Shown here: positions 1 through 64,000 of the stretch, piece after piece
Position numbering within the stretch: the first letter of the stretch is position 1
Layout: the number at the start of each line of letters is the position of its first letter
Source: a virus
Taxonomy: Duplodnaviria; Caudoviricetes
Virus record (IMG/VR): IMGVR_UViG_3300031867_000001
Span: 160,001 to 224,000 of that record
DNA length: 64,000 bases
Reading direction: 5' to 3' (one strand)
Program-made: the position numbers and the translations under genes
Notes under the pieces: generated by a model
What the model was told of the DNA's origin: nothing
What the model saw: only the letters and a program-made list of their open reading frames with translations
Databases searched by the model: none

Positions 1-369
1 AATTCTGTTTATCTGCATTCAAAGAATCCAATGATTCCATATAACTTGTTAACGGATATGATGTTCCGTTGTTTGGAGATTAATGGTATCGACTTAACAG
101 GTCCGAGTATCACATACGAGATTTTGGCAAGAAGAGTTTGCAGAATTGGTGATACAAATACACCATTTGCATATGCGTATGGTAAGAATCCAAACATCGA
201 TCAGATGTCATATACGAAATTGGCATTCCGTGAAGCAGTACAAAGAGCTGGTGTGTTGCAAGGTGTTTTATTCCAAGCCGTATCTGATTCAATGAATATT
301 GGTTTGGCTCAAACGTTGAATGGTGAAACACCAACGTACACACCTATCGAAGACTTAATCAAAATATAA
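1..369 (+). CDS. RNA polymerase beta'-like C-terminal subunit (5'-truncated by window edge; probably virion RNAP)
   Basis: Frame is open from base 1. YEILARRVCR and LAFREAVQRAGVLQGVLFQ resemble beta' C-terminal motifs (HIEVIVRQMLR; GITKASL..SFISAASFQ). Confidence 0.6.
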   Translation, partial: NSVYLHSKNPMIPYNLLTDMMFRCLEINGIDLTGPSITYEILARRVCRIGDTNTPFAYAYGKNPNIDQMSYTKLAFREAVQRAGVLQGVLFQAVSDSMNIGLAQTLNGETPTYTPIEDLIKI

Positions 370-384
370 AAAAAAATAATTTAA

Positions 385-405
385 GAGGGGGCTTTAAGCC
401 CCCTC
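385..405. terminator. G-tract/C-tract palindrome, probable bidirectional terminator
   Basis: GAGGGGGC-TTTAA-GCCCCCTC between convergent genes. Confidence 0.7.
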
Positions 406-409
406 GATA

Positions 410-1435
410 TTATACAATGATTGTTGATTTGTCAAATACGTTTCTGTCAATTATGCCGGAAGCAGCATGTACATGTCCACCCTGTAATCCGAGGTCGTTG
501 AAGTAACGTTTAACAAGTTCTTCGCAGTTTGCTCCGTCGTCCTTGGAATAGAAAGAGTACTTCCATCTGTCGGGTGAGAGCTGATGATATTTGCATACGA
601 AATCATAGTCATTGATCAAATCACCGAACAGTCTGGAATTACCAACAGAACTATTCACTGCAATGCCTTTGTATTCACCGATGATAACTTCAAACGAATT
701 TGACATCGTTGATTTGTACAATGTGTCTTGATACGCAAATATGATTTCACCTTTGTCGATTGTATCATATGCCATCTTTGGACCACTGTAAAGCATTTCG
801 TTCCAGAATTCAAGATTCATTGGATGACGTTCTGACTTTGGATAAACAAACCATGCTGCAGCAAACAGCTTGGACTCTGGTAATGAGTGTCTCCAAACAT
901 CATTATCATCAATCAATCTAACTGCTAATGGAATTCCAACGACTTTAATCTTGTCGGAATCTGGATACAATGCAACTTGTGCCAGATCTTCAGATAAATC
1001 AAACGGAACTTCCATTGGACGCAGTCGGTCAGTTTCACCCATACACGAATAGATCCAAGTCAACATACAACCAGAATATTCGTTATTGTAGAACCGAATG
1101 ACATGGTCGTTGTACAATGCTTTGTCTTCTTCAGACATGATTTCGTTCAGATACTTATCACCAGAAACGTGATGATCAATATGAACAACCTTCATGTGGT
1201 GATCAATTGCTTTCTTAATGACACTGAAGATGGTTTCGTCAAGTGCCAAATCAACAATGTACAATTGATCATTGTCTTTGTAGAAGTCTTCTTCATTTTC
1301 GATGTTGATCTTTCCATTGTGACAGTATTCAACAAAATGGGAGCTGGTCATGATGTCAAAGACGGAACACAGTTCCGTCTTGACAATTGCTGCAGCACCA
1401 TAACCGTCTGCATCATTATGATGTAATATTCTCAT
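410..1435 (-). CDS. DHH-family phosphoesterase
   Basis: Motifs HHNDADG, YIVDL, HIDHH and C-terminal GGHVHAASG (DHHA1). Confidence 0.9.
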   Translation of the reverse strand: MRILHHNDADGYGAAAIVKTELCSVFDIMTSSHFVEYCHNGKINIENEEDFYKDNDQLYIVDLALDETIFSVIKKAIDHHMKVVHIDHHVSGDKYLNEIMSEEDKALYNDHVIRFYNNEYSGCMLTWIYSCMGETDRLRPMEVPFDLSEDLAQVALYPDSDKIKVVGIPLAVRLIDDNDVWRHSLPESKLFAAAWFVYPKSERHPMNLEFWNEMLYSGPKMAYDTIDKGEIIFAYQDTLYKSTMSNSFEVIIGEYKGIAVNSSVGNSRLFGDLINDYDFVCKYHQLSPDRWKYSFYSKDDGANCEELVKRYFNDLGLQGGHVHAASGIIDRNVFDKSTIIV

Positions 1436-2057
1436 CGTTTACTTCCTCCTGATTATCTTCCTGCATTGCCGGAAGCGGGTTTTCGGATGTCTGCTGACCA
1501 ACTGTGTCCATCAAGTTATCAAGATCATCCATGGAAATGTCAAAGTGTGCGTTCTCCATCATCTCAGCCAGTAATGACGATGTATCAACCTTTGACAGCT
1601 GTGCAATTCTTGCATAACTGATGAGTGCTTCTGCAATCATGATACCATCCATACAAGCGATTGTTGCTTTCTCAACGATTGTGATGTCCGATCTGAGATC
1701 ATAGTTCAGTTCCTGCAAACCAGAACTCTTGAGGAACTCAGTTGCAGTTGTGAAGATGCTTTCAGCAGCATTGTTTCGTGCATTGATATCTGCTTCGGTT
1801 GTGGAAGGCATCTTCATGATGTCATAGATCATGCTCTTGAGCGTCATGATGTTTTCTTCCAACTGTGGAGTGCAGTCATATACATCATCCCAGTTCATTG
1901 CTTCTTCATCAACAGAAATGCCAGCACCACACAGCAGATTCACATACAGATTGGGAGTGACCTCTTCTGTTTCTTCGGATGGAATTGCAGAATTGTCATT
2001 GATACCAACCTCAATGGCATTATCCATTTCCATCTCATTGTTCTTGTTTTCTTCCAT
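1416..2057 (-). CDS. hypothetical acidic protein
   Basis: 213-aa ORF with GGAGG RBS, overlapping the start of the DHH gene. Confidence 0.75.
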   Translation of the reverse strand: MEENKNNEMEMDNAIEVGINDNSAIPSEETEEVTPNLYVNLLCGAGISVDEEAMNWDDVYDCTPQLEENIMTLKSMIYDIMKMPSTTEADINARNNAAESIFTTATEFLKSSGLQELNYDLRSDITIVEKATIACMDGIMIAEALISYARIAQLSKVDTSSLLAEMMENAHFDISMDDLDNLMDTVGQQTSENPLPAMQEDNQEEVNDENITS

Positions 2058-2072
2058 TGTAAATACCTCCGT

Positions 2073-2297
2073 TTATTTATATTCTTTAAAAGTCTTAGGA
2101 TCAATGAATGTTACATCAACCCCTCGACGTTTTAACGCGGTTATGATTTTACTCTTGATAGTTGGCTTTGTTGGTTTTGTTGCAAGCAAGTCTACTTGTA
2201 ACATTGTACCACCATCGATATTGACTGTCGGTGGATGAGAGCTTAAGATCTTGGCATACTCTTCATCATACAAATGGGTGTCATCCATAAAATACAC
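2073..2297 (-). CDS. hypothetical protein
   Basis: Small ORF with AAAGGACGG RBS-like sequence, co-directional with downstream genes. Confidence 0.6.
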   Translation of the reverse strand: MYFMDDTHLYDEEYAKILSSHPPTVNIDGGTMLQVDLLATKPTKPTIKSKIITALKRRGVDVTFIDPKTFKEYK

Positions 2298-2395
2298 CGT
2301 CCTTTCTGAACATCATTCATGTATTTTATTGTCATCACTCTTGATTAAAACTATTGTCGGGCTTAATATAATACCCGCGAAAGGAGAGATATGTT

Positions 2396-2869
2396 ATGTT
2401 AGAATTCACCATTACAACAATATCGGTATTTGTTGCTGCGCTGAATGAACTCGTGAAAACAATATCCATGAAATGTTTCAATTACGACATTAAGAAGTAC
2501 ATCCCATTGTTTTCCATTGGATTTGGTTTGATCCTCGGAATACTTGGTTATTTTGCTCCAAATATCAAAATGGGAAATAACATCGTTGAAGCAATCTTCA
2601 TCGGAATTGCATCTGGTGGTAATGCGGTTGGCTTCCACCAAATCTACAAACAACTTTCCAAAGGTGAAGTTGTAATCAATAATGATTCGGTTGAAGATGA
2701 TGAAACACAATCAGAAGATCCAGTTGTTTCTGAAGATGAAGTCATTTTAATGAACCATGTGAAAGAAGAACCAGAGAAAACTGATTCTGTTGATGATTCA
2801 ACCGTTGAAGATGAATCAATCGAAACATTGATTGATGAAGACATTGAAGATTATACCGAAAACGAATAA
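2396..2869 (+). CDS. phage holin-like membrane protein with acidic C-terminal tail
   Basis: Three hydrophobic segments with KKYIPL..G..LG and GIASGGNAVGFHQIYKQL, typical of Firmicute phage holins; AAGGAG RBS. Confidence 0.7.
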   Translation: MLEFTITTISVFVAALNELVKTISMKCFNYDIKKYIPLFSIGFGLILGILGYFAPNIKMGNNIVEAIFIGIASGGNAVGFHQIYKQLSKGEVVINNDSVEDDETQSEDPVVSEDEVILMNHVKEEPEKTDSVDDSTVEDESIETLIDEDIEDYTENE

Positions 2870-2873
2870 TAAA

Positions 2874-2896
2874 TGGTGGGGGATTATCCCCCACCA
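2874..2896. terminator. G-tract/C-tract palindrome, probable bidirectional terminator
   Basis: TGGTGGGGGA-TTA-TCCCCCACCA between convergent genes. Confidence 0.7.
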
Positions 2897-2904
2897 AATA
2901 CAAT

Positions 2905-3153
2905 TTATTCACAATCATCGTCTGCTGAATACACTAAGTCTCCATCTTTGATGACACAATAGTGCTTACTCATCACATTTGTTCTACCAAATTCGTCCGA
3001 GAGTTTCTCTAAGAAATTCCAATGATTGTAATTTCTAAAGATTGCTCTCTGATTGCGGGTTATCTTTACTTCAAGACCTTCTGTATCATAAACAGATACG
3101 TGATCACCATTAATCAAGATCTTCTGGATTTCTGTTCCTTTTTTCATAGCCAA
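2905..3153 (-). CDS. hypothetical protein
   Basis: 82-aa ORF preceded by AGGAG. Confidence 0.65.
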   Translation of the reverse strand: MAMKKGTEIQKILINGDHVSVYDTEGLEVKITRNQRAIFRNYNHWNFLEKLSDEFGRTNVMSKHYCVIKDGDLVYSADDDCE

Positions 3154-3181
3154 GTTTCTCTCCTATTGATTTATTGATTAC

Positions 3182-4009
3182 TTAATTTACCAAGTATGCA
3201 TCCAAGTAACTCGGAAGTGCATAACACTCCTTAACAGAATTACAGAATACATCAATTCTACCGGACTTACAACCACAGTCTTCAAGTGTGTATGTACCAA
3301 GTCCATCTACATAGATTTGATCACCATACTCCAATCCCAACGAATTCATCTGGGATTTGTTCATTGCGATTGTTCTTCCGGCTGCGGGCCATGTACCGGA
3401 TGCTGTCTTACAACCGGTTGCAACATAACCTGTGATTCTAAAATTACCAAGATAAACTTCATTCTCTACTTCTGTTACAACTTCCTCAACAGTTGTTGTG
3501 GATTCCTCTGTAACAACTTCTTCTGATGTTGTTGTTGTCACAGTTGTTGTATGAGTTGTAGTAGATTCAGTAGTTGTATCAATTGTAACCGTTTCATTGA
3601 TTGTTTCAATCGGATCAGAATCATTGATCGTGATTGCTTCAACCGGATGAACAATTGCAATCTGTGCATTGTTTACAACTTCTTCCTCTTGAACTTCGTT
3701 TCTCGTTGGTATGTCACGGATGTAGCCAATTGTCGTTTGAGTTGTTGTTTCAACATTTGATGTTGCTGATGTCGTTTCATCAGTTGTTTCTGTAGTAGCA
3801 GTAGTGTTTGTTGTAGTAGCAGTATCAGTAGTAGCAGTAATAGAAACATACTGGGTTGTTGATACAACATCATTGTCATCAATGTTTGCGTGTGCGGTAT
3901 GTGAAATGCGCATACCAACACCCCATGCAATCATAACAATTGCCAACAGAGTGACAGAAATAATCATAATCTTACATCTCTTAGAAATAAATTTCTTCTC
4001 TTCAAACAT
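3182..4009 (-). CDS. membrane-anchored/secreted 3D-domain (MltA-like) peptidoglycan hydrolase
   Basis: N-terminal TM helix, Thr-rich linker, C-terminal FRITGY..KTASGT..GRTIAMN..YGDQIYVDGLG..LEDCG..RIDVF. Confidence 0.85.
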   Translation of the reverse strand: MFEEKKFISKRCKIMIISVTLLAIVMIAWGVGMRISHTAHANIDDNDVVSTTQYVSITATTDTATTTNTTATTETTDETTSATSNVETTTQTTIGYIRDIPTRNEVQEEEVVNNAQIAIVHPVEAITINDSDPIETINETVTIDTTTESTTTHTTTVTTTTSEEVVTEESTTTVEEVVTEVENEVYLGNFRITGYVATGCKTASGTWPAAGRTIAMNKSQMNSLGLEYGDQIYVDGLGTYTLEDCGCKSGRIDVFCNSVKECYALPSYLDAYLVN

Positions 4010-4246
4010 ATTAAAAGTTCCTTTCGTTTCGAGTGGATTTAACTAATGATGACGGATTTCATCATTAGATGACCTAACCTTTCTGTGTCACTTTCATTTA
4101 TTGAAGAGCTATGAAATAAGGATCCAATGTTTATTTATATCTGATACATTGGTAATTCATAGTTGCAACTCGACAATAATAAAGAGGCACAATGCATATG
4201 ACTGTATATCTCTTTAACAGAATTAATTTTATGAAAGGCGGTCAGT

Positions 4247-4738
4247 GTGATGGATAATATTCTTGAACTCATCATCGCAATTCTTGGATCGGGCACGGTT
4301 GCCACAATTGTAACACACGTTATGAACAAACGAAAGTACAGTGCCGAAGTAGATGAATTGCGTCAACAGATTGATGCAGCACGTACAGACGATCGAATCA
4401 AGATTGATGAACACATTCAATCCCAATTTATGGAGATCGCGGAGTCATACAAACGTGAGATTGAAGAACGCAAAAAGGAGATGGATGAATTACGCAAACA
4501 GAACGTGCAACTCATGCAACAAGTTGACGAGTTCCATAAACAAATCAATGAACTGAATACTCAAATCGATCAGTTCATGAGTTGGTTTGCATACGATATG
4601 ATGGGATATCAAACTTGGATTGAAAAGGAATTGTTGAAGTCTAATCCAAATGTTCAATTGCCTTCATATCGAAAACCACCAAAGTTCGTTCAAGAATACT
4701 TAGAAGCAAATAACATTGATTGCTGTGATGAGAAATAA
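4247..4738 (+). CDS. N-terminal TM + coiled-coil protein (possibly lysis-associated)
   Basis: ILELIIAILGSGTVATIV followed by a long coiled coil. Confidence 0.7.
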   Translation: MMDNILELIIAILGSGTVATIVTHVMNKRKYSAEVDELRQQIDAARTDDRIKIDEHIQSQFMEIAESYKREIEERKKEMDELRKQNVQLMQQVDEFHKQINELNTQIDQFMSWFAYDMMGYQTWIEKELLKSNPNVQLPSYRKPPKFVQEYLEANNIDCCDEK

Positions 4739-4758
4739 CATGAAGGAATCATGGGGCG

Positions 4759-5109
4759 TTAAGCCCCATGATGATCACTTTCATATTTCTCAACAAGTTG
4801 TTTCATTATCTTATATGACTCTTCACTGGTAATGTTCATATTCTTAAAATCGTCACCGAGCAATAGCGCTTTTTGTTCGAGAGAACGATTATAAGAAGCA
4901 ATGTAATTAGAATCCATCCTTCTTAAATACCAATTCAGAATCATATACGAAACAATGTTCAATGCCATTCGCATTAGTGTTGGATTAGCATCTGTTATCG
5001 GTTCCAACAGCATTGGAATAAATACTGTCAAAAGCAGATATACTCCAACAACCACGAGAGTTGCAATTCTGTGTAATTTGACTTGTCTGTCTAAAGATTG
5101 CGTACTCAT
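4759..5109 (-). CDS. small membrane protein
   Basis: Two hydrophobic segments; GGAGG RBS. Confidence 0.7.
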   Translation of the reverse strand: MSTQSLDRQVKLHRIATLVVVGVYLLLTVFIPMLLEPITDANPTLMRMALNIVSYMILNWYLRRMDSNYIASYNRSLEQKALLLGDDFKNMNITSEESYKIMKQLVEKYESDHHGA

Positions 5110-5149
5110 GTGATATCACCTCCATTCTTACATATTAACAATATATTTA

Positions 5150-6688
5150 TCAATTCTTTATATTCTCATCATCAGGTGTCCACTGTAAGAACTTTGTCTC
5201 TAATGCAAGTGCTGATATTGTTTTAGAACGAGATCTAATCCAGTATTTATCCATCTTAACAGATGAATCATAAATGTCGTAATAGTAACATTTCTTACCA
5301 CAATATCTGAGTCTCCATGCAACTTGCTTTGCAGTTAATGTTGATACAAATGGAGAACATGAAATGATTGCAGTAACTCCCGGAATATCCGTTCCAGTTC
5401 CACATGAACCAATTGTCGTTACAATCACATCTGCATGTTTATTCTCTTCATTTTCTGTTTTAGAATTCTTGGAGTTAACAGTTTGGATATTTAAATCATA
5501 TGCAAATGATTCATCATAATTCAAATGTTTGCGCAAATGATATGCAACTTCTTCACACAATTCAATCAATGGCATGAAGATCAATATCTTTGCCGTTGAA
5601 TCGCGTTCATATATCATCCGAACGATTTCTGTCACACACTTGATGTGGGTTTTCTTTTTGTCATATTGGATTACCCATTTTCCATATGATGCTGGAGACA
5701 TTTTACCACGATATCCTTCAACACGATATCTGACAATTTGTGGTAACGCATGTGTGTTGATTTCAACGATGTTGTATTCAATCCACTTCTTGGGCTTTTC
5801 TTTTGTTAACAATGAAGATGGTTTATAGAACAACGTGTTTGAGAATACATGTCTGAATATCACATTTTCATCTTTTGATGATCTACCATCTGTTGCTGTT
5901 AAATATAAATTGCGATGTATGTTAAATAAGAAATCCATCAATAAAGTATCACGGAATTCCAAATGTGCTTCGTCAATGATTTTCAATCCAATACCAAGTA
6001 TCTGGGGGATTCTGGATATCTTCTTTAAATTGCGAATACGTTTAACACCTGCACGAAATGTTGCATGAGTCATTAAGTAGATATCATGTTCAGGATCATA
6101 ACCATTTGCAATTTCTTCTAACTGTTCAGAAGATGTGATTTCGTATACATCATCAGATGTCAATCCTTGTAAGTCATGTAAAGACTTCTTCCATTGTTCA
6201 CGCAATTGATCACGGTGCATAATGATTAATGTTTTCTGGTTATATAAACATGCAGCTCTACCGGCGCAGTAAGTCTTGCCGAATCCACCCGTCTTAACTA
6301 AGAAGAGTTGTTGGCTATTTACATTTGCAGAATGTTCATCCAATCCGGCTATGAAGTTAATCACATCAATTTGTTCCTTATTACGAGGAGGAATGAATTC
6401 TTCATGTTCATATTTCATTGGACGAGCATTTACGGCTTTCACATATTTCACACGAACATTTTGCAATAGATTTCGTAAGTATTCCAAATTAACACCACGA
6501 TGCAAATATAACATATCGCGATCTTCATCGAGCATATATCCCAATGCAATAATATCATCTTGGAATTCATCTTCGAATTCCAATCGACTAATCAATTGAG
6601 ACAATTTCTCCATTGCTTCTTTTCCTGGAAAAATTTTGTAAGATGTTGGACAAACTCTCATCTCAAATTCAGTTGTTTGTTTATCCAT
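5150..6688 (-). CDS. superfamily 2 DEAH helicase (UvsW-like)
   Basis: Walker A GGFGKT, IIDEAH, LTAT, GTGTDIPG, QVAWRLR. Start moved to MDKQ, which follows an AAAGGAAG RBS. Confidence 0.85.
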   Translation of the reverse strand: MDKQTTEFEMRVCPTSYKIFPGKEAMEKLSQLISRLEFEDEFQDDIIALGYMLDEDRDMLYLHRGVNLEYLRNLLQNVRVKYVKAVNARPMKYEHEEFIPPRNKEQIDVINFIAGLDEHSANVNSQQLFLVKTGGFGKTYCAGRAACLYNQKTLIIMHRDQLREQWKKSLHDLQGLTSDDVYEITSSEQLEEIANGYDPEHDIYLMTHATFRAGVKRIRNLKKISRIPQILGIGLKIIDEAHLEFRDTLLMDFLFNIHRNLYLTATDGRSSKDENVIFRHVFSNTLFYKPSSLLTKEKPKKWIEYNIVEINTHALPQIVRYRVEGYRGKMSPASYGKWVIQYDKKKTHIKCVTEIVRMIYERDSTAKILIFMPLIELCEEVAYHLRKHLNYDESFAYDLNIQTVNSKNSKTENEENKHADVIVTTIGSCGTGTDIPGVTAIISCSPFVSTLTAKQVAWRLRYCGKKCYYYDIYDSSVKMDKYWIRSRSKTISALALETKFLQWTPDDENIKN

Positions 6689-6747
6689 AATGCTTCCTTT
6701 CTTAAACAAATGGATGGACCAATATTGGTCCATCCATATCATTCATA

Positions 6748-9003
6748 TCATGAAATTGTCGCTTTGACTACCTTAACGGCTGGAACGTGCTTTGGTCTTT
6801 CGGGTGGAATAGACATTGTTGTTGGTGTAATAGACGAAACATTCACAGTCGTAATCCGACCATCAACATGATTCAATTGAATCGATTGTGTTTCATCCAC
6901 ACAGAACACTGCAATCAAATCATCTTGTGGTGTCATCGAAATGATGGGTTTCAATTTACCAAACTTATTACCAGCAATCAAGAACTTGGAATGATTTACT
7001 CTGATTCTGCCAAGTTTCGTTACATAAACGAGAAGTGGTTTCTTTGGATTGATAATGAACATTCCAGCCGCTGTCTTATTATCAACCAAGAACTGACCTT
7101 GTGCATCTACTGACAATACCTTATTCAGATTGGTCAACTGGAAACGTTTACCAAGTCCATCTGATGTATACATTAACAAATCCTGTGATGTGTCATGTAC
7201 TTCCAAGATGGATACTAAGTATTCATCTTCGTCCAACGGAACAATCGGTTTACGTGTTTGATTAGATGGAATCTTATCAATCGGCATATACTTGATACGA
7301 CCTTTATTGGACAAAATCACAATGTCATTCTGTGTATTGGATACGGCTGCGATACACTTTGACATCTGGGTTCTACCAATGGATGTTAACATGATACGTT
7401 TGTCATGTGGAACCTTTGTTGTATCAACCCACAAGAATCGACCCTTATCATCAATCAAACAAACATTCGTTCCACTGACGGGTGTGATATCAGATGATAG
7501 ATGTTCCGGAGTTGCTGTCTCTGAAAAGATGACAGATCCATCTTGGAAGATTTGAACAACGCCAATGTTCACTGTTGAATTGTTTAAACCAAGAATCTTG
7601 GAGCGTCTGGGATAGCCATACTTCTCTTTGATCTCTTTCAACTCATCAATGATGCATTGATTAATCTTGACGGGGTCTGATACGATGTCTTCAATTCTAT
7701 CGACTTCTGCTTGAATATCATCCATCTTCTTAACAGTCTTCAGATATTCTTCATGTGTCAATTGATACATCTTTACATCGATCATGTAATTCGCTTGTGA
7801 TGATGATACATGTTTCGGATATGCTTTCATCAATGCACCGACAATATCCGAACGATGTTCACAATTCTTGATCGTCGTAATGGTTTTATTCAGATTCTTT
7901 TCTGATAACATGAATGCCTTACCTGTAAGCATGTTGTATTCGGTTTGTAAGATAACCGTTCTACGCAACAACCACGAACGTTTGAACTGGAAACGTTCTT
8001 TGATCCATGCCAACAGAATCTGTCGAATATTATACTTGCGGGTTCTGTATAAAGAATCTGTTACGATCATATTCTTTGTTGAGATTGGAATTCTCAATCC
8101 TGGAATAGATGTAAACAATTTATCCAATACACGATACAAGTTACATGGCTTACACCGAATCACATATTTGATTTTATTGTGAAGCAAATCCGATTCATCA
8201 TCTGCTGATAGAATCTCAGGGAATGGATTTGTCGAATCATGTAACTCATTCAGTTTCTTATTGATATCCCGCAAGAATCTCTTGTATGGTGTATTGGTAA
8301 AGGTGATGATATAATTGACATTATCCAACTCAAAGGACGATTGCATCCAAAATGTTTCATCGTCCTTTGGAATGATATCACATCCAGTCGGTGAATCTGG
8401 AATGAGCTTTACATCTGCATTTGGATTCTTTAACAGCTTAATCGTTGCATCTGCAATCTCATTCAAGTTGTATGGATAAATATCGGATGATAATGTATAT
8501 CCAATACCTGCAGATCCATTCAACAGAATGATTGGGAACTTTGCAGGAAGAATTGTCGGTTCAACAGTAGAATCATCATAATTGGGATTCATACCCACTT
8601 TACCATCAAATTCCGAGAATAATACATCATATGCAAAATCTGAAAGATACACGCCCCAATATCTACCAGCTGCAGAATCATCTCCGGCTGTTGCAGTACC
8701 GCAGTTACCAGATGCTTTTAACAACGGGATGTTATTTGCGAATGGCTGTGCCAATCCCGCAAATACATCTTTCAATCCCAATTCACCATGTGGTGAAATC
8801 TCCAATACTTTACCTGCCGCAATCGCAACGGTTACTTTGGAATGTCTGGGATAGTTCTTGTAGATTGTATACAAGATTCGACGATGGATTGGTTTCAATC
8901 CATCATAAATCATTGGAATGGAACGCTGTAAGTTTACATTTACACCATACAACGACATCCAACGTTTCGAAGCGGTATACATCTCCAATTCTTTTTCTTC
9001 CAT
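6748..9003 (-). CDS. type IIA topoisomerase subunit A (GyrA/ParC-like)
   Basis: DGLKPIHRRILY, SPHGE, SAAGRY (catalytic Tyr), NGSAGIGY, YNLNEI and C-terminal beta-pinwheel repeats. Confidence 0.92.
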   Translation of the reverse strand: MEEKELEMYTASKRWMSLYGVNVNLQRSIPMIYDGLKPIHRRILYTIYKNYPRHSKVTVAIAAGKVLEISPHGELGLKDVFAGLAQPFANNIPLLKASGNCGTATAGDDSAAGRYWGVYLSDFAYDVLFSEFDGKVGMNPNYDDSTVEPTILPAKFPIILLNGSAGIGYTLSSDIYPYNLNEIADATIKLLKNPNADVKLIPDSPTGCDIIPKDDETFWMQSSFELDNVNYIITFTNTPYKRFLRDINKKLNELHDSTNPFPEILSADDESDLLHNKIKYVIRCKPCNLYRVLDKLFTSIPGLRIPISTKNMIVTDSLYRTRKYNIRQILLAWIKERFQFKRSWLLRRTVILQTEYNMLTGKAFMLSEKNLNKTITTIKNCEHRSDIVGALMKAYPKHVSSSQANYMIDVKMYQLTHEEYLKTVKKMDDIQAEVDRIEDIVSDPVKINQCIIDELKEIKEKYGYPRRSKILGLNNSTVNIGVVQIFQDGSVIFSETATPEHLSSDITPVSGTNVCLIDDKGRFLWVDTTKVPHDKRIMLTSIGRTQMSKCIAAVSNTQNDIVILSNKGRIKYMPIDKIPSNQTRKPIVPLDEDEYLVSILEVHDTSQDLLMYTSDGLGKRFQLTNLNKVLSVDAQGQFLVDNKTAAGMFIINPKKPLLVYVTKLGRIRVNHSKFLIAGNKFGKLKPIISMTPQDDLIAVFCVDETQSIQLNHVDGRITTVNVSSITPTTMSIPPERPKHVPAVKVVKATIS

Positions 9004-9022
9004 TTAAACATACCTCCAAATC

Positions 9023-10843
9023 TTAATCTAATATCATCAATTCCGTATCCAATGCATCAAACAATTCTGTTACACTTGGAACGTTCATCCAATTGTGCAA
9101 TAAGGAATCATAATTATGATTCTTATATGCATTGACAATTGGTCCGGTGATATCTTTCTCATGTAACCGATTCTTTGAATCTTTCCACTTGTACTCTTGA
9201 TTGAATGATAGATTGATACATTGAGATGTTCTGAATACATCATTGTTGACAACACATTTGAATTTCAATGACATTGGATCTTGGTTGCCACCCATCTTAT
9301 TGGACGGATAATATGATTTTGCATCTGCATCCAATGATCCATAAATGATATTATTGTGATTCTTGCCATTGATGATTAAACCCGTTGGTGCATTTAATGA
9401 AGGCTCGGCAACATATGCACCTTCATATGCAGTATCATATCCTTCAGGGATTAACAATCTACAAGCTTGGATATAATTCTCCTTCTCAAAGAAATACTCG
9501 CGTCTATTACGAACGATATGTGTTTCTTGGAAACACTTTGAATACTGTGTTGCAAATGTATAAGATCTTGCATATAAAGAACCACAATCATTCGTTTGTT
9601 TCTCAATTGCCAGTTGGACAACAACATCTCGAACGTTATATAGTATGAAGTTGATAAAGTCTTCATATGCAAAGTTGCGGAATGAATATTTCTTCGATGA
9701 AGATTTCTTCTTATGAATGTTTGCAACTTTTCCACCGATATAATCCAACTTCAATGAACGTTGTTCTTTCTTGGATTTACGAATTGCCGCAAAGTTTCGT
9801 TCTTGACATAAATACTGCGAATAGGTTGATGCAAAGAAGAAGTCTTTTGATGTTTTCATTGCTGCATCTTTCGACTTATCTTTCTTGAAGTATAATGTGC
9901 GGGTTTTGAATTCTTGTGGGATGAAGAATGATCTCGGATCATATCCAAGTGTCTCGATACGATTCTTAATGTAATTATCATCAAAAGGTGCATTCCATGA
10001 TAATACAAACCATGGTCGATATTTATTGATGTATTCAATAATGGTTTTCAACATATAGATTTCTTTTTCATAATCAAATATGTGTAACCGAATATCATAT
10101 CCTTCCAAGTATTGCTGGTTGTCTTTATCAAATACGGCTATTTTCTTTTTCATTTCTTCTTGATTGTTGACCAACCAATTATACGCTTTGATTTGTTTAT
10201 CCAACAATTCATGGAAAGATGGATCGAGTAAATGTCTTGGTCGAGGACCTAATACAAATACTGCACATATCTTCTGTTCTTCCAAGATTAATGTCACTGC
10301 ATTGACCGGTTGTGGTGCTTCAAAATAATTGTCCATATCCAATGATCGATCAATGACATCAACCTCAATATCCAAGAAGGACGGATGTACGTGAGAAATA
10401 TCCGTTTGATCTCCATATGTTTGAATCCACAATAATCTGAAGTACACATCTTCGGTGAAATCTGCTTTAAAGACCCATGGGCACTCACACATCTTCTTTT
10501 TGATTTCATGTGGTTTGTAGTCATACTCTTTCATTTCTTCATAAATTTGTGCCCACTCACCACCAATATTTTCCGCAATCTTTGCAGAAATCTGTGATGG
10601 TTTACAATATACTGGATAACACTTGTCTCGCAATACTTGTGCAACTTGATACTTGTGTTCTTTTGTATTTCGATATTCTTCTTTTAAGAACCAAATATCT
10701 ACAATTGGATTGATATATTTCAATTCCAATCTATTTGTAAAGGGATCCCAATAAATGACTTCGTATGTTTCTGGAGAACTGGAATATCTCACATCTACTA
10801 ACAAAGATCCTTCGGGAAATAGTTTCTTTAAGTTTATCAACAT
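9023..10843 (-). CDS. family B DNA polymerase, N-terminal part (3'-5' exonuclease + motif A)
   Basis: ExoI LDIEVD, ExoII WNAPFDDNYI, ExoIII YNVRDV and motif A DAKSYYPS; motifs B and C are absent. Confidence 0.85.
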   Translation of the reverse strand: MLINLKKLFPEGSLLVDVRYSSSPETYEVIYWDPFTNRLELKYINPIVDIWFLKEEYRNTKEHKYQVAQVLRDKCYPVYCKPSQISAKIAENIGGEWAQIYEEMKEYDYKPHEIKKKMCECPWVFKADFTEDVYFRLLWIQTYGDQTDISHVHPSFLDIEVDVIDRSLDMDNYFEAPQPVNAVTLILEEQKICAVFVLGPRPRHLLDPSFHELLDKQIKAYNWLVNNQEEMKKKIAVFDKDNQQYLEGYDIRLHIFDYEKEIYMLKTIIEYINKYRPWFVLSWNAPFDDNYIKNRIETLGYDPRSFFIPQEFKTRTLYFKKDKSKDAAMKTSKDFFFASTYSQYLCQERNFAAIRKSKKEQRSLKLDYIGGKVANIHKKKSSSKKYSFRNFAYEDFINFILYNVRDVVVQLAIEKQTNDCGSLYARSYTFATQYSKCFQETHIVRNRREYFFEKENYIQACRLLIPEGYDTAYEGAYVAEPSLNAPTGLIINGKNHNNIIYGSLDADAKSYYPSNKMGGNQDPMSLKFKCVVNNDVFRTSQCINLSFNQEYKWKDSKNRLHEKDITGPIVNAYKNHNYDSLLHNWMNVPSVTELFDALDTELMILD

Positions 10844-10993
10844 TCACACCACCAATATCTTTATTTGAATACTTTCCCTCGTATTCCAAAATAAGTATAT
10901 GTATACAAAGTGTCAGTATTATTTTGTCAAATGTAATTTAAAATTTAAGAAATACTAAAAGATACATTTCACAGAAAAGGAGTTGTTTATCTT

Positions 10994-11425
10994 ATGATAA
11001 CAAATGCAAATGCAAACGTAGAAAAGTCTGGTGGGTTTGATATCAGTACTGGAGAGTGTAAGATCAGTATTGGTACAATTAACAAAAATTCTACGGTTTA
11101 CAACAGAGAGGAGTTCGTCCAGACATTGCAGTATAATCTTTCCGTATATCATCAGATTCTTCAGCAGATGATGTATGATCGATATGTAGAAGAACTTCCA
11201 GAGGACACAAAGAAAGAATACTTCGATAGATGTTTTAAATTCCTGATCGATTCTGGAATTTCACCTTATCAGTATTTCAATCCGTTCACCACTGATACTT
11301 CTGAAGTCACCAAGAGAATTGCATGTGATGCAATTGTCGTCTTCAATGCATTATATGATGCATTGCAGAAAGCAGAAACAACAACAACTGAACCAGTTGA
11401 TTCCGAACTTGTTGAAAATGAGTAA
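10994..11425 (+). CDS. hypothetical protein
   Basis: 143-aa ORF, AAGGAG RBS, followed by a palindromic terminator at 11435-11457. Confidence 0.7.
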   Translation: MITNANANVEKSGGFDISTGECKISIGTINKNSTVYNREEFVQTLQYNLSVYHQILQQMMYDRYVEELPEDTKKEYFDRCFKFLIDSGISPYQYFNPFTTDTSEVTKRIACDAIVVFNALYDALQKAETTTTEPVDSELVENE

Positions 11426-11543
11426 TATGAATGATGTGGGGGCTAAACGCCCCCACAACATTATCATTTGTTTGCTTTAACATACACTACGATGCTTCAG
11501 CCCGCCTTACAGACACAATACACTACGTTACTTAACCATCGCA

Positions 11544-14399
11544 TCAATTAGAACGTCCTGGTGGTTTACCCGAATCTCCATATTTTGTATTCTTAATATT
11601 GGAAACTTCGGTCATCCATTGTTTACCAGAAACATGTCTAACGGAATTGATTGCAGATATTGTCTTGGTGGTTCCTTGAATTCGGTGTGTTAATGCAAAT
11701 TCAATTGGTATGAAATTGAATCCCTTTGTTTCGGCATTGATATCAACACCATAATCATATATGACATAATATGGTCCATAACAATAGATACCAGATCTGT
11801 TGGCATTGTTATGGGAGTCCGAAGTTCCAGATGCATAATCCCAGTCAATACCAGTTGCAGCATCAACCGGTTTATTCAAGAACTTACCAAAATCGGCAAT
11901 TGCAATACACGAGCCAGGTGTACTACCACCACATCCATGACCCATAACCAATACAAGTGTTGTGCCTCTGATATATTTAAGCTTCATATACAATCGCGAG
12001 TAAATATAAGAAGATGTCGGATCGGTATATGGAATATTGTGAATATTCGTTGGCTGTTGTGTATAAATATAAAACTGCTCTTGGAATTTAATACCCTTCG
12101 TATATGAACCATTGCTGTCATGCAAATACAATACAATGCAATCTTCAACAGATGTCATTGATAGATATTTCGCACCAAATTTCTGTGTGATGATGTTGAT
12201 GACTCCATCACATGCAATTCCCGTACCACTTGCATCGGTTATATTATACATATGCGTGTATGATGAACCATTCGTGATCCATACTCGATCATTTAATCCA
12301 AATATTAATATTGGATCAGAATATCCGGATGGAAGATCGAAATCACATATTTGAGTCCACGTATTTGCGGTTACATTATACTCGGCAACATAAACATGTT
12401 TATTGTAGTAATATGCAATTCGATTACGCGATTGAGTATCTTGTATACAGCAACCCATTGAAGAAGTGAATCTGAAACGTCGTGCCATATGTCCAATAAT
12501 ACCAGCAGTCGGATTATCGACTTCATACTGGATATACATGACAACGAATTCACTCTTGTTTCCAAGTGCTTGGAATCCAATCACACCATTGTTGGTTTCC
12601 GTATGATATGTGTCATTTAATGCGGTATCAACAGTGAATCCATTTGTTGCATTGGTGCACGAATATTGTGTTGTGGTAATATTACCAATATCATGCAGAT
12701 ATTCAGACATGTTTGTGAAATAATATGATGGATTACCAGTGGTGGTTCCAAGCATTCCAAATGTTACAATATTTTCTGCATAACAGTAGTGATTCAAAGA
12801 CTCTCGATACAGAGATGCGAATTGTGGGATTTCATATATGGAACGTTTATTCGGGAAATAAACCGTATGACCAATGACAAAATATCCAACATCATAATTC
12901 TCACAAGTTGCATCTTCGCGCGTTGTACTCTTATTGAAGTTGATAAAGAAGCGATCACCCGCATTACCAGTCAACGTAAATTCGATTGATTCACGAACGG
13001 GATTCAATGTTACATTTGTTCCAGAGATGTAATAATGTTTATTACGCAATTCCGTCGGAACATTGGAGACATCAGTGATTAATGTCCATGATGAACGATT
13101 CCAATATTCGTCGGTGGCATAGATAGTTGTATTGCCATTATTGAATTTCACAATCGAATCGTTTACATCGGGATTCACATGCAAGAAACATTCAATGATA
13201 TTTCCGGTTGTTGTATTTGTGTAATAAATCGCAATTGCACATGTTGTTCCAAATGCAGTTTCATCATATTGATGATTTGGATTATTCTGGTATTGTACTT
13301 CATTTGAATATGTCGCAGTTGATTTATTGAACAAATACGCTTTGGATACATCAATATTCGTGAATGGATAATCGGGATACGAATTGTTTCCAAATTTCGT
13401 AGCAATTGAATTTGCTGTGATATGTGAACCATATGAATCATAATTTTCACCGGGTAATATTTGAAATGGCGGTTTGATCAACACATCAACGTCTTCACGT
13501 GATCCCGTTTGAAATTGTCTTTCCAAACAGATATATCCATTTGACTTTTGTACAAATCCGTCCAAGTAACCGAGCAACTCACCAGAACCTTTGTAAATCT
13601 CATATGGTTTCATTGTCATATACACAGATGCGTTTGAGTTTGTTCCAACTTCAATGATTCTATCGACTGACAATTCACCAATGACATTGTTCCGTTTGAA
13701 AATATATCCGTCAGCATCGTCACTTCCAAATCGATCATTCACAAAGAATTCCATTGTTGTTAATGCAATATTCTTACCAGCACTCAATGCATCTGTTATC
13801 AACTTTTTGTCATATGTTAATACAAAGAATACTTGTATGTCAAGTCTTTCATTTGCATATTTGGTAAAGTTATTGATCTTATCACCTTGAAGATCATATA
13901 ACCAAGAATGCGTCCATAATTCATTAATTGCAGTACCAATACCATATTCCGTAATCGAAACATCGGTTGATGGACCACCGGACACTTGGTCATTGAATCG
14001 ACAATCCATGTATCGACAAATTACCGAGATCAACCCAGATGTGGAATCATACCACAATGGATACTTATAATGATCATTATACGTATATGGACCATTGCAT
14101 GATGATATAACCGTTGCTGCTTTATCGGTTGATGGTGAGATTAATGTTTGAGTCGTTTTGAAATTGACACTTTCATCTGTTCCTTTACCGATGTACAATG
14201 ACGTCGGGAAGTCTCTTTTATTACTGAAATATTGAGCAAATCCATAATCTGTCATTGTATTCATTCCGTATACTTCATCACCGACTTGAACATCGTTTAC
14301 GTATTTACGGAATACATATAAATTGGAAAAGGCACCGCTTGGTCGATGCCTTTTCGCAAATTCCATCATTCGTTGAAATGATTGATAATCATGGTTCAT
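11544..14399 (-). CDS. virion structural / tail-baseplate fibre protein
   Basis: 951 aa, rich in N/T/Y/S and beta-type; N-terminal tail-fibre-like segment (NTMTDYG..LYIGKG..ITEYGI); downstream of the Gly-rich tail protein. Confidence 0.6.
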   Translation of the reverse strand: MNHDYQSFQRMMEFAKRHRPSGAFSNLYVFRKYVNDVQVGDEVYGMNTMTDYGFAQYFSNKRDFPTSLYIGKGTDESVNFKTTQTLISPSTDKAATVISSCNGPYTYNDHYKYPLWYDSTSGLISVICRYMDCRFNDQVSGGPSTDVSITEYGIGTAINELWTHSWLYDLQGDKINNFTKYANERLDIQVFFVLTYDKKLITDALSAGKNIALTTMEFFVNDRFGSDDADGYIFKRNNVIGELSVDRIIEVGTNSNASVYMTMKPYEIYKGSGELLGYLDGFVQKSNGYICLERQFQTGSREDVDVLIKPPFQILPGENYDSYGSHITANSIATKFGNNSYPDYPFTNIDVSKAYLFNKSTATYSNEVQYQNNPNHQYDETAFGTTCAIAIYYTNTTTGNIIECFLHVNPDVNDSIVKFNNGNTTIYATDEYWNRSSWTLITDVSNVPTELRNKHYYISGTNVTLNPVRESIEFTLTGNAGDRFFINFNKSTTREDATCENYDVGYFVIGHTVYFPNKRSIYEIPQFASLYRESLNHYCYAENIVTFGMLGTTTGNPSYYFTNMSEYLHDIGNITTTQYSCTNATNGFTVDTALNDTYHTETNNGVIGFQALGNKSEFVVMYIQYEVDNPTAGIIGHMARRFRFTSSMGCCIQDTQSRNRIAYYYNKHVYVAEYNVTANTWTQICDFDLPSGYSDPILIFGLNDRVWITNGSSYTHMYNITDASGTGIACDGVINIITQKFGAKYLSMTSVEDCIVLYLHDSNGSYTKGIKFQEQFYIYTQQPTNIHNIPYTDPTSSYIYSRLYMKLKYIRGTTLVLVMGHGCGGSTPGSCIAIADFGKFLNKPVDAATGIDWDYASGTSDSHNNANRSGIYCYGPYYVIYDYGVDINAETKGFNFIPIEFALTHRIQGTTKTISAINSVRHVSGKQWMTEVSNIKNTKYGDSGKPPGRSN

Positions 14400-14406
14400 T
14401 TATGAC

Positions 14407-17400
14407 TCATCCTCCTTCTGAAAAAGTTTTTAAATCATATGCGAATTTATAATCCGACTTCTTTACATTGATACTTGCGATATGATTTGTAAATGTGGAT
14501 ACTGGATATTTCAAATATCCATCTGTGATGACTGCACATTCATCTGTTAATGCACAATACGATTCATCATATTCAATGTTTTCCGATTCACTCGCATTAT
14601 ACAAATATACCGCTTGTGTATATTTCTTACCGAGATTATATTTCAACGTACCAACATAATTCACACAGAACAAACCAGCGCCTGTTGGATCTAAATATAG
14701 ATTCTTATACACACATGGTATCTTTCTGAAATCATATGCTGATACACGAGAATCAGATCCTGGGTATTGAGTGTATGTTGATTTCAAAGAATCGGTTTTC
14801 AAATCATAAATCATAATATAATTTGATTGATAACAATTGATGATCAATGCATTGTTTTCATACATCACAGATGATGGATAATCACCAATTGGTGTGATGA
14901 CTTGTTTGTCACATGCGAGTGTTTCTTCATCATAAATATTGATCAAATTCTTTGTTGCAATATAGAACTTTCCATCATGGTAACAAACAGCCGCATATGT
15001 ACCTTGATATTGCGAAACCCATGTCGTTGTCGCAATCGTAAGATCATGTGCTTCTTTATCAAAGAAGAAAATCTTACATGGATTTGGTGATGGGATTATG
15101 AAGCATACCTTCTTTTTACCAACCGCAAAATCCGTAATCATTCCACTGTATGACGATGGGAAGTTGTGGTATGTGTAAATATTACCAATGATATCAAACA
15201 ATGCAACACGGCTTCCACATATATTGATGATGGTACGATGGTCGTCATCGTACCAATCCATCTTTGTACACCATCCAGTTGTGTTTGTGCTCATTTGATA
15301 ACTCAATATGTTCAACGTTGTTCGATCAACGGTGATGATACGACTGACTTCTCTTGATTGTGTTTGTGCACTACCACCTGCTACGGTTGGTCTCAGATAA
15401 TAATAGTTATCATCAACCAAGAAACATGCCATGCCATAATATGGCGTATCAATTAATAAATTATATCGGATTTTAGCAACTGGATGTATCTGGTTGGTAT
15501 CATAATGAAAACGTTTGATATCAAAATATGCAACACTTGCATCATTGACTTTTTCTATCGTAACACTTCCAATGTATACAGATCGTCCACTCACCGTACA
15601 TGTTGATGTATAACGGGCTGTCGTGTTTTCATCTGTCAAGTTTGGTACAATAAACGTTGGTATGGATTTGGAACCACCAATCTTTGTTGGTAGTAACCAT
15701 TGTGCCGTTTCAATTACACCCGTATCCGGATTGCGATAATCTTCCATCTCACCACGTGGTTTCACCAATGTGCCATAACACGGATTTTCGGGTTCACAAT
15801 CCAAAGATGGTGTAACTTCTTCTTTGGAATAATATCGATAAGATGTTGTTGATGATTTTCCTTGAGTCTCAACCGATGCGGCGTATATCTCACACTTCTG
15901 TTTTGTTGGTTCTGCAATGTCGACATTTGCAACAATTGTAATCAATCCATCCAATCCCTTTTCTGCAGAATACACAACAGTGAATATGGATTCATCTGCA
16001 TCATAATCAATCGCTGCAGATAATACGTTTGCTGCATCCAGATCTGTTTTATATTTTACAGACACACGATTTGGTGTTGATAATAAACCAACATGTGTAG
16101 TGGAATCTGTTTCATCATAAATATACAATGAATAGGATTCCGATAGTCCATTGTCTGATTTAAAGAACGATGTTGGGTGTACATCAAATATTTCTTTTGT
16201 TAATGTGGTTGGTTGTGGTACAATTAATTCCCACATTTGATTTGCTTGATTATATGCTTTATAACCATCATTATCACGTGCAATACATGGCTCGATGATA
16301 TAATTCGCAATGATTTTTGCCATGGATGTGAATAATGGAAGTGTGTTTCCACCAGCATCCGTTGTTGCATTGATCAATTGATATTTTTCTGGGACAAGAT
16401 ATCCAGATACAATATATGATGTTCCGGTATAAACATATCCTGAACCACCTTGTGCTCCATCGATGGTGTGTCTGGATTGGTTGTCGTATACACCTGAACC
16501 ACCATACCATCCGCCTCCACCACCAGCACAACGTTTGTATGTTGATGATTTAACAGAAGCGACACCACCATTTCCAAATGAACCTGCAACTGTTGTATTG
16601 AAATTGGTTGGTGCGGATGATTGTGTTGATGGATCATTAACACCGACATTATTTACAACAATTGAACGTGTTCCACCAGTTAATCCACCACCAGCACCTC
16701 CAGAAGCCAAACCTCCATTTCCTAATGCAGTACCGTTTGCTCCAGCACCACCAGCAACAATCAATCGATGATATAATGTATCACGAACAATTCTGATATC
16801 AGTTGCTCCTCCACCAGGAATTTGGTCTTGTGAATCATATGTCGTGGATGGTAAACCACCACCGTTATATGCCATAATCGGCATGTATTGAATTGCCGTT
16901 GTATGATCATCTACATCAAATGTTGGTGATCCATAATTCCACATGAATCCACATCCACCAACATTCACGTATATATCAACTGGATTATCAACCGTCAATA
17001 CACCTTGTGAAAATCCTCCTCTGGATGAATCGACAAACTTGACAGAACCACCATCTCCACCATAACATTGAACGGTATATTCACCTCTCTTCAATATCAT
17101 AGTTTCTTGTTCACCAACACATGGGAATTCAATCGTATCACCAGTTGAATATGTATCCGTCAATTCACATATGATGATTTCTCCTTCAACGGATTGTCCC
17201 GAACATTGGAAAACATCTGTGAAATAATACTTTGGATCTGGATTATACCCGTCTGGTTTATAAGATGATGCGGTCAATACATAACCGGAACCACCACCGC
17301 CATTGATTGGAGTTGTGTATTTTTTGGATTGCGTTTGGTATGTGAAACCACCATACCAGCCTCCTCCTCCACCACCACAACCTTCATCAATACCAACTGC

Positions 17401-18813
17401 ACCGCCACCTTCATTGCTGGCTTTCCGTACTGGCATTTTCGAATATCCTTCGGTGAATCCAAATGTCTGGTTTGCGATCAATCTACTATTTGGATCAAAC
17501 GCATCATATGTATCCATATAACCGCCATTGATGCCACCACCAATGGATGTAACATATGCGCTCGTTTTAACACATGCTCCACCACCACCAGCAACCATGA
17601 TTCTGGAATCGATGGACGGATGTAATCTTTTATAGTCAGATAATGCGGTTGGTAATACACCTTGGATGGGATCGAGCATTGGCATGTTGGATACTTTGTC
17701 ATACAAATAAATCTTCCCATCATACAGTCGAGTGGTTGGAATATAGTCACGAACAAGTGTTTCTCCTTCATATATTTTACAGCCATAAAACTTCATGAAA
17801 GATGGTTCTGTTACATTTCGGATGTTTGTACCATTACATGCTCCACCAATTGTGAATGGAACGCTGTAAGTTGGAACTGTTCCCGTAGCTCGTTCAATCT
17901 TACCAACTGATGTACCATTCAAGAACCACTCAGCTTTATTAACATCCATTACCAATTTGATTCTTTGATTCCATACAAACTCACCAACGATATTTTGGTT
18001 CGTTGTGGAATTGATTCGGAATGTTGGTTTAAATGAACTTGAAAGAACTGTGTAGAATGAAAACTCGGTATTGCCCGAAGAATTTCTGGAAGTGATTATT
18101 CCAGAACGTGCATACTTTGTAGATCTTCTGTACATCAAAACACAATCCAATTCAACACGTGTATTTTCATTTGGAATATAATCCGTTATGAAATAATTTC
18201 CATCCATTGTTGTTGCTTCATCTCGAATATTATTAAAACCAATAAAATCATAATAATCAAGCTGTTGGAAGATGTGTGTTTCATCATACACACCTGGAAC
18301 TGCATCTGCATCTTCATATTGTACAACTGGATTTGCGGGTGGAATGTATGCCGCCGTTTCTGGATCATTCGTTGGATATTCATTTGGATCATATGCCAAT
18401 AAACGAATATCCGATGCTCCACCACCTCCACCTCCAGGAATGGAGTCATTATCACGTCCAACTCCACCATGTGCTCCGCCATTAAATCCACCGACTTGAT
18501 CAAGTATGGATTTCCCATCATACTTGTAATCACGATCATTTGTCACATCAGCGCCGTTACCACCAACAACTGCATGGAATGTTTCGGTTTCATTTAATGT
18601 GATTACACCATATGAAACACCACCCATTGACAAAGCGACATTCTCATCTTCACCAAATGGTGAATAGACACCGCCTCTGCCACCTTTACAGATAAACAGA
18701 TATGTTCCAGATGGTAGTGTGAATGGCTGATCACCATTCACACATTTAAAGTCATAGATTACTTTCCACATGTTATTCTTATATACAATAATACGATCAT
18801 TCAAATTAATCAC
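14407..18813 (-). CDS. large glycine-rich tail/receptor-binding protein
   Basis: Two Gly-rich repeats (GGGGASDIR, VAGGGG, GGGGGWYGG, GGSGYV), an inserted LamG/concanavalin-like segment and a C-terminal propeller-like region. True start is probably GTG 18813 or TTG 18804 after AAGGAG. Confidence 0.75.
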   Translation of the reverse strand: MINLNDRIIVYKNNMWKVIYDFKCVNGDQPFTLPSGTYLFICKGGRGGVYSPFGEDENVALSMGGVSYGVITLNETETFHAVVGGNGADVTNDRDYKYDGKSILDQVGGFNGGAHGGVGRDNDSIPGGGGGGASDIRLLAYDPNEYPTNDPETAAYIPPANPVVQYEDADAVPGVYDETHIFQQLDYYDFIGFNNIRDEATTMDGNYFITDYIPNENTRVELDCVLMYRRSTKYARSGIITSRNSSGNTEFSFYTVLSSSFKPTFRINSTTNQNIVGEFVWNQRIKLVMDVNKAEWFLNGTSVGKIERATGTVPTYSVPFTIGGACNGTNIRNVTEPSFMKFYGCKIYEGETLVRDYIPTTRLYDGKIYLYDKVSNMPMLDPIQGVLPTALSDYKRLHPSIDSRIMVAGGGGACVKTSAYVTSIGGGINGGYMDTYDAFDPNSRLIANQTFGFTEGYSKMPVRKASNEGGGAVGIDEGCGGGGGGWYGGFTYQTQSKKYTTPINGGGGSGYVLTASSYKPDGYNPDPKYYFTDVFQCSGQSVEGEIIICELTDTYSTGDTIEFPCVGEQETMILKRGEYTVQCYGGDGGSVKFVDSSRGGFSQGVLTVDNPVDIYVNVGGCGFMWNYGSPTFDVDDHTTAIQYMPIMAYNGGGLPSTTYDSQDQIPGGGATDIRIVRDTLYHRLIVAGGAGANGTALGNGGLASGGAGGGLTGGTRSIVVNNVGVNDPSTQSSAPTNFNTTVAGSFGNGGVASVKSSTYKRCAGGGGGWYGGSGVYDNQSRHTIDGAQGGSGYVYTGTSYIVSGYLVPEKYQLINATTDAGGNTLPLFTSMAKIIANYIIEPCIARDNDGYKAYNQANQMWELIVPQPTTLTKEIFDVHPTSFFKSDNGLSESYSLYIYDETDSTTHVGLLSTPNRVSVKYKTDLDAANVLSAAIDYDADESIFTVVYSAEKGLDGLITIVANVDIAEPTKQKCEIYAASVETQGKSSTTSYRYYSKEEVTPSLDCEPENPCYGTLVKPRGEMEDYRNPDTGVIETAQWLLPTKIGGSKSIPTFIVPNLTDENTTARYTSTCTVSGRSVYIGSVTIEKVNDASVAYFDIKRFHYDTNQIHPVAKIRYNLLIDTPYYGMACFLVDDNYYYLRPTVAGGSAQTQSREVSRIITVDRTTLNILSYQMSTNTTGWCTKMDWYDDDHRTIINICGSRVALFDIIGNIYTYHNFPSSYSGMITDFAVGKKKVCFIIPSPNPCKIFFFDKEAHDLTIATTTWVSQYQGTYAAVCYHDGKFYIATKNLINIYDEETLACDKQVITPIGDYPSSVMYENNALIINCYQSNYIMIYDLKTDSLKSTYTQYPGSDSRVSAYDFRKIPCVYKNLYLDPTGAGLFCVNYVGTLKYNLGKKYTQAVYLYNASESENIEYDESYCALTDECAVITDGYLKYPVSTFTNHIASINVKKSDYKFAYDLKTFSEGG

Positions 18814-18892
18814 ACTCCTTATTGTCTCATATATGATATAAGACAAAACGTTACAATTTTGTGACGGGGCATATGCCCCGTCAACATGTAAA

Positions 18893-19300
18893 TTACTCTT
18901 GTGATGAAGGTGTATATGGAGTATCGGATGCACTGTAAATAGCAACCAATGTATCGTCTGGAATAACATTGAGTTGTCGTTGTGTTGGATCTCCATTGAA
19001 TGTAATGACTTGAGATTCAAAGCCAACAACTTTCAAGTTACCATTCTGACAATCCTCTTCAACTGTACGAGACATGTATTCTCTGATGGCTCTGTATACT
19101 GTCTCAGTTGCAGTGTCAACCAACAATGCATTTCTCTTGTACAACTTATTCGATTCATAATCGGCAATAGAAGCATTACCACTTCCACCGCCCAATTCCA
19201 ATTGCTCCAACTTTTCAGTCAATTGTGCCAACAACTCTTGTTGTGTTGCAATTGTTTGAAACAATGTTTGGAAAATCTGATCATCAAACTGTTGAGGCAT
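18893..19300 (-). CDS. hypothetical (probable virion) protein, N-terminus MPQQFDD
   Basis: GGAGGGAG RBS; coiled coil followed by GGGSG linker. Confidence 0.75.
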   Translation of the reverse strand: MPQQFDDQIFQTLFQTIATQQELLAQLTEKLEQLELGGGSGNASIADYESNKLYKRNALLVDTATETVYRAIREYMSRTVEEDCQNGNLKVVGFESQVITFNGDPTQRQLNVIPDDTLVAIYSASDTPYTPSSQE

Positions 19301-19325
19301 TTGTAACTCCCTCCTTTATAAAAAA

Positions 19326-19529
19326 TTAACCTTGCTGTTGTTCCAACCAATAATCTACTCGTGCATTAATTCTTGTTAATAATGAATTAATCGTTCCAAG
19401 CTGTTCAATCGTTGGTTGTAACTCTGTATTCAATTTTTTGATTACAAACGCCCATGTGATAACATTTGCAATATCTCCATCTGGTAATTCAAATGACAAC
19501 GGTTTTGTATCATCAAACTGTTGTGGCAT
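19326..19529 (-). CDS. small hypothetical protein, N-terminus MPQQFDD
   Basis: AGAGGTG RBS upstream of ATG 19529. Confidence 0.65.
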   Translation of the reverse strand: MPQQFDDTKPLSFELPDGDIANVITWAFVIKKLNTELQPTIEQLGTINSLLTRINARVDYWLEQQQG

Positions 19530-19635
19530 ATTGAACACCTCTCTTTCTTCTATAATATTAATGATTCGTTTTTACAACAAAAAAGAACCCCACGTGATTG
19601 TGGGGTTCTTCGGGAATCGCAAGGTTGAACGGTTG

Positions 19636-19842
19636 TTAATCTGGGAGCTTGATAAACAACTCCGAGTATTTAACAGCCCAGCATGCAAAGGCTGTCATAA
19701 CGATGAACCCGAAAGTCCATCCGATTGCTGGGCAATACTCAGGGTCTCCCAGCTTGTACAGAACATAGATGACAGTCGGGATGTGGATGGTCATAACCAT
19801 CCGAGCGATAGCTATGCGCAGTTTTCTAATTTTGTTTTTCAT
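19636..19842 (-). CDS. small two-TM membrane protein
   Basis: AAAGGAGAGG RBS, basic N-terminus and two hydrophobic helices; terminator at 19583-19610. Confidence 0.65.
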   Translation of the reverse strand: MKNKIRKLRIAIARMVMTIHIPTVIYVLYKLGDPEYCPAIGWTFGFIVMTAFACWAVKYSELFIKLPD

Positions 19843-19954
19843 AATGAACCTCTCCTTTTTTACTTTATAAATAACCAATTGAACATTGTGATGAGTTGGT
19901 TTGTTGCGTACTCGTGGAAGCCGCTAACTCTAACTTCCACGTTTATTTGCGATT

Positions 19955-20017
19955 TTACTCGCAAATTATGATACTACCCGTAGTGTCGGGAATATAAATC
20001 TCGCCGATTTCAGTCAT
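19955..20017 (-). CDS. 20-aa micropeptide MTEIGEIYIPDTTGSIIICE (leader module copy 1)
   Basis: AAAGGAGGTG RBS; homologous to 22721-22774 with synonymous substitutions. Confidence 0.7.
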   Translation of the reverse strand: MTEIGEIYIPDTTGSIIICE

Positions 20018-20114
20018 ATTAACACCTCCTTTATACGGAGAATTCCACTCCGTCGATTTCACAATGTTCAATTGGCTTTTGGTAATATATGCGGGGAATA
20101 TTCCCCGCATATAT

Positions 20115-20129
20115 CATATTAATTATATA
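20115..20129 (-). promoter_or_regulatory. putative early phage promoter TATATAATTAATATG
   Basis: Identical 15-mer also at 22837-22851 and 49755-49769, each heading a minus-strand cluster of non-structural genes. Confidence 0.65.
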
Positions 20130-20497
20130 TATTTCAAATTTTAATATTACATAAAATTAATCATGTCTCATGTTTGATGAATATGACTTGTATGGTTTTC
20201 TCAATTCCTTTACGTCAATACCACGTCAGGTATAAGAAATGAAAATGAAATGAAAGTGAAGTAGATTTCTATCATGACCATATTCTCAATAATAAAAAAA
20301 TAAAAATTCACAATCTTGTGTCTTTTTCAGCCGCTAACTGTTTTATTACCATGAGACGGATATGCATGGTCGGAGTATTAGGTTGCATTGTACTAATACT
20401 TCGACGCGGAGTCAATAATGAAGCTCGGTTCTGATCTTCTCTCATATATGGTTTGATTACGGGGGCGTGTGCCCCCGTAATCATTCCCCTCTCATGA

Positions 20498-21244
20498 TTA
20501 GTTTCCATACCACCAAGTCTTGAATGCCGAACCGAAATTGATCGGTCTTTTTACATAGTCATCGCATTCATCACAGCCGGTTGTGATATCAGTATAGATG
20601 ACTCCTTTATTGGTGAATACGTGTTTACCATACTCTTGCTGAAATTCTGCAATAGTTGCATTCTCTCCACCATTAGAAGGAGTGAATGTACAAATCTGAC
20701 ATCTACCATATCCTGGTTTACCCATATTCTGGCAGTATTTGCATGTACGGCAAACGTTTACAGATGTCGGTCTATTGTCGAGAATATCATTGATAACCTC
20801 GAGAATCATGTTGTCCAACTCTCCATCAAACGCATTGTAGATGGCTTGGAATACGATTGACATCTTCTCGGTATCATATCCACCATCATCAACAATCTGA
20901 ATCATTCTGAAGAAGAGCTCTCCCATGAATTCTTTCGATTGTTTTGGATCAAGAGCTATGATGCGTTTTGCAATAGCCGAGTTGTTGATCAACGTTCCAT
21001 ACTTCTTGATGACAAGCCATGAGAACTTACCAGCTTCATTCAACTTATCATCCATATGAATCAGCTGACGATGCGACATGTGAACGCATGTCGGAGATGA
21101 GATCTCGATTGTATCATCGGTTCTGTCAACGATAATAGACAAGTGGGCAGTTGGCTGCCCACTCACACGAATGTTTACATTACCTTTCTTTTCAAAGTCG
21201 TTTAAAGCTTTGATGAAGGAATCGCCGAGTCTTTCATTATTCAT
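20498..21244 (-). CDS. hypothetical protein with C-terminal Cys-rich metal-binding domain
   Basis: CRTCKYC..GRCQIC..GCDECDDY; immediately downstream of the AAA gene. Confidence 0.75.
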   Translation of the reverse strand: MNNERLGDSFIKALNDFEKKGNVNIRVSGQPTAHLSIIVDRTDDTIEISSPTCVHMSHRQLIHMDDKLNEAGKFSWLVIKKYGTLINNSAIAKRIIALDPKQSKEFMGELFFRMIQIVDDGGYDTEKMSIVFQAIYNAFDGELDNMILEVINDILDNRPTSVNVCRTCKYCQNMGKPGYGRCQICTFTPSNGGENATIAEFQQEYGKHVFTNKGVIYTDITTGCDECDDYVKRPINFGSAFKTWWYGN

Positions 21245-21246
21245 TT

Positions 21247-22599
21247 TTATTCTCCTTTCTTATATACGGAAGCGAATTCAACAATCTCTTGTGCGGTTTT
21301 ACCTTTCAACAGTTCCACCTGCAAAGTTGCGAATGTCAAACCTTCTCCAACATGTGTCGGAGTGATACCATTACCAGGGAAATATTTGTCTATAAATTCC
21401 TTTAATGTCTCCGGGCATACGGATGGGATCTCAACACAAATGTCACATCTACCGGGTCTGATCAATGCTGGATCCAACTTATTCTTGTGATTTGTTGTCA
21501 TGATATAGATGATGTTCTTTGGTGATGCAGCTCCATCAAACGTGTTCAAGATTGTTGCCAAACCACGACTGTTGCATTTAATGTTGTCGAAGTCTGTATC
21601 ATCATTATCATCATCATTGATAACTAATCTGGATCGCAGCATGTTAGTTGTTTCATTTAATCCAGAATCGATATCCTCAATACATAATACTCGATAATGT
21701 GATTTTGTTACCGGGTTTAACCTGATATGATTTTTGACGATATTGTCAATATAACGAATATTATCGCCCGAGGTAACATAGAATGCTGCATCAATTTCAT
21801 TCGCAATTGCTTGCGCTATGGAGCTCTTGCCAGTACCAGGATCTGAGTATAATAAGATACCAAAATGGTTGGGGATATTGCTCGACTCATAGAAGTCGTA
21901 TGATTCAACGTACTTCTTCACTGGATCCATGATTTGATGATATATGGAATTCGGAATGAATACGTCTTCGAACGTTCGCAGCTTTCGATTGTCTACAATG
22001 TCAATATTGCTGTAGTCACTGATGACAAAGAACTGTCCATACTCACGCATACGTTCATTGATCTGTAACATCGACAGTTTGTAGCATTCAGCAATAAACA
22101 TCTTAAGTGTCTTGATACACTTGTCAACATTGAGTGTCGACAAGGTCAATTTATACTTAGATTGTCCATCAACATACTCCGGATTGTATGTGGATTTCAG
22201 CAGTATCGGAACGTTGTGATACATGATGATTTTCTGGAAATTGCTGCCTCTACTCCACATCAAATCCTTCTTATACTTGATTGGTTCAAAATCATCAAGA
22301 TGGTTGATCCTTAAGCAATCATCATAGTTATTGAAGAATTTAAACAAACCATATGAGATTTGTTCATATGTGTCTTTGATGGAGATGGTGTGGATGCAGT
22401 TGGACTTTGTTTGTTCAAGCAATGTTTTGATGACTGGTGATAATACTTCTGCAGCAATAACAGTCCCCGCTGATTGGAACATCTTTGCTTTGAGATTCTT
22501 GATCTTTTCCTTCCTCTTGTCGTTGTTCAGTTTGGCATGGTATTTATGCCATTCACGTGGATTTAAACCGGATTGCTTCCTCCGTTTGTTGTTGTTCAT
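21247..22599 (-). CDS. BCS1-like AAA+ ATPase
   Basis: RTFEDVFIP..GILLYSDPGTGKSS (Walker A), CIEDID (Walker B), ILNTFDG, MTTNH..LDPALIRPGRCD (SRH). Confidence 0.85.
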   Translation of the reverse strand: MNNNKRRKQSGLNPREWHKYHAKLNNDKRKEKIKNLKAKMFQSAGTVIAAEVLSPVIKTLLEQTKSNCIHTISIKDTYEQISYGLFKFFNNYDDCLRINHLDDFEPIKYKKDLMWSRGSNFQKIIMYHNVPILLKSTYNPEYVDGQSKYKLTLSTLNVDKCIKTLKMFIAECYKLSMLQINERMREYGQFFVISDYSNIDIVDNRKLRTFEDVFIPNSIYHQIMDPVKKYVESYDFYESSNIPNHFGILLYSDPGTGKSSIAQAIANEIDAAFYVTSGDNIRYIDNIVKNHIRLNPVTKSHYRVLCIEDIDSGLNETTNMLRSRLVINDDDNDDTDFDNIKCNSRGLATILNTFDGAASPKNIIYIMTTNHKNKLDPALIRPGRCDICVEIPSVCPETLKEFIDKYFPGNGITPTHVGEGLTFATLQVELLKGKTAQEIVEFASVYKKGE

Positions 22600-22720
22600 A
22601 TCATTTCTCCTTTACCAATTTACTTATGATTAATCCAAATCTGGGATACTTATGATACGTTTGTTTATTACGGGTACGGAAGGTTGTGGCTTCCGTTTAT
22701 TATTCTTTAATTATTTGCGA

Positions 22721-22774
22721 TTATTCGCAAATAATAATACTACCATCAGTATTAGGAATATAAACTTCTTCCAC
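22721..22774 (-). CDS. 17-aa micropeptide MEEVYIPNTDGSIIICE (leader module copy 2, GTG start)
   Basis: AAAGGAG RBS 8 nt upstream of GTG; homologous to 19955-20017. Confidence 0.7.
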   Translation of the reverse strand: MEEVYIPNTDGSIIICE

Positions 22775-22836
22775 ATTATCAGCTCCTTTATACGGAGAAT
22801 TCCACTCCGTCAATTTCATGAGTATTCCATTTGGAC

Positions 22837-22851
22837 CATATTAATTATATA
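22837..22851 (-). promoter_or_regulatory. putative early phage promoter TATATAATTAATATG
   Basis: Identical 15-mer in three intergenic positions. Confidence 0.65.
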
Positions 22852-22900
22852 AATATAAAAAATACGAATGCGGGGGATATCCCCCGCATTACATATACTT

Positions 22901-23668
22901 TTACTTCTTCCATCCGTATGAATGTGCAATGATCTCTCCCAACACATTGGAGAAATTATTTGATTCGGATCGAGGTCCATTTCTGAACTCAATGCCTATA
23001 TGATAATAACCTTCTTTGTTCTTATATGTCTCTATTACCGAATAATCGGTGTGTTTCTTTAATAACGCAATCAATTCCATCAGCTGTGATTTGTTGTAAC
23101 ACTGGAATGTGTAAACACCATTGTTTTTGGTTTTGTCATTCTGATATACAACATGTGCAATCAAATCTTGCGGAACCAATTCGCGTAACTTATAAATTCT
23201 GGACGTATCAAACCCGGGTTCTTTTTCAAAAGACATCATTGTCAATGTTTTGAATCGATCATGATAATACTCTTGTCTACCGAGTGAATTATCAACTAAG
23301 AATCCATGTAACAAATCCGTGATGTCTTTGATTGTTGTGATATTAGATGCGATTTCTGATTGCAACCTGGATGGTGTGCATGCATAAATATAATCAATCG
23401 CTTCTGATAATCTCAACTTGAGAACAATCGTGTCTTTATCCATGTATTGTGTTTGATACCACAACGTATTTGCATGAAAATGGTTTGTCTCCCAGAACTT
23501 ACGACAGAAGTATTCCCACGGATGATCATACTTCAACGTGACTTCGAATATACCATTGTCATATAATCCTTCGGATCTGTATCCTTTTGAAAGAAGATAT
23601 TTCAACGTATCATCGAATGTTCGAACAATCGGTTCTACCAACAATACTTCCATACTATTACCTCCCAT
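22901..23668 (-). CDS. hypothetical protein
   Basis: 255-aa ORF in an operon with the RNAP and topoisomerase B genes; terminator at 22867-22890. Confidence 0.7.
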   Translation of the reverse strand: MGGNSMEVLLVEPIVRTFDDTLKYLLSKGYRSEGLYDNGIFEVTLKYDHPWEYFCRKFWETNHFHANTLWYQTQYMDKDTIVLKLRLSEAIDYIYACTPSRLQSEIASNITTIKDITDLLHGFLVDNSLGRQEYYHDRFKTLTMMSFEKEPGFDTSRIYKLRELVPQDLIAHVVYQNDKTKNNGVYTFQCYNKSQLMELIALLKKHTDYSVIETYKNKEGYYHIGIEFRNGPRSESNNFSNVLGEIIAHSYGWKK

Positions 23669-23680
23669 TTTGTATGTGTG

Positions 23681-24718
23681 TTAGAATAACTCTAACAGAT
23701 TCATTCCTTGAATGGACAACTTTGACAGTCCATCAATATCCAACTTATCAACCATTTGAGCTTTGGTTTTCTCCAATGCAGATGGCTTGATTAATTTGAC
23801 ATGTGATTCAATATCAATCAATGGATAATTCTTCAGAATGTATTCATGATAAATTGGTTTCAAAATCGGAAGTACGGATTCAACCGCTTTTGGATCGGAT
23901 GGTATTTTATGTTGTTCAACTGCACGAATCAAATCATTTGCATATGCAGTAATACCAAGTGGCTGAATTCCTTGGATTGCACGATCCTTGGAACCAATCA
24001 ACAGCTGTAATGTATTATAGAATACTTTGTTTGCAATAAATGCATCCACCAACTGGTCATCAATCTTGGATACTGCATGAACAAGCATCTGTGGATCGGA
24101 TATCTGTGACAAACCATTTGCAACGAATCTGGAATAAATGACTTTTGTATTCTCCATATAGAAATGGGAAGACATGAATGGATCCGCCGTTACAACGATT
24201 TTATCACGCTTTGGTTCAGACAGTACTTGTGGCAGTACATATGAATCAAACTTATCCGACTTGATCAGATATCCAGATGGTATATACTGCAATACTGTCT
24301 GTACGATCTTGATGGATTCGTCCCAGTAATATACCAACTGTCGGAAATTGTCCTGTTCGAATTTATGTTTGAACGGAATCAAATATGAACGCAATGTATC
24401 ATGTTCACATAATCTTTCAAAGTGATAATCATTTACGATCATAAAGATTCTTGAATTATTCCATTTTCTTGAATAATCTTTCCAATGTTTGAATGTTTGT
24501 AATAAACACAAAACAATGTCAACTTGAACATCCGATGAAAATGGTAATGAATTCATGAACTTTCTTGAAGAAGCCATTGACGACAATAATGAGTTGAGGT
24601 CGATAAAGATATCGACCCCACACACTGCTGGTATATATGTTTCACCCAATGCCATTGTTATGATCTTATAACGCGGCTTCAATTGTCCTGTCAATGGTCC
24701 AATTGAATAACTTCTCAT
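23681..24718 (-). CDS. PIN/5'-3' nuclease-fold-like protein (possibly degenerate)
   Basis: N-terminal IFIDLNSLL, later IVVTADPF and an HhH-like LIGS..IQGIQPLG segment, resembling FEN/T4 RNase H architecture. Confidence 0.45.
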   Translation of the reverse strand: MRSYSIGPLTGQLKPRYKIITMALGETYIPAVCGVDIFIDLNSLLSSMASSRKFMNSLPFSSDVQVDIVLCLLQTFKHWKDYSRKWNNSRIFMIVNDYHFERLCEHDTLRSYLIPFKHKFEQDNFRQLVYYWDESIKIVQTVLQYIPSGYLIKSDKFDSYVLPQVLSEPKRDKIVVTADPFMSSHFYMENTKVIYSRFVANGLSQISDPQMLVHAVSKIDDQLVDAFIANKVFYNTLQLLIGSKDRAIQGIQPLGITAYANDLIRAVEQHKIPSDPKAVESVLPILKPIYHEYILKNYPLIDIESHVKLIKPSALEKTKAQMVDKLDIDGLSKLSIQGMNLLELF

Positions 24719-24736
24719 TGCATTTCCTCCATTGTA

Positions 24737-26737
24737 TTATAAGTAACCTTCACCAAACATGAAGTCGGAGAATGAACGAACACCAACTCGGTTGATTTCA
24801 TTTCTTGCATCAAATACGGAACGTAACAACTGATCGGATGTCTTCTCAAATGCAACAGCAGTCATTGCGGATTCGGAATTATCCAATGCAGTCTTAACGG
24901 TCACGATCTGATATGGCTCATTGTCATTCAACCAATTTGGACGCAGCATTCTGTTGTCGATGTCTCTGACCAAATGACCAATGATGATTTCTCCATGTAC
25001 CGAGAAGATCGGAATCAATCCATGCAAGATATTCATCAACGAGCAAACGGCATCTGCAATATTGTCATATTTTGCAATACCGGAATTGAAGAACTTGATG
25101 ATGTCCATATACTTGGAGATGACACTGATGTTGACTGGTGTGATTTCACATAATGCACCACCAGATTCCACAACCTTGAAGTTTGTGGTTTGGAGATATG
25201 TGACGTCATCAATCTCAACACGTTTCATCTTATCCAGTACTTGAGATGGAATATGGATATCTGCATAATTGGATACAGTTACTTCTTCCATGTCTTTACC
25301 CATATAGAATGTCAGTGACTCACTCAGATTGTTGTGATAATCTTCACGAATCATGATATTGAATCTCTTCTCATCTAAAGGATATACATTTGAAGAATAC
25401 ATTTGTAACCACTTATCCCAATTGGTTGTGAATTCAACACGTTCTGCATCTGTCTTCAACAAATGTTTTGCACTTAAGATATTCTGCGACACACGGGATG
25501 TCATAAGCTCTGTCGTGTAAATGAATCCACCTTCCAAGTCACCAACTTGTGTTGCGATTGTTCCATAACAAACATGACAACAATCTTCATTCAAGTTACA
25601 TGTACATGGAGAACGGAACCACAGCGTTTCACCGATCAAATCACGATCAGTCTTATGCAACACATGTAAGATTCCATCATTCTTATTCTTCATATAGAAA
25701 CGACCTTGCATCATATGAAGTACGGTATCATCAACTGTAATCGGAATGGGATTGCGTGATCCACAATCATAAATGGTTTTGGAGATTGTACCGTATGTGA
25801 GCATCATCATGTTTCGATTAAAGTATCCAGATTCTCCCATCCATCTTTCATTCATTAAGTCTGGAACTTTCGCTGCAATTGAGGCGGCATAGAAAACTGG
25901 CTTGTCATGATAACCCGCTTTGAATCCATTACCATTCATAATTACGGGAATGATGTCACGACCATCAGGAATCTGGGAGAAGTTGATATACAATTCTTCC
26001 ATCTGCTTCGGTTTAACAATCTTCGCATATTTCGAATCGATGAAGAATGGATTACCACGTTTCATCATTTCTTGTTCCAGAATCTTATACTTCGCAGCAT
26101 TGTTTGCAACAATGTCAACCGTCTGCATATCAGGTGGATATTCCGTATCATTAATCTCGCGAACGATTTCAGATTCCATATAATGATCCAAGAACAGATT
26201 CTCAGCTGTGAAGATCTGTAAATCTGCTTGTGAGAAGATTGCCGTTTGCTCTTTCAAATCAAGTGACATTCTCGCCATGATGGTTTGGATTTCAAAGTTG
26301 CTTAATCCATTTCCACGTAATACCAGAACGATATGATCTTGAATTGCTTCACGATCCTTTTCTGACATGAACTTATGCAGAATGAAATCATTGATATCTA
26401 CTTTATGCAGATATGGAAGAATGGTTCTGATAAATGCCATTGAAATCATGAATCGATTTAATGGGATTGCATAAACCATTGTATCATCAACCGATACTTT
26501 GAAATGCATTGGTGTATGCTGGAGAACATCATTGTTGTATTTGATATTCCAGCAACAAACACACACATCAACAACCCGGTTGTATAATTGATCATATAAA
26601 TCGGGATCTGTATATCGATCCAGAATGATTAAATCACCAAGCAATTGATACACCAATTCAGGTGTATCAATCGTTTGGTACTGACGGATGTCTGGGAATT
26701 GCGATTCATTCACATCTGTGTCACGATTAAAATTCAT
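24737..26737 (-). CDS. RNA polymerase beta'-like subunit, C-terminal half (probably non-virion RNAP)
   Basis: ESGYFNR..YDCGS, RSPCTC..CCHVCYG zinc site, SQNILSAKH (trigger-loop region), VHGEIII and TAVAFE. Confidence 0.88.
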   Translation of the reverse strand: MNFNRDTDVNESQFPDIRQYQTIDTPELVYQLLGDLIILDRYTDPDLYDQLYNRVVDVCVCCWNIKYNNDVLQHTPMHFKVSVDDTMVYAIPLNRFMISMAFIRTILPYLHKVDINDFILHKFMSEKDREAIQDHIVLVLRGNGLSNFEIQTIMARMSLDLKEQTAIFSQADLQIFTAENLFLDHYMESEIVREINDTEYPPDMQTVDIVANNAAKYKILEQEMMKRGNPFFIDSKYAKIVKPKQMEELYINFSQIPDGRDIIPVIMNGNGFKAGYHDKPVFYAASIAAKVPDLMNERWMGESGYFNRNMMMLTYGTISKTIYDCGSRNPIPITVDDTVLHMMQGRFYMKNKNDGILHVLHKTDRDLIGETLWFRSPCTCNLNEDCCHVCYGTIATQVGDLEGGFIYTTELMTSRVSQNILSAKHLLKTDAERVEFTTNWDKWLQMYSSNVYPLDEKRFNIMIREDYHNNLSESLTFYMGKDMEEVTVSNYADIHIPSQVLDKMKRVEIDDVTYLQTTNFKVVESGGALCEITPVNISVISKYMDIIKFFNSGIAKYDNIADAVCSLMNILHGLIPIFSVHGEIIIGHLVRDIDNRMLRPNWLNDNEPYQIVTVKTALDNSESAMTAVAFEKTSDQLLRSVFDARNEINRVGVRSFSDFMFGEGYL

Positions 26738-26761
26738 AATGGAATCCTCCTTCTCATTACA

Positions 26762-29104
26762 TTAAGAATCAATATCTGCTTTTGTGAACTTGAAATTCAT
26801 CAACATATCTTTTCTTTGGTTGATATAGTCCTTACCTTGTCCGACTAATGCACCCATCTGAGACATTACAATCGCATCGTCCATTGTGACACGATAAATA
26901 CGTCTGACACTTGGATCCATAACCACTTCCCGCAGAACTTCTGGATCAGAAGATCCCAGTCCTTTGTAACGTCCTTTGATCTGAGGATAGATGTCTTCGA
27001 TATATTCAAAGAAGTGAGACAATTCACACTGTTCATCAATCTTACGTTTGTTCGATGTATAATGAATCATCAAACCATACTTCTTCAAGATATCAATCAC
27101 GGATGATAGTTCGGTAATTAATTCGTCATCAATCATTACGAAATTATCCGTCAATTCAATGACTGAATAAATCTGATTGGTGTTATGGTCATATCCGATC
27201 TCACTAAAGACGGATGCAACAGACTTCAACCATTTGTCGATATGCTTGATGAATGCTTCTTTACTTCCGTAATGTGCAATACCAAATGCAATGTACTCCA
27301 ATAAGTATCTATTAACGGAACGATTGATCGAACACTCCTTCAGAATATTCAAGTAATCAAATGCATCTGTCACGAAATCAGAAGTTGAGATTTTGATTTT
27401 AGACATCGGGAATTCGGTCTTTAAATCACCAATGGATTTGATACACTGCTGAATGTATTCAGTTTGTGTTGCAACATACTTGACATCCTTACCACGCACG
27501 AGTTTGTACAGCGGTGGTTCTGCAATATACAACTTTCCTGCAAGAATCAACTCTGGTAAGAATCTCATAAAGAATGTGCACATCATGACACGAATATGGA
27601 ATCCATCAATATCTGCATCAGTTGTGATAATGATCTTATCATATTTCAATTTCTTTAAGTCCGGCGGATATCCACACTCCAATGTCGGAATGACATGTTT
27701 CCATGAATCAGATGTTAATGCCTTTTGTGGATCCGATTCGTATGTGTTTAATGGTTTACCCTTGAAGAAGAGAATTGCTTGATACCGTGCATCACGTGCA
27801 CCATTCAATCCACCACCTGCGGAATTACCCTCAACCAAGAATAACTCTTTTGGATGATCGGTTTTTACATTGGAACACGGAATGAATGAATCTGGGGTTG
27901 ACCATTGTCTCTTGACCTTTGTGACAGATTTCAAATCACGTGCTTGTTCACCTGCCATACGAGCACGGTGATTTCCAAGGATTGCTTCCACAATGGAACC
28001 AATCGCTGTATGATTCGATTCATTCAATGCATCATAACACTTCTTGGCAATTTCTTGTCCAAGTGATTTTGATAATACTTTATGTTTCGACTGAGATGAG
28101 AAGATGTGTGCCATATCACATTCTCCACGAACAACCAACTGCATATGTGCAAGAATGTCTTTCCGCAAATCTTCACCTTGTAATCTCTTATTACGACGAA
28201 CACACTCTTCGGTCAAATACTTTGTTAATGCACGAATGATACCATCGACATGATCACCGTTCTCTGGTGTATAAATCATGTTCATCCAAGAGTGACGGAT
28301 GTCTTCTTGATTATTGGCATACATCAATGCAAAATCAATCTTGTATTTACGATGTGTGGTTTTGTCCATAAAGGTTTCATCAATATCACCATGGAAGGAT
28401 AAACTCAAAGTATCGCTTAAACACTTTTCATCTTCACGATCAATTCCGAAGAATTGTTTCAATGGTTTATGTTGTACTTTATATGTCTTGCCATTTGCAA
28501 TGTAAGTGACGTTTGTGTTCGGATGTAACGTGTAATCAAAGTCTTTCAACCAATCCAATACTCGATCGACGGGAATGTTTCCATAACCCATGACTTTCTT
28601 AGACGGAGCATAAGTGACATCCAATCCATGTTCATCACCATTGTACTCTTCCAAGATTCGATCAACCAATTCCGCTTCTTTGTAAATCAGCGTCAAACGC
28701 TTATGTTCATTTGGACGTGTTGATACGACTTTGAGATATGATGATAGTGCCAACAAACATGTGGAACCACCAAGTGAGTTTTCACCACGTGTTGCACCAT
28801 TGGATCGTGTCATATTGGTACCAGCTTGCATTGTCTCGTAAATCTTCTGCATAATGTCGGTCGGAATACCACGTCCATTATCAACAACTCGGATTTGTTT
28901 ATCCGTCATAGTAATGGTGAATGAATCACATGGTGAATCTACTTTCATTGCTTCATCCGATGCATTATCAATCAATTCTTTACAAAGGTGAAATACTCCC
29001 GCTTCACCAATTGCGGAAATGAACATTGTCGGACGAGTTCGGATTCTTTGTATATCAACTTCAATGATATCATATTTGTCATCCTTGAATTGTTTCTTCT
29101 TCAT
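26762..29104 (-). CDS. type IIA topoisomerase subunit B (GyrB/ParE-like)
   Basis: IRTRPTMFI, ELIDNASDE, DNGRGIP, LVEGNSAGG, TDADIDGFHI, RYKGLG. Confidence 0.93.
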   Translation of the reverse strand: MKKKQFKDDKYDIIEVDIQRIRTRPTMFISAIGEAGVFHLCKELIDNASDEAMKVDSPCDSFTITMTDKQIRVVDNGRGIPTDIMQKIYETMQAGTNMTRSNGATRGENSLGGSTCLLALSSYLKVVSTRPNEHKRLTLIYKEAELVDRILEEYNGDEHGLDVTYAPSKKVMGYGNIPVDRVLDWLKDFDYTLHPNTNVTYIANGKTYKVQHKPLKQFFGIDREDEKCLSDTLSLSFHGDIDETFMDKTTHRKYKIDFALMYANNQEDIRHSWMNMIYTPENGDHVDGIIRALTKYLTEECVRRNKRLQGEDLRKDILAHMQLVVRGECDMAHIFSSQSKHKVLSKSLGQEIAKKCYDALNESNHTAIGSIVEAILGNHRARMAGEQARDLKSVTKVKRQWSTPDSFIPCSNVKTDHPKELFLVEGNSAGGGLNGARDARYQAILFFKGKPLNTYESDPQKALTSDSWKHVIPTLECGYPPDLKKLKYDKIIITTDADIDGFHIRVMMCTFFMRFLPELILAGKLYIAEPPLYKLVRGKDVKYVATQTEYIQQCIKSIGDLKTEFPMSKIKISTSDFVTDAFDYLNILKECSINRSVNRYLLEYIAFGIAHYGSKEAFIKHIDKWLKSVASVFSEIGYDHNTNQIYSVIELTDNFVMIDDELITELSSVIDILKKYGLMIHYTSNKRKIDEQCELSHFFEYIEDIYPQIKGRYKGLGSSDPEVLREVVMDPSVRRIYRVTMDDAIVMSQMGALVGQGKDYINQRKDMLMNFKFTKADIDS

Positions 29105-29359
29105 GTATAATAACCTCCAAATCATAAAAAGTATACGTAAAGAGAAGTTTCCTCCATTCGCATCTTAAATATGTAAATATGAAAAATGATAAAAAATGCA
29201 TTGGATTGCGGGGGATATCCCCCGCAATCTAAATAGCATGATGGATTCACATATACTCCCGACCAATATATGTGAATGTGTTATCAGCATTAAGCCAATT
29301 CAATTGATCATGAATTGATTTATTATCAGAGTAAGTATGTGTGGATAATTATTATTAAC

Positions 29360-29372
29360 GACCAAAATGTAA
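29360..29372 (+). promoter_or_regulatory. candidate late promoter GACC-N6-TAA
   Basis: Same pattern upstream of the tail sheath gene (33102) and the virion/portal operon (56861, minus). Confidence 0.4.
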
Positions 29373-29413
29373 CTTTCTTGTTTTTCCATAATGATTAAAG
29401 GAGGCTTATTATA

Positions 29414-30922
29414 ATGAAAATCCAAAGCTTATATGATATTGAAACAGAAATCAAAGTCAATGGATTGAAAGAAGTGACTTCACAAAATCCATACAAGACA
29501 CAGAACCAATATAATCCAGATGGTTTGTTCTCGGAAGAGATATTTGGTCAAACCGAGAATGAACGTCGATACAGATGTGGTTATATCAAATTACCAATTC
29601 ATGTCTTTAATGGTGGAATATATAAAACCATCATTTCCAGAAGCGGTGGTATTATCAAGAAAATGGCATGTGGTGAAGTCAAATGTAATTTGATTGATGG
29701 TGTACTCACGGCAGATGAAAATGGTAAATATTGTGGATTGGTCGATTTATATAATATCTGGGATAAGATCGATATTGAGAAAACATTATCGTCAAAACGT
29801 AAAGTGAATTTGGATATCTTAACCAAAAGCCCAAAGCGTTTGATATTCATCGATAAAGTATTGGTTGCACCTCCCAGTATGCGTGCAATTGGTATTAGAA
29901 ATGGAAGACAAGTAAAGAGTGAGTTGAATACCTTCTATATGACTTTATTGGGATTAAAGAGCGTCATGGCTCATACAACAACCGAAGATACATATCAAGT
30001 GTACAACAAGTATCAATCCACCGTTGTTTCCATATATGATTATATCAAGAACTTATTTGGTTCAAAGAATGGATTTGCACAAAAACACTTAGTAGCAAAG
30101 ACAACAACGTTCAATGCACGTAATGTCATATCTGCTCCAAAGTATAATACGGATAAACCAAACATTGGTTTATTCAGAACCGGATATCCATTACATTCAC
30201 TATGTTCCATGTTTAATCCATTCATCAAATTCCAATTGAAACAATTCATGTCATATTCCAATATCGTTTCGTTTCATCCAAATAAAGAAGAAGTAGATGC
30301 AGCATTATTGAGTCAAATTTATGATGATAAAATGATTGATGATTTGGTTAAAATTTATATGAACAATCCCGGATCACGTTTTCGTATTTTGTACTTAGAT
30401 CCAGATAATACAAAACCAATTATCTTTGAAGCGTTTGATATCAAGAATCAACAGCGTATTTCACGTCCATTAACATTAACCGACATTGTTTATATTGCAT
30501 GCAAACATGGTGTTGTGGATGCAAATAAAATGGCATATACGGTTCGATATCCAATCGGCGATTATATGGGCGCATTCTTCACCAGAATCCATATCTTATC
30601 AACCAACAAAGTCATGGACATTATGTTTATGGGAGAAACCTTTGAACAATATCCCGTTGTTGATTTGGAAGCATCACATGTTCGTGTATCAACCATGTTT
30701 GCAGAAACATTAACTCCATCCAATTCTCGGTTGAAAGCAATTGGTGGTGACTATGATGGTGATACCGTAAAGAGTGTTGGTATTTGGAGTGATGAAGCAA
30801 ATGCAGAAGCAGAGAAGCTTATGTTAAGTAAGATCTACAATATCACAACACAATGCACAACCATGTTTCCTATCGAGATAGAATGCTTGAATGGTTTATA
30901 TGCATTAACAAAAGATGAGTAA
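29414..30922 (+). CDS. RNA polymerase beta'-like subunit, N-terminal half with catalytic DYDGD (probably virion RNAP)
   Basis: DGLFSEEIFG, CGYIKLP, ARNVIS, VRYP, AIGGDYDGD. Confidence 0.9.
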   Translation: MKIQSLYDIETEIKVNGLKEVTSQNPYKTQNQYNPDGLFSEEIFGQTENERRYRCGYIKLPIHVFNGGIYKTIISRSGGIIKKMACGEVKCNLIDGVLTADENGKYCGLVDLYNIWDKIDIEKTLSSKRKVNLDILTKSPKRLIFIDKVLVAPPSMRAIGIRNGRQVKSELNTFYMTLLGLKSVMAHTTTEDTYQVYNKYQSTVVSIYDYIKNLFGSKNGFAQKHLVAKTTTFNARNVISAPKYNTDKPNIGLFRTGYPLHSLCSMFNPFIKFQLKQFMSYSNIVSFHPNKEEVDAALLSQIYDDKMIDDLVKIYMNNPGSRFRILYLDPDNTKPIIFEAFDIKNQQRISRPLTLTDIVYIACKHGVVDANKMAYTVRYPIGDYMGAFFTRIHILSTNKVMDIMFMGETFEQYPVVDLEASHVRVSTMFAETLTPSNSRLKAIGGDYDGDTVKSVGIWSDEANAEAEKLMLSKIYNITTQCTTMFPIEIECLNGLYALTKDE

Positions 30923-31125
30923 TGTGTATAATAAGAAAAAACTTTTTCATTGTACATATATTCTTTGATTGACCGGAGGTCAATCTTATTATATAATATT
31001 ATATAATAGAGAAAGAATAAAGAAAGATATACACATAAAGAGATATAACATGATACACATAAACAGCATACATAGGTATCATAGTATATTTTTTCCGCAA
31101 AGGAAATATAAGGGGCTGAGGATTT

Positions 31126-31437
31126 ATGGCTAAATTCTATATAGATGATCACAACAATATATCCGGAGACCATTACTTGGATTTATTCGGGAATAATGAT
31201 GTAAAAGATCGGTTGGTGGAAGATATGGATATTAAGAATTATAGCGATAAAATCGCCAGTAAATCAATTGGTGATACATTGGTCAAAATTCAAAATGGTA
31301 TCAACAATGGTGACAATTGTTTGTTACATATTCTTTTTTGTAATGAAATGAATATTGATGAATCATGTAACCATGATGATTGCGAACAATGTATCTTGAA
31401 ACACATCAATGATCGCATTCATAATAACAAGAAATGA
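31126..31437 (+). CDS. hypothetical Cys/His-rich protein
   Basis: 103-aa ORF with GAGG RBS. Confidence 0.6.
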   Translation: MAKFYIDDHNNISGDHYLDLFGNNDVKDRLVEDMDIKNYSDKIASKSIGDTLVKIQNGINNGDNCLLHILFCNEMNIDESCNHDDCEQCILKHINDRIHNNKK

Positions 31438-31478
31438 TGCGATTGATATAATAATGATAACAGATAGGAGAGTTGTTT

Positions 31479-32438
31479 ATGAAGTTAATTGATGGATTAC
31501 AGATGGCTTACGACATGTGTCCAGATGTGGATGAAAGCGAACAAACGAAAGAGCTGAATAAGTTATACCCAGATCCACAAGAATGGGCGGATGCTTACAA
31601 TTCTTACAGAGCGCAACCCCAGTTATATCCCAATATCGCAACAATGTTATGTTCTCCATACATTGAAGACAATTGGGGTGATGTCAATGGTATTGTCGCT
31701 ACATTCAATGAAGATGTACAAACTTCATTCCGTGAAGATTACAAGATCGATCCAAATAAGATCTTTACACAAGACATTGCTGCATTGCGTAGTCTTGCAG
31801 CGGATCAGATTCGTGTTAAGAAGTTATTTGAAAAACGTTTAACCGAGTCTTTGAAGGATAAGGATAAGTATGGATTGAATGAAAATGATATCATGGCAAT
31901 GCAAGCTTTAACTGCAGCGAATAATGCAGTAACAGCAATCAACAAAGAACAGATCAACATTCGTAAAAATATTGCGGATATTCGACTGAAACAACAGCAG
32001 AATCAAATGCGAAATACAAATAATTCCAGCGTTGACAGTGGTTCTATGGGTAATCAGTCATACAACTCTTCTTCGATCGGTCGTCAAATCATGGACGACT
32101 TGTTCAAGCAAGCTGGAACCAGAGTTGATCTTGATACGGTTATTCCATATACTGATTCAGTAGAAGGATCCATTGATCAAGCAGCGAATGTATTGGACGA
32201 ATTAATTCCTTCCAATCCTACCTCTACCAGATATGAAACATTAAATCCAACAACATATGTTCTGGTAGATGAAGCTGGGAATAATCTCGGATATGAAACA
32301 ATGGATGAAAACGGTAATGTCATCGAAGATTATAATAATCCAACTGCATTAATCCGTGAAATTGATCAATCAGCTGAAACTGCAATTGATGAATTGGATC
32401 GTGTATATCCAATCAAAAGAGTGAATAATCATGAATAA
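31479..32438 (+). CDS. hypothetical coiled-coil protein
   Basis: ATG after AGGAG; central coiled coil; terminator at 32450-32474. Confidence 0.75.
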   Translation: MKLIDGLQMAYDMCPDVDESEQTKELNKLYPDPQEWADAYNSYRAQPQLYPNIATMLCSPYIEDNWGDVNGIVATFNEDVQTSFREDYKIDPNKIFTQDIAALRSLAADQIRVKKLFEKRLTESLKDKDKYGLNENDIMAMQALTAANNAVTAINKEQINIRKNIADIRLKQQQNQMRNTNNSSVDSGSMGNQSYNSSSIGRQIMDDLFKQAGTRVDLDTVIPYTDSVEGSIDQAANVLDELIPSNPTSTRYETLNPTTYVLVDEAGNNLGYETMDENGNVIEDYNNPTALIREIDQSAETAIDELDRVYPIKRVNNHE

Positions 32439-32479
32439 GTAAATGTATAACAGTGGGGGATTATCCCCCACTGTATATT

Positions 32480-33090
32480 ATATGAAATATAATTTCTTAA
32501 TTTCTAATTCAAAAATTCTACCCATTCAAATCAAATAACGTTTTTATTTGATTTGAATGGAAGGAAGAAAACCTTTAATTGATTCTTTGATTTTAACCCT
32601 TAAGCGCAATCAAGAATCTAATTAAGGTAGATTTTAGAAATAAATTTTTGAAAATTCAATTTATCATGTAGTATTAGCGATTTATTTTTATTAATTTTTG
32701 AAATGGGGTGTTATTTGCTTATACCAATAGATTTTTAAAATCGAAAAAATCGAAAAATCGGCAAATTTCAAAAAATTGATGAAAATTTTCATAAAATGTG
32801 AATATATTTATAAAATATATTATAATTAATTATATAAAATTATTGATGAAATTTATGTCAAAAATGATAAAAATTGATTGATCTCCACCAATCAATTTTT
32901 CAATGTGAAACATGGGAATGTTCAAATTTGATATCAAATTGAAAACGGATATCCAAATTGATGATTCAATCAAAAATGAAGAATGATTGATATGATCAAT
33001 TTGAATTTGTATGTAGATCAATCTCCTCAATTCTTAGCAGTTTTAAGTAATTTATATAAACCCACCCCCGCCCGCGGGCGGGGTGTACCT
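32480..33090. other. long AT-rich non-coding region with nested inverted repeats (candidate origin/packaging site)
   Basis: Perfect 17-bp inverted repeat at 32522-32560, imperfect IR at ~32570-32628, tandem AAAATCG and a GC-rich hairpin at ~33063-33085. Confidence 0.45.
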
Positions 33091-33101
33091 TTATATTATA
33101 A

Positions 33102-33114
33102 GACCAAAATATAA
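33102..33114 (+). promoter_or_regulatory. candidate late promoter GACC-N6-TAA
   Basis: GACCAAAATATAA upstream of the tail sheath gene; near-identical to 29360. Confidence 0.4.
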
Positions 33115-33189
33115 TTGTCCGTGGTATTGTAACCGATTCTGCAGTACCTTAAACAATTAAAAATTCAATGTAAAGGAGATTTAAGGAAT

Positions 33190-36100
33190 ATGATTGATCC
33201 TAAATACAGTTTGAAATATCATTTTCCACATAGTGTTGTCCACATTGTAGACAATTCCATGTACACTGGCGAAACTGTTGTACAGCAAGTGCCTGATCCT
33301 TCACTGTTTTCGACAATCGTCGTAACGGGATTGCCTATGGGTGAAGACAATAAGTTTATCAGTGTTTCACGTTCTGATGTATTGAATACTGGTTTTGGAA
33401 TCAATACTCTGACAACGTCTGATATTAACAAATATTCTCAAGCTGTTGAGTATCCTATGGCTTTACTTCAGCAGAATGTTCCGGTTAAGCTGATGCGTAT
33501 TACACCTGATGATGCAACATACGGTCTGGCTATAATCATGGTTCAGTGGAAGAAGACTGATAAGATCAGAAACAACAAGTTTGAAGTTCGTTTCAGAGTA
33601 TTACCTGAATCTGTAATTAATACCGACTTTGCTGATTTGAGCGAGTACAAGAACGTATCTCGTTTGAATAAAGCAATCATCACCAAGTTCAATAATCGTA
33701 CGGAAGACGATTCCATGTACGAGTTCTCACTGCTTGAGTCTCAGCCGGCTGACTGGTCTACAAACTATAAGAAGTATTATGTATACAATGCAGAGACTCA
33801 GAAGTATGAGAACATTACTGGTGATAAGGCACCGGAGTTTGCTGCTAATACTTATTATACGAAGGAACTCGTATGGAATCAGAGAGTGTTCATGACTGTT
33901 ATTTCTGCAGGACGTGGTTCTGCTTATAACAGAATGAAGTTCTTCATTAATAAGGCTCCCCAGTCTCGTAGACAGACTGCGGTGGCATACAATTTCGGCA
34001 CGATTGATACACTGAACGGTTTGGTTGTTGAGAACTTTGTTGCTGCATTGATCAATAACTCCAACAGTGTACTGACCACTGATGTGATCAACTATACTGC
34101 TACGAAGATTGATACTGTAAACATTGCAGTTGCTAAGAGACTGGAAGGTTCTTCCGTCCTCGTTCCGACTGTCAATGAACAGGCAGTTCAGGAAGTATTT
34201 AATGAATACATGGCTTACTTCAAGTCCAAGAAGGAAGTCAATGATACGGAATATGCAAACTATGGTCAAGCATATGATGAGATCTACAGAACTCTGAATT
34301 CTTCCAAGTTTGATATGCTGTATGGTATGTTCAATTACAAGGAGGCAACATTCAAGCTGCCGTATTACCAGGTAGACATGTATGATACTGAGCTTCCGAA
34401 GCTTCCTGTAAACCAGCTCATCCAGACTCGTGAAGCAAACGCTCCGACCGGTGATACCAATCCTGATTACACCAAGGACGGTCCGGTATACAATACCATC
34501 CAAGGTTATGGTGCGACCGTCTATGATGATGCGGCAACCAATACCAAGACCATTGTTGGTAATGTCGATGTAGCTGCACCGAATCTGGTATTCGATTCTT
34601 ATATCAAGCAGGCAATCTCCCAGACATTCAATGATAACAATGCACCGGCTCCTGGTGACTTGTATCTGAGTGGTGTGAATAACAAGAATCCGTTCTTGAC
34701 GCTTGTAACAGGAATCAATCTGAAGAGTGGCGCTGTATCTACAATGACCTTTACCAAGGTTTACCAGCTTGACAGAAACGGTGCTATTGATAAGACAGTT
34801 CCTTCCAAGCTGATTTCTCGTGCATATTCGAACGTATCTCCGTTGTTGGTTTCTGGTTCTTCTACTGCATCAGGAGACTTCGTCAAGAAGCTGAATGCAA
34901 TCGGTACTTACGGTCTGAACACGGACGATGTCATTGCAGTATCTGGTATTTATGGCGAACAAGGGTCTGCTAATGGTGGTACGGCTGATGAGTATACTCA
35001 GTTCCATCTGTATAAGGTCACGATGAATACTGACGGTGTTGGTATTAAGAATTTAACTCAGTATCCGGCAAACCTGTACAGTGTAATTGACTATAACTCC
35101 AACTATCTCTATGAAAAGGGAGTAGACGCACAGATCTGCAGAAAGTCCAAGTATAATGAGAGTACGAGACCTGCTTCTTATTCTCGTCTTGGTTCTTTGT
35201 GGATCAATGATGTTTCCACTACTGTTAGTCATGGTGGAAATGGCAAGACCGCGGGTACTGCATCATTTGATGGTCATACTGGTGAAGGTCTTGGTACTGC
35301 TCCGTGTTATCTGGCATACTTCGATAAGAGTGGTGAACCTGTATTCTATACAGTATCAGCATATGCAACTTATGTTTCTGCCACTGGTGCTGGCGAATAT
35401 AGTGGTCATACCACGTTCTTCCGTGCATTTACTTCTGTTCCTACTGGAATTGCGGTTAATGTAAATACGGATATTATCGGTGAGCAGTTCGATGTCATGG
35501 TATATGACAGACCTGGTACAAATGACAATGGTTCCGGTCCGATCGGTCCTGTGAATATCGGCAATGATCCCGCTGAATACATCTTCAGATGCAATGTTCA
35601 GTCTGCCGTTAATAACACTTATCGTGTTACTTATGCGGCTGGAATTGATGTTCCTGCGAACTACTATCTGAATGATTATGGCGATATCGTCTATTCTACA
35701 ATCTCTACCTCTTCTTCTGAAGGTGGTATTCCGATTGTATGTGGATCTACTGGATTCTTCGATGATAACACCATTTCCGAATTGGAGTTCAAGTGGAAGT
35801 ATTCCGCACTTCTGGTTCGTGCATTCCGCGGTGAGATCGATCCTCGTATTCTGTCACCGATCCGTGTTCCGGCATTCTACCTGTTTGATGCAGGATTCAA
35901 TACGGTATGTGGCATGAACGTACTTCCGTACACTGTTCCGAATGTAGAGGATGTCATTTATGCATCCACCATCTTCACGGAAGAGGAGAAGGAAGCTGTT
36001 ATGTACGACAAGTCTACAATTGCATCCATCAAGTCTTATGAGGATATTGATGTTAAGCAAGCAATGTATGATTTGATGATTGAGCGTGTATACCAGAGAA

Positions 36101-36834
36101 TTCCTGAGCAGAATAGACCTGTTGGTCCTGGCTCTGGTCTGTCTCTCCATCTTGATGCAGGTGTTACAGATGCAGCTACTGCAATTGCTGTTAACAACTC
36201 CTTCAAGCAGAGATTCGACAATCCGAATGCTTCTTGGGATATCGGTGGTTATGTATCTGCAGAGAATGGCGTATCCTATACGTACCTGATGCAGATCGTA
36301 CGCAACTGCTTCAATCACTTCCGTGCATATTCCGTCAACAAGCCGTTTGTTGGTGACTACTCTGCTATTGACAGAACACAGTACCTGTCGTTCTTCCCGG
36401 ATCTGGACGCAACGGATTGGGAGATGAGAGAGCTCTACTACAATAGCGGTGGTAATGCATGGATCCAGGACGCTCAGGGTAACTTGACGAGACGTTCTCA
36501 GAGATCTCTCTATCGTGAAGAGACCGGTACATCTGATCTGTATCAGGAGTCCAATATGAGAACCCTGTCTCAGTTCTGTTATCTCATCCAGTCTGAGATC
36601 GATCATTATCTGCTTGAGTATAATGACGATGGTGTTATCAAGACCATGCAGGAGACTGTAAACAACAAGTTCGCTGGTTGGGCAGGTAACCTGGTTCAGT
36701 CTTATGACATTTCGTTTGCTCGTGATTACAACACCGATGGTGGCGACATCCTGGTTTGCAATGTAAATGTTGTATTCCGTGGTCTCATCCTCCGTGTTCC
36801 GATCATTGTAAACGTCAATAGACGTACTTCTTAA
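33190..36834 (+). CDS. contractile tail sheath protein
   Basis: 1214 aa; N-terminal PHSVVHIVDNS..MRITPDDAT, C-terminal RRSQRS..SDLYQESNMR..CNVNVVF typical of jumbo-phage sheaths; strong codon bias. Confidence 0.8.
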   Translation: MIDPKYSLKYHFPHSVVHIVDNSMYTGETVVQQVPDPSLFSTIVVTGLPMGEDNKFISVSRSDVLNTGFGINTLTTSDINKYSQAVEYPMALLQQNVPVKLMRITPDDATYGLAIIMVQWKKTDKIRNNKFEVRFRVLPESVINTDFADLSEYKNVSRLNKAIITKFNNRTEDDSMYEFSLLESQPADWSTNYKKYYVYNAETQKYENITGDKAPEFAANTYYTKELVWNQRVFMTVISAGRGSAYNRMKFFINKAPQSRRQTAVAYNFGTIDTLNGLVVENFVAALINNSNSVLTTDVINYTATKIDTVNIAVAKRLEGSSVLVPTVNEQAVQEVFNEYMAYFKSKKEVNDTEYANYGQAYDEIYRTLNSSKFDMLYGMFNYKEATFKLPYYQVDMYDTELPKLPVNQLIQTREANAPTGDTNPDYTKDGPVYNTIQGYGATVYDDAATNTKTIVGNVDVAAPNLVFDSYIKQAISQTFNDNNAPAPGDLYLSGVNNKNPFLTLVTGINLKSGAVSTMTFTKVYQLDRNGAIDKTVPSKLISRAYSNVSPLLVSGSSTASGDFVKKLNAIGTYGLNTDDVIAVSGIYGEQGSANGGTADEYTQFHLYKVTMNTDGVGIKNLTQYPANLYSVIDYNSNYLYEKGVDAQICRKSKYNESTRPASYSRLGSLWINDVSTTVSHGGNGKTAGTASFDGHTGEGLGTAPCYLAYFDKSGEPVFYTVSAYATYVSATGAGEYSGHTTFFRAFTSVPTGIAVNVNTDIIGEQFDVMVYDRPGTNDNGSGPIGPVNIGNDPAEYIFRCNVQSAVNNTYRVTYAAGIDVPANYYLNDYGDIVYSTISTSSSEGGIPIVCGSTGFFDDNTISELEFKWKYSALLVRAFRGEIDPRILSPIRVPAFYLFDAGFNTVCGMNVLPYTVPNVEDVIYASTIFTEEEKEAVMYDKSTIASIKSYEDIDVKQAMYDLMIERVYQRIPEQNRPVGPGSGLSLHLDAGVTDAATAIAVNNSFKQRFDNPNASWDIGGYVSAENGVSYTYLMQIVRNCFNHFRAYSVNKPFVGDYSAIDRTQYLSFFPDLDATDWEMRELYYNSGGNAWIQDAQGNLTRRSQRSLYREETGTSDLYQESNMRTLSQFCYLIQSEIDHYLLEYNDDGVIKTMQETVNNKFAGWAGNLVQSYDISFARDYNTDGGDILVCNVNVVFRGLILRVPIIVNVNRRTS

Positions 36835-36860
36835 TTCTATAGAAAGGAGAGCGTACAGTT

Positions 36861-38030
36861 ATGTCTGTTATTAGTTTCCAATCAGGTATTCGCGAATATA
36901 ATGGCGACCTTACACAGTATACTGGTATGCTCGGTGGCTTGACTCCGGATGTCCACACACTCCGGAGTTTAAACCCCGAAACTACCAACCGTGTAATCTG
37001 TGTAATGACGCGTGGACCATACTTCTTGATGCATTACTTTGGTGGAGATGGTGCTAATGCATATTCTTCAACCAGCCCGTTCATGCAGTACAAGAAAGTC
37101 ATTGAGTATTACAACATGGGAATTACTCCAAACTTTAATACTCAGGATCTTGGTACCACTCAGCTTCAGGGCGGTTTTGCAGGTAGAACCATTCCGATTC
37201 CTACCACGCAGAATGCACAGCAGGGTCAGACTTTACAGATCACGGTTCCTGAACTTGTCGGTCGTATCATGGCTAACGTTCATAATATGTGGGTTGATGG
37301 TATTGCCGACAGCATTACCGGTTTGACCACATATCATGGTTTGGTAGCAGGTTCTGAAAGTTCTGAAGATCACACACCTCAGAGAGTCTTCAGTAATGTA
37401 AATGGAACTGGTTCCACTGAAGCACTTGATCCTGGTCCCGCATGGGAAGTTGCTGAATTCATGTTGATTGCACTTGACAGAAGTGGTGCAAGAGTTGAAG
37501 GTGCTGTTATGGCACTGGGTTGTTTCCCGACTGGTAAGGTTGGTAATGACACAATCTTCACTCACAACAGAAACGGTCAGTCCCAGGTTCAGGAGTTGCA
37601 GCTGACATACAACTGCCAGTTTGTTCAGTCTGCATATATCAACGACTTGGCTTCCAGATATGTTCGTCAGTTTGCAATCTTCGGCAATAGCCTGAACTTC
37701 AATCCTGGTGCAGGCGATGCATTCTTCACCGACAGAAACAACAGCAATTCCGAGATCAACACGCCTATGTTCAACAATGGTGTACGTCCGACATTGGATG
37801 CTGTTCAGTCTGGTGTTGGCAATGCTCCTGTATTCAAGGCAAAGGGCGATTACGTATCTCGTCCTGGCGCAAAGGAACATGTCATTACTCCTGCAGATCA
37901 TTCTCAGATCTATGGCAACAATGGTACGAGTGGTCAGCTTGATCCGAATCCGACACCAATTGACAATCCATACAGCCTGGTATCTCCTGGCGCACTTCGT
38001 CAGAATGCCGCAACTGGTGCGGGTGTTTAA
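36861..38030 (+). CDS. tail tube protein
   Basis: Directly downstream of the sheath gene; LQITVPELVG..WVDGIAD..GLTTYHG..GCFPT..ELQLTYNC. Confidence 0.7.
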   Translation: MSVISFQSGIREYNGDLTQYTGMLGGLTPDVHTLRSLNPETTNRVICVMTRGPYFLMHYFGGDGANAYSSTSPFMQYKKVIEYYNMGITPNFNTQDLGTTQLQGGFAGRTIPIPTTQNAQQGQTLQITVPELVGRIMANVHNMWVDGIADSITGLTTYHGLVAGSESSEDHTPQRVFSNVNGTGSTEALDPGPAWEVAEFMLIALDRSGARVEGAVMALGCFPTGKVGNDTIFTHNRNGQSQVQELQLTYNCQFVQSAYINDLASRYVRQFAIFGNSLNFNPGAGDAFFTDRNNSNSEINTPMFNNGVRPTLDAVQSGVGNAPVFKAKGDYVSRPGAKEHVITPADHSQIYGNNGTSGQLDPNPTPIDNPYSLVSPGALRQNAATGAGV

Positions 38031-38052
38031 TCAAAAAAAAATAAGTGGTATG

Positions 38053-38076
38053 TGGTGGGGACGTACGTCCCCACCA
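38053..38076. terminator. G-tract/C-tract palindrome, probable bidirectional terminator
   Basis: TGGTGGGGACGTACGTCCCCACCA between convergent genes. Confidence 0.7.
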
Positions 38077-38085
38077 ATCCATTTA

Positions 38086-38478
38086 TTACGTTACGATGAA
38101 TAATTCCAAAATGTCAAATCGTTCATAATACATTCGTAATGCAAAGTATCGAATGTCTCTGAACGTGAAGAATGACGTGCCAATCTGATTTAATTTCTTA
38201 TCAGACTTTGTAACCATCTTCTTGGCAACAATCATACCATTCTCAATACGAGTTGGTTCTTTTGCTTTACCGATGATGGTTCTGTCGTAATACTTGTATT
38301 CTGCGTGTAAAGCAGCTTGAATTAATTCGTCATCATGAATCGTATCCAAATTATCCAAATCATATCCATCATCTTGCAATTCTTTATATAAGGAATCATC
38401 ATGAATGATGAATCGATATTTGTAATTCTTTGGTTTATGTGATTCAATTAATTCTGCACCGATCAATGTTTTTGCCAT
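38086..38478 (-). CDS. hypothetical protein
   Basis: Start MAKTLIG after GAGG RBS. Confidence 0.65.
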   Translation of the reverse strand: MAKTLIGAELIESHKPKNYKYRFIIHDDSLYKELQDDGYDLDNLDTIHDDELIQAALHAEYKYYDRTIIGKAKEPTRIENGMIVAKKMVTKSDKKLNQIGTSFFTFRDIRYFALRMYYERFDILELFIVT

Positions 38479-38488
38479 CTCATTAACC

Positions 38489-39121
38489 TCACTTAATAAT
38501 ATTCTTGACAAAGTATCTGATATATGCTTCCAAAGTAATTGGTATGATTTCACCTGGAATGATTTTGAACATGAATCGATTGTACAAATCATCAATCGAT
38601 GAATTATCATACATCATATCTTCATGAGAATCAAATTCTTCCATTGTTGCTTTCTTCACTGTGAAGTATGATGTGTCGATCGCTGGTGATCCTTCTAACA
38701 TGTCAAAATCAAATGGGAAGACATATGGTAAGTCATCTAATGTATCTCGAATCAGTTTTATGAATGGAATGTTGTCATTCAATATACATTCACCAAATAC
38801 AAGATAATTGGATAATGATATGACAATTGATTCCACAGCACATGTTACAAATGATTGTGTTGTTGCAACATTAATTGTTTTATTTAATACATTACTTTTC
38901 ATTTGATAAGATTCCAATGTATGTAACATCAAATCATCTTCATCATAATTGTCTGGCAATGTCTCAATAACAGAATTGTGTTCATCAAAGTTATGTTGTT
39001 TCATAAATCTATACATCATATCAATATCCATTGAATACACACGATGACATTGCAGTGTCATGTCTTGGTTGACACAACCCGGTGGTGTGTTTGTGTATGG
39101 CGAGAATCGAATACGATACAT
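38489..39121 (-). CDS. hypothetical protein
   Basis: 210-aa ORF with GGAGG RBS. Confidence 0.7.
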   Translation of the reverse strand: MYRIRFSPYTNTPPGCVNQDMTLQCHRVYSMDIDMMYRFMKQHNFDEHNSVIETLPDNYDEDDLMLHTLESYQMKSNVLNKTINVATTQSFVTCAVESIVISLSNYLVFGECILNDNIPFIKLIRDTLDDLPYVFPFDFDMLEGSPAIDTSYFTVKKATMEEFDSHEDMMYDNSSIDDLYNRFMFKIIPGEIIPITLEAYIRYFVKNIIK

Positions 39122-39127
39122 AATGTA

Positions 39128-39829
39128 TCACCTCCAATGTTTTGTTTCTTCAATTACAACATTTGCCAAATATGCAAGTAATTGCATATTGTATGCTTTA
39201 TAGTCAGCACCAATTCGTCCAAACGGGACATAGAATTGTTGTGGCAATTTGTCTTGAAGATATTTTGTTTGAAACTTACGTAAGTATGTGAATATCTCAT
39301 CATCGTAATCTTCAATCATTTTGAATATCTTCTTTAAATGTAAATTCATACCAAGTGTTTGTTCCATTAACATATCCTTGTTGATGTTTTGATATTTGAT
39401 ATAATCATTTGCATAATACATGTCAATGTTTTTATATCGAATGAATGAAGACCATTCACCTTTCTTGGAAAATTCAACACCTTCAATATTCGTAATGACT
39501 TTACGTTTTGTTCTCATAAATATTGCATCTGAATGTAAAGATATAATATCATCTTCCGATAATTCATTTGTTGTAATAAATTTTTGTCTTATATTTCGAA
39601 TACCTGATAATAGGCTTTCTGAGAAAGCTTTATCTTCCTTTTGTATCAGTCCAATCCGGACGACTCTATCTTCTTTTTTCATTAGATTCAATTGTGTGAT
39701 CAAGTCATTATCCAACAATTGAAATCTTTTTGATATGGATAATGACGCCGAGACCATATCATATTCACAAATATGCTCATGGAACATATACTGAATATTC
39801 GAGTTGGTCCAAACTTGTTTATCATGCAT
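39128..39829 (-). CDS. small DNA-polymerase palm-like protein
   Basis: CEYDMVSAS (motif A-like) and ISLHSDAIF (motif C-like) in 233 aa. Confidence 0.5.
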   Translation of the reverse strand: MHDKQVWTNSNIQYMFHEHICEYDMVSASLSISKRFQLLDNDLITQLNLMKKEDRVVRIGLIQKEDKAFSESLLSGIRNIRQKFITTNELSEDDIISLHSDAIFMRTKRKVITNIEGVEFSKKGEWSSFIRYKNIDMYYANDYIKYQNINKDMLMEQTLGMNLHLKKIFKMIEDYDDEIFTYLRKFQTKYLQDKLPQQFYVPFGRIGADYKAYNMQLLAYLANVVIEETKHWR

Positions 39830-39918
39830 AATGATAAAACCTCCATTCGTGTATTGATAATTCTATTTAAGAATATAATTATCAATCAAAAAATTATTGT
39901 ATAGGAGCGTGAATGTAA

Positions 39919-41835
39919 ATGGCTGAAAATAACAATAATGAATTTCATGACTCATTGGACGATGTTATTGCTCGTGCAACTGAAAAGTTCAAGCTGACAA
40001 ATGAAGATGTTCCAGAAGACACTTCTTCACAGATCATCAACCATGAAGAGTATGAAACACAAAACGAAGAATCATTCGATGAAGAACCAAACAGTTCTAT
40101 CATTCCAAAATCCATTCTGAATCATATTCCAAATGATACATTGGACGATGTTGACATTGAAGATGATACACTGGGTGATGCTGCTGATGATTTTGACGAT
40201 GATCCGTATGGCGTGAATGATGCCAATAGAGAAATCGAAGAGGAAGATCGTATTCGTGAAGAAGAGAGATTACAGAAGATTGAAGAGGCTCGTATTGCAA
40301 AAGAAGCACTTGAAAATTCCAAGAAGACATTACCCCCCAGATCTCTGGATATGGAATTCCAAAACAAAGCAATGAAATTCCAGGAAGATAAGTTAGCGAT
40401 TGTCACAGGAATGGTTGAACGTGTAAAAGCCAAGTATCATTTGGTCGGTGGTATCAAACCAGAACGTCAGAGACATGTCATGGGTGATCTCATTGAGTAT
40501 TATGAGAACTATGGTGAAGAGATCACTGACACATTTGAAAACATCATCTTGAACAACTGGCAACATGTCGATGAAAATGGTCAAGCTTATGGCAATACCG
40601 AGAATGTTGCAAATGAAAATACCGATGATATTCCATCCAATGATATTCCATCCAATGATAATGGCAATGTAAATGTCAACATTGATGTTGCACCAAACCA
40701 GCCGGTTACTGTAAACATTGATGATGATGTTGTGAAATCCATCAACAAGAAAAGAGTCGTCAATATCAATGTTCGTGAAATGACGAATGCTGATATGGAT
40801 AAGATTGTTGTCATTGAGAATTCTCCAAAGGAAGGAATCATTCGTTCTTTTGAAACTGGTATTGGATATACACCTATTACACTTCCATTGTCCGGTTACA
40901 GATGTATGATTAAACCGTTGAACTTCTTTGATATGATTTCAATGACTGCTCCCAATAATAATTCCATTGTGGATTATCAGCTGAAGCGTTGGAGAACAAT
41001 CTATGATCATTTAAAGAATCCTTCTATTGGAGAATTCGAGAGCTTTGAAGACTTCTTGAAGAAGACCAAGTACAATGATCTTCCGTTGCTTGAATGGGGA
41101 TTGTTAACCGCAACATCTGATGATGAAGAGAGTTTGACATTGGAATGTGGTAATCCGAAGTGTAAGCAAGAGTTCGTACATATGTACACACCACGTACGT
41201 TGATTCATCCGAATCCAGATAAGCTTCCGCCGGAGTTTGATGAGATTTCCAGAACCAGTGGTCAACGTGCAATTGATATCTTTACAGCGTTCAATACCAA
41301 GAGAGTTCGTTATAAGTTGCCGATTTCTGGAATCATCATTGAAATCAATGAACCTTCTGCATATTATCATCTCTATACGACACTTCCGTTGATTGTGGAT
41401 CGTTATCGTGCAAAGTTCCCGGACGATCCGACAATGGAACATTTCCAGAATATTCAGCAATACATGCAGCGTGATCCGCGTATCATGGAATTTGCAATTA
41501 CTTCTTCTATGATTACACGAATCTCTGCAATTGTAGTTCCACCCCCAGAGGAAGAGAACTACAATGAACCTCATGAATATCGTTTCACAAATTGGGACGA
41601 TATTGAAGAACAGCTTGGAATGATTCCTATGGATGATACATTGGCAATCTTTAAGATTGTATCCGAAGCAGATGATCATCAGCCAATGGAGTTTTATGTA
41701 TCTGGAATTCAGTGTCCTCACTGTGGACGTAAGGAGCCAAGAGGTCTGCCTGTAACTAACCTTGTGGAGAACTTGATTTTCCGAGTATCTCGAAGGCTTC
41801 AGAATACAGAAATCAACTTGACCAAATTGGATTAA
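39919..41835 (+). CDS. baseplate hub assembly-like protein (T4 gp26/gp51-like C-terminus) with long acidic N-terminus
   Basis: ITLPLSG..IKPL, LECGNPKC and IQCPHCG zinc ribbons; D/E-rich N-terminal region. Confidence 0.55.
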   Translation: MAENNNNEFHDSLDDVIARATEKFKLTNEDVPEDTSSQIINHEEYETQNEESFDEEPNSSIIPKSILNHIPNDTLDDVDIEDDTLGDAADDFDDDPYGVNDANREIEEEDRIREEERLQKIEEARIAKEALENSKKTLPPRSLDMEFQNKAMKFQEDKLAIVTGMVERVKAKYHLVGGIKPERQRHVMGDLIEYYENYGEEITDTFENIILNNWQHVDENGQAYGNTENVANENTDDIPSNDIPSNDNGNVNVNIDVAPNQPVTVNIDDDVVKSINKKRVVNINVREMTNADMDKIVVIENSPKEGIIRSFETGIGYTPITLPLSGYRCMIKPLNFFDMISMTAPNNNSIVDYQLKRWRTIYDHLKNPSIGEFESFEDFLKKTKYNDLPLLEWGLLTATSDDEESLTLECGNPKCKQEFVHMYTPRTLIHPNPDKLPPEFDEISRTSGQRAIDIFTAFNTKRVRYKLPISGIIIEINEPSAYYHLYTTLPLIVDRYRAKFPDDPTMEHFQNIQQYMQRDPRIMEFAITSSMITRISAIVVPPPEEENYNEPHEYRFTNWDDIEEQLGMIPMDDTLAIFKIVSEADDHQPMEFYVSGIQCPHCGRKEPRGLPVTNLVENLIFRVSRRLQNTEINLTKLD

Positions 41836-41855
41836 ATCTGTTAGAAGACGCAGAA

Positions 41856-42041
41856 ATGTTTAAGCATCTGATTCCATTGGATATGCTTGAATCGTTACCG
41901 CTTCCTTTGCTGCGTCGTCTTCGAGAAATTCAACGGAAGCGCATGGAATATAGAGAAAATCAAATGAGGAGTGCCAAAGTAAATGGCACTCCCCAAGTAA
42001 ATCCATCAGCATTAAGCGAATTACTCATGAATGAATTATAA
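41856..42041 (+). CDS. small tail/baseplate chaperone-like protein
   Basis: LDMLESLPLPLLRRL; frame is open upstream into the preceding gene. Confidence 0.5.
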   Translation: MFKHLIPLDMLESLPLPLLRRLREIQRKRMEYRENQMRSAKVNGTPQVNPSALSELLMNEL

Positions 42042-42071
42042 CCATAATCCATCAAAAGGAGAGTGATTCGC

Positions 42072-42239
42072 GTGGAACAATCAGCACCACAAAATGAATT
42101 AAAATTGAATGATATCGTCAGTATGTATTTTTCTCAGTATGGTATAAACTTTACTGTTGATCATTTTATTGAAATCCGACAATCATATTATGATAATAAG
42201 AATACAGCATCTGATAACGATGAGACTTCTTCCCAATAA
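42072..42239 (+). CDS. 55-aa hypothetical protein (not in ORF track)
   Basis: GTG start after AAAGGAG; VEQSAPQNELKLNDIV...ETSSQ; fills the gap in the operon. Confidence 0.55.
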   Translation: MEQSAPQNELKLNDIVSMYFSQYGINFTVDHFIEIRQSYYDNKNTASDNDETSSQ

Positions 42240-42252
42240 GAGGTGATTTAAA

Positions 42253-43083
42253 ATGATAATGATTCCGAATTCAACACTGAATGAATTCAAAGAATGTTTT
42301 GATAAATACAGATTGTGTGTGAATACAATGAACATTTACTTCAATACAATCCGTATGATCAATAAGCATCATTGTTATTTGGACAATGATACCTTCATGA
42401 AGTATTATTGGAACTTCACAAAGGATATTGAAATCGAGAGTATTCCGTATGAATGTTTCATTCCCGATCATGGTCAGTTTGAACAAAATGAACATGTCAA
42501 GAGAATCTTCATCATCAACAGAGATGCGAAAGAATACGTACGTATTCAAAAGAGAGTAACAATGGAAGACTTGTTCAAGACAATTCCTTCTACAGAAGAT
42601 ATTGTTGCTTTATTGAAGGATAAGCCGGATAAGTTTGTTGATGTTGTTGATGACATCTTCATCTACTGGAGCGTCCATAAGTATCTTGACTCAATTGACA
42701 TGTTGCGGATTCAATCCATTTCCGTAATGACTCCAGTCATTGAGTATGTTGTTAACAATATTACATACGACATGTGGAAAGATTATTTATCCACCAAAAA
42801 GATCAATCCAGAGAAATGTGATAAGTATTTGACGGATAATTTGTTTGGACCTGATTATGATTACACAAACAAATATTATCTCGAAGATCATATCGGTTTT
42901 GCTCCATTTAATGTGGAAGAATTGATATGTAAATTATGTACCAATATAATTGTAAAAACTGATATCTATATGATTATCGCGGTATATCTGATACTAACGT
43001 TTGCAAAGGTGGATATCAATGATGAGAAATACGATGAATCTCCATGTGCAACATATGTAAAGGATGTATTGAGTAAATTATAA
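42253..43083 (+). CDS. hypothetical protein
   Basis: 276-aa ORF with GAGG RBS. Confidence 0.75.
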   Translation: MIMIPNSTLNEFKECFDKYRLCVNTMNIYFNTIRMINKHHCYLDNDTFMKYYWNFTKDIEIESIPYECFIPDHGQFEQNEHVKRIFIINRDAKEYVRIQKRVTMEDLFKTIPSTEDIVALLKDKPDKFVDVVDDIFIYWSVHKYLDSIDMLRIQSISVMTPVIEYVVNNITYDMWKDYLSTKKINPEKCDKYLTDNLFGPDYDYTNKYYLEDHIGFAPFNVEELICKLCTNIIVKTDIYMIIAVYLILTFAKVDINDEKYDESPCATYVKDVLSKL

Positions 43084-43108
43084 TGATTTGGTTTAGGAGG
43101 TATGAACG

Positions 43109-45397
43109 ATGGGAAGAAAGAAACAGACCACGTCACCAGAAGAGCAAGCTGTTACAACAACACCAAAGAAACGTCATAAGAAATATGTCATGAATTCAAT
43201 TGATGACATCAATGAACGTTGTGCTGCTGCAACATCATTGTCTTTGGTTGGTGCGTCAGCGATGACATTTCCTGACAAGATTTCAACAGTTCGTTCCAAT
43301 ATGGCTGTTAAACACACTTCGCAGTATGTCGTTTTGAGTAATCCGGAATTTCCCCGTGTGTATACCGGAGCAGAAAATGTATTCGGTGAACGTTCTTCTT
43401 GGAATATGAAAAATGAACATTCTTGCAAACTTGTCAAGAAATTTGTTAAGTTTAAAAATGCACCGATTTCTCCAGTCGTATATGTGTTTCTTGATCTTGA
43501 GACAAACAAGTATCTGTGTAAACAAGTGAATGTTGCAGAGAACTTGATCGAGAGATATGGATTCAGAATGTATGATCGAATCAAAGGGAAATATAATGAA
43601 GGAGATATTCTCCCATCAAACACACCAGTTGCACAATCGTCTTCATATGTGAATGGAAATTACTGTTCTGGCAGAAACATCAGAATGCTTTATACAGTAT
43701 TACCAGAGCTTACTGAGGATGCCGTTATCATTTCCGAATCTGCTGCAAAAGAATTGGAATATGATATGGTCGATATTGTCACAGTGAATTTGAAACGAGA
43801 TGCATATTTGCTGAATAAATATGGTGATGCAAATTTGTATAAACCATTTCCCAATATCGGTGAATATGTTCATAATGACGTGATTTGTTCCATTCGTGAA
43901 AATTCGTTCATGTCTTCTTATGCAGAAGCACGTAGAAGTCATGTCAATGATAGAAACTACTATTCTCGTGGTCAAATTGTTGACATCGATATCTTTACAA
44001 ATGTTGACTTAGAGAATGAAGAGTTGAATGGATACTTGACGGAAATACAAGAATGGTATCAAGAGATATACACGTACTTGTCAACCATTGTTGAAGATCC
44101 ATATCAAGATGATGTATCATTGATTGATATCTATCATCGTGCAGAAAAGTATCTATCCAAATCATCATGGGTTACAAAGGAATACATTGTTGATACAATC
44201 ATTCAGTTCAAGGTATTGAAACATGTACCAATTCATGTTGGACAGAAGATTGTTGGACGTTGTGGAAACAAATCTGTTGTTACTGGAATTATACCAGATC
44301 GAATCATGCCGCATACGGATGATGGTAGACCCGTACAGATGGTATGTAATGGATTGGCAGTACCAAACCGAATCATCGGTTTCCCAACATATGAAACAAC
44401 AATGACATTCATGGAAGAACGGATGCATCAGCATTTCTTGAAAATGGAACAAGAAGGACATTCGCAAGATGATATTGTTGCATTAGCCGTTGAGTTTCTG
44501 TCAACCTTTGAACCACAAGAAGGTTCAGAACTTGCGAAGTTATATCGCGTCAGACCCAATGAAGTATACAATGACATTATGAAAAATGGCTTGTTCATTC
44601 AGATCATGCCTTTGAATGATAAGTGTGTTCGTGATGCATTGGTTGAATGTTACAACAAATGGGGAAAGACCATCTTCAAGAAATACAAAGTTCGTACAAA
44701 GCTCCGTCACAGATGGATTGAGATTGAAGGTGAGTATGCAATCGGTTATCAGTACACATGGGTATTGAAGCAAGAACCTTCCAAAGCAATGTCGGTTGTT
44801 TCGACATGTAAAACGACATGGTATGATCAACCGGTTAAATCACATTTGTATGGTAAGAATCTGCGCCATTATTCGGATAACCCAATCAAGTATGGTGAAT
44901 ATGATTCTTACAACTTCTTAGCGGCAGTTGGTCCGAGAGAGTTCTATCTGTTAACAACACTCTTCCGTGGTTCTCAGTATACAATGAATTCTATCTTGAT
45001 GAGTCATTTGAACAATACACCGATTGACACAACCAAGGCGAACCAGTTCCCACAACTTGATAATTTCAGAAATGTATTGAAATTTATTGGGTATAGATTA
45101 ACACCTGAAATCTTTAATTACAATTCAGCTGGTGGATTCGACAAACTTTATACTGTCATGATGGGAAATAACAAGATCAGAATCTCTATTCCTGATCTGA
45201 GACATGTCCTGATTCTGAATTCGTATTATATGCAATATCAGAATTACAAGAATGAAACAGTAGAGTTTGACGATTTCTTTAAACAGATAGATGGTACAAA
45301 CTTATTCGACAATTACCCAGATGGATATTCAACACATTGTAAGAAATTATTCTTGGAATTGTTGCCAATCATTCAGCAGATGAAGCAATATCGTTAA
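43109..45397 (+). CDS. RNA polymerase beta-like subunit, C-terminal half (probably non-virion RNAP)
   Basis: RSNM..HTSQ, TEDAVIISESAA, VGQKIVGRCGNKSVV, PNR, PIKYGEYD. Confidence 0.9.
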   Translation: MGRKKQTTSPEEQAVTTTPKKRHKKYVMNSIDDINERCAAATSLSLVGASAMTFPDKISTVRSNMAVKHTSQYVVLSNPEFPRVYTGAENVFGERSSWNMKNEHSCKLVKKFVKFKNAPISPVVYVFLDLETNKYLCKQVNVAENLIERYGFRMYDRIKGKYNEGDILPSNTPVAQSSSYVNGNYCSGRNIRMLYTVLPELTEDAVIISESAAKELEYDMVDIVTVNLKRDAYLLNKYGDANLYKPFPNIGEYVHNDVICSIRENSFMSSYAEARRSHVNDRNYYSRGQIVDIDIFTNVDLENEELNGYLTEIQEWYQEIYTYLSTIVEDPYQDDVSLIDIYHRAEKYLSKSSWVTKEYIVDTIIQFKVLKHVPIHVGQKIVGRCGNKSVVTGIIPDRIMPHTDDGRPVQMVCNGLAVPNRIIGFPTYETTMTFMEERMHQHFLKMEQEGHSQDDIVALAVEFLSTFEPQEGSELAKLYRVRPNEVYNDIMKNGLFIQIMPLNDKCVRDALVECYNKWGKTIFKKYKVRTKLRHRWIEIEGEYAIGYQYTWVLKQEPSKAMSVVSTCKTTWYDQPVKSHLYGKNLRHYSDNPIKYGEYDSYNFLAAVGPREFYLLTTLFRGSQYTMNSILMSHLNNTPIDTTKANQFPQLDNFRNVLKFIGYRLTPEIFNYNSAGGFDKLYTVMMGNNKIRISIPDLRHVLILNSYYMQYQNYKNETVEFDDFFKQIDGTNLFDNYPDGYSTHCKKLFLELLPIIQQMKQYR

Positions 45398-45475
45398 TGA
45401 TAAAAAAATATTTGATGCCGGGGTCAATCCCCGGCATTAACATATCAAATAATTTTAATATTTTTTATCAAGGAG

Positions 45476-47635
45476 ATGATGATATTGAGTAACATTATTT
45501 GTTTACCAGATGTGAATGGTAATAAAGGATATTACGATTTTGGAACAAAGAATGTTTCTTTTTTGCAAACTGCACAAGAATTAAAGTCACTTGGTATCAA
45601 ACATTGGTATTTACCATTAAAGGTTAAATATCCACAATTCAACATAACCGATATCGATCCATACGATCCATCTTTGGATCCAAGTACCATTGGAAAGATC
45701 CATATGGAAAGTAAAGATAACGTTTGGTACTGGACTCGAGAAGTTGCTCGTATTCCTGCGAAAGGTGCCCCAGAACCATTCTTACCAATGTTAACCCGTG
45801 CTTCATGTGCATTAATGTGGAACTTTGAACACAATATTGATTTCATGGTCGTCCAACCTCGTCAGACACATAAGACGACATGGATCAATTTATTATTATC
45901 ACATGCATTCATTTATGATTTATCCAATGCAGAAATCCCAATGATGCATTTGCAAGATAAAGACGTAACGCGTAACGTTGAAATGTTTCGTGATTATATA
46001 TCACAACTTCCAGATTATATGAATCCGTGGAGTGATCGTCCAAAGCCACCTGGAGTAAAATCCATCAAGTATGAAGCACATAAGACCGCAATATATCCAT
46101 TGTGTCAACCTGATTCAGAAATCACTGCAATGGATAAGTTGCGTGGTATGACGTTGTTCTCTGGATTCATCGACGAGTTTGAATATATTAACTGTATATC
46201 ACACGTCATTGCCGGTGCAAAACCTGCAATGGAATCTGGACGTTTGATTGCACAACAAACCGGTGCAAGATGTTGTTTTATGTATGCCTCCACGCCAGGA
46301 AACCTTGAAACGCCAACTGGTAAAGAAGCACAAAAATTAATTGATAATACACCGAAATGGTCCGAGAAGTATTATGACTTATCAGATGCAGATGTTGAGA
46401 AGTTGTTTGAACATAATATTGATGAAGACGGTGTTGATAGAACCATGATTCGTCGGTTCTATATTGAATACAATTATAAACAACTTCGCAAAGATGATAT
46501 TTGGTTGGAGAAGCAATATAAAGAAGCGGAAGCATCTGGAGATATGGCAGAGTATAAACGTGGTTATTTGTTACAACGTTTCCGTGGTACACAAGGAGCA
46601 TTGTTTAAGCAAGCCGATATTGATTATATCAATCAACATGTTCGTGAGCCAGATGACGAGATATTGTTATTGAAAAAATATCATTTGTATATTTATAAAC
46701 ACCAAGTCGTTATGACGGATTTAAATTCTGATACACCATTCTTCGATATCACATGTCCATACATGATTGGTATTGATATTGCCGGTGGAACGGCTGGAGA
46801 TAATACCACCTTTGTTGTTGTTCATCCATACACCTTCCAAGTTGTTGCAGAATTGGCATCACCATATATGGGCGCATTAGATTTGATTCGTTGTATCATT
46901 GAGCTTGCAAAGTTAATGCCAAAAGCAGTATTCTGCCCAGAGACAAATTCTATTGGTAAAGCATTATTGGAATGGATTCAAGATTCTAAGTTGGAGTATC
47001 GATTCTACTGTGATCCAAAGTTGGACATCACAAAGAATGTTACAGAAGATGATGAGAAGGATTTTGAAAAGAAGATTAAGAATAAAGCATTACAACGTAA
47101 ATACATTGGTACAAATGTTACTCCAAAGATCCGTGAAAATATGATGACGTTATTGCGTCGATATGTTCATGATTACAGACATTTGATCAATACGAAATTG
47201 CTTGTGAATGATATCAACAACTTAACCATCATAAAAAATAAAATCCAAGCAGATAATGGAACACATGATGATATTGTCATGGCATATTGTCATGTATTGT
47301 ATGTATTCACATATGGATATGATTTATCCAGATATGGAATTGTCAAGAGCAATTGTACCTTCGAGAAAGCATATATCGAAGTAAAGAATTATGAATTATC
47401 CACTGAGCAAAACCATGTTAACAACATGAAGCCATATGGTAAAGATGCATATGGTTATGAAGAACAATTGCTTCATGACATTATTGATTCCAATCAAAAT
47501 GGTTTTAACAAATCAGGAATGGATCCATATGGATATAATCGAACTCAATACAATCAAATGAATAACAATGATCCAGAACCAGTCAGAATGACACGTGCTG
47601 ATTTGGCATTCTTTAATTCTGTTCAAAACTTTTAA
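45476..47635 (+). CDS. terminase large subunit
   Basis: QPRQTHKTT (Walker A), LRG..FIDEFE (Walker B), ASTPG, IGIDIAGG, PETNSIG, HDDIVMAY. Confidence 0.9.
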   Translation: MMILSNIICLPDVNGNKGYYDFGTKNVSFLQTAQELKSLGIKHWYLPLKVKYPQFNITDIDPYDPSLDPSTIGKIHMESKDNVWYWTREVARIPAKGAPEPFLPMLTRASCALMWNFEHNIDFMVVQPRQTHKTTWINLLLSHAFIYDLSNAEIPMMHLQDKDVTRNVEMFRDYISQLPDYMNPWSDRPKPPGVKSIKYEAHKTAIYPLCQPDSEITAMDKLRGMTLFSGFIDEFEYINCISHVIAGAKPAMESGRLIAQQTGARCCFMYASTPGNLETPTGKEAQKLIDNTPKWSEKYYDLSDADVEKLFEHNIDEDGVDRTMIRRFYIEYNYKQLRKDDIWLEKQYKEAEASGDMAEYKRGYLLQRFRGTQGALFKQADIDYINQHVREPDDEILLLKKYHLYIYKHQVVMTDLNSDTPFFDITCPYMIGIDIAGGTAGDNTTFVVVHPYTFQVVAELASPYMGALDLIRCIIELAKLMPKAVFCPETNSIGKALLEWIQDSKLEYRFYCDPKLDITKNVTEDDEKDFEKKIKNKALQRKYIGTNVTPKIRENMMTLLRRYVHDYRHLINTKLLVNDINNLTIIKNKIQADNGTHDDIVMAYCHVLYVFTYGYDLSRYGIVKSNCTFEKAYIEVKNYELSTEQNHVNNMKPYGKDAYGYEEQLLHDIIDSNQNGFNKSGMDPYGYNRTQYNQMNNNDPEPVRMTRADLAFFNSVQNF

Positions 47636-47705
47636 ACAACAAAAAAGAACCCCCGCGTGTTGCGGGGGCTCTCTTATCACATCCTTTCATATTGTTCAGA
47701 TCTAC

Positions 47706-48116
47706 TCAATGGGAGTTGAGCAGGTCCTTCTTATAGCGCATCATTCCATGTGCTTGAAGCGTCTCATACAGCACCCATAATGCATCTTCAACATACTGAT
47801 CGATGTCAGTGCTGTTAAAATAGCCATCGTAATAATCGCTATAGTAGTTGGGATTATTAGGACGAACCGCCTCAAGCTTCCATACATATCTATCACCGTC
47901 ATTATGACGAGTGATGATAATAGAGTCTTCATCGTCAATATCAATATGCGACAGCTCGATGAGCGTGTCGAAATATTTGAATTCACCACCGTCGATCTTC
48001 TGGTGGAACACAGCCTCCAGATAGCTCTCTACAGCAGTATAGAATGTACGGGTTCCTCTGACCTCAGAAAGGTCGAGGTTTAGCTTGTTGATCGCCATCT
48101 CAATGCTCATTGTCAT
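47706..48116 (-). CDS. putative early hypothetical protein (paralogue of 48764-49159)
   Basis: AAGGAGGAGG RBS; aligns by eye with 48764-49159. Confidence 0.7.
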   Translation of the reverse strand: MTMSIEMAINKLNLDLSEVRGTRTFYTAVESYLEAVFHQKIDGGEFKYFDTLIELSHIDIDDEDSIIITRHNDGDRYVWKLEAVRPNNPNYYSDYYDGYFNSTDIDQYVEDALWVLYETLQAHGMMRYKKDLLNSH

Positions 48117-48118
48117 AA

Positions 48119-48652
48119 TTATTCCTCCTCCTTGTTGTTGAGCTCGTGGATGAAGACATATCCCCATCCGCCGATGCAGGTTACATGATAATTCTTATTG
48201 TCTTCGATCTGGCTGCGATCTTTGATCCAGACCTTGGATGGATCTGGCTCCACGAGACCCCAATCGTCCTTCTCCTTCTTCCAGGAGACGTTCGTCATGG
48301 TTCTGGCGTAGTCCCAGCCGTCTCCCTGCTTCAGAATGTGGAACGACCCGTTCTCCTCCAGAGCGCCACGGAGCTGCTCTGCAGCGAGGTCGAATTCAAC
48401 TGTACCCTGGTTATCCGGGAACGGCTCAACCCCGTGTGTATCAAGGATGACAGGGTCAACCGTGTCCTGTCCCTCAGATGTTGCTGTAAACCCGTTCCAC
48501 GGATGCGGCTTTTCGGAATCCAGTCTGAGAAGTGTATCCGGATCATGATCCGGATTGTCTGCGATAGATCGTGCCCAACGCTCTTCTGCACGTTTGTTCC
48601 ATGCGGTCAGGCTGATGATCTCGTTTGCATTCAGAATAATCGTAGTTTTCAT
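48119..48652 (-). CDS. putative early hypothetical protein
   Basis: AAGGAGG RBS; GC-richer codon usage. Confidence 0.75.
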   Translation of the reverse strand: MKTTIILNANEIISLTAWNKRAEERWARSIADNPDHDPDTLLRLDSEKPHPWNGFTATSEGQDTVDPVILDTHGVEPFPDNQGTVEFDLAAEQLRGALEENGSFHILKQGDGWDYARTMTNVSWKKEKDDWGLVEPDPSKVWIKDRSQIEDNKNYHVTCIGGWGYVFIHELNNKEEE

Positions 48653-48757
48653 TACTAATTCCTCCTTAAAATTGTCCCTCGTTTGAGGGGTTTGTTTACG
48701 TTCAGTTTATGCCCTTTCGGGATGGCGGGCGGTTTTTATAGAGCATGCCCAGGCTCT
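48653..48757 (-). promoter_or_regulatory. intergenic RNA cassette copy B: H-type pseudoknot + CCCTCAAACGAGGG hairpin + RBS
   Basis: AGAGC-CTGGGCAT-GCTCT-ATAAAAA-CCGCCC; hairpin at 48676-48689. Confidence 0.6.
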
Positions 48758-48763
48758 TGAGAA

Positions 48764-49159
48764 TCATACCAGATACAGGAAGTGATTCTCTACAAGTGTC
48801 ATGATGAGATTGTAGATAATCGAATCTACATAATTCTCATCCATAAACGCGGATCTAAACGTGTCTCTGAAAGATGTCCAGTAGTTTCTGGCGATGGTAT
48901 AAACATTTCCACGCCCATACTGGTACATTGTAATGTAAGCATCACCGTGCATGATCTTGATTGTACGGTTCTCGGCGCCGTGTGCTCTGGTGACAACGAT
49001 CTCCGTGTCACCGTGAGCAATCGTGTTGTTGTCATCGAACTTGTCGTGGAGACAGGTTTCCATGAACTCCTTGATATGCATTTCGAGCATGCCGATGTCG
49101 GTGATCTTGGGCATGTTAAGGGACAGAGTATTCTTTGCCATTTCAATGATAGTGTTCAT
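48764..49159 (-). CDS. putative early hypothetical protein (paralogue of 47706-48116)
   Basis: AAGGAGG RBS. Confidence 0.75.
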   Translation of the reverse strand: MNTIIEMAKNTLSLNMPKITDIGMLEMHIKEFMETCLHDKFDDNNTIAHGDTEIVVTRAHGAENRTIKIMHGDAYITMYQYGRGNVYTIARNYWTSFRDTFRSAFMDENYVDSIIYNLIMTLVENHFLYLV

Positions 49160-49256
49160 AATGATTCCTCCTTAAGAATCTTCCCTCGTTTGAGGGGGCT
49201 TATGGTTTATACATTTTGGGATAATGATTGAGCAGTTTACCGTCTTGCTCAGGACG
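49160..49256 (-). promoter_or_regulatory. intergenic RNA cassette copy A: H-type pseudoknot + CCCTCAAACGAGGG hairpin + RBS
   Basis: CGTC-CTGAGCAA-GACG-GTAAA-CTGCTC; hairpin at 49183-49196. Confidence 0.6.
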
Positions 49257-49261
49257 TGTGT

Positions 49262-49558
49262 TCAGATGGTAACCCAGAGTACAGTGTACACGCTGTTGCC
49301 AGCGTTTACCTTCATGCAATCACCGTTTCTTACATGAAGATATTCGAGAGCTTCTGCAGCGGCGTATCTGCCGTGCACTCTCATTGTCATCTTGACTGCG
49401 TCCAGAGCACGCTTTGCGATTGTGTCGGTGGGGGTTGTTTCGTTGTGGTTTACACACACAGCGAAATGATGTCCATCTCTTGACTTGCACACTGTTTTGT
49501 TAGTGCCACAGTCGGCGATCATGTTCCTCGCGAGCTCATTCATCAAATAGGTATTCAT
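49262..49558 (-). CDS. putative early hypothetical protein
   Basis: AAGGAG RBS; first gene after the promoter at 49755. Confidence 0.7.
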   Translation of the reverse strand: MNTYLMNELARNMIADCGTNKTVCKSRDGHHFAVCVNHNETTPTDTIAKRALDAVKMTMRVHGRYAAAEALEYLHVRNGDCMKVNAGNSVYTVLWVTI

Positions 49559-49754
49559 AGTATACTCCTTCTCTCGGTCTATCCCGAGTGTTATTTTAAG
49601 GGAAGCATAGAAAGTTTGTTATTTACTTCCCCATAGGTTTTGAATGTGTCATGATGGTTAACCAATCCATCATGGAATAGATTCAACCCTACCTACTCGC
49701 GGGTTTAGTTTCAACCACATTCACTATTGCGAATATGATTTACTCCTTCTTATT

Positions 49755-49769
49755 CATATTAATTATATA
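49755..49769 (-). promoter_or_regulatory. putative early phage promoter TATATAATTAATATG
   Basis: Third identical copy of the 15-mer. Confidence 0.65.
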
Positions 49770-49799
49770 TATATGAAATTTTAAAATAATAGAAAGAGA

Positions 49800-50040
49800 T
49801 GGCTAAGTAGACGGGGCGAAAGCCCCGTCAACAAAGCCACAAAAGAATTGGAGGTATATAGAAAGGAATATAGTTATAAGAGCCATCCGGATCGGTCATG
49901 TCATCAGCTGCACGAATTTTGACATGACACTGTACCGGAGATGAAATGCGAAGAGTCATCCCGCCCAATAAATAACTCTTCTCATATTAAGAATGTCTCT
50001 GTCTTAATATGAACGCGACCCAGATGGATTACATCTAAGT
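49800..50040 (-). ncRNA. candidate structured ncRNA / long structured 3' UTR
   Basis: Four or five consecutive hairpins, a CU-rich tract and a GACGGGGC-TTTC-GCCCCGTC terminal hairpin; no ORF. Confidence 0.4.
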
Positions 50041-50049
50041 ACACGTATG

Positions 50050-51498
50050 TCAACAATAAATATTCGGTAACTTTTTATACTTACTATGAACTCCAGGAAA
50101 AAATTTCAAGATATTCCTACGTTTCATGCCCCACTTCTCAAATGCTCGAGCATATTTCACATGATCACATATGTCAAAGTAGTAACATGTAAAACCACGA
50201 TTACGCAATCTACCAACGATCTGTTCAAAGATAATTGGTGAAGACTTTTGATCAAAGTTTACAACCGCACCAAGGTTTGAAATATCAACACCCGTTCCAC
50301 AGCTCATGGTTGTAGATAATATGATGTCACATTCAAATGCCTTTTGTCGTTCTGCAATAGGCATTGAACCATCTACATGTGCAATTGAGAATTCTTTGAA
50401 ATATTCTTGTTTATGCATTTCTTCTTCAACAAGTCTGATTGCATCCAACAAAGGTAGAAGCAATAATACTTTACCTTGTTCTTTTGTCTTTTGTGCAATC
50501 TTTACCAAATGAATGACATTTGCAATGAATGGTCTTCCACCACGATAATCCATTAACATTCGATAGTATGTTGCAGATATCAAACCTTTCTTACCATACT
50601 TAAAATGTTCTTCACATATAGCCCGAGATGCATTGTAATAGATATCCTGTAAGTATGGAACGATGTACTCATCTTGATATTCTTCATACTTCTTTGAACC
50701 AACGAATCGTTCTGCATCTGATAAAGCTCTATTCAGAACCCGATCTTCAGAATCATCAGATCTACCAAGTGTTGCTGACAAGTAGTAATTGCGTTTGATA
50801 TTACATATCGCATCAAACTTTAATAATCCTTTTAAATGAAGATGTGCTTCATCAACGATACGAATACCAAAGTTTGCTTTATCAATAACATCCATTAAGC
50901 CTTTCCAATCATCACGTAATTCATTTTCAATAGAAGAAATCGTGACAATACATACTTTCTTGGAAGGTGCATCATAGATGCGTTTTGCAATATCATCTTC
51001 ATCAATACCGAGATCTGTGAAGTTTTCGATCCATTGATTCTTTAGATTTGCAGTCGGTGCAATGATCAGAGGTTTTTTACCAATCAAAGAGATTGTATAC
51101 AATGCCATGAAGGTTTTGCCGACTCCAGGCTTAACTTCAATGGTTAGTTTTGGTGATTTACATTTCACCATTCTATCAATACAATCTCTTTGCAATTGAG
51201 AACGAGGTTCTCTGTTCATTTTAATCGTAATATCCGCACCTTCTCGTGATGGAATGTTTTTGATAAATGATTTTAATGGAACAACGTTCTGGTCTTTCAT
51301 GGTTAAGAATCCAGATGTAATGTATAATACATCATGTTCTTTACCGAAGATTGGTTTTTTATCTGGATCAGCACCCGAATAAATGAAGTATTCTCGTAAC
51401 GGATCTTTCAAGGAGAAATATCGTAATGCGGCTCGTTTTATTTCTGGAGATGGATGATGTATAATAACACCTGTTGATGTTTTCTCAACCTGCTGCAT
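50050..51498 (-). CDS. superfamily 2 DEAH helicase (UvsW-like), second paralogue
   Basis: PGVGKT, IVDEAH, LSAT, GTGVDI, QIVGRLR. Confidence 0.88.
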   Translation of the reverse strand: MQQVEKTSTGVIIHHPSPEIKRAALRYFSLKDPLREYFIYSGADPDKKPIFGKEHDVLYITSGFLTMKDQNVVPLKSFIKNIPSREGADITIKMNREPRSQLQRDCIDRMVKCKSPKLTIEVKPGVGKTFMALYTISLIGKKPLIIAPTANLKNQWIENFTDLGIDEDDIAKRIYDAPSKKVCIVTISSIENELRDDWKGLMDVIDKANFGIRIVDEAHLHLKGLLKFDAICNIKRNYYLSATLGRSDDSEDRVLNRALSDAERFVGSKKYEEYQDEYIVPYLQDIYYNASRAICEEHFKYGKKGLISATYYRMLMDYRGGRPFIANVIHLVKIAQKTKEQGKVLLLLPLLDAIRLVEEEMHKQEYFKEFSIAHVDGSMPIAERQKAFECDIILSTTMSCGTGVDISNLGAVVNFDQKSSPIIFEQIVGRLRNRGFTCYYFDICDHVKYARAFEKWGMKRRNILKFFPGVHSKYKKLPNIYC

Positions 51499-51499
51499 A

Positions 51500-53911
51500 T
51501 TACATTACACCACCCATCATATCATTATCATTTCCTTCCGGTGCATCATTTAATGCATTATGATTTGCATTCGCATTATCATTTAATTTAACACGATTTG
51601 CTTCATCACGTGCTTCATTTACCAAACGATCGAACAACTCAACATCAATCTCTGGCATATATTCTTGAAGAATCTTCTTCTTAAACATACGAGCAACTTC
51701 TGATGTATCATTCTCTGCATCTTTATTGTCTTTACGTTCTTTATCGCTCAACCAAATTGGAATGATAAATTCCATGAAAGCTTGCATATTCTGAATCTTT
51801 TCAGTTGTAACGTTCAAGAACTTAGCAGATGGCATTCTGAAAGAGAACTCTAACGTCTTGATGACTTCTGGATCAATGTCGGTTTCCCATCTCATGATAC
51901 GACGATAGAAATCTGTTAAGTATGGATTTAATTCCAACTTCTGTCCACTGACGAAAGAAACGAATTTGGTATTAGACAATTCTGCTTCTTTTGCAAAGTC
52001 AATTTCAGATACTCCACCATTTGTCAACAGCAATGCAGGAACAGGTGTACAGTTAACAGCTTCCGTCTTCATCTGATCCATCAAATCGGTATTGATTGGT
52101 GTTTGAGCCGCTTCAACTGTTTCTACAGAGATTGGTGGTGTGTCACCAGCGCCAAGTGGCATAATCAATTCAGAACCACCACTGACTTTTGTCATAGATG
52201 TTCTGTAATTAAAAATGTCATTTGCTGTGATACGTCTTGCAGCAAACTTACGCATTGTATCTTGTACGAATTGTTTGTAATTCGTATCAATACCACTCAT
52301 TCGCAAATTATACATACGAACTTGAGAATTGTTGATCTGATACAAGATGGAATACAGCTTCAAGAACATGTACATTCTGGCGGTGATCAATCCAGGTTCC
52401 AACATAGAATGACCATGTCCTAAACCATCTTCATTGACAATGAATGGACAAACATGTTCTGCTGGAATAAAGATAAACCGCATCATTGCTTCATTGAATT
52501 TATGCGTCTGCAATATTGCAACGATTTGTGCATGCAATGCAGTATTATCGCGCATGAATTTCAAATCAAAGTTATTGATGATTTTAGTAGCCAACTTTTC
52601 ACAGAACATTTGGTCTGGAGAAAATGTATCATATCCAATGGATGGAGTTCTTAATGTATAACCACTCAATCCAGAATTACGTCTTTCACCACTCTTCTCT
52701 GGACGGGTCTGATCTGCGATATAATAGTAACCAATGATGGTTCGATCAATACGCAATGGAATCAATTTTGTTGCCGGTAAGATTCTGATATAACAACCTT
52801 TGACTTGACCGAACTCTTTTTCAAATTCACTCGTATTATCGGTAGCATCATTGATCACCGCTTCGAATATGGCTTTTGTATTCTTAACATATTCCGGATG
52901 GGACTGATTGTATTTGGTATCATAAGCCAAACGTAAATCATGTGGTGAATCTTCAATAACAGGAAGTGCGATATCTTCATTGATGTAAGAAATGTTATCA
53001 CCAATTTCACGCATAAAGGATTCAACTTGTTGATCATATTCCTTGATCATTTTCTTCTCTTGTAGATTGAATTCTTGATTCTCGGACATTGGCTTTGCAT
53101 GATACATCGGAACAACATCCATGATTTCTGGTTCTGAAATCCAAGCACCTTCCATGATGTTTGTTTGTTTATTCTCGTTATTATAAACAGAATGACTTTC
53201 TTGGATCACAGTCGCTTTATTCAAAGATATTTCAACTGATTCACCATATCCATATCCATTCATCCGAGAAGACGTTTCAAACATATTCGCAACAGTTTCA
53301 GAATTACGTTTGTCTTTCTTGTTTAATTTGTATTTATACAAGTCAGAAAAGACTTTGGCATATGGAACGGTATACACATAAGATTCACCATACAACTCTG
53401 TGTTGAATACAACATGATTCTTGATAATATGATGAAGCTTTAATCGATCTTCAACATCTTCAACCTTTTCCAACAAAGTATCCTTTTCCGTATCAGATAA
53501 GTCGGAATGATCGAATTTAATCGTTCGAGATAATTTACCATTTACCGTATCTGCTTCACATATTGCATCGCGTGTCACTTGTAATGCCGTATACCATTCT
53601 GGAATCTGAGATACAATCAAATCCAAGTCTTGACGTAATGCAATATCAGCAATTGTATTAACGGGCAAGAATGCAGCATCTTGTAATTCATTTGGTAAAT
53701 CACTGATACTAACTTCTTCACCTTTATTATTCGCAAACTTTAATTTTGCAATCTTCTCAACAAATGACAGATCTGTACTTAAGTTATACTTCTTTAAGAT
53801 TCCTTCAATTGTTGCAACGATTTCATCTTTCTTGACTGGTTTACCTTCACTATCACCAAGAACATCAGTGAGTAACCCATTCAGAATATCTTCATTAATT
53901 TTATCCGCCAA
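51500..53911 (-). CDS. portal protein
   Basis: 803 aa; LYGESYVYTVPY, IGYYY, FIPAEHV, GHSMLEP..RMY, TPVP..EIDFAK as in jumbo-phage portals. Confidence 0.75.
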   Translation of the reverse strand: MADKINEDILNGLLTDVLGDSEGKPVKKDEIVATIEGILKKYNLSTDLSFVEKIAKLKFANNKGEEVSISDLPNELQDAAFLPVNTIADIALRQDLDLIVSQIPEWYTALQVTRDAICEADTVNGKLSRTIKFDHSDLSDTEKDTLLEKVEDVEDRLKLHHIIKNHVVFNTELYGESYVYTVPYAKVFSDLYKYKLNKKDKRNSETVANMFETSSRMNGYGYGESVEISLNKATVIQESHSVYNNENKQTNIMEGAWISEPEIMDVVPMYHAKPMSENQEFNLQEKKMIKEYDQQVESFMREIGDNISYINEDIALPVIEDSPHDLRLAYDTKYNQSHPEYVKNTKAIFEAVINDATDNTSEFEKEFGQVKGCYIRILPATKLIPLRIDRTIIGYYYIADQTRPEKSGERRNSGLSGYTLRTPSIGYDTFSPDQMFCEKLATKIINNFDLKFMRDNTALHAQIVAILQTHKFNEAMMRFIFIPAEHVCPFIVNEDGLGHGHSMLEPGLITARMYMFLKLYSILYQINNSQVRMYNLRMSGIDTNYKQFVQDTMRKFAARRITANDIFNYRTSMTKVSGGSELIMPLGAGDTPPISVETVEAAQTPINTDLMDQMKTEAVNCTPVPALLLTNGGVSEIDFAKEAELSNTKFVSFVSGQKLELNPYLTDFYRRIMRWETDIDPEVIKTLEFSFRMPSAKFLNVTTEKIQNMQAFMEFIIPIWLSDKERKDNKDAENDTSEVARMFKKKILQEYMPEIDVELFDRLVNEARDEANRVKLNDNANANHNALNDAPEGNDNDMMGGVM

Positions 53912-53932
53912 TGTGAAGACCTCCTTTCTGTA

Positions 53933-55864
53933 TTAACGAATAACTGTCGCCATCATATCACTGCGATATTGTGTTACTTTAGAACCACTCGCAATTTTTA
54001 ATGCAGCTTCTTTACGTGCTCTTTCGTCTTTAGTCAAACCATTGAAATCAACACTCCGATCATTCGATGCAATATTCGTATCGTCCGACAAATTTGAACC
54101 CTCTTGTTGATTGGATGCAATATACTTATTATTTGCATCTGCATAAGAGGTTGGACGATGTGTTGATGCAATATCACTCTCAATGTTATTATTCATCTCA
54201 TGATACTTTCTATTCTTAGTACCGCCATGATTCATAACCATTGGTTTGAAATACAATACGGGACGGAATTGATTTGGAGCTGAATTATCAACTCTGGATC
54301 GATCATTTGTCATAATGATATATGGAGCACCGGTAAACATACCAGCAGCTCCCATATATGTTTTAGATGGTCTGGTAGTATCATCAGATGGAAGATCTTC
54401 ATAATACATCCATGGTTGAGAGGAATATACGTTTGTACGTAATGTACCATTTGCATTGACAACACCCGAGTTGTAATTGAATTCAACAAATGTTTTTTCA
54501 TTCATTTCCATTTTACGTTGATAACGGAATGTCGCATTCACAATCATCTCTTGCGTCAATGGACTGTTGTTGGTATTTGACAATCCAGATGGTGTTGCTT
54601 GGATTGGATAAATACCATAATACTTACACCAGTACAATATTTTCGTACCAGATTCATTTGTCACAATATCAAACAATGAAGCACAATAATCCAATGCACG
54701 ATCATATGGATGTAATTTAACCAACCAATCTTCATGGTCACTACCATTGGTTATTTTAATATCATCTTTACCATTTCCCAATGCATAAGAATTGTGATAA
54801 TGATATCCATTATATGAAGGCGCCAGAATTCCTTTATATGTTTTATATTGATATTCCATCCATAGACGTAAACAATTGTAAACGTCCAATGTTTTGGTTT
54901 CTCGGAATTGGATGTCCAATGTTGAACCAACGTTTGATGTCATCAACCGAGCTGGATTTACAGAATAACCATCGATTGATTTTTGAACGGTTTCATCAAC
55001 ACTCATTTGTGTTGATGTCGCATTTAAACCCAATGCTGCATTTGATAATAAGTAATTGAAATTATCATCCGATCCTGTGACATAACATGGAGAGAGTATT
55101 CTCAAGATATATGGGAATTGATGATAAGCCGTTAAGAACTCTTCATCATACATGCATTGTTCACTCAGACACAATGTTCCATTATCACTATTCGCCATAA
55201 TATAACATTCTGGACGAGTAATGAAGATATGACGAAATCCCTTTCTCCAAGTTGCATCAGCTACTGGAATTTTTGTTCGATTGTAATAATAGAACATCGT
55301 GGATTGTGCCAAGTCTGGATCAGTGCGATAGAATGGATATAATGGTGAAATACGTGGCATCTCACCATTGTTCAATTTTACTTCATGATCATACAATCCA
55401 TTTTCGACGATATCTTTCGTAATGACGTCATTATATGGATTGACATTTGTTGTCGATCCAGTAAAGCTTGGACCAATCGAATCTGGATCGCCTAAACCAC
55501 GTGCATGAGTTGGTCTACCTTGTGAATCATCATAACGCTCTTGAGCATGTGGTTCTTGTTCAAATACGGGCATGTTTGGATCACGTGTAAAGTGGGCATC
55601 CTTTTCAACAAGAAACGTATCCGCAGTTGTTGAATCTGGATTCATGATACTTGGCACGTGATGATTCCAGTGATCATCTGTTGTAATTACAACACCTTGT
55701 TCGTCCATTACGGATGGACGATACAATGGTTTTCCTTTAGGGTAACCAGTTGTGTATGATAACTTTTTCTCTGGGACATTATCCGCAATTCCAGAAGCAC
55801 CACTTCGTGTTTCAGTAACACCCGTTCCAGTTGGATAATTTTGATAAGTTGGCATATGTGTCAC
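53933..55864 (-). CDS. virion structural protein (tail-tube/baseplate-like domain)
   Basis: HIFITRPE, IQFRET..LWMEY..G, ILYWCKYYGIYP, VNATFRY. Confidence 0.6.
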   Translation of the reverse strand: MTHMPTYQNYPTGTGVTETRSGASGIADNVPEKKLSYTTGYPKGKPLYRPSVMDEQGVVITTDDHWNHHVPSIMNPDSTTADTFLVEKDAHFTRDPNMPVFEQEPHAQERYDDSQGRPTHARGLGDPDSIGPSFTGSTTNVNPYNDVITKDIVENGLYDHEVKLNNGEMPRISPLYPFYRTDPDLAQSTMFYYYNRTKIPVADATWRKGFRHIFITRPECYIMANSDNGTLCLSEQCMYDEEFLTAYHQFPYILRILSPCYVTGSDDNFNYLLSNAALGLNATSTQMSVDETVQKSIDGYSVNPARLMTSNVGSTLDIQFRETKTLDVYNCLRLWMEYQYKTYKGILAPSYNGYHYHNSYALGNGKDDIKITNGSDHEDWLVKLHPYDRALDYCASLFDIVTNESGTKILYWCKYYGIYPIQATPSGLSNTNNSPLTQEMIVNATFRYQRKMEMNEKTFVEFNYNSGVVNANGTLRTNVYSSQPWMYYEDLPSDDTTRPSKTYMGAAGMFTGAPYIIMTNDRSRVDNSAPNQFRPVLYFKPMVMNHGGTKNRKYHEMNNNIESDIASTHRPTSYADANNKYIASNQQEGSNLSDDTNIASNDRSVDFNGLTKDERARKEAALKIASGSKVTQYRSDMMATVIR

Positions 55865-55879
55865 CTACCTTGTTTACCA

Positions 55880-56815
55880 TTAAACCATGCTGGTGATAAT
55901 ATTTAAAATCTTTTTACATGGAATGGATATCAGTTTATTCAAACCAAAGTTTGTGAGTTTTGTTTTGTATGCAGCCGAGGTGATTAACATCATTAAGTAC
56001 TGTGGATTCTCCAATGCAAATACCAAGTAAACACCACAAGAAGCATTAAAGTAATTCATGTACATAGAATCCAAGTTCTTGTAACGAACTGGATTGATGT
56101 TAGAAATCAACTGCAACAAATCCATGAAGTTACAACCTTCCATCTCTTTGACTTGATCAACGATTTGCTTTACCATGGAAGGTTCAACCTTCTGATTCAA
56201 CATCCGCTTTACATTAATCTTTTCAGCAGACATATTCTCGCCGTCAATCATCTTATAGAAGAATGCGATGGAATATAGCATTGCTTTCACCAAGTTATCA
56301 CCCTTCATATACAACCGCTGTTCCAAAGGTGTATTGACCATGTATTGATAAGCCGTGCATAATGCAAGCATCAAATCACGATTGTTTGTAAAACGATTTG
56401 GAGTTCTATACATACACAATGCAATGTATCCAGCTTCCAATCCAGCCATTAAATTGATAATTTCAGATTGGTTCGTCAATTTTGACATGAGTGTGTTTCC
56501 GAATACATAACACTTTGGTGTTTCTTTACCAGCAATGATGTAAGGCAATACTGGCGGAATCTTAGAGGCTGGATTAAATGTAACAACAATGTCACCTTTG
56601 TCCCATGCAGCAATTGCTTTCTTTAAGATTGCATCACCATTCAAACGCATGAATGATACAACGTCTTGAATGTCAGTTGAACGAATCATGAAATCATTGA
56701 TGTGTGCAAATTCGGCTTTAACAGCTTCTGTAATACCGGAAGCTTTATTGTATTTATCATACAACGAAGTTTGTGACAGCTTTGGAAGAGCTGCTTCTAT
56801 AAAAAATTGAATCAT
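55880..56815 (-). CDS. probable virion structural protein
   Basis: AAAGGAG RBS; heads the operon containing the portal gene. Confidence 0.6.
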   Translation of the reverse strand: MIQFFIEAALPKLSQTSLYDKYNKASGITEAVKAEFAHINDFMIRSTDIQDVVSFMRLNGDAILKKAIAAWDKGDIVVTFNPASKIPPVLPYIIAGKETPKCYVFGNTLMSKLTNQSEIINLMAGLEAGYIALCMYRTPNRFTNNRDLMLALCTAYQYMVNTPLEQRLYMKGDNLVKAMLYSIAFFYKMIDGENMSAEKINVKRMLNQKVEPSMVKQIVDQVKEMEGCNFMDLLQLISNINPVRYKNLDSMYMNYFNASCGVYLVFALENPQYLMMLITSAAYKTKLTNFGLNKLISIPCKKILNIITSMV

Positions 56816-56860
56816 ACTTAAAACTCCTTTACAATGTATTTTGCCCATAGAGACAAATTG

Positions 56861-56873
56861 TTATCATCTGGTC
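56861..56873 (-). promoter_or_regulatory. candidate late promoter GACC-N6-TAA
   Basis: GACCAGATGATAA on the minus strand upstream of the virion/portal operon. Confidence 0.35.
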
Positions 56874-56920
56874 TCGGGGTGTATTTTTGTTAAGGGATTC
56901 TTATGAAAGGAATTATTCAT

Positions 56921-58165
56921 ATGGCAAATAATCAATATTCAGTATTATATGACATTAGTTTGATCTTTAATGTCCATAATAAAACATATACAGTTGATAC
57001 AAGTAACATCACTTCCGTCTCCATGTTACATAATTATGATACATTAACATTTCCGATATGTCGATTCAAATTGGAGTGTGACCTGTCATTGATTCAAGAC
57101 TTATTGGATTATCCAAATGAAATTGAGATTGTATGTTCATTGGATGCAAACGTATACCAGATGTTTGACAATTCATCAGAGTTGAACGTTGTTAGTGGCG
57201 CAAAGAATATGTCATTATGTTTGAAAGGATATATTGAAAACAAGAACATTCCGACAAATGTAATGGATCAATATGACAATGGAATCAAACGTGAAACAGA
57301 TCTGAATGTATCACGTAAAGTACCAATTGACATATATGGATATCATCAGAATTTCATATATGGATTAAAACGTTTATCCGAATCCGTATATCATAACATC
57401 ACCATTCAAGATATTATCGAAGACGCATTAACCCGTCAATCCATACAAGATTTCAAAATACAAGTCATTGAACAACAAACCAAGTTTGATCAAGTATTAA
57501 TCCCCAACTTAGACATCATTCAGATGTTAGCATATTTCGATCAATACTATGGAATGTATTCGACAGGTGCACAAGTGTATGGTGATTTGGATAATGTCTT
57601 ATACATTACTTCAACAGATACATCACATGTGAACAATTCCATCTTAGGAATCCGAGTTGCTGATTACAAATCCGATTCCGATATGGGTGGATTACAAAAA
57701 AATGCAGATGATACTTACACAATGAATGTATTATCAGCAAACGTTTCCGTATTAACAGAAACAGATATTGAAAGAATCTTGAACTCTGATGCTGTGAATG
57801 CAGTGAATGTAAATACAGAAGATGTACAATCTGCATCATTGAAAGAGCTGTATCCATCCACAACACTCATTAGTGGTAAAGAAGGAACTCCGAATATTTT
57901 ACATAAACATACAAATCCATTTGTCGCAACAATGAATGCAGCTCGTGTGAAAGAAAAAATAACACAAGTAGATTTGTCATGTAATGGTATGGATATTGGA
58001 AGTTTACATATTGACACACGCATCAATTTAATGTTTGACAATGCATTACGTGGAACAGATATGTCCGGAATATATCGGATGTGTTATGCAAATCATGTAT
58101 TAACACCATTGACAGGACAACTGTTCACTTCCACATCCACCTTCAGATTATGTAAAAATAATTAA
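56921..58165 (+). CDS. baseplate hub-like virion protein
   Basis: HNYDTLTFP, QVLIPNL..YFDQYYGMY, C-terminal GIYRM; AAAGGA RBS. Confidence 0.55.
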   Translation: MANNQYSVLYDISLIFNVHNKTYTVDTSNITSVSMLHNYDTLTFPICRFKLECDLSLIQDLLDYPNEIEIVCSLDANVYQMFDNSSELNVVSGAKNMSLCLKGYIENKNIPTNVMDQYDNGIKRETDLNVSRKVPIDIYGYHQNFIYGLKRLSESVYHNITIQDIIEDALTRQSIQDFKIQVIEQQTKFDQVLIPNLDIIQMLAYFDQYYGMYSTGAQVYGDLDNVLYITSTDTSHVNNSILGIRVADYKSDSDMGGLQKNADDTYTMNVLSANVSVLTETDIERILNSDAVNAVNVNTEDVQSASLKELYPSTTLISGKEGTPNILHKHTNPFVATMNAARVKEKITQVDLSCNGMDIGSLHIDTRINLMFDNALRGTDMSGIYRMCYANHVLTPLTGQLFTSTSTFRLCKNN

Positions 58166-58206
58166 AATGGATTGCGGGGGAGAACCCCCGCAATTCCACT
58201 CATTCA

Positions 58207-58710
58207 TTACATTCTTGTCAGCGGATCACTCTGGTATTCCCAACCAACTCTGTCAACCTTGTTGATGCGTGCTTCATCATTCTTAACGAACTCATTCAGC
58301 TCCTTCATGAGCTGAGCAGCTTCCGGAAGCAGATTCTTGAGAATAATGAGATGTTCTACGGGAGTCTTACGAAGACCTCTGCCCATACCAAACATCAACA
58401 GCTGATTGATGATCGGAACTGCATCAGAAATCTTTCTTACTGCATCATCATCGAACTTGGATCCGATCTCTCTGCCACAGCACTTGCAGACGATCTTGCC
58501 GTCTTCATTTCTGTTTGCAGCAAGAACATATCCGCCATCTTCATACATGATATGAACACAGCTTCTCTTCTGAATCTTTGTGTCCTCTGTCTCAGTGACA
58601 CGATTATACATCTTCTTCTGCTGATCCTGAGTGAGATAGATTTTCGTCATATTATAAATAATAGGCGCAATCATCTGCTCGATATCAGGATGAATCTTAT
58701 TATTTGCCAT
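58207..58710 (-). CDS. hypothetical zinc-ribbon protein
   Basis: SCVH..VCKCCG; AAGGAGG RBS; terminator at 58171-58194. Confidence 0.7.
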   Translation of the reverse strand: MANNKIHPDIEQMIAPIIYNMTKIYLTQDQQKKMYNRVTETEDTKIQKRSCVHIMYEDGGYVLAANRNEDGKIVCKCCGREIGSKFDDDAVRKISDAVPIINQLLMFGMGRGLRKTPVEHLIILKNLLPEAAQLMKELNEFVKNDEARINKVDRVGWEYQSDPLTRM

Positions 58711-58728
58711 ACTAAACAACCTCCTTCG

Positions 58729-59691
58729 TTAATTGATCTTCAAACTGATGGCAACCTGCTTCAGGTTTGGATACTGTGTACCACAATCCTTCGGCTGAAT
58801 GAGACACGTCTTCACATAATCTCCAGGGTTGGTAGAACCATATGCGGCAACCAGCAACTGGAGACACAGGGACGGATCAAGACTATTCAGTCTCGAATAA
58901 ATCCACTTTGTCAGACTCTCAAGGAACTTAGCCTGGTTTACACTGAGCTTCACCCATTCAGATTTCTGAAGCTGGAGAATACCAGCATAGATCTTCGGGA
59001 TCTGATCATTTGTAAACAGAGGACAATTAAGAATCTCGGCAGTGATCGGAAGATCGGACTCCATGAGTGCATATGCAACATGCTCATTACCTGCCGCAAT
59101 AATAGCAGCAAGTGCAAGAACCTGGACATCATCCATCTTAACAAACTTAGACTGGATGTGTGCACAATACGGTTTCAGGAGATATTTACCAAGTGCCAAT
59201 AACATTCCCACGATCTCCGGATCAACGTGGGACTTCATAGGCGCGGGCTCCTTATCGTCCTTCTTCTTATTTGCCTTTGCTTTTTCTGCATCAAGTTCAT
59301 CCAGTTTGAGCATCTCTTCCTGATATTCACGAATAGCTTCACAAACGAAAGAACCGACCAACGCATTGGAATACATGTTCTTCTCATGTTCCATCTGCTT
59401 CTGCAGAATTGCGAGGAATGCAGAATCTCGCATGTGTCTTGACAATGCATACTTAAATGCATTTGCGGCATCATCATTCTCTGGCGCGGAATTGATATAG
59501 CCAATAATTCTGCTTGCTCTCTGAGCGATATCGGAATAGAAGAAATCTCTGCAATCCGAATAGCTCTGCAGATAAATATCTGGGCGAAGCTTATCAGCAA
59601 CAATTCCACGATCACGCATGTACTTTTCGAGTGGCTCAAGTACAATCGTATCCGAGTTGATGATACTTGTGTAAATCGGGGTGTTGTCCAT
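58729..59691 (-). CDS. hypothetical alpha-helical protein
   Basis: Start MDNTP after AAGGAGG; strongly biased codons. Confidence 0.75.
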   Translation of the reverse strand: MDNTPIYTSIINSDTIVLEPLEKYMRDRGIVADKLRPDIYLQSYSDCRDFFYSDIAQRASRIIGYINSAPENDDAANAFKYALSRHMRDSAFLAILQKQMEHEKNMYSNALVGSFVCEAIREYQEEMLKLDELDAEKAKANKKKDDKEPAPMKSHVDPEIVGMLLALGKYLLKPYCAHIQSKFVKMDDVQVLALAAIIAAGNEHVAYALMESDLPITAEILNCPLFTNDQIPKIYAGILQLQKSEWVKLSVNQAKFLESLTKWIYSRLNSLDPSLCLQLLVAAYGSTNPGDYVKTCLIQPKDCGTQYPNLKQVAISLKIN

Positions 59692-59778
59692 AGTTGGGAC
59701 CTCCTTCTTGTTAATTTTGTATCTATGAGTGGTTAGATACACAAGAATTATATGTATATCTTACCAAACATTTTTTCA

Positions 59779-60876
59779 TTATACCCACTTAAACTCTTTA
59801 TGGCTATTGCCATTAGAATCCTTCTTATCCGTGATAGAAGCTTTCTTACGTTTCATGAAAGCGGGTCTCTTAGAACGATTCATGCCGCTGGAGATACCAC
59901 CAACATCTGCATATGTTGCTTCAACGTCTTTGATCTCGGGACGAGGTAATCCAGCAATGATAACAGTTGCTTCACAAACACCATTATTGTCACACTGTTC
60001 GATATGTCTATACTCATCGTACGTTCTTTTGATACGAGAGCGAACTTCATCAAATACGCCCTTGAAATCATTCGAAGCGAAGATGGATCTGAGTGAGAAT
60101 GCAGACATGAAGGTGTACTTCTTTGCATCATCTTCAGTCCATGACGGTTGGAAACCTGTGAACATCTTGGTTGTGATTTCACGAGTAAGTTTCGGAATGT
60201 CTGGAGCTGCAGCAGTAATTGCGACAAATCTGCCAGGAGTACTGAGAATGACGTCCAAGTCTTGATCATCAATGGAATCCAATGATGTATCATGATAACG
60301 TTTACCAAAGATGATTTCAATCAAATCAGCAACTTCATTATTGATTGGACCATAATTGGAATCACCTGCACGATTGCGGAATACGTTATATGTCTCCACA
60401 CCAACTTCATCCAGTTCAATGAACAAGTCATTTGTATTCAGATGATATGCATCTGGATCGTCCATGCTGGGGCATACAATGATCGGAATCACGTGAATTC
60501 CAAGTTCAATCAGTGAACGACACAGCGGTACAATGGAACCACTTCCAGTACCACCAGCCGCAGATGAAATCACAACAACTGGACTCTTGGCACTTTCAGC
60601 AGCTGCATACATCTCATCAAATGCACCTTGATCTTCATGATACTTGAACATTGCAGCACCACGTTCACGATCACGACCACTGCCGCTGTTCTCATCAGAA
60701 ATGATCGGAATGAACTTCACATTCGAGTTGATGTTGTCCAGTGTAACGCCAGAAACAACAGAGTCAATTGCAAACATCTTTGTTCCATTGGAACTGGATC
60801 TACTTGCAAAAGTTCTTAAGATCTGGCATCCAGCGTTACCTGCTGAAATCACAACATGTGAGCTTTTGTTTTCCAT
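59779..60876 (-). CDS. tubulin/FtsZ-family GTPase (PhuZ/TubZ-like)
   Basis: SAGNAGCQI, GSGRDRERG, SAAGGTGSG tubulin signature, T7-like SIDDQD and a basic C-tail. Confidence 0.88.
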   Translation of the reverse strand: MENKSSHVVISAGNAGCQILRTFASRSSSNGTKMFAIDSVVSGVTLDNINSNVKFIPIISDENSGSGRDRERGAAMFKYHEDQGAFDEMYAAAESAKSPVVVISSAAGGTGSGSIVPLCRSLIELGIHVIPIIVCPSMDDPDAYHLNTNDLFIELDEVGVETYNVFRNRAGDSNYGPINNEVADLIEIIFGKRYHDTSLDSIDDQDLDVILSTPGRFVAITAAAPDIPKLTREITTKMFTGFQPSWTEDDAKKYTFMSAFSLRSIFASNDFKGVFDEVRSRIKRTYDEYRHIEQCDNNGVCEATVIIAGLPRPEIKDVEATYADVGGISSGMNRSKRPAFMKRKKASITDKKDSNGNSHKEFKWV

Positions 60877-60956
60877 TTGTAAACACCTCTCTTAATGATT
60901 TTATGAAATACACAACGAAGGGGGTTTGTGAAACCCCCTTCATCGTATATCACATA

Positions 60957-61667
60957 TCAGAACTTTTTCGCATCACCCTTGATACTCTGCTTCACCATAG
61001 AACCAGGTGTCAGAATGATCTGTTCACCATCATAAACATCAATTGTGAAGATGTTATACATATTCACTTCGCATTTGTTTTCGATGGCGATCTGTACACC
61101 GGCAGCATACATTGCAGCAATGACAATGAATACAGTCGGTGCAACAATCATGTCAATACCATAATCCGTAATCAACTTCGAGAATACAGCGTTCTCAATC
61201 TCGGATAATGTTTCTGTCAGATTCTCAGTTCTCCAAGCATTATACTTCTGCAGAAGTGTATTCTTGAACGAAGAACCAGGGATGTCATTATGTTCGCGAA
61301 TACGGAACATCGGGATTCTCTTGTGGATCAACTGCGGAACGATGTTGCTGTTCTTCTCATTCTCAGAATGCTCGGTCTTATATTCCATGGAAACACCACA
61401 GATATCAACCGAGAATTCCGGAACCTTCTGGCTTGCAACAAAGCTGAGGATCTTCTCCCAGGTCTCAACAAATACGATCGGGAGCTGTCTCGGATTTGTG
61501 ATCTTGAACTGGAACTCATTCCAAATGAGATTGGTTGCGACCTCAGGAATGTCCGTAATCAGCATGGGATCACGAGTGAATCCTTTCATCTCCAGATAAT
61601 TATTCTGGATATTGGCGAAATATTTCGCCATCTCTTCGGGGTTGTTTGCGTTTGGTACATTGCTCAT
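60957..61667 (-). CDS. hypothetical protein
   Basis: 236-aa ORF with AAAGGAAG RBS; palindrome at 60915-60946 downstream. Confidence 0.75.
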   Translation of the reverse strand: MSNVPNANNPEEMAKYFANIQNNYLEMKGFTRDPMLITDIPEVATNLIWNEFQFKITNPRQLPIVFVETWEKILSFVASQKVPEFSVDICGVSMEYKTEHSENEKNSNIVPQLIHKRIPMFRIREHNDIPGSSFKNTLLQKYNAWRTENLTETLSEIENAVFSKLITDYGIDMIVAPTVFIVIAAMYAAGVQIAIENKCEVNMYNIFTIDVYDGEQIILTPGSMVKQSIKGDAKKF

Positions 61668-61816
61668 GGTTAACTCTTCCTTTCTACTTTACCATTATAT
61701 GGTGAACTAATCCATACAGTATCCCGTATAGACCATTCAAAAAATATAATTATACAAAATAAAAATTTTGCATGATTATATCATTATCATGTACATAAAA
61801 CGATGGAGGTTTTAAT

Positions 61817-64000
61817 ATGAAAATTATGTATTTGAAATTAGTTAACTTTGCTGATATTTATGCAGCAATGCATTTGACAGAAATTGAGTTTGATTTTAAA
61901 GACATCGACAAACCCATTATTCAGATATATGGAAAGAATCGATCTGGTAAAACCGTATTGATTCAGAAGTTACATCCATTCTCATCCATCAATTTAAACG
62001 GTGATGACAGAAATGATGTTCCGTTAATCATACAATCAGAAACGGGTATGAAGCAAATTGTATATGAGATGAATGGTGACATATATCAATTTACGCACAC
62101 ATATAAACCGAATGCACATGGACATACCGTATCATCATCATTTATCAAGAATGGAGAAGAATTGAATGCAGCGGGTGGTGTAAACACGTTCAATCAATTG
62201 GTCGAACATGAATTCGGTATCAATAGGTACATATTTCAATTTGTAATTAATGGAACACAATTGACATCATTCGCGGGATTGAATCAAACACAACGTAAGA
62301 ATCTACTCAACAAAGCAATGGGTATAGATATTTATGATAAGATTCATAAGTTATCCACAGAGGATTATCGATACACATCCAAATTGATTACTTCATTAAA
62401 CAATTCCATTGAATACTTATTGCAGAATTATGGATCAATTGAAACGTTGAAAGTTGTATTAGATCAAACCCAAAAGAATTATGATACATTGACGGATAAT
62501 ATGTCGAATATCAAATCCAAGATTGATCAACACACGGGAGTGATTCATTCTTTACAGTCTCAAAATATTGAACAGTCATTGTTTGAAATCAATCAAAAGA
62601 TGACACAATACAATTCAACCGTTCAATCCATTGGTACATTCAATGAGAATGTGTATGATGATTTGGTCAATGAACAAATCAAGTTGAATCAACGTTTGAA
62701 TGAATTGAACACAAATCGTTTGGTAATGTTAAAAGACCAAGATGCATTGTTTGAAAAACGCAATTCTATCAACGATGAGATTCAATCCAATCAAAGATCC
62801 ATTGAAGAATATAACAATCTGAAATCAATGCAAACGGAATTAACAAACAAAATCACATCCATTCAAATTGACTATGACATTGAATCCACATCATCTACGA
62901 TCTTATCCACAATGTCACTTGCACAAGCAATCAATGACACTGCTCGTGAAATATCCATTTCCTTGAATCAACAGCATTTGAATCTGTTCTGTGATATGAT
63001 TCTGAATCATGTTGATATATCCGGATTCTTGATTAAAGAAGGATCTGTGTTGATGGATTCTGAAAAAGAGAAAACCGTCATAACCAGAATCCGATCCATG
63101 TTGTCAACTGTACCGGGTGATGATATTAAATGTGGACATACAACGGACTGTTTATATCGAAATACATTTGACAAGTTATCCCAGTATTTTGTATCATATG
63201 AATCCGTCACAGATGGTACATTTACACAATATGATTTAGAGCAGTTTGAACATGCTCACAAGAATTACCAAACTATTACACGTTTAATCCGTTCACAAGT
63301 ACCACCTGAATTATCATATGATTTCTCAATCGAGTCTATCATCACAAATATCAAGAATCACAAAGAACCAGTCAATGTTGAACATATCAAAGAATTGGCA
63401 ACAATCGCATCCAATATCGAATTACGAAACCAATACATCAAACAGCTCCATGATGTTGAACAATATTTATCACACATGAATGCTGTTAAGACAAATATCT
63501 CATCTGATCCGAATGAACGCTTACAAGCCATCTTAAACAAGATCCAAACTATACAATCCAATGTTGCATCCATCAATACGGAGATGGAATCATTACGTGC
63601 ATCCATTGATCAAAATGAACAAACGCGACTTCGTTTATCTTCCATTAAGAATATTGACATTAAGGATTTGACAAAACGTCATAAACAGCTATCCAAACAA
63701 TATGAACAATTAACAGCGTCCAAACAAATGTTATCCGATTTATCCACACAATATCAATCATTACAATCCCAACATATCCAAGTTCAACAGAAGCTCAAAT
63801 CCTTACAAGATGCATATCAACAATATCTGAATACAATGGAAGAGATTACGAAACATACTGTGTTGGATAATAAGTATAAGATCATTTCAGAAGCAACTTC
63901 ATCCACCAAAGGAAAGCCAGTATATGCAATAAAAGATACAATGCATCAAGCATTACAAATATCCAATCGATTGTTGAATGTGATGTATGATGGTGAGATT
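61817..64000 (+). CDS. SbcC/Rad50-like SMC ATPase (3'-truncated by window edge; missing from ORF track)
   Basis: GGAGG RBS; MKIMYLKLVNF..IQIYGKNRSGKT Walker A; long coiled coil with a central Cys pair (KCGHTTDC). Confidence 0.88.
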   Translation, partial: MKIMYLKLVNFADIYAAMHLTEIEFDFKDIDKPIIQIYGKNRSGKTVLIQKLHPFSSINLNGDDRNDVPLIIQSETGMKQIVYEMNGDIYQFTHTYKPNAHGHTVSSSFIKNGEELNAAGGVNTFNQLVEHEFGINRYIFQFVINGTQLTSFAGLNQTQRKNLLNKAMGIDIYDKIHKLSTEDYRYTSKLITSLNNSIEYLLQNYGSIETLKVVLDQTQKNYDTLTDNMSNIKSKIDQHTGVIHSLQSQNIEQSLFEINQKMTQYNSTVQSIGTFNENVYDDLVNEQIKLNQRLNELNTNRLVMLKDQDALFEKRNSINDEIQSNQRSIEEYNNLKSMQTELTNKITSIQIDYDIESTSSTILSTMSLAQAINDTAREISISLNQQHLNLFCDMILNHVDISGFLIKEGSVLMDSEKEKTVITRIRSMLSTVPGDDIKCGHTTDCLYRNTFDKLSQYFVSYESVTDGTFTQYDLEQFEHAHKNYQTITRLIRSQVPPELSYDFSIESIITNIKNHKEPVNVEHIKELATIASNIELRNQYIKQLHDVEQYLSHMNAVKTNISSDPNERLQAILNKIQTIQSNVASINTEMESLRASIDQNEQTRLRLSSIKNIDIKDLTKRHKQLSKQYEQLTASKQMLSDLSTQYQSLQSQHIQVQQKLKSLQDAYQQYLNTMEEITKHTVLDNKYKIISEATSSTKGKPVYAIKDTMHQALQISNRLLNVMYDGEI

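Follow-up and report, generated by a model that had tools for sequence, protein, structure and literature searches.

A multi-copy folded RNA cassette encoding a conserved micropeptide in a rumen jumbo phage

The window analysed here is a 64,000-nucleotide stretch of a 250.5-kb rumen jumbo phage. Two short modules lie on its minus strand, one in front of an AAA-ATPase operon and the other in front of a gene for a small predicted membrane protein. An earlier note had described both, and every part that it listed is present on the minus strand where it had been placed. The features, in the direction of transcription, are the following.

22867–22890, minus strand: terminator-like hairpin that belongs to the upstream gene and immediately precedes the module 2 promoter motif
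22837–22851, minus strand: module 2 promoter-like 15-mer
22816–22836, minus strand: module 2 P1 5' arm
22792–22810, minus strand: module 2 P2 hairpin
22780–22789, minus strand: module 2 Shine-Dalgarno of the micro-ORF
22721–22774, minus strand: module 2 micro-ORF, GTG start, M/VEEVYIPNTDGSIIICE and TAA stop, 17 aa
22711–22734, minus strand: module 2 P3 hairpin, stop codon in the loop
22676–22696, minus strand: module 2 P4 hairpin, ACGGAAG/CUUCCGU
22656–22665, minus strand: module 2 CA-rich tail, AACAAACGUA
22633–22655, minus strand: module 2 P1 3' arm
21247–22599, minus strand: gene after module 2, 450-aa AAA ATPase (PF00004)
20498–21244: 248-aa ORF after the AAA ATPase, no family match
20308–20508: possible 66-aa ORF, next in the AAA-ATPase operon, no family match
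20115–20129, minus strand: module 1 promoter-like motif core, TATATAATTAATATG, exact copy of the 15-mer, putative promoter
20085–20114, minus strand: module 1 G+C-rich hairpin, lying after the promoter motif and before P1
20059–20075, minus strand: module 1 P1 5' arm, 17 nt, perfectly complementary to 19875–19891; P1 covaries across 21 homologues
20035–20053, minus strand: module 1 P2 hairpin, ACGGAG/CUCCGU, loop UGGAAUU
20023–20032, minus strand: module 1 Shine-Dalgarno, AAAGGAGGUG, unpaired in the consensus structure
19955–20017, minus strand: module 1 micro-ORF, ATG start, MTEIGEIYIPDTTGSIIICE and TAA stop, 20 aa
19945–19966, minus strand: module 1 P3 hairpin over the last codons, stop codon in the loop; covarying helix with G-U pairs
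19913–19941, minus strand: module 1 P4 hairpin, GUGGAAG/CUUCCAC
19892–19905, minus strand: module 1 CA-rich single-stranded tail, AACAAACCAACUCA, conserved in the consensus
19875–19891, minus strand: module 1 P1 3' arm
19636–19842, minus strand: gene for a predicted membrane protein of 68 aa, downstream of module 1, without a family match
19582–19611: terminator after the 68-aa membrane-protein gene

The two modules share an identical 29-mer (20026–20054 and 22783–22811), a match that no shuffle gave, and both fold more stably than shuffled sequence (z = -6.7 for module 1 and -5.0 for module 2). The modules differ in the place of a G+C-rich hairpin: it follows the 15-mer in module 1, as it does in the 76-kb and 96-kb copies of the cassette, and precedes it in module 2 (hairpin and 15-mer together at 22837–22890) and in the 32-kb copy. 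In module 2 an out-of-frame ATG lies 2 nt upstream of the micro-ORF.

Both modules are real, and the duplicated pair that had been proposed extends to a family. This genome carries seven cassettes, each corresponding to a folded RNA of about 200 nt that encodes a peptide of 13 to 20 residues. Five were found in a phage 73% identical to this one, hereafter the relative, and about ten more in rumen contigs; about 25 copies formed the basis for the comparison of structure and coding selection. The parts follow one another as P1 5' arm, P2, Shine-Dalgarno, micro-ORF, P3, often P4, CA-rich tail and P1 3' arm. In all copies the P1 closing stem counts 17–23 bp with few mismatches. The P2 loop reads UGGAA(U/A)U, the Shine-Dalgarno is near-perfect and unpaired in the consensus structure, and the stop codon of the micro-ORF sits in the P3 loop. 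P4 is missing from some members. A search with Rfam covariance models returned only four chance-level matches (E of 0.07 or more), none of them at half its family's gathering score and none on the sense strand of a module, and the peptide strings matched no paper in the literature text searched. No homologue of the peptide was found beyond this family. All this agrees with the earlier note, which did not recognise a described system, and the comparisons indicate that peptide and fold alike are genuine and absent from the catalogues searched.

The consensus of the main peptide type is M-x-E-[IV]-Y-I-P-[DN]-T-x-G-x-I-I-I-C-E. Among 18 distinct copies, third positions of the core codons vary in 15 of 15 cases, first positions in 7 and second positions in 4, and the micro-ORF has a pN/pS of 0.15 and a dN/dS of 0.06 with a dS of about 1.8. 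The suggestion that synonymous changes between the modules reflect selection on the peptide is thus borne out. ORF lengths are 13, 16, 17 and 20 codons, and indels comprise whole codons only. Two phages share a second peptide type, MGEIITGEEIFLG, without any amino-acid difference, although their genes differ by five synonymous changes and in the stop codon. In a third type (MNELGEIYVPDTSGQEIICG and MNEIGEVFVPNTNGQDVFCG) the pattern E-x-[YF]-x-P-[DN]-T-x-G...C is kept in DNA that can barely be aligned. The hydrophobic peptide encoded in the +1 frame is not conserved among copies. Judged by sequence comparison, the micro-ORF is genuinely coding and evolves under purifying selection, which preserves the amino-acid sequence. 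The 17-residue peptide contains four acidic residues, no basic residue and no membrane-spanning stretch, and its C-terminus is Glu or Gly. It is probably a beta-hairpin, given its two beta-branched hydrophobic runs around a D-T-x-G turn.

The RNA fold is supported in parallel. In the alignment 92.5% of cells are paired, and at 30 of the 40 pairs both partners have changed. On four of five measures the fold was beyond every shuffle, and on the fifth 1 of 500 shuffles equalled it, while slid alignments were only 29–44% paired. Exact P1 arms measure 12–18 nt; their sequence differs between copies and their complementarity, which includes G-U pairs, is kept. The G-U pairs of P3 make the fold specific to the sense strand. 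A single static structure covaries. These data indicate that the micro-ORF is embedded in a covarying RNA domain of about 200 nt whose ends are clamped by a stem of 17–23 bp. The earlier note had named the lack of a conserved ORF or of covariation in homologues as the outcome that would speak against its proposal, and both are kept in the homologues. On the opposite strand, P4 and the preceding A-tract read as a terminator; no promoter motif was found on the strand opposite the cassettes.

The 15-mer had been reported as a part shared by the modules. It is identical in both but not specific to them: a promoter-like motif built around it recurs throughout the genome, 13 times exactly and about 22 times when up to two mismatches are allowed. 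Nearly all of the exact copies are intergenic and oriented as the next gene, and the motif is presumably a phage promoter. Genes found after cassettes are mutually unrelated and include the AAA ATPase, the 68-aa membrane protein, an NAD-dependent DNA ligase operon and unknowns. Three leaders in the relative, orthologous to those of the AAA-ATPase operon, the membrane-protein gene and the 96-kb gene, keep the promoter motif and are devoid of the cassette, and a fourth copy sits at a synteny breakpoint between the two phages. At the 67-kb copy a terminator follows directly, and the same holds for the tandem pair that occupies this position both in the relative and in a rumen contig. The idea of a strict leader is not supported, since at two loci a terminator ends the cassette and there is no downstream gene. 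Taken together, the distribution indicates that the cassette is portable. Subgroups of copies have in common the stretch from P1 to the next ribosome-binding site.

In three bovine-gut metatranscriptome runs from three studies, contigs were found over module 1 at 19850–20095, 19890–20076 and 19889–20064 with a depth of 4–16, although the data are contigs in which strand and true RNA ends are unreadable and which may end where repeats broke the assembly graph. The genes flanking module 1 were almost uncovered in the metatranscriptome runs and evenly covered in a DNA run.

The reading that we favour, with a probability of roughly one in two, is that the cassette yields a stable micro-mRNA, complete in itself, from which a micropeptide acting in trans is overproduced. 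The cassette would usually come first after a strong phage promoter, but it also sits inside or at the end of operons. The unpaired, near-perfect ribosome-binding site would drive translation of the ORF of 13–20 codons, and the P1 closing stem would insulate the fold. Judging from its length, this stem is probably also a processing or stability element for a host enzyme of the RNase III type; no RNase III gene was found in the phage genome. The stable micro-mRNA would accumulate, five to seven gene copies would yield large amounts of peptide, and the acidic peptide would target a host or phage molecule in trans. Autonomy and action in trans are favoured by the terminator-ended copies, the unrelated downstream genes and the orthologous leaders that lack the cassette. 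On the contrary, most copies sit as leaders, and the spacing of the P1 base, together with the stretch behind P1 that subgroups have in common, also fits a cis-acting expression unit, which counts against action in trans; a simple peptide gene would have no obvious need for a conserved hairpin with the stop codon in its loop. More tentatively, and with somewhat less confidence than an even chance would express, the cassette may represent a new kind of phage effector, a genome-amplified, promoter-hopping and "RNA-caged" micro-gene. In that case the clamped transcript of 200 nt would be cut out to give a micro-mRNA of very high stability, the 17-residue acidic beta-hairpin peptide would flood the infected cell and act on a host or phage target, and two diverged sister peptides would be made alike.

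It is also possible, though we consider it unlikely, that the cassette is a cis-acting translated leader, that is, a portable 5' expression or stability unit. A ribosome would load at the strong site and might be arrested at the stop by the nascent chain; jointly with the P1 clamp it would shield the downstream mRNA from 5' decay or set its translation, and the peptide would be constrained because it works within the exit tunnel. Five of the seven copies in this genome lie directly before a gene and just behind the promoter motif, and the P1 base is about 28–35 nt from the next start codon in most copies, as such a unit would have it. The near-perfect Shine-Dalgarno and the stop codon inside the loop of a covarying hairpin fit as well, and arrest peptides are likewise conserved at the peptide level. 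Firmicutes possess 5' stabilisers with bound or stalled ribosomes, such as the ermC leader and the cryIIIA STAB-SD, which may offer a precedent by analogy. Nevertheless, terminators end the stand-alone and tandem copies, and the relative's orthologous genes manage without the cassette. At least 88 nt, including P4 and the P1 3' arm, separate the micro-ORF stop from the ribosome-binding site of the next gene, and in the consensus structure that site pairs with no part of the module. The C-terminal residues differ among the three peptide types, which also speaks against this reading. Finally, one copy carries a nonsense codon at position 3 with the fold intact and P4 missing, and it persists before an intact gene in two strain variants; under the trans-acting reading such a copy is tolerable if other copies supply the peptide.

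The same nonsense-codon copy, with its intact fold, would suit a dual-function or mainly RNA effector in which translation is secondary, a reading that we hold to be improbable. The clamped RNA could, for example, act as a sponge or target of a GGA-binding regulator of the CsrA type, or as a base-pairing sRNA through its CA-rich tail; for such pairing the P2 loop is a second candidate region. Each module holds four GGA motifs, those of the P2 loop and the ribosome-binding site being 17 nt apart, and the P2 loop UGGAA(U/A)U is retained in the 39.1-kb copy of G001 even though an A-U stem replaces the usual one. The single-stranded tail, A(U/C)AAAC-N-AAC..AUCA in the consensus, is conserved across all types, and the module RNA is prominent in the metatranscriptome contigs. 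Motifs resembling this tail also occur in ordinary leaders of the phage. Against an RNA effector, the amino-acid sequence is the strongest and most general constraint, and P2 and P4 are absent from several members that keep the peptide. A CsrA gene is absent from the phage, and the CsrA-like geometry may be no more than a resemblance.

Very improbable in our opinion is a neutral or selfish repeat, either a recent duplication of an untranslated region or a small mobile element with inverted-repeat ends. The ends are indeed inverted repeats, copy number and positions differ between related phages, one copy lies at the synteny breakpoint mentioned above, and the nonsense-codon copy without P4 is degenerating. 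But the copies are old and diverged (dS of about 1.8 in the ORF) with the peptide still kept, and syntenic copies are retained between the two 73%-identical phages. The arms differ between copies yet stay complementary with G-U pairs, which fits an RNA structure and not transposase sites, and no target-site duplication or shared leader remnant was seen when filled and empty sites were compared.

Two readings proposed earlier are largely refuted by the cassette comparisons and scarcely credible: an Ile/Cys attenuator of the ilv/thr type, with the Ile-Ile-Ile-Cys run as control codons, and an adaptor peptide for the BCS1-like ATPase. In their favour, two to three Ile codons and Cys stand just ahead of the stop and over a hairpin, and one copy precedes the AAA-ATPase operon. 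Against them, no terminator-like site was found on the sense strand from the end of the micro-ORF to the following gene, and no conserved alternative pairing was found in the covariation analysis. The Ile run varies (most copies have two to three Ile codons and Cys, one has two Ile and one Val-Val-Ile), and the MGEIITGEEIFLG type lacks it. The genes behind the cassettes share no relationship and are not biosynthetic, and the relative's AAA-ATPase leader does without the cassette.

Several known systems share part of this organisation. Dual-function sRNAs with a small ORF include S. aureus RNAIII/delta-haemolysin, B. subtilis SR1/SR1P and E. coli Spot 42/SpfP (15 aa). The cassette resembles them as a short, highly structured and perhaps abundant transcript with an internal small ORF in which fold and peptide are both conserved. 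It differs in its 5–7 dispersed copies per genome, mostly fused to operon 5' ends, in the one long stem that clamps the whole, and in showing no sequence or Rfam relationship to them. Regulatory leader peptides comprise attenuators (thr, ilv, his, trp) and arrest peptides (ErmCL, TnaC, SecM, MifM). Here too a very short ORF has its own ribosome-binding site upstream of genes, a conserved peptide and a stop codon in an RNA structure, and as in arrest peptides it is the peptide and not the codons that is conserved. In contrast, the cassette has no alternative terminator or anti-SD structure, and its stand-alone copies and unrelated downstream genes set it apart; the downstream site is distant and unpaired, which does not fit a stalled ribosome that frees a sequestered site or blocks a terminator.

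Type I toxin mRNAs whose two ends interact over a long distance, such as hok, aapA1 and fst, likewise encode small peptides and are closed by a long 5'-3' stem, and the toxin genes are multi-copy in some genomes. However, the cassette peptide is acidic and has no membrane span, the ribosome-binding site is exposed instead of buried, and no antisense gene was found, although the P4 region reads as a terminator on the opposite strand. RNase III processing stems are known in phage polycistronic RNAs, for example the T7 early sites, SP82 early RNA and the lambda N leader. P1, with 17–23 bp, is similarly a near-perfect duplex of about two helical turns bracketing a transcript segment, but unlike stems between genes it encloses a whole micro-gene, and its cleavage is putative. 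Microcin C operons open with the mccA minigene, whose 7 codons are followed by a hairpin and whose short, ribosome-stabilised transcript is more abundant than the operon mRNA. The cassette shares the tiny first cistron behind a promoter, the hairpin at the stop and perhaps a short RNA that outnumbers the operon mRNA; it differs in a peptide that ends in Glu or Gly and not Asn, in being multi-copy, and in having no modifying enzymes downstream, the search having covered radical SAM genes, none of which was found in the phage genome.

Promoter-early stem-loops (PeSL) of T4-type phages are repeated promoter and stem-loop units where small genetic units are gained, lost and swapped (Arbiol et al. 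2010, PMC2839356). In the same way, cassettes come and go at sites with a shared promoter motif. A repeated, presumably strong promoter with an adjacent stem-loop terminator is found here, and insertions, deletions or replacements between related phages are represented by three cassette-less leaders and the breakpoint copy. PeSLs are nonetheless DNA-level repeats with no conserved micro-ORF and no 200-nt fold, whereas the cassette itself encodes a selected peptide.

To our knowledge, gene callers miss peptides of fewer than 20 residues and phage examples are few. The cassette provides an unusually clean comparative proof of a coding ORF combined with a selected RNA fold, and it unites 5–7 copies per genome, three peptide subtypes, promoter portability and a metatranscriptome signal. 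A 17-mer peptide and a 200-nt RNA make a cheap and defined experimental target. If the cis-acting reading were true, the cassette would amount to a naturally occurring, portable 5' unit for expression and stability that probably serves Gram-positive hosts. More broadly, it could reveal how rumen jumbo phages use micro-genes and whether clamped micro-mRNAs are a general means of expressing very small proteins.

The phage is represented by a virus record of 250,503 bp that carries direct terminal repeats, of which the window covers bases 160001-224000. It is an uncultivated jumbo phage without close cultured relative, and the DNA and RNA runs that contain it come from bovine gut. The strong Shine-Dalgarno sequences that precede its genes suggest a Gram-positive host (Bacillota). 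Both minus-strand modules (module 1, 19875-20129, and module 2, 22634-22851) were found to hold every part that the earlier note had listed for them, at its coordinates. There are exactly two occurrences of the 29-nt block in the window and none in shuffled sequence. The modules align across the P2 hairpin, the ribosome-binding site, the micro-ORF, the P3 hairpin and the tail, the arms of the long stem P1 being different, and each gives a much stronger fold than its shuffles (z-scores of -6.7 for module 1 and -5.0 for module 2).

These two modules belong to a larger family. Searching the entire genome by pattern and in all six frames identified extra copies at 32.7, 67.5, 76.8 and 96.8 kb, and a seventh, diverged copy lies at 66.6 kb. 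Six copies were used to build a covariance model, which was run on this genome and on its relative IMGVR_UViG_2061766007_000342 (G001; 257.9 kb, with a 152-kb alignment of about 73% nucleotide identity). It returned exactly the 7 known copies in the first and 5 in the second, with no other credible match. About 10 more copies were recovered with a back-translated peptide pattern in 8 rumen metagenome stretches and one further IMG/VR contig. In the genomes of 185,579 bacterial and archaeal species, a first back-translated pattern matched nothing, and the two matches of a looser pattern both arose by chance within unrelated sequence; no true copy was found there.

The main peptide type has the consensus M-x-E-[IV]-Y-I-P-[DN]-T-x-G-[SVC]-I-I-I-C-[E/D/N] (18 distinct copies). 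Within the 15-codon core, all 15 third positions are variable, compared with 7 first and 4 second positions. The dN/dS comparison proposed in the earlier note was carried out on this core and gave a pN/pS of 0.15 and a Jukes-Cantor dN/dS of 0.06. Micro-ORFs of 13, 16, 17 and 20 codons exist, differing by whole codons, and every copy keeps a ribosome-binding site and a normally spaced start codon, ATG or GTG. A second peptide type, MGEIITGEEIFLG, is the same in both phages, the DNA having five synonymous changes and a different stop codon. The third type keeps G-E-[IV]-[YF]-V-P-[DN]-T-x-G-Q-[ED]-[IV]-[IF]-C-G with DNA that is barely alignable. At the level of sequence comparison, the micro-ORF is demonstrably under purifying selection for its amino acids. 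All three types share two short beta-branched hydrophobic runs flanking a T-(x)-G turn, together with acidic ends, which suggests that the peptide is a small beta-hairpin.

One copy, known from two strain variants (L037:3986-4169 and L039:2202-2385, both minus strand), carries a TAA at codon 3 (MG*IYIPDTDGVIVICD). Its P1, P2 and P3 are intact and it is without P4, while its positional orthologue on a third stretch (L041) has an intact ORF ending in IICN. The lineage of the nonsense copy therefore appears to be degenerating. Of note, many copies also have an open +1 frame. The conserved frame of module 2 starts with GTG (22774-22776, minus strand), and the +1 frame, opened by an ATG lying 2 nt upstream, encodes a hydrophobic 21-mer, MWKKFIFLILMVVLLFANNRK. 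The amino acids of this frame are not conserved across copies, and it was rejected as a product and regarded as a by-product of composition; in that copy the upstream ATG could nevertheless compete for initiation.

The micro-ORF is embedded in a conserved RNA fold. P1 is a stem of 17-23 bp that joins both ends of a 160-240-nt domain and its 5' arm is followed by a short joiner, AAAU. P2 is mostly ACGGAG/CUCCGU or ACGGAU/AUCCGU, replaced by an A-U stem in one copy, and its loop UGGAA(U/A)U is identical across all these forms. The near-perfect ribosome-binding site (AAAGGAGGUGAU) is unpaired. The last codons of the micro-ORF form the 5' arm of P3, with the stop codon in the loop and an A-rich linker next. 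P4 (CGGAAG/CUUCCG) is often, not always, present and precedes a conserved single-stranded CA-rich tail and the 3' arm of P1, whose base lies about 28-35 nt upstream of the start codon of the next gene in most copies. In an alignment of 20 distinct sequences fitted to the covariance model, 92.5% of pair cells hold standard pairs and 30 of the 40 pairs show changes on both sides. The 12-18-nt exact arms found independently in each copy agree with this fitted alignment. The observed value was reached by none of 500 shuffles on four of five measures and by one on the fifth, and sliding the partner by 1-3 columns as a control lowered pairing to 29-44%. G-U pairs are frequent in P3, which assigns this structure to the sense-strand RNA and not to DNA. 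The cassette RNA thus has a conserved fold that is specific to one strand.

On the opposite strand, P4 and the preceding A-rich tract form a textbook intrinsic terminator (22676-22696, plus strand, and likewise in other copies). It might keep antisense transcripts from running into the micro-ORF; at none of these sites was a promoter for such transcripts seen. Other long inverted repeats spanning about 200 nt were also surveyed in both phages. None in the first genome encloses a credible small ORF led by a Shine-Dalgarno sequence, the sole candidate, a 40-codon ORF at 16.1 kb, having been rejected as lying within coding sequence. The survey's only exception is a cassette of G001 with a 33-codon ORF, described below.

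The 15-mer that heads the modules is part of a conserved motif of about 35 bp with the upstream variants ATTGAAATTTGAAATA and ATTTTTTATATT. It has three exact copies in the window and 13 in the genome, where about 22 are found at no more than 2 mismatches. Examples of the motif in the window are as follows.

5131-5145: copy of the 15-mer motif
20115-20129, minus strand: copy of the 15-mer motif in module 1
22837-22851, minus strand: copy of the 15-mer motif in module 2
49755-49769, minus strand: third exact 15-mer, before another structured leader

Nearly all copies are oriented like the next gene or structured RNA, consistent with a promoter, and the motif is probably the main promoter class of the phage. 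Most sites have ordinary short leaders and the 15-mer thus marks the location of a cassette, not its identity. The third exact copy heads a different structured leader of about 190 nt (49570-49769, minus strand), with a long-range stem GAATGTG/CACATTC and a hairpin GGGAAG/CTTCCC that carries AACAAAC in its loop. This leader lacks the family micro-ORF and gives no match to the covariance model.

The genes that follow the cassettes are mutually unrelated. They include an AAA ATPase, a 68-aa membrane protein, an NAD-dependent DNA ligase operon and several genes of unknown function; Pfam and PHROGs searches on 22 neighbour proteins returned only the AAA ATPase, the NAD-dependent DNA ligase and a glycine-rich domain. 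Three orthologous leaders in G001, those before the AAA-ATPase operon, the membrane-protein gene and the 96-kb gene, have retained the promoter motif and are free of the cassette. The 76-kb copy is located at a synteny breakpoint between the two phages. A strong terminator directly follows the 67-kb copy, and likewise a tandem pair at the same place in G001 and in a rumen contig. Comparison of the genomes demonstrates that the cassettes are portable between sites.

Several features of these neighbourhoods were observed in parallel. A diverged MNELGEIYVPDTSGQEIICG copy, a 152-aa gene of unknown function, a stand-alone copy and a terminator succeed one another at 66644-67684 of the phage genome (L010:6644-7684, plus strand), which appears to be one transcription unit between two cassettes; at the matching place G001 has two tandem cassettes. 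The 32-kb cassette is followed (32858-33962, L008:12858-13962, plus strand) by several small, very basic paralogous proteins that begin MKYRVRKKRMNRKSR, MNWRMKKKRRIRF and MNHRIKKKRSCLH and match no family. Downstream of the module 1 transcription unit, a 1540-aa ORF (14407-19029, minus strand) contains the ALK/LTK glycine-rich domain in three stretches (PF12810, E = 9e-62), unusual for a phage, and may be a fibre or surface protein. Adjacent proteins of 135 and 67 aa (18893-19300 and 19326-19529, minus strand) have the N-terminus MPQQFDD in common and are both conserved in G001.

With a probability of about one half, the cassette is a stable, self-contained micro-mRNA for a micropeptide that acts in trans. 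The micro-ORF would be translated efficiently, P1 would insulate or stabilise the unit, possibly with cutting by host RNase III, and the peptide would be the effector. This reading is favoured by the stand-alone copies ending in terminators, the cassette-free orthologous leaders and the tolerated nonsense copy. Less likely, though the closest competitor, is a cis-acting translated 5' stabiliser or arrest leader, for which the roughly constant distance from P1 to the start codon and the stop codon within a hairpin loop are the main support; the unrelated genes behind the cassettes, the orthologous leaders lacking them and the terminator-ending copies argue against a gene-specific leader. It is doubtful that the cassette is mainly an RNA effector, such as a CsrA-type two-site RNA. 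No CsrA, RNase III or radical SAM gene was found in the phage, for which reason a reading as a modified peptide (RiPP) was dropped. A selfish or neutral repeat is improbable, and a similarly small share of the probability falls to none of the readings named here. An ilv/thr-type attenuator or an adaptor tied to the AAA ATPase, as raised in the earlier note, is the least probable of all and was ruled out by the unrelated genes, the cassette-free leaders, the copy at the synteny breakpoint and the terminator-ending copies, by the lack of a sense-strand terminator between micro-ORF and next gene in modules 1 and 2 and of a conserved alternative pairing in the cassette, and by a different 33-codon ORF at the membrane-gene site of G001.

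The module is present in RNA libraries, namely in three bovine-gut metatranscriptome runs from three studies, with shares of 1.00, 0.65 and 0.45. On a 3.6-kb stretch, the run contigs cover 19850-20095, 19890-20076 and 19889-20064 at depths of 4-16, together with pieces of sister copies. Flanking coding sequence is nearly uncovered in these runs, and a DNA run is even over the whole stretch. The contrast hints, modestly, at a higher abundance of module RNA than of surrounding mRNA, the contigs giving neither strand nor true ends. Module 2 has zero cover, which was not counted as absence. Contig ends were rejected as RNA ends: breaks fall at almost identical positions in the DNA run, pointing to repeat-induced breaks of the assembly graph, and no conclusion on processing sites was therefore drawn.

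An Rfam scan of 19000-24000 (E up to 1) gave chance-level matches only, the peptide strings had no match in the literature, and broader literature searches turned up nothing that describes an element of this kind. One paper devoted to candidate structured RNAs of phages mentions neither small ORFs nor jumbo phages. Leader peptides, promoter cassettes and structured RNAs that carry small ORFs are known kinds; undescribed in the sources searched is their combination in a clamped micro-gene that encodes an acidic 17-mer, has three peptide subtypes and is present in 5-7 copies hopping between promoters. Across rumen metagenomes, IMG/VR and the 185,579 bacterial and archaeal species, true copies were found only in a small clade of rumen jumbo phages. 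Where its genome corresponds to module 1, G001 has a different cassette behind the same promoter motif (178622-178818, L032:18622-18818, minus strand). In it a closing stem of 14 bp (GTATACAGAGAATC paired with its complement) surrounds the 33-codon ORF, which begins MKITNQMPSIL and has no homologue in the first phage. It may therefore be that clamped cassettes with small ORFs can replace one another at this site. PeSL-mediated shuffling has been described in T4-type phages (PMC2839356), and the likeness lies in the gain and loss of cassettes at shared promoter-plus-hairpin repeats.

What the first reader, a model, noticed from the sequence alone, without database searches (positions are those of the whole stretch)
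48653..49256. Repeated pseudoknot + hairpin + RBS cassette between putative early genes
Seen: 5-6 nt after the stop codons of two consecutive genes lies an H-type pseudoknot with compensatory changes: CGTC-CTGAGCAA-GACG-GTAAA-CTGCTC (49230-49256) and AGAGC-CTGGGCAT-GCTCT-ATAAAAA-CCGCCC (48727-48757). Stem 1 is replaced, and stem 2 co-varies (GAGC/GCTC vs GGGC/GCCC). About 35 nt later comes an identical hairpin CCCTCAAACGAGGG (49183-49196, 48676-48689) and then TTAAGGAGGAAT. The stem1/A-rich linker/stem2 layout resembles the P1-AAA pseudoknot of pistol ribozymes and type III antitoxin RNAs, but pistol P2/P3 are missing. Inference: an RNA processing or stabilising element (e.g. an RNase J roadblock), a toxin-decoy RNA, or a cassette scaffold for gene shuffling.
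Basis: partly seen in the sequence, partly recalled or inferred. Interest (0 to 1): 0.72.

Follow-up and report, generated by a model that had tools for sequence, protein, structure and literature searches.

The report
Widespread gene-end RNA pseudoknot, modular spacers
The two repeated spacers between small early genes of this 250-kb cattle-rumen phage each start with a tiny knotted RNA fold from a very widespread family, found just after gene ends in hundreds of unrelated phages and many bacteria but absent from Rfam 15 and from the papers I could search; its function is still unproven.

Summary
Both pseudoknots, both identical hairpins and the strong ribosome-binding sites lie at the stated coordinates on the minus strand, 5 and 6 nt after the stop codons of genes A and B.

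The "cassette" is not one unit. It is two independent modules.

(1) The pseudoknot stays with the upstream gene. The copy after gene A scores 46.8 bits against a model built from 110 copies in unrelated viral contigs. A third copy lies elsewhere in this genome. The copy after gene B is a divergent variant, and 55 of 55 nt are invariant in nine relatives whose gene B varies at 49% of columns.

(2) The hairpin-plus-SD module goes with the downstream gene and is swapped, altered or lost among relatives.

Across the family the knot is co-oriented with genes, and its commonest distance from a stop codon is exactly 5 nt. I read it as an RNA "full stop" that abuts the terminating ribosome and shields or delimits the cistron (about 0.4). 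Pistol, ToxI, preQ1 and frameshift readings fail their tests. No Rfam family or paper matches. Earlier follow-ups of this scan found the same family on other DNA.

The parts
49262..49558 (-). Gene A, 98 aa, an orphan. It is the first gene of a 4-gene GC-rich (45% against 36%) early-type cluster.
   Evidence: ORF. No Pfam or PADLOC hit. Orthologues of 93-103 aa in relatives. GC profile.
49229..49256 (-). PK1, a canonical member of the widespread gene-end H-type pseudoknot family. S1 49256-49253 pairs with 49244-49241. L1 is C 49252. S2 49251-49246 pairs with 49234-49229. L3 is GUAAAC.
   Evidence: Sequence. Model R1 gives 46.8 bits, E 4e-13. Family covariation.
49183..49196 (-). Hairpin 1, CCCUC-AAAC-GAGGG, 7 nt upstream of the TTAAGGAGGAAT word of gene B.
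   Evidence: Replaced by CCAGAAC-N11-GTTCTGG in seven relatives (L001, L002, L006-L010) and in L015.
49164..49175 (-). TTAAGGAGGAAT, the SD of gene B.
   Evidence: This is a common SD word in this genome.
48764..49159 (-). Gene B, 131 aa, an orphan and a distant paralogue of D.
   Evidence: BLASTP of B against D: 24% identity, E 5e-6. 20 homologues. AF2 pLDDT 86 with no PDB fold match.
48712..48763 (-). A 52-nt block after the stop of gene B that is invariant in nine loci. It holds the spacer, PK2 and the mini-hairpin CCC-GAAA-GGG (48721-48712). In PK2, S1 48757-48753 pairs with 48744-48740, L1 is C 48752, S2 48751-48747 pairs with 48730-48726, and L3 is AUAAAAACC.
   Evidence: 55 of 55 columns invariant against 51% of CDS columns, where the longest invariant run is 6. 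In L014 the spacer has diverged, a U-G pair became C-G, and an A-C mismatch was repaired to A-U.
48676..48689 (-). Hairpin 2, identical to hairpin 1, 7 nt upstream of the TTAAGGAGGAAT word of gene C.
   Evidence: Absent from the orthologous spacer of L001/L002. The loop is AAC in L003/4/6/7 and ACGAAC in L014.
48658..48669 (-). TTAAGGAGGAAT, the SD of gene C.
48119..48652 (-). Gene C, 177 aa, an orphan.
   Evidence: 15 homologues. AF2 pLDDT 90 with no PDB fold match.
47706..48116 (-). Gene D, 136 aa. Its start is the ATG at 48116, 2 nt after the stop of C, with its SD inside C. There is no spacer module here.
47643..47675 (.). Bidirectional intrinsic terminator that closes the cluster.
49573..49588 (-). 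Hairpin CUCGG-GAUAGA-CCGAG, abutting the SD AGAAGGAG of gene A. It is a third type of hairpin+SD module.
   Evidence: Its homologue CCCAG-GAAAGA-CUGGG in L011/L014 differs by two double compensatory changes.
49750..49839 (-). Terminator hairpin of the upstream helicase gene (49800-49839), followed by an AT-rich promoter-like tract and a conserved ~200-nt leader ahead of gene A.
   Evidence: The leader is conserved in L014/L015.

Best explanation
Each of the two intergenic regions is built from two independent RNA modules on the sense (minus-strand) transcript.

Module 1 belongs to the upstream gene. It is a compact 28-32-nt H-type pseudoknot: S1 of 4-5 bp of any sequence, a single-C loop 1, an S2 of near-fixed sequence (YGRGYA / URCYC), and loop 3 ending in AAAC. 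It is a member (PK1) or a divergent variant (PK2) of a very widespread family placed just after stop codons.

I propose that it works as an RNA "full stop". It sits at the shortest distance (5 nt) that lets a terminating ribosome reach the stop codon without opening it, so no naked RNA is left behind the last ribosome. The knot then acts as a mechanically stable barrier that delimits the cistron. It would block 3'-to-5' exonucleases from entering the upstream message, and would hinder nucleases, Rho or sliding ribosomes from crossing the boundary.

Module 2 belongs to the downstream gene. It is a short hairpin a few nt upstream of a strong SD. It would insulate the ribosome-binding site from upstream folding, and would give the downstream cistron a structured 5' edge of the kind known to stabilise mRNA in Gram-positive hosts.

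Shown: the structures, their selection, their family membership, their strand and position rules, and their modular exchange.

Inferred: the barrier and stabiliser mechanism.
For: Structure and selection:
- S1 outer pair in 110 unrelated copies: CG 26, UA 24, AU 21, UG 9, GC 6, GU 2. Covariation score is 0.169 against 0.093 in shuffles (0 of 500 reach it).
- S2 position 12-30: A-U in phage copies, and G-C 113 / G-U 6 / mismatch 0 in the complementary sample.
- 17 further copies in the phage contigs (16 in the IMG/VR contigs that also hold a canonical copy, plus L014) and one in a bacterial contig have quite different S1 sequences, against 1 hit in shuffles.
- PK2 block: 55 of 55 nt invariant in nine loci against 51% of CDS columns. 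In L014 the spacer has diverged while the changes inside the knot improve its pairs.

RNA-level and gene-end logic:
- A same-strand ORF ends within 60 nt upstream in 89 of 124 copies, against 11 of 124 in the mirror test.
- The stop-to-S1 spacer has a sharp floor and mode at 5 nt (20 copies at 5, only 4 below). The window's copies are at 5 and 6 nt. From established work on the ribosomal mRNA helicase and on -1 frameshift spacers, 5 nt past the A-site codon is the entrance of the mRNA channel.
- The third copy in this genome ends a short early RNA, 2 nt after a 7-codon ORF, with no co-transcribed downstream gene nearby.

Linkage to the upstream gene:
- PK2 always follows gene B, whatever gene comes next (C, C' of 171 aa, a D-like gene, or a new gene).
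- PK1 is absent where gene A is absent.

Hairpin module:
- It is swapped, lost or loop-altered in orthologous spacers.
- Stems of related types differ by double compensatory changes.
Against: - No transcript ends, half-lives or nuclease assays exist for any copy, so the mechanism is inference.
- A simple hairpin would serve as a 3' block. The near-invariant S2 and loop sequences across hosts from many phyla are better explained by a specific partner or an exacting tertiary fold.
- In close relatives PK1 lies 11-14 nt from the stop. In this genome's third copy, and in the bacterial copies, the ribosome must open the knot to terminate. The butt-joint rule is therefore not universal.
- 63% of copies also lie at most 40 nt upstream of the next start, which equally fits a role in downstream translation.
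- Genome-wide, hairpins upstream of SDs are not enriched in this phage.
- The family samples were drawn with fixed-sequence patterns, so invariance of the fixed positions is by construction.
Confidence: 0.4

Rival explanations
1. The knot is a translational device. By standing at the mouth of the terminating ribosome, 20-35 nt ahead of the next start, it tunes termination, recycling or re-initiation. It would thereby couple or uncouple translation of neighbouring cistrons. Where the stop lies inside it, it would act as a leader-peptide switch.
For: The 5-nt floor and mode of the stop-to-knot spacer is the same geometry as in -1 frameshift stimulators. The knot-to-start distance peaks at 20-34 nt. 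Bacterial copies overlap the stop of a conserved micro-ORF just upstream of Rrf2 regulator genes. This genome's third copy follows a 7-codon ORF with a perfect SD.
Against: In this window the next start is 70-80 nt away, with another hairpin in between. Only 60 of 124 copies have a same-strand ORF soon after, and 42 face the opposite strand. Some copies sit beside tRNA genes or before T-runs. Stop read-through is excluded in L014, where TGA-TGA-TAA lie in frame.
Confidence: 0.22
2. The knot is an aptamer or decoy. Its invariant loops and S2 would bind a conserved host or phage protein (a nuclease, RNase P, ribosomal protein S1, or a defence toxin such as a ToxN-type RNase) or a small ligand. 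The gene-end position would be secondary.
For: Near-identical sequence occurs in phages of Staphylococcus, Vibrio, Synechococcus, Moorella and crAss-like phages, and in many bacterial phyla. There are up to 6 copies per contig. S2 is conserved in sequence while S1 is free. The architecture resembles the preQ1-I aptamer (own knowledge).
Against: There is no association with any gene function; copies lie between genes of all kinds. No match to preQ1, ToxI or any other Rfam model at E<=10. There are no tandem arrays and no toxin gene here. The strict strand and stop-codon positioning is not needed for a decoy.
Confidence: 0.13
3. It is a DNA-level signal: a promoter (as annotated in phage phiJB) or a conserved recombination joint that exists to let gene cassettes shuffle, like PeSL elements of T4-type phages.
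For: phiJB annotates the site as 'putative promoter P5R'. Gene content changes exactly downstream of the invariant PK2 block among relatives. The two hairpin/SD modules in the window are 91% identical over 34 nt, which suggests conversion.
Against: Compensatory changes in two crossing helices point to a folded single strand. The element occurs in phages with quite different RNA polymerases and inside late operons. The sigma-70 scan of this region finds no more promoter-like sites than shuffles do (9 found against a mean of 6.6); one weak 9-of-12 match (48792-48763, minus strand) spans the end of gene B and stops before PK2. Shuffling can be a by-product of conserved sequence.
Confidence: 0.06
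4. For the hairpin only: it is an intrinsic terminator for antisense (plus-strand) transcription that would otherwise read into the cluster.
For: On the plus strand all three hairpins (48674-48691, 49181-49198, 49573-49588) are called terminator-like, with T-rich tails. L014 has a long A-rich tract before the hairpin on the sense strand.
Against: The tails are weak (5 T in 8). A strong bidirectional terminator already closes the cluster at 47643-47675. The alternative hairpin type in relatives has no A-rich tract before it. Every hairpin keeps a fixed position next to an SD.
Confidence: 0.08
5. It is a self-cleaving ribozyme of a pistol-like or new class.
Against: No pistol or other ribozyme hit at E<=10. 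28 nt with no further helices is smaller than any known self-cleaving class. P2/P3 and a conserved cleavage dinucleotide are absent.
Confidence: 0.03

Closest known systems
Luteovirus-type -1 frameshift pseudoknots (e.g. BWYV, 28 nt)
   Same: Same size class. Both are H-type, with a very short loop 1 containing C and an A-rich loop 3 ending in AAAC that should lie in the S1 minor groove. Both are placed 5 nt or more downstream of the A-site codon.
   Different: Here the A-site codon is a stop, not a slippery heptamer. There is no overlapping -1 ORF. L014 has three in-frame stops before the knot. The element occurs in DNA phages and bacteria.
preQ1-I riboswitch aptamer (Rfam RF00522)
   Same: A 5-bp P1, an A-rich tail and a short P2 to the loop. 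PK2 (AGAGC...GCUCUAUAAAAAC) looks much like the B. subtilis aptamer as I recall it.
   Different: No Rfam hit at E<=10. It is not linked to queuosine genes, lies after genes and not in 5' leaders of que operons, and has several copies per genome.
Exoribonuclease-resistant RNAs (xrRNAs) of flaviviruses and plant viruses (PMC5760640, PMC8374639)
   Same: A small pseudoknotted fold in an intergenic region or 3' UTR of a virus, proposed to stop a processive nuclease without a protein cofactor.
   Different: xrRNAs are 45-70 nt ring-like folds proven against Xrn1. Nothing has been tested here, and the fold is a plain H-type knot.
5' mRNA stabilisers of Bacillus and its phages (SP82 stabiliser, ermC and aprE leaders; own knowledge) and PeSL cassettes of T4-type phages
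   Same: A hairpin next to a strong SD at the head of a cistron. Short regulatory modules that flank small, variable early genes are exchanged between related phages.
   Different: No promoter sits in these spacers, and the hairpin is internal to a polycistronic unit. The exchange is shown here, but the stabiliser function is not.
Type III antitoxin RNAs (ToxI, CptI) and pistol ribozyme
   Same: Short pseudoknotted RNA with an A-rich linker.
   Different: No tandem array, no toxin gene, no P2/P3 and no Rfam hit.

Membership tests
Widespread gene-end H-type pseudoknot of phages (uncatalogued; consensus N-GUC-C-UGRGYA-N-GAC-N'-NUAAAC-URCYCA) | Significant score against a covariance model built from unrelated copies | tested here: met
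   PK1 scores 46.8 bits, E 4e-13, and the third genome copy scores 44.1 bits. PK2 is not detected at E<=10 by this narrow model, so PK2 rests on the features below.
Widespread gene-end H-type pseudoknot of phages (uncatalogued; consensus N-GUC-C-UGRGYA-N-GAC-N'-NUAAAC-URCYCA) | S1 of 4-5 bp, free in sequence, directly 5' of a single-C loop 1 | tested here: met
   PK1 has CGUC/GACG and PK2 has AGAGC/GCUCU, each followed by C. Family S1 variants include AAAC, GGAC, AGAC, ACUC, UAUUC, AGAUC and CCAC.
Widespread gene-end H-type pseudoknot of phages (uncatalogued; consensus N-GUC-C-UGRGYA-N-GAC-N'-NUAAAC-URCYCA) | S2 of YGRGYA pairing with URCYC, 5-6 bp | tested here: met
   PK1 has UGAGCA/UGCUCA (6 bp). 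PK2 has UGGGC/GCCCG (5 bp including one U-G), with an A-C mismatch at the inner pair. Its relative L014 has CGGGCA/UGCCCG, which is fully canonical.
Widespread gene-end H-type pseudoknot of phages (uncatalogued; consensus N-GUC-C-UGRGYA-N-GAC-N'-NUAAAC-URCYCA) | Loop 3 ending in AAAC immediately before the S2 3' strand | tested here: met
   PK1 has GUAAAC. PK2 has AUAAAAAC plus one extra C. Longer loops (GCUAAAAC, AGGAUAAAC) occur in the family.
Widespread gene-end H-type pseudoknot of phages (uncatalogued; consensus N-GUC-C-UGRGYA-N-GAC-N'-NUAAAC-URCYCA) | Sense orientation, a few nt after a stop codon | tested here: met
   The spacers are 5 and 6 nt here. The family mode is 5 nt, and 89 of 124 copies lie behind a same-strand ORF end.
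Pistol self-cleaving ribozyme (Rfam RF02679) | P1 with pseudoknot, plus P2 and P3 helices and a conserved cleavage site; match to the Rfam model | tested here: not met
   No hit at gathering score or at E<=10. No helices follow the knot in PK1. Cleavage cannot be tested here.
Type III toxin-antitoxin antitoxin RNA (ToxI / CptI / AntiQ) | Tandem direct repeats of about 34-45 nt immediately upstream of a ToxN/CptN/AbiQ endoribonuclease gene | tested here: not met
   The copies are 507 nt apart and separated by a gene. Genes A-D have no Pfam or PADLOC family. There is no Rfam hit.
preQ1-I riboswitch (RF00522) | Match to the aptamer model; position in the leader of queuosine or transport genes | tested here: not met
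   No hit at E<=10. The flanking genes are orphans.
-1 programmed frameshift or stop read-through stimulator | A slippery heptamer or leaky stop 5-9 nt upstream, and a conserved extended ORF | tested here: not met
   There is no X XXY YYZ site before either knot. Most gene A stops are TAA. L014 reads TGA-TGA-TAA in frame before PK2.
Intrinsic (Rho-independent) terminator | A GC-rich hairpin directly followed by a U-run on the sense strand | tested here: not met
   No sense-strand terminator is called at PK1, PK2 or the hairpins. Only 9 of 124 family copies are followed by a T-run.
Exoribonuclease-resistant RNA (xrRNA) | Halts a processive exonuclease in vitro without protein | not testable with these tools
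   This needs RNase J1, PNPase or RNase R assays.

The most novel reading that the evidence does not exclude
The 28-nt knot is a universal prokaryotic and phage "stop-codon companion". It would be a self-sufficient RNA fold that docks against the terminating ribosome and acts as the bacterial-world counterpart of viral xrRNAs, halting exonucleases, Rho or ribosomes at cistron boundaries. In bacteria the same fold would be used as a leader-peptide-operated switch, with the micro-ORF stop inside the knot, upstream of Rrf2 regulators. That would make it one of the smallest and most widespread uncatalogued functional RNA classes.
Probability: 0.3. Interest if true: 0.9.

Novelty: new variant of a known kind. 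Interest (0 to 1): 0.74.

Why it matters
A 28-nt RNA fold with both helices proven by covariation recurs after gene ends in hundreds of unrelated phages, including easily handled Staphylococcus phages, and in many bacterial phyla. Yet it is in no Rfam 15 family and in no paper I could find.

If it is a nuclease or ribosome barrier, it would explain how phages punctuate and stabilise long polycistronic messages. It would also give synthetic biology a very small insulator part.

The locus further shows, in natural relatives, that phage spacers are built from separable 3'-end and 5'-end modules that recombine independently. This bears on how small early (often anti-defence) genes are shuffled.

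Tried and rejected
- **Rfam:** cmscan of the whole window at gathering score, of 48600-49300 at E<=10, and of 12 related loci found nothing relevant.
- **Nested folding:** z-scores of the spacers are not significant.
- **Paralogy:** A, B and C are not paralogues of each other; only B and D are. A tandem gene duplication therefore does not explain the repeat.
- **Genome-wide promoter idea for the hairpin:** there are only 2 copies in 250 kb.
- **General 'hairpin before SD' rule:** not enriched in this phage.
- **Read-through or recoding:** the frame after both stops is open in several loci, but L014 has TGA-TGA-TAA.
- **First pseudoknot-after-stop scan:** it was confounded by palindromic terminators.
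- **Covariation of PK1 within close relatives:** not significant.
- **Searches that found nothing:**
  - megablast and blastn of the locus against 50,697 phage records;
  - IMG/VR and JGI scans with proteins A, B, C and the B alignment;
  - exact PK2 patterns in IMG/VR and JGI;
  - the hairpin+SD pattern in IMG/VR.
- **Whole-record search of related Logan contigs:** not possible.
- **Protein folds:** AF2 models of B and C gave no PDB fold match.
- **Literature:** five full-text searches by sequence strings and by topic found no description. PMC10690425 lists unnamed candidate RNAs upstream of GP20 (scaffold) genes that may overlap this family. I could not resolve that from the text.
Full report
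**Setting.** The window is part of a single 250,503-bp contig with direct terminal repeats, at 37.6% GC. It encodes a split multisubunit RNA polymerase (RNA_pol_Rpb2_6). Earlier notes of this scan call it an uncultured cattle-rumen jumbo phage.

The finding lies in a 2-kb islet of 45% GC within DNA of 34-37% GC. The islet carries four co-oriented minus-strand genes:
- A (49262-49558, 98 aa)
- B (48764-49159, 131 aa)
- C (48119-48652, 177 aa)
- D (47706-48116, 136 aa; its true start is 2 nt after the stop of C)

The cluster follows the terminator of a helicase gene, an AT-rich promoter-like tract and a ~200-nt leader. It ends at a bidirectional terminator at 47643-47675. None of the four proteins has a Pfam or PADLOC family, and PHROGs gives only two weak matches to families of unknown function, E 0.004 and 0.051. 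B and D are distant paralogues (24% identity, E 5e-6). Confident AF2 models of B and C match no solved fold.

**Observation.**
- PK1 is at 49256-49229, 5 nt after the TGA of gene A.
- PK2 is at 48757-48726, 6 nt after the TGA of gene B.
- The identical hairpin CCCTCAAACGAGGG is at 49183-49196 and 48676-48689. These are its only two copies in the whole genome.
- Each hairpin is followed by TTAAGGAGGAAT, which is just the phage's usual strong SD.

The two spacers align over their whole length at about 75% mean column identity, so one is a diverged copy of the other. A pseudoknot of this template next to the stop is rare in shuffles: under 1% for each spacer and 0 of 3000 for both. Palindromic terminators raise the real-genome background to 3.5%.

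**The cassette is two modules.** Homologues of B (54-98% identity) and of C led to 15 related metagenomic loci. Their gene content differs:
- A-B-C-D in L001 and L002
- A-B-C' (171 aa) in L003, L004 and L006 (L007 ends inside the gene after B)
- A-B-D-like in L005 and L008-L010 (L015 ends inside the gene after B)
- B followed by a new gene, with no gene A, in L014

The pseudoknot stays with the gene on its 5' side. PK2 follows B in every locus, whatever comes next. PK1 follows A and is missing where A is missing.

The hairpin/SD part goes with the downstream start and is exchangeable.
- In front of B it is either CCCTC-AAAC-GAGGG plus AAGGAGG, or an unrelated CCAGAAC-N11-GTTCTGG plus AGAATAGGAG.
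- In front of C the hairpin is present with loop AAAC or AAC, or is absent altogether (L001).
- In L014 it has the loop ACGAAC and precedes a different gene.
- A third type abuts the SD of the first gene: CUCGG-GAUAGA-CCGAG here, and CCCAG-GAAAGA-CUGGG in L011 and L014. These differ by two double compensatory changes.

Hairpins before SDs are not a genome-wide rule in this phage.

**PK2 is under extreme constraint.** In nine non-redundant loci only 51% of gene B columns, and 20% of third codon positions, are invariant. The longest invariant run in the gene is 6 nt. Yet the stop codon plus the next 52 nt are invariant at 55 of 55 positions (profile). This block holds the spacer, PK2 and a CCC-GAAA-GGG mini-hairpin.

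The most divergent locus is L014 (B 66% identical). There 4 of the 6 spacer bases have changed, producing TGA-TGA-TAA in frame, which excludes a read-through extension. Inside the knot there are two changes. One turns a U-G pair of S2 into C-G. The other turns an A-C mismatch into A-U.

**PK1 belongs to a very large family.** A search of the genome with the module alignment found a third copy at genome 47,049-47,084, outside this window. It lies 2 nt after the stop of a 7-codon ORF (MKGHIKL) at the end of a promoter-driven structured early RNA.

These held 138 copies, with up to 6 per contig. A 30-nt query found 164 cultured-phage records. They include 85 Staphylococcus phages, where the motif lies between the Mu-F-like head gene and the scaffold gene and phiJB labels it 'putative promoter P5R'. 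They also include Vibrio, Synechococcus, Microcystis, Moorella, Lactobacillus and crAss-like phages. I reached the family this way before reading the scan's earlier notes. Those notes report the same family on other DNA.

**Proof of the fold.** In 110 distinct copies the outer S1 pair takes all four Watson-Crick forms plus wobbles (CG 26, UA 24, AU 21, UG 9, GC 6, GU 2, unpaired 22). The S2 pair 14-28 is CG 61, UG 31, UA 11, unpaired 7. The covariation score is 0.169 against 0.093 in shuffles, and 0 of 500 shuffles reach it. Slid controls pair at 20-49% against 95.6%.

A complementary scan required a base other than A at S2 position 12. In these the base is always G, and its partner is C (113) or U (6), never a mismatch.

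In the fetched phage loci, 17 further copies have entirely different S1 helices (16 in IMG/VR contigs that also hold a canonical copy, plus L014), and one more lies in a bacterial contig: AAAC/GUUU, GGAC/GUCC, AGAC/GUCU, ACUC/GAGU, UAUUC/GAAUA, AGAUC/GAUUU, CCAC/GUGG, and AGAGC/GCUCU in L014. Shuffles gave 1 hit.

So both crossing helices are real. S1 is free in sequence. Loop 1 (C), S2 and the AAAC end of loop 3 are conserved.

Model R1 scores PK1 at 46.8 bits and the third copy at 44.1 bits, but does not detect PK2. PK2 therefore qualifies by architecture and by its L014 form, not by score. One caveat applies: the samples were drawn with fixed patterns, so the invariance of the fixed positions is uninformative.

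**Position rules.** Among 124 distinct phage copies:
- A same-strand ORF ends within 60 nt upstream in 89, against 11 in the mirror test.
- The spacer from stop codon to the first S1 base has a sharp floor and mode at 5 nt: 20 copies at 5 and only 4 below.
- The next start lies 20-34 nt after the knot in about half of the copies.
- Only 7% are followed by a T-run.
- A few lie beside tRNA genes.

From established work on the ribosomal mRNA helicase and on -1 frameshift spacers, 5 nt beyond the A-site codon is the mouth of the mRNA channel. The commonest placement therefore lets the ribosome reach the stop codon with the knot still folded against it. The window's copies (5 and 6 nt) fit this. 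The copies in close relatives (11-14 nt) and the third copy (2 nt) do not.

**Mechanism.** The strand bias, the gene-end linkage, the third copy at the end of an RNA with no co-transcribed downstream gene, and the upstream-gene linkage in relatives all favour a 3'-boundary element of the sense RNA. I commit to a "full stop" barrier that abuts the last ribosome and shields or delimits the cistron. The hairpin/SD would act as a separate RBS insulator and 5' stabiliser. My confidence is about 0.4, because no RNA ends or nuclease data exist, and because sequence conservation this strict hints at a specific partner.

The rivals are:
- a termination or re-initiation device (0.22);
- an aptamer or decoy (0.13);
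- a DNA-level promoter or recombination joint (0.06);
- an antisense terminator, for the hairpin only (0.08);
- a ribozyme (0.03).

**Known families.** No Rfam 15 family matches at any threshold used. Pistol, ToxI-type antitoxins, preQ1-I, frameshift or read-through signals and intrinsic terminators each fail a defining feature that was tested. Five literature searches found no description. A 2023 catalogue of about 10,000 unnamed viral RNA candidates may contain it.

**Verdict.** But the element is neither local nor a single cassette, and it is not pistol- or ToxI-like. It is a local pair of members of a very widespread, uncatalogued gene-end pseudoknot family, joined to swappable hairpin/SD modules.

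Noticed in passing
Outside the window: genome 47,049-47,084 (+), locus L016:1049-1084: A third copy of the PK1-type knot (44.1 bits). It lies 2 nt after the stop of a 7-codon ORF (MKGHIKL) with a perfect SD, at the end of a ~300-nt promoter-driven structured early RNA. About 27 nt later comes a T9 run, and then a late-type promoter word AACG-N6-TA before a 402-aa gene.
   Followed up: partly
L148, L151, L152, L166, L174, L181 and many of L143-L262 (bacterial MAGs: Omnitrophota, Planctomycetales, Desulfobacterota): The G-C form of the knot overlaps the 3' end of a conserved micro-ORF (M..I.YMLRPVAHCKEGCS..SWAR*). The ORF's stop is the UGA or UAA inside the knot. It lies 26-38 nt upstream of an Rrf2-family regulator gene (Pfam E 1e-27). 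This looks like an undescribed leader-peptide and pseudoknot switch.
   Followed up: partly
L177, L178, L179 (Anaerolineales MAGs): Two knots of this family lie head to tail with no spacer: ...GTCCYGGGYANGAC..TAAACTRCC-TG-GTCCTGGGCA....
   Followed up: no
window 47706-49558 compared with L001-L015: The gene content of the cluster varies among close relatives (A-B-C-D, A-B-C', A-B-D-like, B-new gene). The breakpoints fall just downstream of the invariant PK2 block. B and D are old paralogues.
   Followed up: partly
genome ~8,316-8,347 (+), ~143,030-143,060 (-), ~150,7xx (-); window 49573-49588 (-): A further recurring module: a 5-7-bp hairpin directly abutting the SD AGAA(A/U)(U)GGAG. Two copies share the loop CCCCUAAAAG but have covarying stems (CCGAGAU/AUCUCGG and CCGGGAC/GUCCCGG).
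   Followed up: no
L137:1490-1530 (Staphylococcus phage phiJB, NC_028669 21444-21484): The deposited annotation calls the knot a 'putative promoter P5R'. It lies inside the late head-gene operon, 10-16 nt after a stop codon (16 in phiJB; 9 in phage 80), and has a flipped S1 pair (CGAC/GUCG) and a 4-bp S2.
   Followed up: partly
window 50050-51498 compared with L001:371-2113: The 482-aa helicase gene here corresponds in relatives L001 and L005 to a 352-aa helicase gene. In L001 that gene is preceded by a separate 141-aa gene and a ~260-nt gap. This may be a fusion, a split or an insertion.
   Followed up: no
window 49590-49740 (-): The ~200-nt leader ahead of gene A is conserved in L014 and L015. 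It holds two further hairpins (CCAUGAUGG...CCAUCAUG and GGGGAAG...CUUCCC). Its function is unknown.
   Followed up: no
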